Below are positions 1-7,600 of a stretch of DNA of 7,600 nt, in pieces. The stretch spans positions 1-7,600 of the IMG/VR virus record IMGVR_UViG_2529293138_000010; one strand, written 5' to 3'. Source of the stretch: a virus (taxonomy: Duplodnaviria; Heunggongvirae; Uroviricota; Caudoviricetes). The translations under genes were made by a program, and so were the position numbers. Numbering within the stretch: the stretch's first letter is position 1; the number at the start of each line of letters is the position of its first letter. Under the pieces are notes generated by a model. The model did no database searches. It was not told the DNA's origin and saw only the letters and a list, made by a program, of their open reading frames with translations.

Positions 1-1242
1 ATGGCGAGAAAAACACCCCCATTAACCACGGTGCAGATCAAAGCAGCCAGACCAGCGGAAAAGGAATACACCCTACAGGACGGCGGAGGGCTTTTTCTCC
101 TGGTCAAGCCGTCTGGATCCAAACTCTGGCGATTTTCCTACTACCGACCATCGGACAAAAAAAGAATATTGCTGAGTTTTGGATCGCTTGATGATGTTTC
201 CCTGGCTGATGCCAGAAAACGCCGTAGCGAGTACAGAGCGTTAATCAGTGCCGGAAGTGACCCGCAGGGCCATGAGAAGAAAAAACGAGAGGCAGAGGCC
301 CGAAGACAAAGGAACACGTTCGAAAATGTGGCGGCGGCATGGTACCAGGTGAAAATCAGCCAGAATCTGGCCCCCAACACTATTAAAGACATCTGGCGAT
401 CGCTGGATAAATATGTATTCCCGTTCATCGGAAACACGCCAGTAGACACCCTCACCGCCCGAAGATTCGTTGAGGTGATGACCCCCATCAAGGAGCGCGG
501 CAACCTGGAAACACTCAAGCGGGTTTTACAGCGCGTTAATGAGGTAATGGATTACGCCGCCAACAGTGGGCTGATTGATACCAATCCGGCTATGAATGTG
601 CGTAAGGCGTTCCCCTCCCCTGTAAAAAAACATATGCCAACAATCCGCCCCGAACAGCTGCCGGAGCTTATGCAGGCTTTATCAGTATCGGCAACAGAAC
701 GGCAGACCAGACTACTTATTGAGTGGCAGCTACTGACCGTAACCCGTCCCGTTGAAGCATCGTCGGCACGCTGGGAAGAAATCGACATAGAGGCGCAACG
801 CTGGACCATACCAGCCGGACGCATGAAGATGCGCCGCGACCACGTTATCCCGCTTTGTGACCAGGCTATGGCAGTGCTGGAGGCTATGAAACCAATCAGC
901 CACCACCGCGATTACGTTTTCCCGAGCCTGAAAGACCCACGGCAGCCGATGAACAGCCAGACCGCTAACGCAGCATTACGGCGCATGGGATTCGCTGGCG
1001 TGCTGGTGTCTCATGGATTACGCGCCATATTCAGCACAGCAGCGAACGAGGAAGGATTCGAGCCGGACGTAATAGAGGCGGCACTTGCCCACGTCGACAC
1101 CAACGAAGTGAGACGGGCATACAACAGGAGCAACTACATAGAAAAACGCGTGGTGCTTATGCGCTGGTGGGGCGAATTTGTCGAGGCTGCGGCGACGGGC
1201 GTAACCCTCGCCAGTGGTAAAAGGGGTATCCGAGCCGTGTAG
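1..1242 (+). CDS. int: Tyrosine-type site-specific integrase (P4/CP4-57-like prophage integrase family)
   Basis: 413-aa ORF from ATG at position 1. C-terminal catalytic signatures HGLRAIFST (box II H-x-x-R) and LAHVDTNEVRRAYNRSNY (His/Tyr nucleophile region) are typical of phage integrases; N-terminus resembles P4-type integrases. Confidence 0.9.
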   Translation: MARKTPPLTTVQIKAARPAEKEYTLQDGGGLFLLVKPSGSKLWRFSYYRPSDKKRILLSFGSLDDVSLADARKRRSEYRALISAGSDPQGHEKKKREAEARRQRNTFENVAAAWYQVKISQNLAPNTIKDIWRSLDKYVFPFIGNTPVDTLTARRFVEVMTPIKERGNLETLKRVLQRVNEVMDYAANSGLIDTNPAMNVRKAFPSPVKKHMPTIRPEQLPELMQALSVSATERQTRLLIEWQLLTVTRPVEASSARWEEIDIEAQRWTIPAGRMKMRRDHVIPLCDQAMAVLEAMKPISHHRDYVFPSLKDPRQPMNSQTANAALRRMGFAGVLVSHGLRAIFSTAANEEGFEPDVIEAALAHVDTNEVRRAYNRSNYIEKRVVLMRWWGEFVEAAATGVTLASGKRGIRAV

Positions 1243-1286
1243 CTGTACAGAAAACCAGTAAAAACTACGAAAATAATGCAAAACCG

Positions 1287-1296
1287 TTGTATAATT
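1287..1296 (+). promoter_or_regulatory. Possible extended -10-like element (TTGTATAATT) upstream of small ORF
   Basis: TATAAT at 1290-1295 preceded by TG at 1288-1289; no convincing -35. Sequence-only prediction. Confidence 0.3.
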
Positions 1297-1331
1297 GCAC
1301 TAAATTTAACGGCGCCAGCGAGGTCATGAGC

Positions 1332-1562
1332 ATGAACACATCACCCGCGACCCATTTCGATGGTTTACAACTGGCCCTGATGGTCCAACATGAATTTTGG
1401 TCAACCTACGATCCAGAGGACAGAGCGACGGCCCCAACAAAAAAAGACGTTGTTGAGTTTCTGGTATCCCGTGGGGCATCCAGGAATATGGCTGAAAGTA
1501 TCGACAGGGTAGTTCGTCCGGCAACCATGAAGACCGGAGGCAGACCAAAAAAATGGCGATAA
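1332..1562 (+). CDS. Hypothetical small protein (76 aa, basic C-terminus GGRPKKWR)
   Basis: ATG at 1332 with GAGG (1320-1323) 8 nt upstream; the ORF-track frame opens at TTG 1287. Followed directly by an intrinsic terminator. No family recognised. Confidence 0.45.
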   Translation: MNTSPATHFDGLQLALMVQHEFWSTYDPEDRATAPTKKDVVEFLVSRGASRNMAESIDRVVRPATMKTGGRPKKWR

Positions 1563-1572
1563 CAATCCTCAA

Positions 1573-1596
1573 AGCGGCAGAAATGCCGCTTTTTTT
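1573..1596 (+). terminator. Rho-independent terminator
   Basis: Stem AGCGGCA (1573-1579), loop GAAA, TGCCGCT (1584-1590), then T-run to 1596. Confidence 0.7.
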
Positions 1597-1625
1597 ATAA
1601 ATCCCTTTCAAATCACCAACATAAA

Positions 1626-1652
1626 AAACGTTTCTAACCGTTTAAAAACGGT
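1626..1652. promoter_or_regulatory. Palindromic elements upstream of alpA (possible operator or recombinase-binding sites)
   Basis: AAACGTTT palindrome (1626-1633) and perfect palindrome ACCGTTT-AA-AAACGGT (1637-1652); direct repeats CACCGGAAT/CACCGGATT at 1695-1713 lie further downstream. Confidence 0.3.
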
Positions 1653-1729
1653 GGGAACTGTTTTTACCAATATCCGATGATTTACCGTATTTCTCACCGG
1701 AATACACCGGATTAATGAGGTAAATCACG

Positions 1730-1936
1730 ATGGAAGCAATCAAAAAAGTCATCTTTCGCCAGGAAGTAAAAAAACTTATCCACATCAAGGCAAACAGCAC
1801 GCTTCAAAGCATGATCAACGCCGGAGAATTTCCGCAGGGTTTTCGCGTTGGTTTACGCCGTCGCGGATGGTATGAGGAAGACGTAATCGCATGGATGAAA
1901 GAACGTGAGCAGGAAGCACGCGAAACGGCTGCGTAA
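1730..1936 (+). CDS. alpA: AlpA-family phage transcriptional regulator / excisionase-like HTH protein
   Basis: 68-aa ORF with GAGG (1717-1720) 9 nt upstream of ATG. Sequence LIHIKANSTLQSMINAGEFPQGFRVGLRRRGWYEEDVIAWM matches the AlpA/Vis HTH pattern (…FP…G…GW.E.E…W). Confidence 0.85.
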   Translation: MEAIKKVIFRQEVKKLIHIKANSTLQSMINAGEFPQGFRVGLRRRGWYEEDVIAWMKEREQEARETAA

Positions 1937-1966
1937 TGGTGTGAGGCATAACACGATGAACATAAC

Positions 1967-1991
1967 AAAAAGCGCCCCGTTACCGGAGCGC
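1967..1991 (-). terminator. Candidate intrinsic terminator for leftward transcription (convergent with alpA)
   Basis: On the minus strand: GCGCTCC / GGTAAC loop / GGGGCGC (7-bp stem with one G-U pair) followed by TTTTT (plus-strand A-run 1967-1971). Confidence 0.4.
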
Positions 1992-2081
1992 CCTTGCGAA
2001 CAATTAACCTGCTGCGAAAAAATTGGATCAGTGCAGGGGAATTATATCAACTGTGTGAAGAAGCGCCACAATTGCCGGATA

Positions 2082-2115
2082 ACAGGCAAAACAAAGGCCA
2101 CCTGCTACGGTGGCC
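2082..2115 (-). terminator. Candidate intrinsic terminator of the leftward small-gene operon
   Basis: Perfect 7-bp stem GGCCACC (2096-2102) / GGTGGCC (2109-2115) with 6-nt loop; on the minus strand it is followed by TTTGTTTTG (2095-2087). Confidence 0.5.
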
Positions 2116-2218
2116 ATTCGACACAAGCTACACGTTATCCCCAACGCATGAGCATAACCAACAATGCCACATTTGCGGCTGGTGGGCAAAGCGTAACCGG
2201 AAAAAAATTCCGGTGGGG

Positions 2219-2344
2219 CTATTCCTGTTCTTTGTCCTTGCGTCGCTGGCGACGTTTGATCTCATGCAGAATTTTTTCAGGTAAGAATCCTGCTGATTTA
2301 TTTTCTGGTAGCAATGGTTTGTTATCCGTCTGCTTCCTGGTCAT
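2219..2344 (-). CDS. Hypothetical 41-aa peptide (MTRKQTDNKPLLPENKSAGFLPEKILHEIKRRQRRKDKEQE), basic C-terminus
   Basis: Not in the ORF track (below its length cut-off); found by manual reverse-complement translation. ATG at 2344 lies 3 nt after the stop of the upstream 60-aa ORF (TGAtgtATG), with an AAAGG SD-like motif 7 nt upstream; same frame as the two upstream minus ORFs. A CCGGAA/TTCCGG hairpin follows the stop. Confidence 0.3.
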   Translation of the reverse strand: MTRKQTDNKPLLPENKSAGFLPEKILHEIKRRQRRKDKEQE

Positions 2345-2347
2345 ACA

Positions 2348-2530
2348 TCAACCTTTTGGTTCGTTACGTTTCCATACCTGCAATGGGCGCGTTTTCCTGT
2401 ACTCTTTTAGGAATATCTCAAGAGCAAACGCACACGGTGCGAATCTTTCTGATTCATGCTCGAGCGCCATATTTTCGTGCTCTCTTTTCGTTTTTTGCGA
2501 TGGTGTATTGGTTGATTCTTTGTTGGTCAT
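2348..2530 (-). CDS. Hypothetical 60-aa protein
   Basis: Minus-strand ORF starting 58 nt downstream of the RHH-like gene, with AGGAA 7 nt upstream of ATG. No family recognised. Confidence 0.35.
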   Translation of the reverse strand: MTNKESTNTPSQKTKREHENMALEHESERFAPCAFALEIFLKEYRKTRPLQVWKRNEPKG

Positions 2531-2587
2531 TGTGTGTTCCTGTAAAGCAATGCGCCGGAGTTCCTCACACCACGGCGCTGATAGTGA

Positions 2588-2893
2588 TTATTCTGATTCT
2601 TTGGCCTTGCGGCGCTGGAGTTCTTCACGCGCGACGGTGACGAGTTGCCCGATCTCCTCGGCTGCTTTGACACCGATTTTTTCCACCTGCGCCAGTGCAT
2701 CGAGCGAAGAAACCAGGGGATTTTCTCCGCTTCCTTCTGCCTGGCGGCGGGCGATTTCACCGCGAACGGCTGTAATCACGAAAGCGGCTATTGTTTCCCC
2801 TTCCGTTTTCGAATTTTCCATTTCCTCGATTACATCATGGGGGAAGCGGATATTTTTCATTTGCGATCTGCTGTTGATGTTTCCTGTTGCCAT
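2588..2893 (-). CDS. Putative ribbon-helix-helix (Arc/MetJ/CopG-like) DNA-binding regulator; candidate island repressor
   Basis: 101-aa ORF diverging from the palindrome-rich intergenic region. N-terminal KNIRFPHDVIEEMENSKTEGETIAAFVITAV fits a beta-strand/helix/helix RHH pattern; acidic/basic helical C-terminus. True start may be the internal MKNIRF. Confidence 0.55.
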   Translation of the reverse strand: MATGNINSRSQMKNIRFPHDVIEEMENSKTEGETIAAFVITAVRGEIARRQAEGSGENPLVSSLDALAQVEKIGVKAAEEIGQLVTVAREELQRRKAKESE

Positions 2894-2910
2894 CAGAATG
2901 TCCGGTTATT

Positions 2911-3018
2911 TTGAGGTGTGTACACATTACACCAAAAGGTGTGTTGATAAAACACTTGACACTGTAGCACACTTAAATCTAATCTGTATATACACCAATT
3001 ATTGTAGTGTATATACAG
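2911..3018. promoter_or_regulatory. Divergent control region with multiple operators
   Basis: Palindrome TGTGTACACA (2917-2926); inverted repeat ACACC-AAAA-GGTGT (2929-2942); repeated ACAC/GTGT motifs; perfect 12-bp inverted repeat CTGTATATACAC (2984-2995) / GTGTATATACAG (3007-3018) separated by 11 bp. Confidence 0.55.
2956..2985 (+). promoter_or_regulatory. Predicted sigma70 promoter for the rightward (replication) operon
   Basis: Consensus -35 TTGACA (2956-2961), 18-bp spacer, -10 TAATCT (2980-2985). The 12-bp inverted repeat begins at the 3' edge of the -10 and would cover the start site. Confidence 0.45.
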
Positions 3019-3252
3019 CAACGCCCCGCAGTGGTGGTACACATGCAGGGCGTCTAACCACCAACGATAACGAGAGTATCGAGGTAGCTATGAGAAATCA
3101 TACCACACACCCGCAAGGGCGGGACTCGCACAACCTGAATAAAGCGGGTATGAAAAACCTGTTGATCGCCACTGCCAGCCAGGGCTATGATTCATGTGCA
3201 CCTCATAAAACGGGTGCCGGGATTACCACCCCGCTGATGTCCAGGGCGATAC

Positions 3253-3275
3253 AGACGCCGCACGCGTCTTTTTTT
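3253..3275 (+). terminator. Intrinsic terminator / attenuator inside the rightward leader
   Basis: Stem AGACGC (3253-3258), loop CGCAC, GCGTCT (3264-3269), followed by a T7 run (3269-3275); about 280 nt downstream of the predicted promoter and 165 nt upstream of the first strong RBS. Confidence 0.55.
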
Positions 3276-3440
3276 GTATCGGCGCACACGCACACCTTAA
3301 CAATGGTGGGCTGTACGGGGCCGACTTCGGTCTGGCTGGTCACCTTGGACGCCAGTTGTGGTAACCCTGTACAGTCCACCGCCAGCGAGATTACCACCTC
3401 CGGCGGTGGGGATATCCCAACGTCTAAGGAGGCTGCCAAC

Positions 3441-3632
3441 ATGGCTACTACCCCTACCCTTATACATTCTCAAACTGCCTTTATCTGGCGCTTTATTGCC
3501 TTTGGCGCGTCAGAATCCCAAATCATCAACGTAACCGCCTGGACAGAACGCGAAGCGCGTAACCATTGCCCGTCAGGTTGTGTCGCTGTATTTGCCGCCC
3601 GTATTCGTCAGGGGAAAACCTATGCACAATAA
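3441..3632 (+). CDS. Small protein (63 aa), possibly Icd-like (tentative, from memory of similar islands)
   Basis: Strong SD AAGGAGG (3426-3432) 8 nt upstream of ATG 3441. Sequence MATTPTLIHSQTAFIWRFIAFG…TAWTEREARNHCPSGCVAVFAARI. The frame is open upstream to 3090, so a longer form cannot be excluded. Confidence 0.5.
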   Translation: MATTPTLIHSQTAFIWRFIAFGASESQIINVTAWTEREARNHCPSGCVAVFAARIRQGKTYAQ

Positions 3633-4086
3633 AACCACACCGGACGCAGCAGCTGCCGAGCTCACTACGCTGATGCACGCGCTGATTGATATTTCTGTTA
3701 TTGCTGACAGGGCGCATAAGCACGCCACCAGTGAAACAGAATATGCATGGGCTTTCGTTCCTCATTCGCTGGCGGTTATGCAACTTAGTGCGGATATGGC
3801 GCTGAATGAGGCCAAAGCCATCCTGATTGCTGATTGTGAAAATGGGGGGGTTATGCGTGATGATCGTTTTAATTCCCTGAAACAGGAATTTTCCGGCGTA
3901 TCTGATGATGCGGCTGATGCGCTTTCGTCAATGCCAGAACTTATTAGAGCGGCTTTTTTCTTACTTTCCACGAAAGAATATAAATCAACGGGACTTGATG
4001 TACTGAATATCGCCGCCGATTATGCGGAATATGTGGCAGAGGCGCGTTACAGAAGAAAATTTCCTGAGGATGTAAGCCATGCGTGA
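3622..4086 (+). CDS. Hypothetical protein (154 aa)
   Basis: ATG 3622 with GGGGA 6 nt upstream, overlapping the previous stop by 11 nt; the ORF-track frame opens at 3580. No family recognised. Confidence 0.55.
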   Translation: MHNKTTPDAAAAELTTLMHALIDISVIADRAHKHATSETEYAWAFVPHSLAVMQLSADMALNEAKAILIADCENGGVMRDDRFNSLKQEFSGVSDDAADALSSMPELIRAAFFLLSTKEYKSTGLDVLNIAADYAEYVAEARYRRKFPEDVSHA

Positions 4087-4312
4087 TATTTACATTGAAA
4101 CAATAGACCGCGCATTTAGTGCCCTTGCTTACGCTGAAGGTATGTACGAAATATTGCAAATGTGGCTGGAAACATTTGACGATAATGAGCGTGATGTAAA
4201 GAAGGCGCGGATTATTAAATCACTGATAACTCTCCTTGAACATGTAATAACAGAGTTGCAGGAAATAGACTTATTGCACGACAGATATAACGAACAGCAC
4301 ACCGGAGAATAA
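4079..4312 (+). CDS. Hypothetical protein (77 aa, acidic)
   Basis: ATG overlaps the upstream stop (ATGCGTGA at 4079-4086), suggesting translational coupling. Confidence 0.55.
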   Translation: MRDIYIETIDRAFSALAYAEGMYEILQMWLETFDDNERDVKKARIIKSLITLLEHVITELQEIDLLHDRYNEQHTGE

Positions 4313-4317
4313 AAATA

Positions 4318-4605
4318 ATGAAACTTAAATATTCTGGCTTAACTGCCAGCGGCACCGCTCGGCCTGAAATCCGTAACGGCGATATTTACCGCGATAAATA
4401 TGGCGGCATGGTAACGATTAAAGGCGTGGCAGAACGGCGCATCACCTACCGCCGTGAAGGTTACGAATATGATTGCGTGATGCCTGTTTATCAATTCCGG
4501 CGTGATTTCACGCTGGTAGGCCAGCGTAAAGCCGTTAATCAGAAACGTGCAACAGGTTATATCCGCAAAATCCGTGAAATGCTGGTCGCAGGGGGTAAGA
4601 AATGA
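4318..4605 (+). CDS. Hypothetical small basic protein (95 aa), possibly DUF4222-like
   Basis: GGAG (4304-4307) upstream of ATG 4318; its stop overlaps the next start (ATGA at 4602-4605). Motifs YRDKYGGMVTIKGV…ITYRREGYEYDCVMP. Family assignment is from memory only. Confidence 0.55.
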   Translation: MKLKYSGLTASGTARPEIRNGDIYRDKYGGMVTIKGVAERRITYRREGYEYDCVMPVYQFRRDFTLVGQRKAVNQKRATGYIRKIREMLVAGGKK

Positions 4606-5999
4606 AACTGGCACCGAACGTAAAACGATTACCGAAAGATAAATACACCGATGCGATTATTTTTGCGGGTATTGATGCTCACTCATTCGCAGAGCATTAC
4701 ATCATTGCACAGGCCAAAAAAGCAGGCGATCCAGTCCCTCCCGTTTATCTGGGGCGTTATCAGTTAAGCGAACTGGATAACCTCCAGATTGTTGATGATG
4801 GGCGATACAGGGCGACGGTGATACGCGCCGGAAATATTGAAGAGCCGCAGCTGTTAACCATCGCCACGAAACTGGCGATCGCCGGAGTCCAGGAGGCGCG
4901 GCTACTTTCTGAAAATTTCGAATTGCTGGAGGAATGGAGCGACCAGCTTCCACGGCTTAGGGAGACATGGGAACGCGGGGAAAGCCTGAGCAACCAGCGA
5001 AAAACCACGCTACCAATGAGCGTGGGATCTGCCGGATACGACACACAACTTGATTACGTGGTTAAGGGAATTATTCCGGCTGTATCGCTTTGCAGCATAT
5101 ACGGGGCGAGCGGTTCCTATAAATCATTCCTTGCCGGATCGTGGGCGTGTCACGTTTCCACTGGCCGCCAGTGGGGATGCCGCAGGGTGGCGCATGGCGC
5201 TGTTCTCTATGTGGTTGGTGAAGGCGGTATCGGCGTTCCTCGTCGTGTAAAAGCCTGGGAGGTTGTGCACGGTGAGCAGGTGAAAAATCTGTATCTGGTA
5301 AACCGTCCCATCTTTCCGGCTGCCCCGCTTGATGTTGATGAAATGGTTATCGCTGCCCGTCAGGTGGAACGGGAAACGGGTAAACCTGTACGCATGATTA
5401 TTCTGGATACGCTGGCGCGGTGCTTTGGTGGCAATGATGAAAATGATTCCCGTGATATGGGGGCGTTTATCCGTGGGTGTGACGAACTGAAACGACGCAC
5501 AGGGGCCACGGTGCTGGTGGTTCACCATTCCGGCAAGGATGAAACAAAGGGAGCGCGTGGTTCCAGTGCATTTCGTGCTTCGCTGGATGCTGAATACCGG
5601 ATACGCAGGGAGGACGCAGGAAGCGAAGCCCTGGTTATCTCATGCACCAAAATGAAGGATGCGGAGGAACTCAAAGAAGCCGCATATGACTTACGCGTGG
5701 TGGAGCTTTTTACCGACGCTGACGGGGAGTTAATCACGTCGCTGGTGGTGGTGGATAAGCCGCGCCCTCCCGTTGAACTGGAGCGCATCGAGGAGGCTGG
5801 CAACAAGACGGAAAACCATACCGCGCTATGGGGATGCATACGTTCACGCACACAGAACGGAGACAAGTGCACGATCCCGCTGTTACGTGATGACATGAAA
5901 AAACTGGGGTACGAAATGAAAAACTTCCGGCGCTGGCTGTACAAGCTGGAAAAAGACAGGGTTATTCGTATCGATGGGGATGATGTAGCGCCGCTATAA
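4602..5999 (+). CDS. Replication-associated P-loop ATPase (RecA-fold, RepA/DnaB-like AAA_25-type helicase)
   Basis: 465-aa ORF with Walker A-like YGASGSYKSF, Walker B-like VRMIILDTLAR and downstream VLVVHHSGKD, typical of RecA-fold replicative helicases; iteron-like repeats lie immediately 3'. Confidence 0.8.
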   Translation: MKLAPNVKRLPKDKYTDAIIFAGIDAHSFAEHYIIAQAKKAGDPVPPVYLGRYQLSELDNLQIVDDGRYRATVIRAGNIEEPQLLTIATKLAIAGVQEARLLSENFELLEEWSDQLPRLRETWERGESLSNQRKTTLPMSVGSAGYDTQLDYVVKGIIPAVSLCSIYGASGSYKSFLAGSWACHVSTGRQWGCRRVAHGAVLYVVGEGGIGVPRRVKAWEVVHGEQVKNLYLVNRPIFPAAPLDVDEMVIAARQVERETGKPVRMIILDTLARCFGGNDENDSRDMGAFIRGCDELKRRTGATVLVVHHSGKDETKGARGSSAFRASLDAEYRIRREDAGSEALVISCTKMKDAEELKEAAYDLRVVELFTDADGELITSLVVVDKPRPPVELERIEEAGNKTENHTALWGCIRSRTQNGDKCTIPLLRDDMKKLGYEMKNFRRWLYKLEKDRVIRIDGDDVAPL

Positions 6000-6188
6000 A
6001 GTGAGGTGCAAAAGCGAGGGGTATAGAAGGAGGGCCAAAATTAGACCGCTACCCCTCACTTTTCGGCCTGTATACATCCTCAAAAGTGAGGGGCAAAAAA
6101 ATACTTATGAAACACACACATAGAAAAAGCGAAAATCTCAAGCGAGACGGAGCCAGACACTTTAAAAAGTGAGGCGAAAAAGTGAGAG
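5998..6188. repeat. Iteron-like repeat array (candidate origin of replication)
   Basis: AAAGTGAG(G) copies at 5998-6006, 6083-6093, 6166-6174 and 6179-6186; inverted copy at 6052-6062; variants AAAGCGAGGG at 6011-6020 and 6141-6150 region. The inverted pair CCCCTCACTTTT (6052-6063) / AAAAGTGAGGGG (6082-6093) can form a 12-bp stem. Confidence 0.5.
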
Positions 6189-6198
6189 TTTGCGAGAA

Positions 6199-6450
6199 AT
6201 GAACAAAATGCGTAGAGACAGAACAGAGCCAAAATATAAAGCGTTAGACATGACAGAGCACGCTTTAAAGGTGGCAATCAGAACGATAGACCGCCACGCG
6301 GGGGAAGGATACGCGAAGGAACATCCCGACCTGATAAGCGCATTCATGACCACAGCAGCGGCAAACTTTGCCACGCTGACAGAACGGGAGATTGCCGAAG
6401 CGGAACAGGTAACAACCATCAACGTTAAAACCGGAGAGCAGACAGCATGA
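6199..6450 (+). CDS. Hypothetical protein (83 aa)
   Basis: ORF-track frame 6169..6450 opens at a GTG inside the repeat array; first ATG is at 6199. Its stop overlaps the ssb start (ATGA at 6447-6450). Start is uncertain. Confidence 0.45.
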   Translation: MNKMRRDRTEPKYKALDMTEHALKVAIRTIDRHAGEGYAKEHPDLISAFMTTAAANFATLTEREIAEAEQVTTINVKTGEQTA

Positions 6451-6869
6451 CAGCACAGATAGCGGCTTACGGACGGCTGGTGGCTGACCCGCAGTTAAAG
6501 ACCACCAGCAAGGGTACACAAATGACGATGGCGAGTATGGCGGTCCCCCTTCCGTGCAGCCAGGCAGATGACGGAGCGGCGACGATGTGGTTATCCGTCA
6601 TGGCGTTTGGCAGACAGGCCGACGCACTGGCAAAACACCACAAAGGCGAACTGGTGAGCGTGGCGGGTAACATGCAGGTAAGCCAGTGGACAGGCCAGAA
6701 CGGCGAAACGCGGCAGGGCTGGCAGGTTATCGCAGACAGCGTAATCAGTGCGAGAACGGCGCGACCTGGCGGCAAAAAAGGCCAGCAGGGGCAGGCTACT
6801 GACGCACTGAACAGGGCAAAACAACAGGCTGGTAACGATGATCCGTATGGGGATAACATACCGTTTTAA
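6447..6869 (+). CDS. ssb: Single-stranded DNA-binding protein (SSB, OB-fold)
   Basis: Aligns by eye with E. coli SSB: GRLVADPQL…, MWLSVMAFGRQADALAKHHKGELVSVAGNMQVSQWTGQNGETRQGWQVIADSV (W/FG/KG/W-x-D-x-G-x-R pattern). Gly/Gln-rich linker and C-terminal tail DDPYGDNIPF ending in IPF. GGAGAG SD 8 nt upstream. Confidence 0.8.
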   Translation: MTAQIAAYGRLVADPQLKTTSKGTQMTMASMAVPLPCSQADDGAATMWLSVMAFGRQADALAKHHKGELVSVAGNMQVSQWTGQNGETRQGWQVIADSVISARTARPGGKKGQQGQATDALNRAKQQAGNDDPYGDNIPF

Positions 6870-6883
6870 GCAACGAGTAACAG

Positions 6884-6907
6884 AAGCCGGAGAAGTCCGG
6901 CTTTTTT
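6884..6907 (+). terminator. Rho-independent terminator ending the replication operon
   Basis: Stem GCCGGA (6886-6891), loop GAAG, TCCGGC (6896-6901), followed by T6 (6902-6907). Confidence 0.75.
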
Positions 6908-6917
6908 ATGCCCCAAA

Positions 6918-6953
6918 AAGCCCGATAAGGTCAGAGGGTCTTATCGGGCTTTT
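6918..6953. terminator. Second hairpin, possible bidirectional terminator
   Basis: 12-bp perfect stem AAGCCCGATAAG (6918-6929) / CTTATCGGGCTT (6940-6951) with 10-nt loop; A-run upstream, T-run downstream. Confidence 0.5.
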
Positions 6954-7031
6954 GCATATGAGGTTTTTTTGGTGCGCTGACACACATGATCGGGATAATA
7001 ATTTCATAATTTGCAACATAACTCAATATTA

Positions 7032-7059
7032 TTGCACAAAATGCAATCCTGATTATAAT
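7032..7059 (+). promoter_or_regulatory. Predicted promoter of the capsid module
   Basis: -35 TTGCAC (7032-7037), 16-bp spacer, consensus -10 TATAAT (7054-7059), in an AT-rich region with repeated TTGCA motifs (7011, 7032, 7042). Confidence 0.45.
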
Positions 7060-7064
7060 CATGA

Positions 7065-7080
7065 CTGGATGAACATCCAG
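7065..7080. promoter_or_regulatory. Perfect inverted repeat CTGGATG-AA-CATCCAG over the predicted start site (candidate operator)
   Basis: 7-bp arms separated by 2 bp, beginning 6 bp after the -10. Confidence 0.3.
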
Positions 7081-7115
7081 TTATGATTTTTTAAGTCGAA
7101 GAGGAATTTCTTACT

Positions 7116-7322
7116 ATGGCTGAAGAGAAAAAAGGCGGTGTTTCGGTGTACATAAGCTCCGACATCGTGGAGGCGCTCAAGGAACGCCACCAGCAGAACG
7201 TAAAAGCAGGCATTGCGGCAGGACTTGATCCGCTGGCGATGGTTGAGCCGTCAACAGGCTGGCAGGTGCGCGCCTATTTACGTGCGGCGCTGGGCATGAA
7301 TCAGACTCATGGGGGTGAATAA
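7116..7322 (+). CDS. Hypothetical small protein (68 aa), first gene of the capsid module
   Basis: GAGGAA SD (7101-7106) 9 nt upstream of ATG; its stop overlaps the capsid gene start (TAATG). No family recognised. Confidence 0.6.
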   Translation: MAEEKKGGVSVYISSDIVEALKERHQQNVKAGIAAGLDPLAMVEPSTGWQVRAYLRAALGMNQTHGGE

Positions 7323-7600
7323 TGGCAGGCAAAGCAACGGCACTTACCACTAATCAGCTTTTCACGTACATGAATCGCGGGGATATTGCGGAATTTAAAT
7401 TCAGTCCGCTGTTTACCACGCTGTTTTTCACGAACGTGGCGACATTCAGCACCCAAAACATCATGCTGGATACCCTGGACATTGAAGAAGTCACTATGTC
7501 GGCGTTTTGTTCTCCTATGGTTGGCAGCCAGGTACAGCGCGATAAAGGGTACGAAACCAGCACAATCAAACCTGGCTACATGAAGCCAAAGCACGAAATC
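7322..7600 (+). CDS. Major capsid protein, lambda gpE-like family (N-terminal 93 codons; truncated by window end)
   Basis: Manual translation MAGKATALTTNQLFTYMNRGDIAEFKFSPLFTTLFFTNVATF…KPGYMKPKHEI matches the lambda gpE N-terminus (…EQKFKFDPLFLRLFF… …PGYVKPKHEV) as recalled from memory. Confidence 0.8.
   Translation, partial: MAGKATALTTNQLFTYMNRGDIAEFKFSPLFTTLFFTNVATFSTQNIMLDTLDIEEVTMSAFCSPMVGSQVQRDKGYETSTIKPGYMKPKHEI

Follow-up and report, generated by a model that had tools for sequence, protein, structure and literature searches.

A lambda gpE-like capsid gene in what is very probably a classical Gram-negative PICI at the proL locus of Escherichia coli

The question raised by this locus is whether a satellite-like island that carries a gene for a major capsid protein also builds its own capsids. 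The window, by which we mean the whole stretch of 7,600 nucleotides analysed, is the terminal part of an E. coli contig (L006:5400-12999), and the sequence breaks off inside the capsid gene because the contig ends at that point. Our analysis indicates that the window is very probably the left 70% to three quarters of a classical Gram-negative PICI of the EcCICFT073 type, inserted at the 3' end of proL in E. coli.

The gene for tRNA-Pro(GGG) (proL) lies ∼220 bp upstream of the window start, confirming the tRNA attachment site that had been suggested for the left flank, and the host flank of the island shows 99.3% identity to K-12. When attB, the empty K-12 site, is compared with attL and attR of the fully mapped relative L001, a clean insertion at the tRNA 3' end is seen, measuring 10.7 kb from attL to attR. 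The integrase, which has 95.6% identity to that of the proL island of E. coli STEC2017-197, defines integration at proL tRNA-Pro(GGG). Contigs with the exact integrase or RepA gene at the proL site all break inside the island, and parts of the window are matched by 2011 of 5426 complete E. coli genomes.

The features of the window are listed in Table 1. The gene order is the same as in EcCICFT073, the prototype Gram-negative PICI, for which c1499/c1500, cos sites, AlpA and full-size packaging have been described (PMC6092414), and Gram-negative PICIs follow a four-zone plan (PMC10111431). All elements listed in the first-pass annotation are present, and the layout is of the PICI type, with int, alpA, a regulatory zone, a replicon with its origin and a late zone. 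However, two components are not orthologous to those of EcCICFT073. The integrases share only 24% identity, and the primase position is occupied by the RepA-type ATPase, whose relatives carry the PGAP name 'helicase RepA family' and whose N-terminal 126 aa show 46% identity to the N-terminus of the EcCICFT073 primase-family protein. Membership of the family rests on the architecture and the other modules.

Table 1. Features of the window, with the evidence for each
Feature	Position	Strand	Evidence
Tyrosine integrase, P4 or PICI type, 413 aa	1..1242	+	Pfam Phage_integrase 8.7e-29, Phage_int_M, Arm-DNA-bind_3
orf91	1287..1562	+	72% identity to same-position ORF of L001; gene callers favour 76-aa version
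Intrinsic terminator 3' of orf91	1571-1592	+	Hairpin -14.2 kcal/mol, z -5.1
AlpA-like HTH regulator or excision factor, 68 aa	1730..1936	+	Pfam Phage_AlpA 18.1 bits, below cut-off 21
Two terminator-like hairpins ending leftward operon	1968..2115	-	Terminator scan: 1995-1968, 2115-2096
Leftward three-gene operon	2219..2893	-	YlcI/YnfO-like, orf60, orf41
orf41	2219-2344	-	Third gene of leftward operon
orf60	2348-2530	-	66% identity to EcCICFT073 counterpart
YlcI/YnfO-like gene, 101 aa	2588-2893	-	NCBIfam YlcI_YnfO_N 8.2e-18
Putative divergent control region	2894..3089	.	14-bp-arm inverted repeat 2984-3018 (scan)
Ash/Eta-like frame enclosing immunity RNAs	3090..3632	+	Pfam Phage_ASH 9.1e-11
Sigma-70-like promoter 5' of IsrK-like RNA	3162-3191	+	Promoter scan
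IsrK-like leader RNA with own terminator (seqA or a1/b1 target analogue)	3198..3274	+	Rfam RF01394
C4/CI-type antisense immunity RNA	3299..3386	+	Rfam RF01695, full-length match
Icd-like ORF, own SD, 3' part of Ash/Eta-like frame	3441-3632	+	NCBIfam phage_ICD_like 1.5e-16
orf154	3622-4086	+	Conserved PICI early gene
orf77	4079-4312	+	Conserved PICI early gene; 66% identity to EcCICFT073
DUF4222	4318-4605	+	Conserved PICI early gene; Pfam DUF4222 3.1e-25; 65% identity to EcCICFT073
RepA-type replicative ATPase or helicase, 465 aa	4602..5999	+	Pfam AAA_25 3e-42
Replication origin	5998..6186	.	Six AAAGYGAG iterons, both orientations, around A+T-rich core
orf83 (93 aa with upstream GTG at 6169)	6199..6450	+	phrog_1231; gene call in L006
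SSB, 140 aa	6447..6869	+	Pfam SSB 3.3e-16
Tandem terminator hairpins closing replication operon	6878..6953	+	Folding energy, conservation
Putative late-zone control region	6996..7115	+	Promoter-like hexamers and palindrome
orf68	7116..7322	+	phrog_3255 (function unassigned) 1.3e-37; 94% identity to same-position EcCICFT073 ORF
Lambda gpE-family major capsid homologue, first 93 codons (c1499 orthologue)	7322..7600	+	Identity to c1499 and L002

The AlpA-like protein shows 94% identity to the co-located HTH gene of L001, also from E. coli, whereas its alignment with EcCICFT073 AlpA, the role of which is known from work on that island (PMC6092414), is limited to a 25-aa stretch. Judged from the sequence, and with a Pfam score that is sub-threshold, we regard the gene as an allelic variant of EcCICFT073 AlpA. 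The region 3622..4605 matches phrog_2512 and phrog_2196 and has 65-79% identity to its EcCICFT073 counterparts, and the SSB has 72%. No family match was obtained for orf91 in Pfam, NCBIfam and phrog searches. In EcCICFT073 an origin 3' of the rep gene has been functionally shown (PMC6092414), and here all six copies of AAAGYGAG fall in 5998-6186, with 0.4 expected window-wide and none of 200 shuffles reaching six; repeat families D1, I1, I2 and I5 are present in the same region. The adjoining orf83 is conserved at 84-100% identity in relatives and is translationally coupled to ssb.

A double terminator and a promoter had been described ahead of the capsid gene, and two strong hairpins and promoter-like sites were recovered there. 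The two hairpins after ssb, at 6878-6908 (-16 kcal/mol, z -3.9, then a U run) and 6916-6953 (-23.1 kcal/mol, z -5.0), are kept in relatives including EcCICFT073, and nearly all columns of 6996..7115 are identical across five islands, again including EcCICFT073. The promoter-like sites are consensus matches only, one from the scan (7003-7032) and one found by eye (TTGCAC-16-TATAAT, 7032-7059). The palindrome at 7057-7088 (15-bp arms, then a T run; -19.4 kcal/mol, z -4.7) may serve as an operator or as an attenuator. On the other strand, the leftward operon matches phrog_6522 and phrog_21027, both without assigned function. Its first gene is indeed divergent, as had been proposed, but the RHH type assigned to it is unproven, the match to PSK_trans_fac being weak (0.0025). 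The inverted repeat in the divergent control region is a possible operator.

The early region carries a pair of RNAs. The IsrK-like leader (65 bits, gathering score 50; E 1.5e-12) and the C4-type RNA (69.6 bits, gathering score 45; E 2.1e-12) both exceed their gathering scores, and together they form an immunity RNA pair of the P1-c4/P4-CI type upstream of an Icd-like ORF. On our reading of the sequence, the leader contains UUACCAC (3223-3229) and GUCCAGGG (3239-3246), complementary to unpaired C4 segments, and a second target pair lies downstream, with UUACCAC at 3391-3397 and GUCUAAGG at 3422-3429, overlapping the SD of the Icd-like ORF. Matches to C4 and isrK in PICIs have been noted previously (PMC10111431). 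EcCICFT073 is without both RNAs, and the RNA-immunity step is therefore not family-wide. The first-pass annotation did not include these RNAs (3198-3386), the Icd-like ORF, DUF4222 or the coincidence of the window end with the contig end.

The start codon of the capsid gene overlaps the stop codon of orf68 (TAATG). On Phage_cap_E the fragment scores 20.5 bits, below the cut-off of 22.9, and the full-length sibling in L002 (351 aa), which has 98.9% identity to the fragment, matches at 1.6e-51; the claim that the island encodes its own gpE-like capsid protein is upheld. The sibling shows 42% identity to lambda gpE, and the best phage relative of the capsid is that of Gifsy-1 (46.5%), with no phage higher among 50,697 records. 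Identity to EcCICFT073 c1499 is 92.5% for the fragment (N-terminus) and 95.7% for the L002 sibling. The capsid and decoration genes show 96% identity across islands with unrelated integrases, with dN/dS ∼0.09-0.10 for the former and 0.08-0.15 for the latter. These comparisons mark the gpE-like and gpD-like genes, for capsid and decoration respectively, as a conserved lineage that is specific to satellites and subject to purifying selection. What did not hold is the view that a satellite with its own capsid gene is uncommon and the lineage undescribed. In EcCICFT073 the capsid gene c1499 and its decoration neighbour c1500 were reported in 2018 (PMC6092414), and 21 of the 29 reference Gram-negative PICIs carry a capsid gene (PMC10111431). 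SatelliteFinder found a capsid morphogenesis gene to be typical of enterobacterial PICIs, and E. coli is the source of nearly all elements in which the five PICI core components occur together (PMC10085698); published surveys treat the capsid gene as a core PICI marker. The lambda-like capsid gene is what the literature documents as typical of the family, and does not signal a new capsid-building lineage.

The right arm of the window island lies beyond the contig end, and it is therefore from relatives that we infer the island to lack portal, protease and TerL. The right arms of eight of these (L001, L002-L005, L009, L011 and L012) were examined, three of which share the proL att site, with an integrase 96% identical where measured (L001). 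They hold the capsid and decoration genes, in some cases a Nu3-like ORF, an Rpp or Nu1-like gene (RppA is c1503; PMC6739421), one small ORF, attR and host genes. Two copies of the exact lambda cosN (GGGCGGCGACCT), in inverted arrangement, flank the Rpp or Nu1-like gene. Genes for portal, protease, connectors, HNH, TerL, tail and lysis were not found in the eight arms.

It could be argued that the satellite's coat, cement and, where present, Nu3-like scaffold join the portal and protease of the helper to form satellite-specific capsids, possibly of smaller size, which would place the island between classical PICIs and capsid-forming PICIs (cf-PICIs). The coat and cement genes have been kept (dN/dS ∼0.1) at 96% identity despite the unrelated integrases, c1501, an ORF of 137 aa that follows the decoration gene, is a homologue of Nu3-like scaffolds, and capsid homologues drive or accompany small capsids in SaPIbov5 (Ccm) and PmCI172 (PMC5052747, PMC6092414). 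The EcCICFT073 transfer tests, moreover, used c1501::tetA or c1499::cat, placing the marker inside the capsid module. However, EcCICFT073 DNA from lambda particles was all phage-sized, and deletion of either c1499 or c1500 left transfer and interference unchanged (PMC6092414). In L002-L005, the relatives closest to the window, the Nu3-like ORF is a ∼26-codon remnant whilst coat and cement are intact, and the three genes therefore form no obligate unit. We consider such a hybrid unlikely.

Much less probable still is a cf-PICI or undescribed kin, which would assemble small capsids of its own and take nothing but tails from the helper, in line with the suggestion of the first-pass annotation. 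The island does have its own capsid protein, under purifying selection and distinct from all phage capsids in the collection, and its own right end lies beyond the sequenced contig. Yet the defining gene set of cf-PICIs comprises capsid, protease, portal and head-tail connectors together with HNH, TerS and TerL, in ∼15 kb (10.1101/2022.09.08.507074; PMC10085698), whereas the rightward search for portal, protease and connectors that had been recommended found none in the eight relatives, the three at the same att site included, and L001 measures 10.7 kb. In addition, the capsid is of the lambda-E type, with 92-96% identity to that of EcCICFT073, an island packaged in full-size helper heads (PMC6092414). 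The cf-PICI reading is refuted for all sequenced relatives, and from their right arms it follows that the full island, of ∼10.7 kb, is very probably a classical PICI and not a cf-PICI.

A P4-like satellite is equally hard to credit. The P4-type integrase at a tRNA, the AlpA/Vis-like gene, and the Ash/Eta-like frame with its CI/C4-type RNA, IsrK/seqA-like leader and Icd-like ORF all recall P4, but neither the window nor the relatives contain a psu-delta-sid operon or an alpha primase-helicase. The late zone is of the lambda type (cosN, Nu1-like or Rpp, E- and D-like genes) and not P2-directed, and E. coli PICIs and P4 have been argued to be separate families sharing only distant homology in Int, AlpA and Pri (PMC6092414). 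Finally, a decaying lambdoid prophage that kept its capsid gene by chance would account for the lambda-family parts (capsid, decoration, Nu3-like and Nu1-like genes, cosN), but is most improbable given a compact, discrete element with clean att junctions, a non-lambdoid replicon, AlpA and P4-type integrase in fixed PICI order, late genes that have no more than 46.5% identity to any phage yet 96% among islands and are under purifying selection, the same architecture in relatives at two att sites and window parts in so many complete genomes, and the experimental mobilisability of EcCICFT073 (PMC6092414).

For the classical PICI that we favour, a life cycle can be proposed. In quiescence, a constitutive promoter would produce the IsrK-like leader and the C4/CI-type antisense RNA, which would pair with two target pairs, in the leader and at the ribosome-binding site of the Icd-like ORF, and so hold the orf154, orf77, DUF4222, repA and ssb operon off, as in P1 immI and P4 CI immunity; the divergent YlcI/YnfO-like operon may add to this. 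On induction a lambdoid helper phage would turn on alpA and AlpA activate the island, as shown for EcCICFT073, where int is also required for excision; Int would act here at the CCAAA crossover at the tRNA 3' end. The island would then be replicated by its RepA-type helicase and SSB, starting at the iteron origin; ori function has been shown for EcCICFT073. The right-arm Rpp or Nu1-like protein would redirect the helper terminase to the island's lambda-type cos, and concatemers would enter full-size heads made by the helper, both steps having been shown for EcCICFT073. Because the island, judged by its relatives, is without portal, protease, connectors and TerL, the capsid genes are not a self-sufficient capsid kit. 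The gpE-like and gpD-like genes would instead be an accessory module for interaction with helper head proteins; that this module co-assembles with or competes against them in a helper-specific manner is a tentative proposal, to which we give somewhat less than even weight.

The window is a further copy of an already known kind of element, a Gram-negative PICI of the EcCICFT073 type, and belongs to a satellite family that has been characterised experimentally and catalogued in many E. coli genomes. EcCICFT073 itself, from E. coli CFT073, is the prototype of the Gram-negative PICIs (Fillol-Salom et al. 2018, PMC6092414; 2019, PMC6739421). The PICI-type layout proposed in the first-pass annotation is borne out, with an integrase, an AlpA-like gene, a RepA ATPase with iterons and an SSB in the EcCICFT073 gene order, and the element follows the four-zone plan described for Gram-negative PICIs (PMC10111431). 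The features are collected in the table.

Features of the satellite and of its sequenced relatives (positions are those of the window unless a contig is named)
Feature	Position	Remarks
Integrase	1-1242	all three domains of a P4/PICI-type tyrosine recombinase
AlpA-like HTH, 68 aa	1730-1936	Pfam Phage_AlpA sub-threshold, 18.1 vs 21 bits
Divergent gene	2588-2893	YlcI/YnfO-family protein
Ash/Eta-like frame	3090-3632	Pfam Phage_ASH; encloses both RNAs
Sigma-70-like promoter (predicted)	3162-3191	precedes IsrK and C4
IsrK-like RNA	3198-3274	Rfam, 65 bits vs gathering score 50
C4 antisense RNA	3299-3386	Rfam, 69.6 bits vs gathering score 45
Icd-like ORF	3441-3632	3' end of the Ash/Eta-like frame
RepA-type AAA_25 ATPase, 465 aa	4602-5999	
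SSB	6447-6869	
Two very stable hairpins	6878-6908 and 6916-6953	after the SSB gene
orf68	7116-7322	stop overlaps capsid start as TAATG
Capsid gene start	7322	93 visible codons, lambda gpE family; fragment just under Pfam cut-off
cosN pair, E. coli STEC2017-197 proL island	L001:20492 (+) / 21359 (-)	
cosN pair, sibling island between roxA and phoQ	L002:14254 / 15121	
cosN pair, EcCICFT073	L009:19559 / 20298	

The gene order matches that of EcCICFT073 from int to the late zone, with orthologues of orf60 (66% identity), orf77 (66%), DUF4222 (65%), orf83, SSB (72%) and orf68 (94%), an overall range of 65-94%, and a capsid protein 92-96% identical. In both elements the replication gene is followed by an iteron ori and ssb by a double terminator, the late control region is near-identical, and the window's relatives also share with EcCICFT073 a decoration gene, two inverted lambda cosN sites and a terminal small ORF. 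The two differ, however, in the integrase (24% identity), in the att site (the proL tRNA-Pro gene as against a roxA-phoQ intergenic site), in the AlpA allele, in the replication protein (a RepA-type helicase as against a primase-family protein), in the lack of a PerC gene in the window, and in the IsrK and C4 cassette, which in the window is inserted in the Icd/Ash region. In addition, the place of RppA in EcCICFT073 is taken in the window's closest relatives by a 180-aa Nu1-like TerS homologue. Modular allele swapping is documented in E. coli PICIs, among which four AlpA alleles are distinguished (PMC6092414), and this fits the differing integrase, AlpA and replicase.

The integrase is 96% identical to that of the proL island of E. 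coli STEC2017-197 (L001). The AlpA-like gene is recognised by its place and orientation downstream of int and by 94% identity to the corresponding HTH gene of the same island, and an RHH fold is plausible for the divergent gene. In the replication module, the RepA-type ATPase and SSB genes are accompanied by an iteron origin: six AAAGYGAG iterons, in both orientations, all lie within 5998-6186, directly after the ATPase stop, where 0.4 would be expected per window. The double terminator that had been placed before the late zone is indeed present as two very stable hairpins. Residues 1-126 of the RepA-type helicase (window 4602-4980) share 46% identity with the N-terminal end of the primase-family protein of EcCICFT073 (L009:14242-14634), while the remainder is unrelated; this points to a shared N-terminal domain fused to different replication enzymes.

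The window is identical over all 7600 bases to L006:5400-12999, which forms the terminal 7.6 kb of contig AFDZ01000018.1 in assembly GCA_000225205.2, and it stops 279 nt into the capsid gene because that contig ends there. The left flank (yejK, yejL, yejM) is 99.3% identical to E. coli K-12. A tRNA att site, which the first-pass annotation had suggested looking for on this side, was found: the 3' end of the tRNA-Pro(GGG) gene proL lies ~220 bp upstream of window base 1, and Int at the left end goes with site-specific insertion at a dedicated att site. A seed-12 repeat search gave no usable att repeats, and the junctions were resolved by comparison with the empty K-12 site. The K-12 attB (…CTCTCGTGCCGACCAAAAATCCC…), set against attL and attR of L001, shows a 10.7-kb element inserted cleanly, and the crossover maps to CCAAA at the 3' end of the tRNA. 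The attL sequence, …CTCTCGTGCCGACCAAATCGCCC…, is the same in L001 and in the window's contig, identical across the junction, and attR of L001 reads …ACTACTCTCGTGCCAAAAATCCC…. The block of identity in attP, CTCTCGTGCC, is short and contains the CCAAA crossover, and the attR of the window's island is expected to read …CTCTCGTGCCAAAAATCCC beside yejO. Just inside both ends, the motif AGTTATACG recurs as direct and inverted copies (L006:5310-5370, immediately upstream of the window; L001:11913-11971 and 22359-22385); these are probably arm-type Int-binding sites. In exact-protein look-ups, all contigs with the exact Int or RepA at the proL site break inside the island. The apparent cause is a sibling PICI (L007) in the same genome, whose DUF4222-to-capsid stretch is nearly identical.

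Since the right arm of the window's island lies beyond the contig, we used its relatives instead: the proL-site islands in three complete E. coli genomes (STEC2017-197, F2_407_2_2 and B771), a sibling island between roxA and phoQ in four assemblies, whose RepA-to-capsid region is 99-100% identical to the window, and CFT073, the carrier of EcCICFT073 itself. In all relatives the late zone consists of orf68, a 351-aa capsid gene and a 111-aa lambda-gpD-type decoration gene (Pfam HDPD), followed in some by a 137-aa ORF; RppA or the 180-aa Nu1-like protein, one small ORF and host DNA come next. An exact lambda cosN (GGGCGGCGACCT, with conserved flanks) occurs twice, inverted, with the Rpp or Nu1-like gene between the two copies, in agreement with the pair of cos sites described in EcCICFT073 (PMC6092414). 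The window has no lambda cosN, and the cosN sites of its island would lie beyond the contig end. The GGGCGGCGACCT cosN is also found in a lambdoid prophage of CFT073 (L008:29745).

One alternative, raised in the first-pass annotation, is that the island is a capsid-forming PICI or similar to one. The cf-PICIs, with the prototype EcCIEDL933, encode capsid, protease, portal and connectors together with HNH, TerS and TerL over ~15 kb, and form their own small capsids (Alqurainy et al., 10.1101/2022.09.08.507074). The left half with int, alpA and rep, a major capsid gene and the membership of its product in a satellite-specific clade are common to both groups, the window's capsid protein being of lambda gpE type. 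However, the EcCICFT073 type, at ~10.7 kb, has only E-like, D-like and sometimes Nu3-like genes plus one of Rpp or Nu1-like kind, and its prototype travels in heads of helper size. The right arms of the eight relatives (L001; the roxA-phoQ siblings L002-L005; EcCICFT073, L009; and the further relatives L011 and L012) lack genes for portal, protease, connector, TerL, tail or lysis, and head-tail adaptor or connector genes in their late zones were neither annotated nor detected by Pfam or PHROGs. HNH and TerL are likewise absent in all relatives, where only the Nu1-like small subunit or RppA occurs. Of the contents that the first-pass annotation had proposed to look for on the right, the lack of tail and lysis genes and a Nu1-like small terminase subunit (RppA in its place in others) were seen in the relatives, whereas portal, protease and connectors did not appear; judged from these relatives, a cf-PICI is rejected on the portal, protease, connector, HNH and TerL genes alike.

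The suggestion of an uncommon or undescribed lineage finds no support either, as the capsid gene is typical of enterobacterial PICIs (PMC10085698) and the visible fragment is 92.5% identical to c1499, the EcCICFT073 capsid gene. A satellite capsid gene is a published hallmark of the EcCICFT073-type family. In SatelliteFinder, EcCICFT073 is a PICI including the capsid marker; its account of enterobacterial PICIs treats a capsid morphogenesis gene as typical and forbids genes for portal, connector, tail and holin (PMC10085698), and the element fits this account. The 7.6-kb window contains no tail, lysis, portal or connector genes, and the size agrees with the ~10-15 kb of a PICI, the mapped L001 island being 10.7 kb and the last ~3 kb of the window's island, beyond the contig, being judged from relatives. 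For EcCICFT073, helper-dependent induction, replication and high-frequency transfer have been reported with lambda, phi80 and CFT073 prophage 4 (PMC6092414).

A P4-like satellite was likewise rejected. The integrase is of P4 type, and a CI-type immunity RNA with a seqA-like leader target is present, which is common to P4 but not P4-defining alone. In contrast to P4, the element is without sid, psu, delta and alpha, and its helpers are lambdoid rather than P2-like; no psu-delta-sid genes or domains were found in the window or its relatives, and the replication protein is only of the AAA_25 RepA type, not an alpha primase-helicase. A decaying prophage was considered and rejected. The EcCICFT073-type PICI also resembles helper-embedded PICIs such as 11capE (Tommasini et al. 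2023, PMC10111431) in its four zones (integration; Bro and immunity RNA; replication; late), its late-zone capsid gene and its C4 and isrK matches, but those elements lie inside prophage late genes, whereas the window's island occupies a chromosomal tRNA gene.

A P1-c4/P4-CI-type cassette at 3162-3632, consisting of promoter, IsrK-like leader, C4 and Icd-like ORF, had been overlooked in the first-pass annotation. Matches of the C4 and isrK profiles to Gram-negative PICIs have already been noted (PMC10111431). Read from the sequence, the unpaired C4 segments are CCUUGGAC (3343-3350) and GUGGUAA (3358-3364). A first pair of targets lies in the IsrK leader (UUACCAC at 3223-3229 and GUCCAGGG at 3239-3246) and a second just 3' of C4 (UUACCAC at 3391-3397 and GUCUAAGG at 3422-3429), where the GUCUAAGG target overlaps the Shine-Dalgarno sequence of the Icd-like ORF. 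C4-target pairing was judged by direct reading of these complementary heptamers and octamers. With RNAduplex, the energy of C4 against the putative targets was matched by only 2-8 of 300 mononucleotide shuffles, but the program unfolds the whole C4 stem, so that these energies say little about the pairing.

The arrangement is that of P4 CI and P1 immI (c4, icd, ant), with a C4/CI-family antisense RNA, an upstream leader target (IsrK/seqA), an Ash/Eta-like frame and a second target that covers the ribosome-binding site of the icd-like ORF. Unlike in those systems, the genes under RNA control would be the PICI replication operon, which the C4 RNA would hold silent while the island is integrated. 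An Rfam search of the EcCICFT073 regulatory region gave neither C4 nor IsrK, even at E up to 1, so that possession of the RNA cassette varies among family members; the EcCICFT073 Icd-like ORF aligns on both sides of the cassette insertion point.

The source assembly, GCA_000225205.2, carries two sibling PICIs, that of the window at proL (L006) and another between roxA and phoQ (L007). Their int, alpA and regulatory zones differ, and the proteins of the DUF4222-RepA-SSB-capsid stretch share 96-100% identity; the two contigs break off at one and the same position in the capsid gene. The C4 RNAs of the two islands are 1 nt apart with identical recognition segments, and the matching segments suggest that the islands are probably co-immune. 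L007 has, in addition, a second, different C4 copy and a c4-a1b1 target match.

The island's own lambda gpE-like capsid gene, proposed from the 93 visible codons, is corroborated by a full-length sibling protein (98.9% identical to the fragment), which matches Phage_cap_E at 1.6e-51 and is 95.7% identical to c1499. The gene thus represents the capsid-morphogenesis gene of the PICI late zone. With lambda gpE the satellite capsid protein shares 42% identity and with the capsid protein of a CFT073 lambdoid prophage (at icd) 45%, and against 50,697 phage records the maximum identity was 46.5% (best match Gifsy-1). Between islands of unrelated integrase its identity is 96%, at a dN/dS of ~0.09-0.10; for the decoration gene, dN/dS is 0.08-0.15. 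Judged by these comparisons, the capsid gene is a maintained satellite-specific lineage, neither a recent capture nor decaying.

The 137-aa ORF after the decoration gene (L001:20018-20431; c1501 in EcCICFT073, L009:19084-19497), which lies outside the window, is a Nu3-like scaffold homologue. It aligns to positions 494-567 of the 583-position PHROG 'head maturation protease' profile and is 37% identical to residues 416-493 of the gpC homologue of a CFT073 prophage. It thus resembles the Nu3-like C-terminal tail of the lambdoid gpC/S49 protease gene, without the S49 domain, and in phages it matches only the Nu3/scaffold region of phage-21 and lambda-like genomes. The literature searched contains no mention of a Nu3-like identity for c1501, which is unannotated in the supplement of PMC6092414.

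The coat and decoration genes are 96% conserved and under purifying selection, yet their deletion is without phenotype: on removal of c1499 or of the decoration gene c1500, lambda interference and transfer were unchanged, and particle DNA was phage-sized (PMC6092414). In SaPIbov5 (Ccm) and the Pasteurella element PmCI172, a late-zone homologue of the helper major capsid protein is associated with small capsids (PMC5052747, PMC6092414); the EcCICFT073 lineage likewise has such a homologue, but only full-size packaging and no capsid-gene phenotype have been seen there. It is conceivable, though we consider it improbable, that the gpE-like coat and gpD-like cement, with the Nu3-like protein in many islands, form a partial shell kit which co-assembles with the portal and protease of some helpers into satellite-adapted, possibly smaller capsids. 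The published EcCICFT073 transfer tests used islands marked c1501::tetA and c1499::cat; these markers lie inside the module, which leaves some room for an undetected structural role, and hybrid shells could have been missed for this reason. In the islands closest to the window (L002-L005), however, the Nu3-like ORF is a ~26-codon remnant while coat and cement are intact, which argues against an obligate three-gene unit. Such a kit, if it existed, would stand between classical PICIs and cf-PICIs as an evolutionary intermediate. The module might, for example, remodel capsids when particular helpers are present, interfere with phages other than helpers, or serve as a decoy for defences that sense capsids, and knowing its role would fill a gap in how satellites of lambdoid phages exploit or resist their helpers.

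Upstream of orf68, ~120 bp (6996-7115) are nearly invariant in five islands including EcCICFT073, conserved beyond the flanking genes. A promoter-like TTGCAC-16-TATAAT (7032-7059) overlaps a palindrome with 15-bp arms (7057-7088), which is followed by a T run. The palindrome could be a late-promoter operator, or an attenuator if transcription begins at the upstream site at 7003-7032.

A 575-codon frame at 1905-3632 was rejected as a gene, as it runs antisense through three conserved minus-strand genes and across two RNA genes. Family support is confined to its last parts, Ash-like from 3090 and Icd-like from 3441. One gene caller made a 251-aa 'Phage_ASH' protein from part of this artefact, and most of the Pfam Ash match (residues 36-126 of the 3090-3632 frame) coincides with the DNA encoding IsrK and C4. 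Between the YlcI/YnfO-like gene and the Ash/Icd frame lies an intergenic inverted repeat with 14-bp arms (2984-3018, CTGTATATACAC…GTGTATATACAG), which may be an operator; at the matching place EcCICFT073 has a different, direct repeat, two copies of GTGGGCCACACCT.

Follow-up and report, generated by a model that had tools for sequence, protein, structure and literature searches.

A putative immunity-type ribbon-helix-helix repressor operon nested antisense to a long open frame in a probable Gram-negative phage satellite

What might three very small open reading frames (ORFs), lying in one common frame opposite a P4-like RNA immunity region, do for the element that carries them? The question is raised by a 7,600-nucleotide stretch of viral DNA (hereafter the window), for which a preliminary description had proposed a leftward operon of three minus-strand genes in a single frame. 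The ORF list and the sequence bear out this arrangement and the 3-nt junction (TGA tgt ATG) between the second and third genes, while the gap between the first two is 57 nt (2531-2587) and not 58 nt as first given.

2588 to 2893, minus strand: ORF1, a 101-aa YlcI/YnfO-family ribbon-helix-helix (RHH) protein and putative satellite repressor, with an N-terminal RHH followed by a long C-terminal helix
2348 to 2530, minus strand: ORF2 ('S60'), a 60-aa orphan small protein, with the Shine-Dalgarno (SD) sequence AGGA 7 nt before its ATG
2219 to 2344, minus strand: ORF3 ('S41'), 41 aa, starting 3 nt past the ORF2 stop

The 7.6 kb contain 86 ORFs of at least 30 aa, and so the mere existence of short ORFs is little proof that they are genes. 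In comparative data ORF1 and ORF2 stand out clearly from what chance would give, and ORF3 does so in part. At a 91%-identical E. coli locus all three are already annotated in RefSeq, one as YlcI/YnfO (WP_063100535) and the remaining two as hypothetical proteins (WP_187143834 and WP_000197232).

The surrounding gene order (int, alpA, the three-ORF module, the P4-like RNA immunity region, helicase, SSB) is that of a satellite. It is best explained if the window serves as early-control region for a Gram-negative phage satellite, of either the PICI or the capsid-forming PICI (cf-PICI) type, in which ORF1 is a satellite RHH regulator, ORF2 a co-transcribed small protein and ORF3 an add-on. We consider this joint account rather probable. 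Approximately 1,600 of 5,426 complete E. coli genomes match the module stretch, mainly across ORF2 and the spacer that precedes it. The zone between alpA and the immunity region has been termed dynamic (PMC10111431), and its contents differ by locus, including BRO-N genes, 310-aa ORFs and a hydrophobic fourth ORF behind the other ORF3 allele. The earlier notion of a variable slot holds for ORF3 and the downstream content, but not for ORF2, which is a constant element.

Induction of Gram-negative PICIs is reported to depend on AlpA, and the published description includes no repressor. The literature that we searched likewise presents capsid-forming PICIs, O157-type islands among them, as AlpA-induced and describes no repressor, and searches on YlcI/YnfO and on PICIs with RHH, Icd or C4 returned nothing covering this operon.

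The suggestion that ORF1 is RHH-like is supported. Its residues 9-50 align to the full NCBIfam model NF041551 (YlcI/YnfO_N; model positions 1-42) with 64.2 bits against a curated cutoff of 30 (E 8e-18), and the RefSeq naming of its homologues agrees with this family. It also matches phrog_6522 (E 9e-49), and its 139 homologues, each of about 101 aa, are spread across Enterobacterales. The strand-helix-helix core is detectable by profile through weak but consistent hhalign links, all of them short, low-probability alignments: YlcI to the Arc-like alleles of the same slot (E 1.6e-4), these alleles to P22 Arc (E 1.2e-4), and YlcI to P22 Arc (E 1.8e-3). Pfam Arc and PSK_trans_fac appear below threshold only; a Csy2 (Pfam/TIGRFAM) match far under its cutoff was dismissed as noise. 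An AlphaFold2 (AF2) monomer model (pLDDT 82; helices 19-28, 35-55 and 59-100) places two helices where an RHH fold expects them and lacks the beta-strand, which may form only in the dimer. The top Foldseek matches are Arc, CopG, AmrZ, CdbA and NikA, none of them significant (E at least 0.9). The pN/pS of ORF1 is 0.30-0.35 in its own frame. Homologues lie divergent from an Icd-like/DUF4222/primase operon in 10 loci outside E. coli (Enterobacter, Xenorhabdus, Photorhabdus, Pantoea, Lelliottia, Phytobacter and one record labelled Martelella alba), and in E. coli loci the RHH gene is likewise divergent from an isrK/C4 RNA-icd-primase operon.

A further feature of this gene is its exchangeability. 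The E. coli slot harbors at least 12 interchangeable RHH alleles, each with its own motif of about 10-13 bp in 2-5 copies at about 104, 79 and 30 nt upstream. Alleles with a similar beta-strand have a similar upstream motif, such that KN(I/V)R strands pair with GTGT(G/A)TAT-type sites and TTVR strands with GGTGT(G/A)TTTC, whereas other alleles have a different motif at similar positions. The short alleles comprise only 57-59 aa, with roughly 10 residues beyond the RHH, and an Arc-like allele matches phrog_228, an 'Arc-like repressor' (E 1.5e-6). The window's own allele is preceded by the following elements.

2915 to 3017, unstranded: operator-like repeats upstream of ORF1, namely GGTGTGTACACA (2915-2926), GTGTTGATAAAACAC (2941-2955) and two copies of TGTATATACA (2985-2994 and 3008-3017, 23 bp apart)
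2956 to 2985, plus strand: candidate rightward promoter TTGACA-18-TAATCT, inferred by reading the sequence and under the promoter-scan threshold
3021 to 3053, unstranded: GC-rich hairpin (inverted repeat I5) between the operators and the eta-like start, conserved across alleles

The predicted start of the candidate rightward promoter falls inside the first TGTATATACA palindrome, and a TTGAC box occupies the same position in all RHH alleles examined. The promoter scan detected no consensus sigma-70 promoter for the leftward operon in the window's allele.

Because the RHH alleles each come with their own upstream sites, ORF1 is most likely an autoregulated, immunity-type repressor that is swappable together with its matching candidate sites. 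Among the functions first proposed for the operon, a repressor or immunity module is therefore the best-fitting one. We envision that ORF1 is transcribed leftward from a promoter inside the 196-bp region that is common with the rightward eta/icd operon, and that its dimer or higher oligomer most likely binds the repeated palindromes. Bound ORF1 would repress both its own promoter and the back-to-back rightward promoter, which would otherwise yield translated, immunity-insensitive eta transcripts. ORF1 would in this way form a protein layer above the C4/CI-like RNA immunity, and each RHH gene would be swapped along with its sites as one allele-specific cassette, much as immunity types are. With its matching operator-like sets, a diversified RHH gene that faces the replication operon offers a concrete candidate for the control layer absent from published accounts, and such a cassette could underlie 'immunity types' among co-resident satellites.

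An RHH gene followed at tight spacing by a small ORF, with palindromes suggestive of autoregulation, also resembles RHH-type toxin-antitoxin operons. ORF1 would then be an antitoxin and autorepressor, and ORF2 (possibly with ORF3) a small toxin that stabilizes the island or aborts infection. Foldseek does list RHH antitoxins (KacA, MazE; none significant) among the matches of ORF1, and the RHH-small ORF pair is tandemly duplicated in some loci. However, cognate pairing, as expected of a toxin and its antitoxin, is not what we find. One identical 57-aa ORF2 protein, encoded by nine distinct DNA sequences, stands behind long-YlcI, short-YlcI and Arc-like alleles, which are three unrelated classes. 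Every RHH allele is followed by ORF2 at a distance of 57 nt, yet ORF2 does not co-vary with the alleles, which argues against a toxin-antitoxin pair. Moreover, ORF1 homologues occur without ORF2 in the ten loci from other genera, the shortest alleles leave almost no tail for toxin binding, the predicted ORF2 structure consists of a single helix and disordered segments, and neither ORF2 nor ORF3 has any match in Pfam, NCBIfam, PADLOC or PDB sequences, toxin and defence models included. We regard the toxin-antitoxin pair put forward in the preliminary description as highly improbable. On the repressor account, ORF2 would be independent of repressor specificity and would most likely bind a partner that all these islands, or else their hosts or helper phages, have in common, rather than act as a toxin neutralized by ORF1.

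Whether ORF2 is a gene at all had been made to depend on its conservation and coding signature. Both are present: in its conserved core (EHESERFAPCAFALExFLKEY), pN/pS is 0.15 versus 0.28 in the wobble-sharing antisense frame and above 1 in the other frames. This 1.9-fold gap between own and antisense frame is at least as large as those of established genes (YlcI, 1.4-fold; Icd, 1.2-fold). The first 21 codons are near-neutral (pN/pS 0.81). The SD, the ATG and the 57-nt spacer are conserved, and the protein forms 25 clusters that, where named, come from E. coli only. ORF2 matches the unnamed PHROG family phrog_21027 (E 6e-14), and its profile found only 9 matches among 1.84 billion representatives, of which a repetitive 1141-aa protein is regarded as spurious. 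A tblastn search of the phage collection gave no match, and a 75-aa MTNN... ORF shows weak similarity (pairwise E 0.019). The AF2 model comprises a single helix (residues 26-47) with disordered tails. Judged by these comparisons, ORF2 is a genuine, narrowly distributed orphan gene.

The spacer between ORF1 and ORF2 is nearly invariant behind all RHH alleles. It contains a hairpin whose consensus fold has a predicted energy of -12.7 kcal/mol, with no real covariation.

2552 to 2578, minus strand: GC-rich hairpin in the ORF1-ORF2 spacer, followed by AUUGCUUUAC; a possible attenuator or processing site

Perhaps ORF2 and ORF3 act on the helper or the host as accessory proteins (interference, anti-repressor, exclusion) and owe their place in the repressor operon to being made while the island is quiescent. 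This possibility overlaps our favored account and adds to it a specific anti-phage or helper-manipulating role. The two ORFs do lie within the locus-variable, dynamic zone (PMC10111431), small single-helix proteins typically act through partner binding, and ORF2 is found only in E. coli-type sequences. Yet ORF2 behaves as a constant element and not as variable cargo, the matches in roughly 1,600 E. coli genomes lying mainly over it and the spacer, and it is without a match in PADLOC or the phage collection. We find so specific a role rather unlikely.

ORF3 is of another kind. Over its last 29 residues it shares 59% identity with the C-terminal half of a short YlcI allele (E 2e-9), and by this homology the C-terminal part is a paralogue of that half, making ORF3 a rare partial repressor copy (two clusters only). 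It has no match in PHROGs. The two ORF3 alleles differ in codons 1-24 by five third-position synonymous changes, which are synonymous in the overlapping plus frame too. The coding signal is equally well explained by that frame and assigns ORF3 to no single strand. Of the conservation and coding signature sought for the 41-aa ORF, the minus-frame homology to YlcI and the presence of two clusters stand, but the coding signal is strand-ambiguous. We suggest that ORF3 arose from a partial copy of a short RHH allele and is present only occasionally, as an add-on.

The operon had also been said to end at a hairpin plus U-tract. There is a hairpin directly after ORF3, but its U run lies in the loop, and the canonical terminator is located about 100 nt further on.

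2196 to 2214, minus strand: hairpin directly 3' of ORF3 (ACCGGAA-UUUUU-UUCCGGU), with a U5 loop that no U tail follows
2096 to 2115, minus strand: canonical intrinsic terminator of the leftward operon (GGCCACC-GUAGCA-GGUGGCC followed by UUUGUUUUG), from the terminator scan and centroid structure, with a weak isrD-like Rfam match below threshold
1968 to 1995, minus strand: second terminator-like hairpin with a T run just before the alpA 3' end, from the terminator scan

The preliminary description overlooked that the entire operon is nested antisense to one long plus-strand ORF, which ends as an eta/kil-like gene.

1956 to 3632, plus strand: long read-through ORF, 558 aa from the ATG at 1956, with SD GAGG, 20 nt past the alpA stop; open from 1899
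3090 to 3632, plus strand: eta-like ORF, 180 aa, with SD GAGG; phrog_29966 end to end (E 1e-93) and Pfam Phage_ASH (E 2.6e-9)
3162 to 3191, plus strand: promoter-like site within the eta-like ORF, from the promoter scan
3198 to 3274: isrK/seqA-like RNA in the eta-like ORF (Rfam isrK, 65 bits, cutoff 50)
3299 to 3386: C4/CI-like RNA in the eta-like ORF (Rfam C4, 69.6 bits, cutoff 45)
3441 to 3632, plus strand: nested Icd/Kil-like ORF at the end of the eta-like ORF

The right-hand part of this region has the hallmarks of P4-type RNA immunity. The C4/CI-like RNA has complementary sites upstream and downstream (3350-3367 is complementary to 3219-3229 and 3387-3405), and a Kil-like ORF is nested at the end of an eta ORF that spans the RNAs, in a frame that starts after alpA. 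The Phage_ASH match in the eta-like ORF lies over the RNA region.

The plus frame contains no stops over 578 codons, whereas the other plus frames have 25-27, and it shares its third codon positions with ORF3, ORF2 and ORF1. When we resampled synonymous codons of the three minus-strand ORFs, the plus ORF stayed open in 9-30% of trials, so this test alone is not significant. The view that the 575-aa plus ORF is a compositional shadow was dropped because of the comparison across loci: most related loci and allele types have a plus-strand ORF that begins right after alpA, with an SD and ATG of its own, and covers 220-578 codons.

Conversely, only the long plus ORF might be functional, with ORF2 and ORF3 being shadows kept open through the common third codon positions. 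The recurrence of the plus ORF, the identical substitution pattern of ORF3 in both frames and the PGAP annotation of the plus strand over ORF2 in O157-type genomes are in keeping with this. Weighing against it, conservation of the ORF2 core is stronger in the ORF2 frame than in the overlapping one, the ORF2 start and SD are conserved, the homology of ORF3 to YlcI is read in the minus frame, and ORF1 and the alternative alleles, all encoded on that strand, are clearly genuine. Upstream of 3090 the translated plus strand matches no family, and in K-12 the ylcI gene occurs by itself and no long ORF runs antisense to it, indicating that the RHH family is independent of the plus ORF. We judge this explanation quite improbable.

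Selection may be acting on the openness of the plus frame itself. In P4, translation of eta prevents Rho-dependent transcription termination (PMC10111431). By analogy, we tentatively propose, as something that could well turn out otherwise, that the plus ORF is kept open by selection and that alpA-driven translation, through one ORF or abutting ORFs into the eta/kil-like gene, shields the transcript from Rho; the conserved open frame is what suggests such shielding. A helper phage would switch on alpA transcription, and ribosomes would trail RNA polymerase along the frame from 1956. Both the RHH and the C4-RNA immunity layers would be overridden, and the repressor operon would be silenced through convergent transcription. 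The amino-acid sequence of the roughly 380-codon extension would be irrelevant, with only its openness selected. If true, such functional antisense nesting would be a compact case of gene overlap where selection asks of one partner only that it stay open.

Several known systems combine parts of this architecture. In the immI region of P22, small RHH proteins (Arc and Mnt) bind repeated or palindromic operators located between divergent promoters of an accessory immunity region, and the Arc-like alleles of our slot align to Arc and match a PHROG so named. In contrast to P22, a 60-aa orphan rather than an antirepressor gene follows the RHH gene, an RNA immunity unit of the P4/P1 type lies opposite, and the window's allele, whose DNA binding is putative, has an extra 45-residue C-terminal helix. 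The P4 immunity region (PLL/PLE, eta with nested kil, CI RNA, seqA/seqC; summarized in PMC10111431) shares with the window the C4/CI-like and isrK/seqA-like RNAs inside an eta-like ORF, the Kil/Icd-like C-terminal part, a promoter-like site within the eta-like ORF, and an open frame that begins immediately downstream of the alpA (vis) homologue. Unlike in P4, the frame here extends over 558 codons and lies antisense to a leftward operon of three genes, one of which encodes the RHH regulator. To our knowledge, the P4 map includes no gene antisense to eta.

The P1/P7 immI region (c4 antisense RNA, icd, ant) likewise encodes an RNA of the Rfam C4 family, after which an Icd-like ORF with a strong SD comes first. 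However, we found no ant homologue here, and P1 immI transcription is controlled by the C1 repressor, which is not an RHH protein. K-12 YlcI (DLP12) and YnfO (Qin; 77 aa) belong to the same NCBIfam family as ORF1, with beta-strands TRNIRFP versus MKNIRFP and an NFSAWV helix in common with one allele. Unlike ORF1, the uncharacterized YlcI has 64 aa and no ORF2-like partner, and its gene adjoins the terminase (nohD) region of a lambdoid prophage instead of a satellite control region. Staphylococcal SaPI Stl is a functional analogue only: it is a repressor divergent from a satellite replication operon and exists in many specificity variants, but it is a larger HTH protein that is not homologous to ORF1, and it is relieved by helper-phage proteins, whereas Gram-negative PICI induction is reported to proceed via AlpA. 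We rejected the EcCIMP1 'repressor' as a counterpart; it is a PerC/ANR-like protein encoded elsewhere in that island.

The two strands are also treated inconsistently by current annotation. In O157-type genomes the minus-strand RHH gene and ORF2 are unannotated and the plus-strand frame is called a pseudogene, while the reverse is true of other genomes, and opposite-strand annotation of this sort is a problem in its own right. As a minor observation, the placement of the three minus-strand ORFs in the same frame has a chance of 1 in 9 and is not required by the plus ORF alone.

Three small ORFs run leftward through the window in one common frame, with the junction TGA-tgt-ATG between the second and the third, and on these points the ORF scan and the sequence bear out the preliminary description. 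The gap between ORF1 and ORF2 measures 57 nt rather than the 58 nt first claimed, and the hairpin thought to be joined to a U-tract at the end of ORF3 carries its U run in the loop. The elements of this region are as follows.

2588-2893, minus strand: ORF1, 101 aa
2552-2578, minus strand: GC-rich hairpin in the ORF1-ORF2 spacer, which is almost invariant
2348-2530, minus strand: ORF2, 60 aa
2219-2344, minus strand: ORF3, 41 aa
2196-2214, minus strand: hairpin directly 3' of ORF3, U run in the loop
2115-2096, minus strand: canonical terminator downstream of ORF3
1995-1968, minus strand: second terminator-like site

The spacer hairpin may serve in transcript attenuation or processing; no covariation support for it was found.

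We accept ORF1, at the level of sequence, as a ribbon-helix-helix (RHH) protein. It scores 64 bits against NCBIfam YlcI/YnfO_N (cutoff 30), is covered end to end by phrog_6522, and has about 140 homologues, each of roughly 101 aa, in Escherichia, Salmonella, Citrobacter, Klebsiella, Enterobacter, Yersinia, Serratia, Erwinia and Cronobacter. Ten more loci belong to Xenorhabdus, Photorhabdus, Pantoea, Lelliottia, Phytobacter, Enterobacter soli and a record that bears the name Martelella alba, and in all ten the homologue is divergent from an Icd-like/DUF4222/primase operon. The AF2 model of ORF1 (pLDDT 82) has an unstructured N-terminus and helices at residues 19-28, 35-55 and 59-100, with which Foldseek places Arc, CopG, AmrZ, CdbA and NikA on top, all below significance. 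Profile comparison links YlcI to the Arc-like alleles that occupy its slot (E 1.6e-4) and these alleles to P22 Arc (E 1.2e-4).

In an allele survey anchored on ORF2, for which 85 loci were collected, at least 12 forms are seen of the gene whose end lies 57 nt ahead of ORF2: a long YlcI, many short YlcI proteins (59-65 aa, with differing beta-strands) and three Arc-like proteins (57-63 aa). Every form has its own motif, present in 2-5 copies within about 120 nt upstream of the start, and the copies lie at similar offsets across alleles (about 104, 79 and 30 nt). The repeats of the window and of five related loci are listed here.

Window allele: TGTATATACA twice and TGTGTACACA once
L016 allele: TGTGCGCACA three times
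L066 allele: GTGTTGAACAC three times
L041 allele: GTCAGCCAC three times
L026 allele: GGTGTATTTCACC three times
L039 allele (Arc-like): GGTAATTACC three times

Similar beta-strands pair with similar motifs, KN(I/V)R with GTGT(G/A)TAT and TTVR with GGTGT(G/A)TTTC, and the loci of Xenorhabdus, Photorhabdus, Pantoea and Lelliottia show this pairing as well. Such co-variation is what would be expected of a repressor and its operators that are swapped as a cassette, and it is mainly for this reason that we call ORF1 a putative autoregulated, immunity-type regulator. Among the functions originally proposed for the module, a repressor or immunity role is the best supported. A plus-strand TTGAC box lies among the repeats in the RHH alleles examined and a minus-strand TATACT box in most short YlcI alleles; read from the sequences alone, these boxes suggest back-to-back promoters.

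Four of the related loci (L020, L022, L023 and L029, at about 2000-3200) are arranged as tandem cassettes (RHH, 75-aa ORF, RHH, ORF2). The 75-aa ORF (MTNNTLSPIQ...FALEDFVDKYPRRLKSGKNRPPG) shares with ORF2 an MTN start and a FALExF motif, a similarity that is weak (E 0.019).

The pattern of conservation argues that ORF2, an orphan, is a real gene. Its proteins form 25 clusters of 57-67 aa, from E. coli only where a source is named, with a conserved core (EHESERFAPCAFALExFLKEY) between a variable N-terminal segment and a variable C-terminal tail. Matches to this stretch occur in about 1,600 of 5,426 complete E. coli genomes and mostly cover ORF2 and the spacer. Among 29 distinct DNA sequences, pN/pS of the core is 0.15 in its own frame, 0.28 in the antisense frame with common third positions and above 1 in the remaining four frames. 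The same own-versus-antisense test gives 0.30-0.35 versus 0.42-0.48 for YlcI and 0.48 versus 0.56 for Icd, and by this comparison ORF2 behaves as a true minus-strand gene. An identical 57-aa protein is encoded by nine differing DNA sequences, and conservation extends to the SD, the ATG and the 57-nt spacer; the first 21 codons are near neutral (pN/pS 0.81). The AF2 model is a single helix (26-47) with disordered tails. No match was found in Pfam, NCBIfam, PADLOC, PDB or the phage collection, and a profile search of 1.84 billion representatives returned only nine proteins.

A toxin-antitoxin pair, with the RHH protein as antitoxin, had also been considered. The same ORF2 protein, however, stands behind long-YlcI, short-YlcI and Arc-like alleles, and it is absent from the ten RHH loci of other genera. 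ORF2 is therefore no cognate partner of the RHH protein, and the toxin-antitoxin reading is unlikely.

The window is the left portion of a Gram-negative phage satellite, and the following features surround the module.

1-1242: tyrosine integrase
1730-1936: AlpA-like gene, between the integrase and the ORF1-ORF3 module
3021-3053: hairpin ACGCCCCGCA...TGCAGGGCGT, GC-rich and conserved, past the operator repeats and ahead of the eta-like start
within 3162-3632, plus strand: promoter-like TTGATC-18-TATGAT, ahead of the isrK/seqA-like RNA
3198-3274, plus strand: isrK-like (isrK/seqA-like) RNA, above the Rfam threshold
3299-3386, plus strand: C4 (C4/CI-like) RNA, above the Rfam threshold
3441-3632, plus strand: Icd/Kil-like ORF with SD AAGGAGG

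Beyond the C4 RNA the gene order is Icd-like ORF, DUF4222, AAA_25/RepA-type helicase and SSB. E. coli relatives of the island either have capsid genes or are inserted within a prophage terminase gene, and these correspond to the capsid-forming (cf-PICI) and helper-embedded PICI types. The plus-strand stretch 3162-3632 forms an RNA immunity unit of the P4/P1 type, in which C4 segment 3350-3367 is complementary to both 3219-3229 and 3387-3405. When the 3021-3053 hairpin is read on the minus strand, a T-rich run comes next in most alleles. A 91-aa ORF between int and alpA (1287-1562, plus strand) has no family match, and 168-aa and 77-aa ORFs after icd (3580-4312, plus strand) fall in two PHROGs without a name, 2512 and 2196.

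Of the three plus frames, the one that has the Icd-like ORF at its end is free of stops over 578 codons (1899-3632), beginning in the final codons of alpA; the other two contain 25 and 27 stops in this span. An ATG at 1956 (plus strand) has an SD (GAGG) ahead and lies 20 nt past the alpA stop. The last 180 codons (3090-3632, SD GAGG) align along their whole length with phrog_29966, the isrK/C4 region gives a match to Pfam Phage_ASH when translated, and 3090-3632 has the eta/kil arrangement of P4. The eta gene of P4 begins downstream of the alpA homologue and has the CI RNA and an internal promoter within it, and transcription read-through requires eta translation (PMC10111431). The window frame runs 378 codons further upstream of the eta-like start at 3090.

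Third codon positions are common to this plus ORF and to ORF1, ORF2 and ORF3. The same frame relation is found in about 56 of 80 loci, and in 52 of these (8 of 12 allele types) no stop interrupts the frame over the RHH gene and ORF2. The frame to icd is broken in some sampled loci; in several of them an ORF of 220-460 codons, with an SD and an ATG of its own, still begins directly after alpA, traverses the antisense operon and ends adjoining the eta/icd start. Whether as a single ORF or as adjoining ORFs, the feature is present in most of the related loci. No protein family match was found for the plus-frame extension, and its openness is not significant in codon resampling of the window alone. 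We consider that the frame is probably kept open by selection, and infer from P4 that its role may be anti-termination by translation. Since K-12 YlcI is a solitary gene with no long ORF on the opposite strand, the YlcI family is real independently of the overlapping frame. In the satellite-sized Pasteurella phage Pmp7 record (L095, 10.7 kb), a YlcI-like N-terminal match (37% identity, 53 aa) lies antisense within an annotated 224-aa 'transcriptional repressor' gene (4435-5109), which echoes the overlap in the window.

ORF3 is probably a gene, but not securely so. It forms two clusters only, and the window allele recurs in two related loci (L002 and L018). From residue 13 to residue 41 it shares 59% identity with the C-terminal half of a short YlcI allele (E 2e-9), over helix 2 and the RRQRRKxKExE tail, and ORF3 thus has the look of an RHH gene copied in part and joined to a new N-terminus. 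In codons 1-24 the two alleles differ at five sites, all third-position and all synonymous, and equally synonymous in the overlapping plus frame; these codons are under some constraint, which cannot be assigned to one strand. Behind the second allele (L017 and L032) comes a small hydrophobic fourth ORF (MHQILYWLGSLFVFAFLMKYC..., from about 3320 onward) that starts 4 nt past the ORF3 stop and that the window lacks.

Some RefSeq genomes already carry annotations for all three genes ('YlcI/YnfO family' or 'hypothetical'), and no functional description of them was found in the searchable literature. Phage and satellite control modules of which this arrangement is a variant are known; what is new is the combination of an RHH/operator cassette that can be swapped, a small rider gene that stays constant, RNA immunity resembling that of P4 and antisense nesting in a read-through ORF. 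Annotation of the ORF2/RHH stretch is inconsistent between genomes. In two O157/O26-type islands adjoining roxA (L003 3783-4376 and L004 3783-4230), PGAP places plus-strand pseudogenes, both marked incomplete, called 'Icd-like' in L003 and 'hypothetical' in L004. Minus-strand ORF2 is without annotation in both islands, as is the Arc-like RHH gene in L003, and a short YlcI/YnfO gene is annotated in L004.

Follow-up and report, generated by a model that had tools for sequence, protein, structure and literature searches.

A candidate bidirectional promoter and operator region beside a YlcI/YnfO-family gene in a Gram-negative phage-inducible chromosomal island

Positions 2911-3018 of the window, a 7,600-nucleotide stretch of viral DNA (IMGVR_UViG_2529293138_000010:1-7600), appear to form a bidirectional promoter with four to five candidate binding sites, most likely for the adjacent protein of the YlcI/YnfO family. 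We consider it probable, rather than assured, that an immunity-type switch of a Gram-negative phage-inducible chromosomal island (PICI) has its promoter/operator core in this segment and that YlcI binds it. In the mechanism that we propose, YlcI, with a putative Arc/Mnt-like N-terminal ribbon-helix-helix (RHH) domain and a putative C-terminal oligomerising helix, would bind the sites co-operatively. Occlusion of the rightward promoter P_R by the bound protein would switch off the Ash/Icd leader, including its isrK and C4 RNAs, and the replication genes behind it, and YlcI would also autoregulate the leftward promoter P_L. Within its beta-strand, residues 12 and 14 may read the specificity of the operator and the invariant Arg16 may read a shared GTG core. 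The C4/isrK layer (PMC10111431) and the role of AlpA as activator (PMC6092414) are already known; new here are a candidate repressor, an operator map, a table that links beta-strand variants to motifs, and the finding that the module is present in the prototype island EcCICFT073. Gram-negative PICIs, including the capsid-forming type, are widespread, and sequence similar to window positions 2500-3700 was found in 1896 of 5426 complete E. coli genomes. We regard the region as being of moderate to high interest because it makes repression in Gram-negative PICIs directly testable.

Judged by its gene content, the window is a Gram-negative PICI: it contains int, alpA and a replication module, is small, and does not have a full phage gene set (Table 1). 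DUF4222 and SSB are also encoded, the alpA homologues in related loci carry a precomputed PF05930 match, and the E. coli relative L001 continues into capsid and head-decoration genes. Downstream of P_R, an antisense RNA, target repeats and a nested icd/kil-like ORF were found. This is the arrangement of P1 immI and of the P4 immunity region, and it means that P_R lies ahead of both an RNA-controlled leader and the replication module. The isrK-type RNA contains an intrinsic terminator (3253-3269, terminator scan) followed by a T run. The sequence GATTACCACC occurs both inside this RNA (3220-3229) and before the icd ribosome-binding site (3388-3397), and both copies are complementary to 3358-3367, with which they are predicted to pair. 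That the C4 and isrK models match Gram-negative PICIs was noted by Tommasini et al. (PMC10111431). The Icd-like domain comprises residues 131-174 of the 180-aa Phage_ASH ORF, the ribosome-binding site of which, GAGGTAGCTATG, is conserved. The leader hairpin between the operator region and this ORF has a folding energy of −19.5 kcal/mol (z = −3.7), shows double compensatory changes at five of its nine pairs across 13 lineages, and is also present in Pasteurella Pmp7; it matched no Rfam family.

A sequence-only reading had described the segment as a dense operator and promoter region between divergent units, and both the density of the repeats and the fixed architecture bear this out. The 10-bp palindrome, the ACACC/GGTGT inverted repeat, the tandem ACAC motifs, the 12-bp inverted repeat and the TTGACA hexamer that it listed are all present. 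Two of its distances needed correction. The inverted repeat does not abut the −35 hexamer; it begins 22 nt past it and takes in the final two bases of the −10 hexamer as well as the predicted start. The divergent start codons (ylcI ATG at 2893, Ash-like ATG at 3090) are 196 bp apart rather than about 110 bp. The repeats are genuine and exceed chance expectation. Dinucleotide shuffling of 2894-3020, repeated 2000 times, gave a perfect inverted repeat of at least 12 bp on three occasions. Each arm contains the 10-bp palindrome TGTATATACA, the two copies lie 23 bp apart, and they are the only ones in the 7.6-kb window (at 2985 and 3008; 0.16 expected). A direct repeat, D2, consists of AGGTGTGT at 2914 and 2937, again at a spacing of 23 bp. 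Eight of the window's 30 RGTGT/ACACY pentamers fall within these 108 bp (0.43 expected), making this its densest spot for the pentamers. Counts of exact 7-mer repeats per locus were not significant in several single loci; such counts are too crude for degenerate sites and were replaced by anchored alignment, motif localisation and a Mantel test.

Table 1. Features of the window in and around the candidate operator region. Promoter elements, sites and roles are predictions from sequence.
Feature	Position	Strand	Remarks
int	1-1242		
alpA-like gene, 68 aa	1730-1936	+	Pfam Phage_AlpA match weak, below curated cut-off
Stop-free frame	1905-3632	+	Open from 1899 (578 codons); GTG 1905 and ATG 1956 are candidate starts
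60-aa ORF	2348-2530	-	Downstream of ylcI in the leftward unit; from the ORF list
ylcI-like gene, 101 aa	2588-2893	-	RHH-like N-terminal domain (~9-53), long C-terminal helix (59-100); candidate operator-binding repressor
Site S1, GGTGTGTAC	2915-2923	+	Within the palindrome TGTGTACACA; over the predicted leftward start site
10-bp palindrome TGTGTACACA	2917-2926		
P_L −10, TAATGT on the bottom strand	2929-2924	-	Putative
Possible extra site ACACC (GGTGT on the bottom strand)	2929-2933	-	Overlaps P_L −10; inverted repeat with S2
Inverted repeat ACACC / GGTGT	2929-2933 / 2938-2942		
Site S2, GGTGTGTTG	2938-2946	+	23 bp from S1; inside the P_L spacer
P_R −35, TTGACA	2956-2961	+	TTGACN or near variant kept in 21 loci; alignment anchor
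Site S3, GTAGCACAC (bottom strand GTGTGCTAC)	2964-2972	-	Inside the 18-nt P_R spacer
P_R −10, TAATCT	2980-2985	+	After an 18-nt spacer; putative
12-bp inverted repeat, CTGTATATACAC + GTGTATATACAG	2984-2995 + 3007-3018		12/12 complementary, 11-nt gap
Site S4, left inverted-repeat arm, CTGTATATACACC	2984-2996	-	Covers −2 to +5 of P_R
Site S5, right inverted-repeat arm, AGTGTATATACAG	3006-3018	+	~+15 to +27 of the rightward transcript
Leader hairpin	3021-3053	+	Followed by UCUAACCA (3053-3060)
Ash/Eta-like ORF, 180 aa	3090-3632	+	First cistron of P_R; Pfam Phage_ASH, E 9e-11
Internal promoter-like site, TTGATC, 18 nt, TATGAT	3162-3191	+	Ends 7 nt before the isrK-like RNA; putative analogue of P4 PLE
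isrK-type RNA (P4 seqA relative)	3198-3274	+	Rfam RF01394, 65 bits (gathering 50)
C4-type antisense RNA (P1 c4, P4 CI relative)	3299-3386	+	Rfam RF01695, 69.6 bits (gathering 45)
Icd-like ORF	ATG 3441	+	Same frame, nested in the Ash ORF; NCBIfam Icd-like, E 1e-15, above threshold
AAA_25 RepA-type helicase	4602-5999		

Consensus matching places the rightward start site at about 2992 and the leftward one at about 2917. In the −10 hexamer of P_R, T1, A2 and T6 are kept in 21 of 21 loci anchored on the −35 hexamer, and the middle positions vary; a promoter scan did not list this hexamer, its second hexamer rule having been matched at only four of six positions. At the −10 position of P_L, nearly all of the 21 anchored loci have a bottom-strand TAnnnT hexamer, which is TATAAT in L003 and in Xenorhabdus; a recognisable −35 hexamer was not found for P_L. 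The candidate sites are arranged regularly around these promoters, with the pairs S1/S2 at P_L and S3/S4 at P_R each spaced by 23 bp and S5 lying 23 bp downstream of S4. Each −10 hexamer consequently has a site on either side, the first inside the promoter spacer and the second covering the predicted start. The position of S1, 22 nt from the ylcI ATG, is fixed in every lineage and its motif is lineage-specific. Among loci with the window's type of operator, the S2 core GGTGTGT is invariant, as is S3, and other lineages have their own motif at the S3 position. In loci that encode an identical protein the ACACC core of S4 is conserved and its distal part drifts by transitions only. The additional ACACC at 2929-2933 is kept solely within window-type loci. 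Beyond GGTGT(G/A), the window-type motif is loosely defined.

To compare the region across lineages we assembled 40 related loci together with EcCICFT073 and Pasteurella Pmp7. A scan of GTDB genomes with a YlcI alignment yielded only nine loci, and diversity was added by exact-protein look-ups. Twenty-one representative loci from Escherichia, Enterobacter, Xenorhabdus, Photorhabdus, Pantoea, Lelliottia, Yersinia, Erwinia, Serratia and Cronobacter, anchored on the −35 hexamer, aligned without gaps from the start of ylcI to the site after the −10 hexamer. Four repeat positions recur at about +22, +46, +70 and +93 from the ylcI ATG, and the motif that occupies them varies by lineage (Table 2); GTGAATACC is a further lineage motif at these fixed positions. 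The layout is kept across about 20 lineages, from Escherichia to Pasteurella, and the repeat sequence is lineage-specific and follows the YlcI N-terminus. For motifs of at least 8 nt, all exact copies lie inside the 150-nt operator region of their own 4-19 kb locus, and motif localisation found no consistent second operator cluster near alpA or int. EcCICFT073 has two copies of GTGGGCCACACC 23 bp apart around its −10 hexamer and carries the same module with a 59-aa, RHH-only form of the protein; no description of the module in this island was found in the literature searched.

Table 2. YlcI beta-strand variants and the motifs at the operator positions of the corresponding loci.
Beta-strand	Motif
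MKNIRF (window)	GGTGT(G/A)Y
SLTARI	GTGTAAGAC
LTTVRV	GTGTGTTTC
IKNVRV	GTGTGCAT
IKNVRI, LKNIRI	GTGTGTATT
QLNARF, QINARF	GTGAAT(A/C)CC
QIGARF	GTGAAC
MTTIRV	GTGAGGTAC
QISIRI	GTGTGATTC
ALAARV	GTGTGCAAC and GTGAAAAC
ALKARV (EcCICFT073)	GTGGGCCAC

The repeats track the N-terminal domain of YlcI and not its C-terminus, AlpA or the downstream genes. The distance between operators, measured with 6-mers, correlated with the distance between YlcI beta-strands (Mantel r = 0.68, p = 2e-4) and not with that between YlcI C-termini (r = 0.10, p = 0.22); the partial correlation of operator and C-terminus given the N-terminus was −0.13. Because the operators adjoin the 5′ end of ylcI, linkage contributes to this covariation signal. 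All loci with a window-type operator have 100% identical YlcI residues 1-45, and their AlpA proteins and first rightward ORFs are only 21-66% and 13-73% identical, respectively. L014 is 96% identical in the YlcI C-terminus and 66% in AlpA, only 51% identical in the N-terminus, and has a different motif. The sites themselves appear to be under purifying selection. In the LTTVRV group, which joins E. coli with Xenorhabdus/Photorhabdus, the motif is common and the sites are nearly invariant, and the spacer from S3 to the −10 hexamer is saturated with changes. Among window-type loci, S3, the GGTGTG cores, the −35 hexamer and the TA...T of the −10 hexamer are conserved.

YlcI is likely, short of proof, to be an RHH protein. 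Its first 45 or so residues are variable and the remainder is conserved. The AF2 model, a monomer prediction, has a coil at residues 12-18, helices at 19-28 and 35-54, and a long helix at 59-100, with an RHH-like strand-helix-helix fold of about 45 residues at the N-terminus. Mnt has an N-terminal RHH domain followed by a C-terminal oligomerising helix. With hhalign, KNIRFPHDV of the YlcI beta-strand lines up in register with FNFRMPMEV in Mnt and FNLRWPREV in Arc, a match that is not significant (probability 22% against Arc, and 1.6% over 13 columns against Mnt). Pfam PSK_trans_fac (PF07704, Rv0623-like) was hit below threshold by 11 of 16 members (best E 0.0024), and the short form of Pmp7 weakly matches the RHH part of HicB-like proteins. 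A PDB sequence search with the family profile found no RHH protein, and Foldseek with the full-length model returned nothing from the PDB at E ≤ 0.001. In the Arc-operator structure, Gln9, Asn11 and Arg13 read the operator bases, and we take YlcI positions 12, 14 and 16 to be their aligned counterparts. Positions 12 and 14 vary with the motif; Arg16 is invariant, and the motifs share a GTG core. The 59-aa forms in EcCICFT073 and Pasteurella Pmp7 lack the C-terminal helix, so oligomerisation through this helix cannot be universal. PHROGs lists the family without an assigned function, and the literature searched held nothing on YlcI/YnfO function, on its operators, or on an RHH repressor in Gram-negative PICIs. 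The 60-aa ORF of the leftward unit has a homologue with a HESERFAPCAFALE motif at the same position in EcCICFT073; a comparable small ORF was called in L012, L015, L016, L018, L019, L021 and L026-L031 and not in some other relatives.

The 12-bp inverted repeat could be two operator copies, S4 and S5, or a nucleic-acid hairpin, acting either as a 5′ or internal stem-loop of the rightward or read-through transcript (stability, processing or pausing) or as a weak leftward terminator. The full hairpin folds at −13.4 kcal/mol (z = −4.3), and a terminator scan scored the repeat as terminator-like on the minus strand, but only four pairs of the stem are G-C and T residues are scarce in the minus-strand tail. 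A transcript begun at the predicted P_R start (about 2992) would include no more than 4 bp of the stem, and a fold of 2992-3060 omits the stem. L028, L030 and L031 share a single compensatory change (2991 T>C, 3011 A>G), yet most substitutions in relatives are uncompensated (2987, 2989 and 2990/2991 in L018, L022 and L027). The perfect 12/12 match is peculiar to this window: in loci with an identical protein the arms match at 10/12 (L018), 11/12 (L022 and L027), 12/13 (L030) and 13/13 (L021) positions. The fifth element of L011, GAAATACAAA, is identical to S2 of that locus and is thus a direct rather than an inverted copy of its motif; L014 and L010 have an inverted copy of S4. The imperfect arms, the uncompensated changes, the short transcribed portion and the direct copy in L011 lead us to favour two operator copies over a hairpin. 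Short, variable inverted repeats directly follow S4 in most other lineages (e.g. CCTTGAG..CTCAAGG), and for this reason a structural role retains a small but appreciable share of the probability.

If the repeats are operators, the protein that reads them need not be YlcI. Experiments have shown that AlpA activates Gram-negative PICIs (PMC6092414), and helper specificity must be encoded somewhere in the island, so AlpA, the Icd/Ash product or a helper-phage protein might bind the repeats, and the RHH-like protein would have another target. We think this unlikely, since identical operators and YlcI N-termini coexist with the divergent AlpA proteins and first rightward ORFs described above, the lineage-specific motifs are confined to the operator region, and the YlcI N-terminus is the only variable DNA-binding-like domain that tracks them. 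The repeats might instead require no dedicated protein, being a by-product of an alternating purine-pyrimidine tract of low complexity or of sequence intrinsic to promoters. S1, S4 and S5 are indeed alternating runs whose changes among relatives are transitions only, and CACACC follows both −10 hexamers and could be initial transcribed sequence. Non-alternating motifs such as GTGAATACC, GTGTAAGAC and GTGGGCCAC occupy the same positions elsewhere, however, copies lie in the promoter spacers and not only at +1, and the motifs co-vary with YlcI, all of which makes this explanation highly improbable. Least credible is SOS control of P_R through LexA bound to CTGTATAT half-sites; the related suggestion of the sequence-only reading, an SOS-mimicking helper signal, is likewise unsupported. 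The outer eight bases of the arms (CTGTATAT / ATATACAG) do resemble a LexA half-site, and PICIs are mobilised after mitomycin C treatment of lysogens. The arms nevertheless read CTGT-N4-ACAC, and a pattern search for the SOS box CTGT-N8-ACAG, allowing up to two mismatches, found none in 2911-3018, upon which LexA control was rejected. The CTGT ends are also not kept (CTGC in L028-L031, ATGT in L025, unrelated motifs in other lineages), and induction of alpA depends on the helper phage rather than on SOS itself (PMC6092414, PMC11773190). The other suggestion of that reading, that the neighbouring RHH-like protein exerts control, finds comparative support: the repeats co-vary with the YlcI N-terminal domain over about 20 lineages, and the beta-strand is in register with those of Arc and Mnt.

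Among known systems, the Mnt/P_ant switch of P22 immI seems to be the nearest architectural analogue of the proposed YlcI-bound region. In immI (Mnt, Arc), too, a small RHH repressor gene is divergent from the controlled operon and operators overlap back-to-back promoters (O_mnt and O_arc; P_mnt and P_ant). The beta-strands of Mnt, Arc and YlcI align in register over N-x-R-x-P-x-(E/D)-V, and an antisense RNA provides a second layer of control, sar in P22 and RNAs of the C4/isrK type here. A small ORF, orf59a, follows mnt as the 60-aa ORF follows ylcI (P22 record NC_002371). The resemblance is architectural only, as Mnt has no significant sequence homology to YlcI. The window differs in having five sites over about 100 bp at 23-bp spacing, where P22 has one operator of about 21 bp per protein, in that the controlled operon contains icd-like and replication genes instead of ant, and in that the candidate repressor gene is spanned by a long open frame on its antisense strand.

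The immI region of P1/P7 (P51, c4, icd, ant; C1 at Op51) similarly has a protein-repressed promoter that reads into a C4-type leader, target repeats and icd, and tblastn of the Ash/Icd ORF gave a match to the Icd CDS of the 95-kb Escherichia phage vB_EcoM-673R5. The operators of P1 C1 are asymmetric and 17 bp long, whereas the window has a putative RHH protein with symmetric, lineage-specific sites; in P1/P7 the leader is followed by ant, and here by replication genes with no ant. In position and logic the region also resembles Stl/Rpr of SaPIs and Gram-positive PICIs, where the repressor gene is divergent from the excision-replication operon across a bidirectional promoter (PMC6092414). The gene order differs, in that int and alpA here lie upstream of the repressor gene on the opposite strand, and induction of Gram-negative PICIs needs AlpA, unlike that of Stl/Rpr islands (PMC6092414). 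The same work established AlpA as the helper-induced activator and left open the question of a repressor in Gram-negative PICIs.

P4 immunity (PLL, PLE, seqA, CI RNA, seqC, with eta/kil downstream of vis) finds a parallel here in the promoter-like site that immediately precedes the isrK-like RNA, and the isrK and C4 Rfam models detect the P4 seqA and CI relatives (PMC10111431). The nesting of reading frames is also that of P4 eta/kil, with a read-through frame that contains Ash, which in turn contains Icd, all in the same frame, and the long frame begins near the end of the alpA homologue. P4 immunity has been described as RNA-only (PMC10111431), whereas here a candidate repressor gene and its operators lie antisense in the long frame. 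A search with YlcI of a phage collection, in which membership of P4 is unconfirmed, gave Pasteurella Pmp7 as the sole match.

Starting shortly before alpA ends, the read-through frame crosses the 60-aa ORF and ylcI in antisense and continues over the promoters, operators and leader hairpin into the Ash/Icd ORF. Over the part antisense to ylcI and the intergenic part it is open in 29 of 31 unique loci. In 25 of the 31 it has no stop over about 650 nt, a distance over which the remaining two frames have 12.5 stops on average and never fewer than 6. Gene calling in L040 gave a 495-aa Bro-N protein in this frame, overlapping ylcI. In Pasteurella Pmp7 an annotated 224-aa 'transcriptional repressor' CDS is the read-through frame; on the opposite strand, the YlcI-like ORF carries no annotation. 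P4 couples its long eta ORF to the alpA homologue, and translation of eta keeps transcripts from terminating within the immunity region (PMC10111431). By analogy, AlpA-dependent transcripts may be translated across the switch, thereby bypassing the repressed promoter and opposing expression of the repressor. The conserved antisense frame would thus link the requirement for AlpA to the switch and offers a testable model for induction by helper phage. Because the frame from alpA crosses the region, the switch would be a single layer among at least three: repression by a protein, read-through that comes from alpA, and RNA immunity of the C4/isrK type. The term 'master switch' used in the sequence-only reading holds in that restricted sense and is otherwise overstated, AlpA being the helper-induced activator (PMC6092414). 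A bolder proposal, which we regard as tentative and rather doubtful as a whole, is that Gram-negative PICIs have their missing master repressor in the YlcI/YnfO RHH protein, with at least ten interchangeable specificities each made up of an N-terminal domain and its operator set, and that induction is P4-eta-like: an AlpA-driven translated frame would silence the repressor and bring polymerase to the replication genes beyond both the repressed promoter and the terminator of the RNA immunity.

The third codon positions of ylcI and of the antisense frame coincide. Identity was slightly higher in the sense frame in 103 of 105 pairs, a comparison biased by alignment on the sense protein and hence not decisive as to which strand of the ylcI overlap is under selection. 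Tyrosine is absent from all 15 lineage-representative YlcI proteins examined; a Tyr codon after a codon ending in T or C would create a stop in the antisense frame.

The window contains a stop-free frame: from the end of the alpA-like gene it runs antisense to a 60-aa ORF and to ylcI, which encodes the candidate repressor, then crosses the promoters and operators and finishes in the Ash/Icd ORF. It is kept open in 25-29 of 31 loci, and the other two frames each have at least six stops. The ylcI gene and the antisense open frame share third codon positions. Tyrosine is absent from YlcI in all 15 lineage-representative proteins examined.

The Pasteurella Pmp7 CDS at L043 4435-5109 (-) (OR544138.1) is the long read-through frame with an Icd-like domain at its end; it is labeled 'transcriptional repressor', and the RHH-like ORF on the opposite strand is unannotated. 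PHROGs also gives 'transcriptional repressor' to the Icd-like families phrog_1743, 6196 and 6928. For the related locus L001, the RNA-bearing frame is an 'ash family' pseudogene in PGAP.

Coordinates of features in the window and in two related islands
Feature	Position	Strand	Remarks
Stop-free frame, 578 codons	window 1899-3632	+	loci compared: L001-L040, L042, L043 (related loci)
GGTGTGAGGCATAACAC	window 1938-1954	+	immediately 3' of alpA stop, 5' of ATG 1956 (read-through frame)
G+C-rich hairpin with T tail	window 2090-2132	-	downstream of 60-aa ORF; weak isrD-like Rfam match, E 0.59
60-aa ORF, 3' of ylcI	window 2348-2530	-	conserved in EcCICFT073 with HESERFAPCAFALE motif
Leader hairpin, then UCUAACCA	window 3021-3060	+	kept from Escherichia to Pasteurella
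Promoter-like site	window 3162-3191	+	3' edge 7 nt short of isrK-type RNA
CTGT-N8-ACAG, perfect (CTGTTATTGCTGACAG)	window 3695-3710	+	within ORF 3580-4086
59-aa YlcI, EcCICFT073	L042 10474-10653 = NC_004431.1 1380473-1380652
59-aa YlcI, Pasteurella Pmp7	L043 4853-5032

The 59-aa forms of YlcI in EcCICFT073, the prototype island, and Pmp7 retain the RHH-like domain and basic tail and are missing the C-terminal helix. Downstream of ylcI, the 60-aa ORF gave no family match; its position parallels that of P22 orf59a after mnt. The G+C-rich hairpin beyond it is plausibly the terminator of the leftward ylcI unit.

On the rightward side, compensatory changes were found at five of nine pairs of the leader hairpin, which had no match in Rfam. 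Its loop, GGUGGUA, is similar to the unpaired segment of the C4 RNA, and the UACCACC targets of that RNA could be bound by this loop as well. Within window 3162-3397 (+), the promoter-like site is followed by the isrK-type RNA with its own terminator and then by the C4-type RNA; copies of GATTACCACC at 3220 and 3388 are both complementary to C4 3358-3367. This entire cassette of ~400 bp is missing in many relatives that share the repressor and operators, for example L022 and L027.

The element after the alpA stop is similar to operator site S2 (GGTGTGTTGATAAAACAC); no consistent counterpart was found in other lineages. The sole exact LexA-box-like pattern in the window, CTGTTATTGCTGACAG, may be there by chance. 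In the L027 island (GCA_018683775.1, contig JAGEXT010000014.1), which carries the identical YlcI and operator set, the integrase gene adjoins terminase genes (TerL, Terminase_4), an arrangement that fits the helper-embedded PICI configuration on record (PMC10111431).

Follow-up and report, generated by a model that had tools for sequence, protein, structure and literature searches.

A P4-type antisense-RNA immunity cassette probably controls the replication operon of a phage-inducible chromosomal island

In the window, by which I mean the whole stretch of 7,600 nucleotides analysed here (positions 1 to 7,600 of the IMG/VR record IMGVR_UViG_2529293138_000010), the region from 2956 to 3632 is probably a P4-type antisense-RNA immunity switch, with the early/replication operon of a phage-inducible chromosomal island (PICI) under its control. 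The region holds parts homologous to those of P4, with antisense pairings that covary among related cassettes, promoter hexamers that are conserved, and a conserved long reading frame in which a second gene is nested. Every sequence-level feature of P4 immunity testable here was found in the cassette.

The immunity region of P4 consists of the promoter PLE, seqA, the terminator t1, cI with the CI RNA, seqC, kil nested in eta, and timm, with the promoter PLL upstream; in immunity of this type, Rho-dependent termination at timm or t4 takes place downstream of the target when kil is untranslated. Two of these parts are represented in Rfam, isrK being the seqA of P4 and C4 its CI RNA (PMC3632133; also discussed in PMC4825925). 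Gram-negative PICIs carry matches to both families, and the eta/kil model has been summarised for P4 in the same paper (PMC10111431), in which Mageeney et al. 2023 report the Rfam C4 and isrK matches inside Bro-network genes of PICIs and helper-embedded PICIs and infer immunity from them. The mechanism has been familiar since the 1990s and its occurrence in such islands is thus already in print; what the present analysis adds for this type of island is the covariation site by site, the allele series, the conserved internal promoter and the conservation of the reading frame.

Results

In a scan with all Rfam families two models were matched over their full length on the plus strand, each with a score above its curated threshold: isrK (RF01394) at 3198-3274 with 65 bits (gathering score 50, E = 1.5e-12, model positions 1-77 of 77), and C4 (RF01695) at 3299-3386 with 69.6 bits (gathering score 45, E = 2.1e-12, model positions 1-87 of 87). 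When the immunity region of P4 itself is scanned, isrK is found with 60.8 bits, followed by C4 with 74.9 bits, before kil. The sequence-only reading of this DNA had likened the leader to P4-type immunity or to a source of leader-encoded small RNAs, and two families above threshold in the same order as in P4 bear this out.

The IsrK-family RNA, the counterpart of P4 seqA, occupies 3198-3276 on the plus strand and comprises a first hairpin, a second hairpin that displays the segment a1 (3223-3229) in its loop, the segment b1 (3238-3246), and an intrinsic terminator. The latter forms the 3' end of the Rfam match and corresponds to t1 of P4. Its hairpin, AGACGC/GCGTCT at 3253-3269, has a GC-rich stem of 6 bp and is followed by seven T at 3270-3276, much as had been described before (a hairpin plus T7 at 3253-3275). 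It is among five terminator-like sites in the interval 2400-3900, where 1.8 are expected. A pairing of GGCG (3245-3248) with CGCC (3256-3259), seen in some predicted folds, would compete with this terminator; the columns involved never vary compensatorily, so that the count is uninformative either way, and I did not retain the pairing as an anti-terminator.

Six nucleotides upstream of the 5' end of isrK ends a sigma-70 promoter-like site (3162-3191, plus strand, TTGATC-N18-TATGAT), which places the start of transcription at ~3198. It is one of only three sigma-70-like sites in the 7.6-kb window, a number below chance. All alleles shown share the same -10, and apart from a few IMG/VR relatives with TTGCTC they also share the -35, so that across the alleles the hexamers are almost unchanged around an 18-nt spacer of variable sequence. 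The promoter of P4, TTGCCT...TATAGT, has the same geometry, and the sequence-level evidence that the site is the counterpart of PLE, P4's internal constitutive promoter, is strong. This second promoter had been overlooked in the sequence-only reading, which predicted a short transcript of ~280 nt from the upstream promoter. As a conserved promoter adjoins the 5' end of isrK, the short RNA is most likely a primary transcript of ~77 nt that starts at its own promoter at ~3198.

The C4-family antisense RNA (3299-3386, plus strand), the counterpart of the CI RNA of P4, has an outer stem of 17 bp and two inner hairpins. The loop of the second of these is the segment b' (3343-3351), while the segment a' (3358-3364) lies in a single-stranded joint. 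CCA (3382-3384) follows directly after the stem and is present in all 16 aligned rows. Just downstream lies the presumptive target (3391-3432, plus strand), corresponding to seqC of P4, which consists of a2 (3391-3397) and b2 (3421-3429). The segment a' is complementary to a2 as well as to a1 in the loop of the second isrK hairpin, and b' is complementary both to b2 and to b1 inside isrK. All 16 pairs between a'/b' and a2/b2 form in the window; two G-U wobbles are reported, one in b'-b1 and one in b'-b2. In a duplex scan of 2900-3700 the best partner of b' was found at 3420. The segment b2 overlaps the Shine-Dalgarno sequence AAGGAGG (3426-3432) of a 63-aa Icd/Kil-like gene that starts with the ATG at 3441; both elements of this start signal are present as previously described, and the context of ribosome-binding site and start is nearly identical in the window and in P4 (GGAGGCTGCCA.CATGGCTAC).

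The sequence-only reading had also proposed that covariation be looked for in homologues. I aligned 16 distinct cassettes, comprising the window, IMG/VR islands that were located via the Icd-like protein, P4, an Stx2 phage, a P1-like phage and a Rha-type prophage. The antisense pairings are kept at 94-100% in these 16 alleles, with compensatory changes at most positions (27 of 32 pairs for the a/b pairings overall). Towards the downstream target, a'-a2 is paired in 100% with compensatory changes at six of seven pairs, and b'-b2 in 94.4% with such changes at seven of nine; towards the IsrK segment, a1-a' is paired in 99.1% and b1-b' in 93.8%, together with compensatory changes at 14 of 16 pairs. 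The internal helices of C4 are likewise 98.8-100% paired, with compensatory changes. In either covariation test, four of the five measures exceeded anything seen in 500 shuffles, and controls in which the segments were slid gave 31-50% pairing (35-50% in the test that included the downstream target). Cognate combinations of C4 and target form on average 15.5 of 16 pairs vs 10.3 for non-cognate ones. The 16 cassettes carry eight alleles of a' and nine of b' in 12 combinations, which indicates that the a and b segments reassort independently.

These data weigh against the view that the region is nothing but the 5' part of a 180-aa gene, with the RNA matches and hairpins as mere by-products. Such a view finds backing in a frame that is open and conserved (see below), matches the Pfam family Phage_ASH and is annotated as 'ash family protein'. 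Compensatory changes were observed, however, at 30 of 60 tested pairs, including long-range ones between segments 30-130 nt apart, and coding constraint predicts none of that; nor does it sit well with covariance-model scores well above the curated thresholds, or with a canonical terminator and a conserved promoter inside the frame. In P4, moreover, both the RNA and the protein are real and kil is nested in eta (PMC10111431). I regard the coding-only explanation as scarcely credible.

A plain cis-acting attenuator, in which a partial terminator would act constitutively in a single long leader from the upstream promoter, with no part for a trans-acting RNA, deserves equally little credence. The terminator does lie within a transcribed leader, as this explanation has it, but the conserved internal promoter is positioned exactly at the 5' end of isrK, the C4 RNA is complete, with a processing-type stem and CCA, and the three-way covariation of C4 with two targets would have no role in an attenuator of this sort.

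An alternative hairpin between 3376-3383 and 3402-3409, which would take over the 3' strand of the C4 stem and expose a2 in its loop, is kept in 93.8% with compensatory changes at five of eight pairs. For the read-through RNA (3198-3445) the predicted fold is much better than that of shuffled sequences (z = -3.88), and in it a1/b1 are paired to a'/b' in cis. The duplex scan pointed to a third potential target of C4 at 3049-3064 (GGCGUCUAACCACC, -17.9 kcal/mol); it does not covary and was rejected, because the motif is an unchanging part of the leader hairpin module described below, both in islands with different b alleles and in those that lack C4.

The cassette lies inside a long open reading frame (3090-3632, plus strand; 180 aa), which begins with ATG 3090 behind a GAGG at 3081-3084 and runs through isrK, C4 and the target sites into the Icd/Kil-like gene. 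That this frame is free of stops from 3090 to 3632 had been noted before and is confirmed by the list of open reading frames, in which the same frame is open from 1905. The 180-aa product matches Pfam Phage_ASH with 42.6 bits (cut-off 26), the family to which Eta of P4 belongs (82.4 bits). An in-frame ATG, a ribosome-binding site and zero in-frame stops are found in 30 of 31 distinct relatives, while the other frames of these relatives have 3-11 stops, with 4-6 expected from shuffles. The distance from the ATG to kil in the intact relatives is 348, 351, 363, 369, 402, 423 or 426 nt, in every case a multiple of three, and the single relative with a broken frame has a 1-nt deletion. From the conservation of the frame and the Phage_ASH match it follows that an eta-like gene encloses kil here, just as eta does in P4.

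The sequence-only reading had offered an upstream-extended protein as an alternative to the RNA mechanism, and had regarded a 180-aa product from 3090 as a refutation of the latter. The extended protein is well founded, being of the family of P4 Eta and intact in nearly all relatives; the refutation was misconceived, since such a product would not argue against an RNA mechanism and is compatible with an RNA switch. As the RNA switch and the long protein both apply, as in P4, both of the earlier interpretations are supported.

The nested gene (3441-3632, plus strand; 63 aa), the first with a strong start signal, matches NCBIfam NF033153 (host cell division inhibitor Icd-like) with 60.2 bits (cut-off 25). 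Kil of P4 matches the same family with 76.1 bits, and so does Icd of the P1-like phage. Searches of structure databases with the Icd-like protein and with the YlcI/YnfO-like protein discussed below gave nothing useful. The 5' part of kil, from 3420 to 3540, is the C-richest and G-poorest stretch of the window, and on base composition this could be a site for Rho loading when the RNA is untranslated. Genome annotations of such loci give either an 'ash family protein' or a pseudo 'Icd-like protein'.

Further upstream, a second promoter-like site is present at 2956-2985 (plus strand), with the -35 TTGACA at 2956-2961, a spacer of 18 nt and the -10 TAATCT at 2980-2985. The promoter predicted here by the sequence-only reading stands as far as its perfect -35 and its conserved position are concerned, since TTGAC(A/G) is conserved at this place in ~50 related loci, beside island-specific repeats; its -10, however, is weak, having three of six consensus bases, and the consensus scan made no call. 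I presume the site to be a regulated early promoter, the counterpart of PLL in P4. It is surrounded by operator-like repeats (2914-3018): a perfect 12-bp inverted repeat, CTGTATATACAC / GTGTATATACAG, at 2984-2995 and 3007-3018 spans the expected transcription start, and direct repeats, AGGTGTGT..., lie upstream of the promoter at 2914-2932 and 2937-2955. Related islands have other repeats at the same positions, and the pattern is that expected of a repressor-controlled early promoter. The divergent gene for a 101-aa protein of the YlcI/YnfO family (2588-2893, minus strand), one of the leftward genes, is a candidate for the repeat-binding protein, and only a candidate.

The leader that would be transcribed from the upstream promoter contains a hairpin module (3022-3062, plus strand), made of a hairpin at 3022-3052 followed by the invariant UCUAACCA. 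This hairpin, one of two GC-rich ones pointed out previously, is real: 19 sequence variants from related islands retain it, and two of its eight pairs show compensatory changes. It is a module of the 5'-UTR that precedes icd-like genes throughout this island family, with or without the RNA cassette. The other hairpin (3110-3123, CCCGC-AAGG-GCGGG) does form in the predicted fold, but evidence that it matters was not obtained. As a whole the leader from 2992 to 3197 folds no better than shuffled sequence (z = -1.12) and has no Rfam match at E up to 1, and I rejected it as a structured RNA on these grounds.

With respect to the surrounding genes, the window is the left part of a phage-inducible island that has its own capsid gene. 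An integrase (1-1242) and an AlpA-like gene (1730-1936; PHROG excisionase at E = 2e-7, with the Pfam match below cut-off) are followed by the leftward genes, the cassette and, on the plus strand, the operon that would be controlled by it (3622-5999). This operon encodes orf154, orf77, a DUF4222 protein (87.9 bits) and a RepA-like helicase (AAA_25, 144.9 bits), which is annotated as 'helicase RepA family protein' in an E. coli relative. The last 11 nt of kil are also the first of orf154, which makes translational coupling possible. Behind the helicase come iterons and then SSB, and the capsid E gene begins at 7322. Gram-negative PICIs pack an integrase, alpA, a regulatory zone, replication genes and a late zone that includes the capsid into about 10-15 kb; this layout was found here, the window holding part of the element. 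It matches that of the islands L001 and L085 and is alike in E. coli relatives; among complete E. coli islands the best match reaches 88% identity over 83% of the window. Domain and family searches of the window found none of the P4 hallmarks alpha primase, epsilon and sid/psu/delta, and by its gene content the element is not a P4, though its immunity would work like that of P4. In place of the hallmarks stand the RepA-like helicase, the DUF4222 protein, SSB and the capsid-E-type gene, a set that the E. coli relative has as well. An antirepressor (ant) was not found downstream of icd, where the matches of the open reading frames are confined to replication proteins and to PHROG families of unknown function.

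Many relatives have no cassette at all, and in these the conserved leader hairpin directly abuts the ribosome-binding site of the icd-like gene; in others the eta-like frame starts with part or nearly the whole of an additional Icd-like domain. Judging from this, the cassette seems to be a module that was recombined into icd-like genes at different points. In Stx phages the same isrK-C4 cassette stands before Rha-type/antirepressor genes, and a P1-like phage has it before icd.

The exact a/b allele of the window is present in one IMG/VR island contig only, and no phage with this allele was found in IMG/VR or among complete E. coli genomes. Given this rarity, and since identity over the cassette stays at or below 92% in all complete E. 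coli genomes, one could suspect a decayed, non-functional remnant of an immunity cassette. I consider this very improbable: all elements are intact and cognate, with 16 of 16 pairs between a'/b' and a2/b2, both RNA models are matched in full length, and the nested frame is open.

Discussion

What the parts do, how the RNA is processed, whether Rho takes part and which signal induces the switch I infer from homology with P4. In the quiescent state the internal promoter (3162-3191) would fire and most transcripts would end at the terminator (3253-3276), yielding the IsrK/seqA-like RNA of ~77 nt, while read-through transcripts would carry the C4/CI-like RNA (3299-3386), which would then be excised. 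The tRNA-like stem and the CCA suggest that excision is by RNase P, and in P4 the antisense RNA is said to mature from the leader through RNase P and 3' trimming (work attributed to Forti et al. 1995 and Hartmann et al. 1995). The excised C4 would pair via a'/b' with a2/b2 and mask the Shine-Dalgarno sequence of the Icd/Kil-like gene; covered in this way, kil would go untranslated, the untranslated C-rich RNA would give rise to premature termination, and the replication genes would stay off. By pairing with a1/b1 in the IsrK segment, C4 would affect the use of the terminator and thereby its own supply, a feedback that Briani et al. 2000 reportedly described for t1 of P4. The sign of this a1/b1 interaction is the least certain step and may differ between elements, because the short IsrK RNA of Gifsy-1 activates translation (PMC4825925).

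In the induced state the operator-laden upstream promoter (2956-2985) would open, and its transcripts would include the ATG at 3090. Ribosomes translating the 180-aa Eta-like frame would then pass over the terminator, the C4 segment and the target sites, and this would make these transcripts insensitive to the RNA repressor and let them reach the replication genes. As the AlpA-like gene does not adjoin the eta-like gene, the route of induction may differ from that in P4.

The likeness to P4 thus comprises the promoter, the IsrK segment with its intrinsic terminator, the C4 RNA and a target at the ribosome-binding site of an Icd/Kil gene of ~63-65 aa, all in the same order; the complementarity in two segments; the nesting of Kil in a Phage_ASH frame of ~180-199 aa that starts upstream of the internal promoter; and a replication operon downstream. 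The two differ in their specificity sequences a and b (a' is GTGGTAA in the window and TTCTCAC in P4) and in the gap between terminator and C4, which is 24 nt in the window and 107 nt in P4. Furthermore, the eta-like gene of the window follows a divergent operator region and is provided with a ribosome-binding site of its own, whereas eta of P4 is coupled to the alpA/vis homologue. The genes downstream are those for the DUF4222 protein and the RepA-like helicase instead of epsilon and the alpha primase, and the island of the window has a capsid gene.

The immI region of P1 and P7 (c4, icd, ant) is similar in that a C4-family RNA is released by processing of the very transcript that it regulates and a b segment masks the ribosome-binding site of an Icd-family gene; the mechanism of P1 c4 is said to have been worked out by Citron & Schuster 1990 and Biere et al. 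1992. A P1-like phage even shares the b allele of the window (CCTTGGACG / CGTCTAAGG). In contrast to immI, the window has another a allele and no antirepressor downstream, and its nested long frame and upstream promoter are P4-like.

In the Salmonella prophage Gifsy-1, the isrK - STnc1160/orf45 - anrP locus has its own promoter, a leaky terminator and a stable downstream RNA that results from read-through (PMC4825925). The isrK family is common to both loci, the middle part of IsrK pairs with a downstream segment, and the fold of the window resembles the inactive 'structure A' (PMC4825925). Moreover, an ATG at 3303 has the position that corresponds to the first orf45 start codon, A107 of the IsrK transcript (PMC4825925, Table 1), but the frame from this ATG runs on into kil instead of ending. 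The cargo in Gifsy-1 is an antirepressor whose translation the short RNA was shown to activate (PMC4825925), while here replication genes follow.

From these two systems an alternative mode of action can be derived, in which the cassette would mainly gate how a small toxic Icd/Kil-like protein, together with any coupled genes, is translated. The ribosome-binding site would be freed by the short IsrK RNA as a trans activator or decoy, and the step under control would not be termination of transcription ahead of the replication genes. The occurrence of the cassette before antirepressor genes in Stx phages and before icd in the P1-like phage is in line with this, as are the pairing in cis that makes the read-through fold like 'structure A' (PMC4825925) and the coupling that the overlap of orf154 with kil would permit. 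Against it stand the downstream cargo, which is a replication operon as in P4 and contains no antirepressor, and the nested eta-like frame and upstream promoter, both features of P4. I hold this mode to be possible, though rather unlikely; it is not exclusive of the P4 model, and the two are mutually compatible.

The island is of the same type as the PICIs with 'Bro zone' immunity RNAs (Mageeney et al. 2023, PMC10111431), which share the integrase, alpA, the Bro/Phage_ASH gene, the replication genes and the late zone with capsid E.

A related island (L002/L005) carries the exact a/b allele of the Stx2 phage F039. This raises the idea that the cassette could act as an RNA-level sensor of the helper phage, which I put forward as a speculation with a small chance of being right. 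If it were true, an allele-matched phage would, upon induction, flood the cell with an IsrK-type decoy, which would titrate the C4 RNA of the island and turn on its replication; in the reverse direction, C4 RNA from the island could silence the antirepressor of the phage. A quick survey for identical alleles in an island and a prophage of the same genome brought up nothing obvious, with a median of one place per genome.

Conclusion

The locus as currently annotated is misread, as RNA genes nested in a real reading frame go under the names of 'ash family protein' or pseudo 'Icd-like protein'. Under the P4-type switch favoured here, the cassette gives a concrete account of how an island of this kind would hold its replication genes in check and how it could get out of this repression. 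The covarying series of a and b alleles offers natural material on the specificity of antisense RNAs, and on cross-talk among satellites, Stx phages and P1-like plasmid prophages.

Results and discussion

On the plus strand of the window, positions 1905-3632 form a single frame of 575 codons without stops, which runs antisense to the leftward genes (2219-2893) and then enters the eta-like gene; 5' of 2894, the absence of stops probably just reflects how codons are used in the genes on the opposite strand. In some relatives, an extra Icd-like domain, partial or nearly complete (for example ...QTAFVWRFLAL... or ...RFIALS...ITIEATSEQEAR...), opens the eta-like frame, and such a start lies 5' of the promoter-isrK-C4-target cassette in the compared loci L001, L010, L037 and L014-L023. 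Judged from these additional domains, the cassette and kil seem to have recombined into icd-like genes that were already present, at differing points.

A hairpin with an A-rich run on its 5' side and UCUAACCA on its 3' side constitutes a conserved 5'-UTR module that recurs ahead of icd-like genes. The module has no matching family in Rfam. It is located at 3022-3062 in the window, and some islands contain two copies (L007 at 1825 and 2611, L015 at 1851 and 2597, L021 at 1896 and 2597, and L046 at 2209 and 2946).

Several related islands possess an extra C4 RNA closely 3' of the icd-like gene: L005 (3221-3425) and L021 (3220-3424), where a c4-a1b1 motif lies ahead of it, L012 (3220-3308), L013 (3263-3351) and L048 (2995-3082), the last an island lacking the cassette 5' of its icd-like gene. 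None is present 3' of this gene in the window. The downstream copies suggest a second tier of RNA control in these relatives.

The a and b recognition segments of the L002/L005 island cassette are identical to those of the Stx2-converting phage F039 (L083, 1500-1742), with 16 out of 16 cross pairs formed; because of this identity, the antisense RNAs of island and phage should cross-react. The window has the b allele alone in common with a P1-like phage.

Directly 3' of the RepA-like helicase gene, at 5998-6194, AAAGTGAGG occurs four times in direct and once in inverted orientation (as CCTCACTTT), with spacings of approximately 83-85 bp, and these repeats are probably iterons of the island replication origin. 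Strong terminator-like hairpins end the leftward operon on the minus strand at 2096-2115, which shows a weak, below-threshold match to isrD, and at 1968-1995; another (1571-1592, plus strand) ends the small plus-strand ORF at 1287-1562.

The translated promoter-isrK-C4-target region (window 3195-3440) is covered by Pfam Phage_ASH. In public annotation, PGAP names it 'ash family protein' or 'Icd-like protein (pseudo)', as in L001 (4928-5470) and L085 (3842-4363). PHROG names are still fed by the historical annotation of satellite phage P4, 'cI gene product, transcriptional repressor' (P4 8168-8584). Much of the conservation in the Phage_ASH protein family may originate from RNA constraints.

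Follow-up and report, generated by a model that had tools for sequence, protein, structure and literature searches.

The closest described relatives of this locus are the phage-inducible chromosomal islands (PICIs) and the SaPIs, for which our comparison set comprised SaPIbov1, SaPI1 and SaPI5 together with EcCICFT073 and EcCIRM12579 of E. coli, the latter two being PICIs reported in 2018 (Fillol-Salom et al., PMC6092414). The origins of these elements lie directly 3' of the initiator-helicase gene and consist of two groups of short iterons, some of them in opposed orientation, along with an AT-rich stretch; the initiator ends in a C-terminal winged helix, and rep and ori together form a specificity cassette (PMC6092414, PMC9371898). 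The window, by which we mean the whole 7600-bp stretch of DNA that was analysed, resembles them in each of these features, the winged helix there being a predicted one. SaPI Rep binds its iterons via the C-terminal winged-helix domain (PMC9371898), and a rep-ori fragment of EcCICFT073 maintained a plasmid in a rep- and ori-dependent manner (PMC6092414). The cf-PICI papers define no ori.

The window is a PICI of the EcCICFT073 type, in which int, an Ash/C4 region, DUF4222, rep and SSB all point rightward (Table 1), while relatives run on into capsid, head-decoration and small-terminase (terS) genes and are flanked by tRNA-Pro/yejM-yejO or roxA/phoQ. A megablast search of complete E. coli genomes found related islands in about 2000 genomes; in the best match, the island adjoins tRNA-Pro and continues into the major capsid, head-decoration and small-terminase genes, and in O157 and O55:H7 strains the intergenic region is 91% identical and the island sits between roxA (ycfD) and phoQ, the same site and gene order as in EcCICFT073 and EcCIRM12579. 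A 301-bp query (5950-6250) matched in 796 of 5426 complete E. coli genomes. In EcCIRM12579 (NC_017656.1:1438155-1449376), the rep slot is occupied by a RepA-family helicase, followed by the same AAAGTGAGG array. From its capsid and terS genes the element was first taken for a capsid-forming PICI, an assignment that we rejected given a backbone of the classical EcCICFT073 type. Some helicase homologues are located in cf-PICI-like elements, and DUF4222 and the 83-aa ORF flank the array region in all E. coli islands compared.

Table 1. Positions of genes, iterons and related elements in the window
Feature	Coordinates	Strand	Basis or remark
Tyrosine integrase	1-1242	rightward	Pfam
isrK and C4 antisense RNA	3198-3386		Rfam
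DUF4222	4318-4605	rightward	Pfam
Initiator-helicase gene, 465 aa	4602..5999	+	Pfam AAA_25, E=3e-42
Coding region of winged-helix C-terminal domain (aa ~404-465)	5811..5996	+	Predicted structure
N441 codon AAC	5922..5924	+	Just before recognition helix; predicted determinant of variable base A in AAGTG-A-GG
Iteron 1, AAAGTGAGG	5998..6006	+	Overlaps helicase stop codon; same position in homologous loci
Iteron 2, variant AAAGCGAGG	6011..6019	+	13 nt past iteron 1; AAAGTGAGG or a variant at this position in relatives
Iteron 3, inverted copy	6054..6062	-	Left arm of head-to-head pair
Spacer between inverted iterons, 22 nt	6062..6083		Central GTATAC 6070-6075; proposed first melting/assembly point
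Iteron 4	6083..6091	+	Right arm of head-to-head pair
AT-rich tract	6095..6137		Candidate DNA-unwinding element; 74% A+T
Degenerate iteron-like AAGCGAGAC, weak	6140..6148	+	Relatives have AAGTGAGA or GGTGAGG here
Iteron 5, AAAGTGAGG	6166..6174	+	
Iteron 6, AAAGTGAGA	6179..6187	+	13 nt after iteron 5; 12 nt upstream of next ATG
83-aa ORF, function not assigned	6199..6450	+	Conserved backbone gene, outside swapped rep-ori cassette
SSB	6447-6869	+	Pfam; conserved backbone gene, outside swapped rep-ori cassette

The repeat array and its conservation

An earlier note on this DNA had claimed at least five direct and inverted copies of a repeat running from the stop codon of the ATPase gene, and our counts confirm this. 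The sequence AAAGTGAG occurs as five exact copies in the window (5998+, 6055-, 6083+, 6166+, 6179+), four of them direct and one inverted (6055-6062), all inside 5998-6186, against a mean expectation of 0.14; among 200 dinucleotide-preserving shuffles of the 7600-bp window, none gave as many as five. With one mismatch to AAAGTGAGG allowed, a sixth copy emerged at 6011 (AAAGCGAGG), the copy at 6179 reads AAAGTGAGA, and a weak variant, AAGCGAGA, lies at 6140; two mismatches yielded no further clustering, with a count across the window at chance level. Loose matches to the family pattern also clustered at 3601-3900, but on inspection they comprise heterogeneous sequences and were rejected as an array. 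All copies and variants (6011 and 6140 included) fall within the 199 bp that separate the helicase stop codon from the following gene, the first copy overlapping the TAA stop (5997-5999) and the last ending 12 nt 5' of the ATG at 6199, which is the start annotated in relatives; the GTG at 6169 proposed by the ORF finder would overlap the final two copies.

The copies are arranged as a left set (5998+, 6011+, 6054-, 6083+) and a right set (6166+ and 6179+, with the weak 6140+) around the AT-rich tract at 6095-6137, in which A+T amounts to 74% vs. 50% window-wide. Opposite orientations are also found, as the copy at 6054- faces the one at 6083+ across a 22-nt spacer; the inverted pair reads CCCCTCACTT (6052-6061) and AAGTGAGGGG (6084-6093), with GTATAC at 6070-6075 within the spacer. 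One natural allele, in E. coli O145 RM8988-C1, has an IS3 element inserted at precisely this spacer.

The earlier note had also proposed asking whether related islands, with cognate initiators, have this motif too, a check that proved positive and, in addition, uncovered residue covariation in the C-terminal domain of the helicase. Our homologue set comprised 80 loci, one genome per species, with 51-71% identity over aa ~127-465, from Xenorhabdus, Citrobacter, Kosakonia, Enterobacter, Kluyvera, Pantoea and others, further genera being Pectobacterium, Serratia, Morganella, Dickeya and Gilliamella. The array of the window lies immediately 3' of the initiator gene, and the same position is seen in 79 homologous loci. 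In 82% of 79 usable loci, a 7-mer recurs four times or more in the 300 bp 3' of the stop, as it does in just 2.4% of 1686 control tiles cut from those loci; matches to a loose family pattern number 6 (median) in this stretch and 0 elsewhere. The layout is kept as well: 2-3 direct copies starting from the stop codon, a spacer and an inverted copy are followed by a 20-nt spacer (22 in the E. coli A-class) centred on TATATA/GTATAC and a direct copy, and then by a 60-80-nt AT-rich stretch and 2-4 direct copies. The inverted pair with its 20-22-nt TATA-centred spacer was found in 59 of 85 scanned loci (window included), ~40-55 nt after the stop, a clean inverted pair being absent from about a quarter of the homologous loci. 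Despite their differing iterons, the A-type and G-type arrays of E. coli have aaaaaaatacttatgaaaca in common in the AT-rich tract.

The earlier note had further suggested that the inverted pair at 6052-6093 may form a cruciform or an RNA hairpin, in which case a structure (DNA cruciform, or RNA hairpin for processing or termination) would be the functional element and the other copies incidental. Such a structure is physically possible, given that the pair can form a 12-bp stem as single-stranded DNA (-12.1 kcal/mol, z = -4.5) and that compensatory arm changes occur across loci (CG, TA, GC at two arm positions), but two protein sites placed head to head account better for the observations. The RNA fold of the whole region is modestly better than shuffles (z = -2.5), the pair is without a U/T run or a terminator call, and Rfam with permissive thresholds gave, for the array region, just a sub-threshold microRNA-family match (21 bits vs. 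a gathering score of 95). When 43 distinct sequences were compared, complementarity of the arms came to 93-100% and conservation of the central TATA to 91-98%, whereas the non-central positions of the spacer, which would be the 18-22-nt loop, are just 21-58% complementary; moreover, direct copies that lie outside the stem vary together with the arms and with residue 441 of the helicase. By this comparison, the conserved feature is a pair of sites set at a constant distance about a readily melting centre, and no extended hairpin. We therefore regard a structural role for the inverted pair as very unlikely and favor paired protein-binding sites.

Exchange of the array with the helicase core

Between EcCICFT073 and the window, aa identity is 65% for DUF4222, 84% for the small ORF and 72% for SSB. 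The initiators (Pri-Rep) of the two islands are related in the N-terminal 126 aa alone (46% identity): that of EcCICFT073 is a 584-aa D5_N/DUF5906/Pox_D5 protein with a D5_N/SF3 core unrelated to the helicase core in the window, and its intergenic region harbors GGTAGA/TCTACC repeats unrelated to the window iterons. Since the initiators share the first 126 aa only, the exchanged unit comprises the array together with the helicase core and C-terminal domain. The N-terminus of the homologues varies: E. coli forms have the 126-aa domain, those of Xenorhabdus and Pectobacterium begin with a Zn-ribbon and a Toprim primase, and others lack such a domain altogether. Under every N-terminal type, the array accompanies the helicase core and C-terminal domain. 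It is likewise kept beside the helicase where the downstream genes differ, with Xenorhabdus and other loci having other neighbours. As judged from these alignments, the array is swapped with the helicase core as one cassette, and not with the neighbouring genes.

This pattern also bears on the idea that the array serves another binder or process, for example pac/cos packaging, or binding by the DUF4222 protein or the 83-aa ORF product. The constant presence of two small genes of unassigned function on either side of the region in E. coli islands would be in keeping with this idea, but the same genes, along with SSB, are 65-84% identical to those of EcCICFT073, whose repeats are unrelated, and the array is retained next to different neighbours in Xenorhabdus and other loci. 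In addition, the motif follows a single helicase residue (see below), and the cos sites of EcCICFT073 have been characterised apart from its ori (PMC6092414). We deem such a role exceedingly improbable.

Residue 441 and the variable iteron base

The helicase comprises an N-terminal alpha/beta domain (aa 1-126) and a RepA/DnaB-type (SF4, RecA-fold) ATPase core, with AAA_25 at aa 147-314. A PDB sequence search with the helicase returned nothing at E<=0.01, and fold prediction was therefore needed. The full-length AF2 model is mediocre (mean pLDDT 66, pTM 0.42), with confident stretches at aa 10-125 and 400-465 and a core that is partly poor; the modelled core fold matches T7 gp4, Twinkle and RSF1010 RepA and is thus predicted to be an SF4 RecA-fold. 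The C-terminal 62 residues are modelled as three helices and a beta-hairpin, with pLDDT about 90 for this domain in both the full-length and the domain-only models (85 overall for the latter), and are predicted to form a winged helix with helices at 404-418 and 425-434, a recognition helix at 442-451 and a beta-hairpin wing at 455-464. Foldseek matched this domain with IdeR/DtxR, the MarR family, LexA, Fur and MCM/ORC winged helices (prob 0.9-0.99, TM 0.6-0.75) at E-values of 0.05-0.2, which are not significant alone and are usual at such a small domain size. Among the window ORFs scanned, Pfam revealed no separate initiator family, no RepC and no RepB. The cognate C-terminal winged helix that goes with PICI and SaPI origins is thus present here as a prediction of the model.

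Across clades, the iterons share a common frame, AAGTG-N-GG, in which N varies. The window, many E. coli and Xenorhabdus belong to the AAAGTGAGG(A) class, Kosakonia, Enterobacter and Kluyvera to the AAGTGCGGCA class, and Pantoea, Pectobacterium, Serratia, Morganella and other E. coli to the AAGTGGGGA, AAGTGGGGGA or AAAGTGGGC classes; a 17-kb circular Klebsiella record carries a C-class version, which is no more than suggestive of autonomous replication. Within a locus, direct and inverted copies change in concert, and the interspersed sequence may remain homologous. With the C-terminal domains aligned by iteron class, K440, R444, W445 and K448 are invariant, and residue 441 lies within the motif K-x-F-x-R-W-L, ahead of the third helix. 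Based on 78 loci with at least three sites, these being extracted by a simple regular expression, residue 441 and the variable base pair as N-A in 30, H-G in 13, K-G in 27, S-C in 7 and G-C in 1, with 0 exceptions, a count that is no P-value since the sample is phylogenetically structured. Once this rule was set, 8 further loci were examined blind, using E. coli, Salmonella and Yokenella proteins from a protein search and contigs retrieved by exact identity, and all 8 matched: H441 went with AAAAGTGGGG (n=5), N441 with AAAAGTGAGG (n=2) and G with AAGTGCGC (n=1), the G-C pairing being new.

In these alignments, the strongest evidence for covariation is the N/H switches within near-identical E. 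coli C-terminal domains, as exemplified by proteins P0024 and P0056, the last 32 aa of which differ just by M/V and N/H while every iteron differs by A/G. The classical side-chain/base preferences are Asn for adenine and Lys or His for guanine. If the rule holds, an N441H protein should prefer the G-type AAAGTGGGG over AAAGTGAGG; if the A-type specificity holds, the C-terminal domain should bind specifically to AAAGTGAGG, as compared with the AAAGTGGGG and AAGTGCGG variants.

Origin interpretation and comparison with known systems

We read the array as an origin because its position and layout are as reported for PICI origins, and we conclude that 5998-6187 is almost certainly the cognate binding-site array, and most probably the replication origin, of the island's own helicase. 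The proposal in the earlier note of an iteron-type candidate ori 3' of an initiator-helicase, in the SaPI/PICI arrangement, thus gains computational support, with the PICI context confirmed. A scan for a DnaA box found no TTATNCACA match with up to one mismatch inside 6000-6198.

The copies could also be operator sites through which the C-terminal domain of the helicase, or another island protein, regulates transcription into the ORF-SSB-capsid genes (autoregulation or timing), with no origin involved. The array does lie between two co-oriented genes and ends just short of the next ATG, plasmid iteron arrays often double as autoregulatory sites, and the covariation of residue and base indicates binding specificity but is silent on the consequence of binding. 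On the other hand, scans of 5800-6500 for sigma-70 promoters and intrinsic terminators gave none, the array stays beside the helicase when the downstream genes differ, and the layout directly after rep, in which two iteron sets come with a TATA-cored inverted pair and an AT-rich tract, is as described for PICI origins. We consider a purely regulatory array unlikely, while noting that regulation is compatible with origin function and that the array may have a dual role. Taken together, the operator, structural and other-binder readings are disfavored by the covariation at residue 441, the behavior of the direct copies, the poor complementarity of the spacer and the conservation of neighbours across unrelated arrays.

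With the array taken as the origin of the helicase, we propose that the winged-helix domain would read AAAGTGAGG, with K440, R444, W445 and K448 contacting the constant AAGTG..GG and N441 reading the variable sixth base of the iteron. Protomers would sit on the outer direct copies of either side as well as on the head-to-head pair (6054-/6083+), such that two oppositely oriented helicase assemblies might face each other across the 22-bp GTATAC spacer. The duplex may open at this spacer or at the adjacent 74% AT tract, upon which SF4 rings would load and the exposed single strands would be stabilised by SSB, the product of a gene two positions downstream. We infer binding, the melting site, double-ring loading and origin activity in this scheme, and self-loading of the helicase is suggested by analogy with SaPI Rep and P4 alpha. 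To our knowledge, SF4 helicases normally require a separate initiator or loader. The functional PICI test was published for EcCICFT073, whose initiator differs from the helicase of the window (PMC6092414). More broadly, and with confidence slightly better than even, we postulate a widespread class of self-loading SF4 initiator-helicases in enterobacterial satellites, with an origin code of one residue to one base (N=A, H/K=G, S/G=C) and firing from the head-to-head pair at the TATA core, in which a shift in specificity or incompatibility would take one substitution plus a concerted change of the iterons.

The arrangement itself is already known, since it is PICI/SaPI-like and the helicase type is listed as the 'Pri-Rep' of the published EcCIRM12579; as a genome annotation, an origin here is what one expects for a PICI. 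Fillol-Salom et al. (2018; PMC6092414) give the iterons of several E. coli PICIs in their Fig. 2a, and AAAGTGAGG may already be published there; literature searches with the motif string and with PICI, RepA and iterons returned nothing relevant, that figure being an image and thus outside a text search. In the literature text searched, an SF4 RepA-type initiator with its own winged helix, a head-to-head iteron pair with a fixed TATA spacer across genera, and a single-residue specificity rule linking protein and iteron all appear to be unreported. These data locate a likely origin and its recognition determinant for the replication module of hundreds of E. coli genomes and many other Enterobacterales, the islands bearing it including carriers of virulence regulators such as PerC. 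The residue-base rule makes it possible to test directly how satellite replicons come to diversify without cross-talk, and an SF4 helicase acting as its own initiator, as suggested here, might find use in orthogonal replicons.

Compared with the PICIs and SaPIs, the window shares both helicase type and array with EcCIRM12579 of the 2018 paper. Its ATPase core is SF4 (RepA/DnaB/T7 gp4-like), whereas the EcCICFT073 initiator is D5_N/DUF5906, of the P4-alpha/poxvirus D5 kind; Rep2, a homologue of SaPIbov1 Rep, has been assigned to SF6, and SaPI Reps have been likened to SF3 and SF6 helicases (PMC9371898). The iterons are 9-10 nt long in the window vs. 5-6 nt in SaPIs, and the opposed copies of the window flank a short TATA spacer with the larger AT tract to one side, while those in the SaPI description flank the main AT tract.

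Phage P4 is, like the window, a satellite of enterobacterial phages, and a P4/P1-type C4 antisense RNA is also found in the window. In its alpha protein, a single polypeptide unites priming or N-terminal functions with a hexameric helicase, and a domain at the C-terminus binds repeated sites of the origin. This domain logic is in part that of the discussion in PMC6092414. Unlike the window helicase, P4 alpha is an SF3 protein with different repeats, its ori and crr lie away from the gene end, and the helicase cores are without sequence similarity.

RSF1010 (IncQ) has a homologous AAA_25 helicase core (fold match 1olo, prob 1.00) and, like the window, an origin built of iterons. In RSF1010, a separate initiator, RepC, binds the iterons, and the RepA helicase is without a DNA-recognition domain. 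An IncQ replicon of the RSF1010 kind (RepA, RepB and RepC) was rejected for the window, in which Pfam finds neither RepC nor RepB among the ORFs scanned and the helicase has its own predicted winged helix; an iteron-plasmid oriV of the RepA/pi/TrfA type was likewise rejected, there being no DnaA box inside the array and the only candidate binder being the helicase itself. T7 gp4 and Twinkle resemble the 680-700-aa homologues from Xenorhabdus, Pectobacterium and Serratia, in which Zn-ribbon, Toprim and SF4 helicase follow one another in the gp4 order, but, in contrast to the window, gp4 and Twinkle are without a sequence-specific C-terminal winged helix and without an adjacent iteron array; the E. 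coli version found in the window carries an unrelated 126-aa domain in place of the gp4-type primase part.

Departures from the basic array layout

In E. coli arrays of the G class (classes being named for the variable base of the iteron AAGTG-N-GG), the final repeat upstream of the ATG of the small downstream ORF reads AGTGAGG rather than AGTGGGG, as found around the small-ORF start of locus L089, and the window carries its counterpart as AAAGTGAGAG. This copy in the E. coli G-class arrays may have been retained for a Shine-Dalgarno role (GAGG) instead of an iteron function.

A AAGTGAGG array in Xenorhabdus beddingii is immediately followed by a second array of another class, located about 230-300 nt past the helicase stop (stop_end 4137 in locus L006) and comprising the repeats AAGTGGGG and AAATGGGG together with its own inverted copy CCCCACTT; this looks like two putative origins in tandem that differ in specificity.

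The array of E. coli O145 RM8988-C1 (NZ_CP035770.1) harbors an IS3-family element (1190-2510 in locus L086) midway between the two inverted iterons, inserted directly 3' of GTATACAT and apparently flanked by a 3-bp duplication, CAT. The helicase gene and the putative origin are separated by this element, and the allele is a natural knock-out of the array.

A doubtful ORF and its overlapping RNA matches

The 575-aa ORF upstream of the helicase gene has Phage_ASH as its sole Pfam match, overlapping the Rfam matches to isrK and C4 antisense RNA, and the Ash match may represent a translated RNA-gene region. The AT skew is reversed over part of the window, and small minus-strand genes are annotated in relatives at the equivalent region. 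The 575-aa ORF is probably not a genuine gene.

Window coordinates of the features discussed
Feature	Position (nt)	Detail
ORF	1905-3632	575 aa
Reversed AT skew	2100-2900	
Phage_ASH match	3198-3467	aa 432-521
isrK match	3198-3274	Rfam
C4 antisense RNA match	3299-3386	Rfam
Helicase N-terminal domain	4602-4979	aa 1-126
Equivalent of IS3-family insertion point	~6079	
Counterpart of AGTGAGG copy	6179-6188	region 6179-6198

The helicase N-terminus and the module in other elements

The N-terminal segment of the helicase has no Pfam family and is confidently modelled as an alpha/beta domain (pLDDT ~90), showing 46% identity to the N-terminus of the otherwise unrelated Pri-Rep of the published island EcCICFT073 and 59% to DUF927-annotated proteins encoded on plasmids of Klebsiella. 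Its behaviour is that of a mobile domain joined to differing initiator cores.

A circular 16,971-bp sequence deposited as a plasmid (pKp_Goe_795-4, CP018459.1, Klebsiella pneumoniae) is a satellite-like element with an integrase and with capsid, head-tail adaptor, terminase and tape-measure annotations; it encodes a C-class helicase (RKSFPRWL) with a AAGTGCGGCA array, laid out as in the window, and is possibly an island that has excised and is replicating. The helicase-plus-array module is also present in elements of E. coli AR89.2B and Yokenella regensburgei that resemble capsid-forming PICIs and code for a ClpP-like prohead protease/major capsid fusion; the module is therefore common to classical and capsid-forming satellites.
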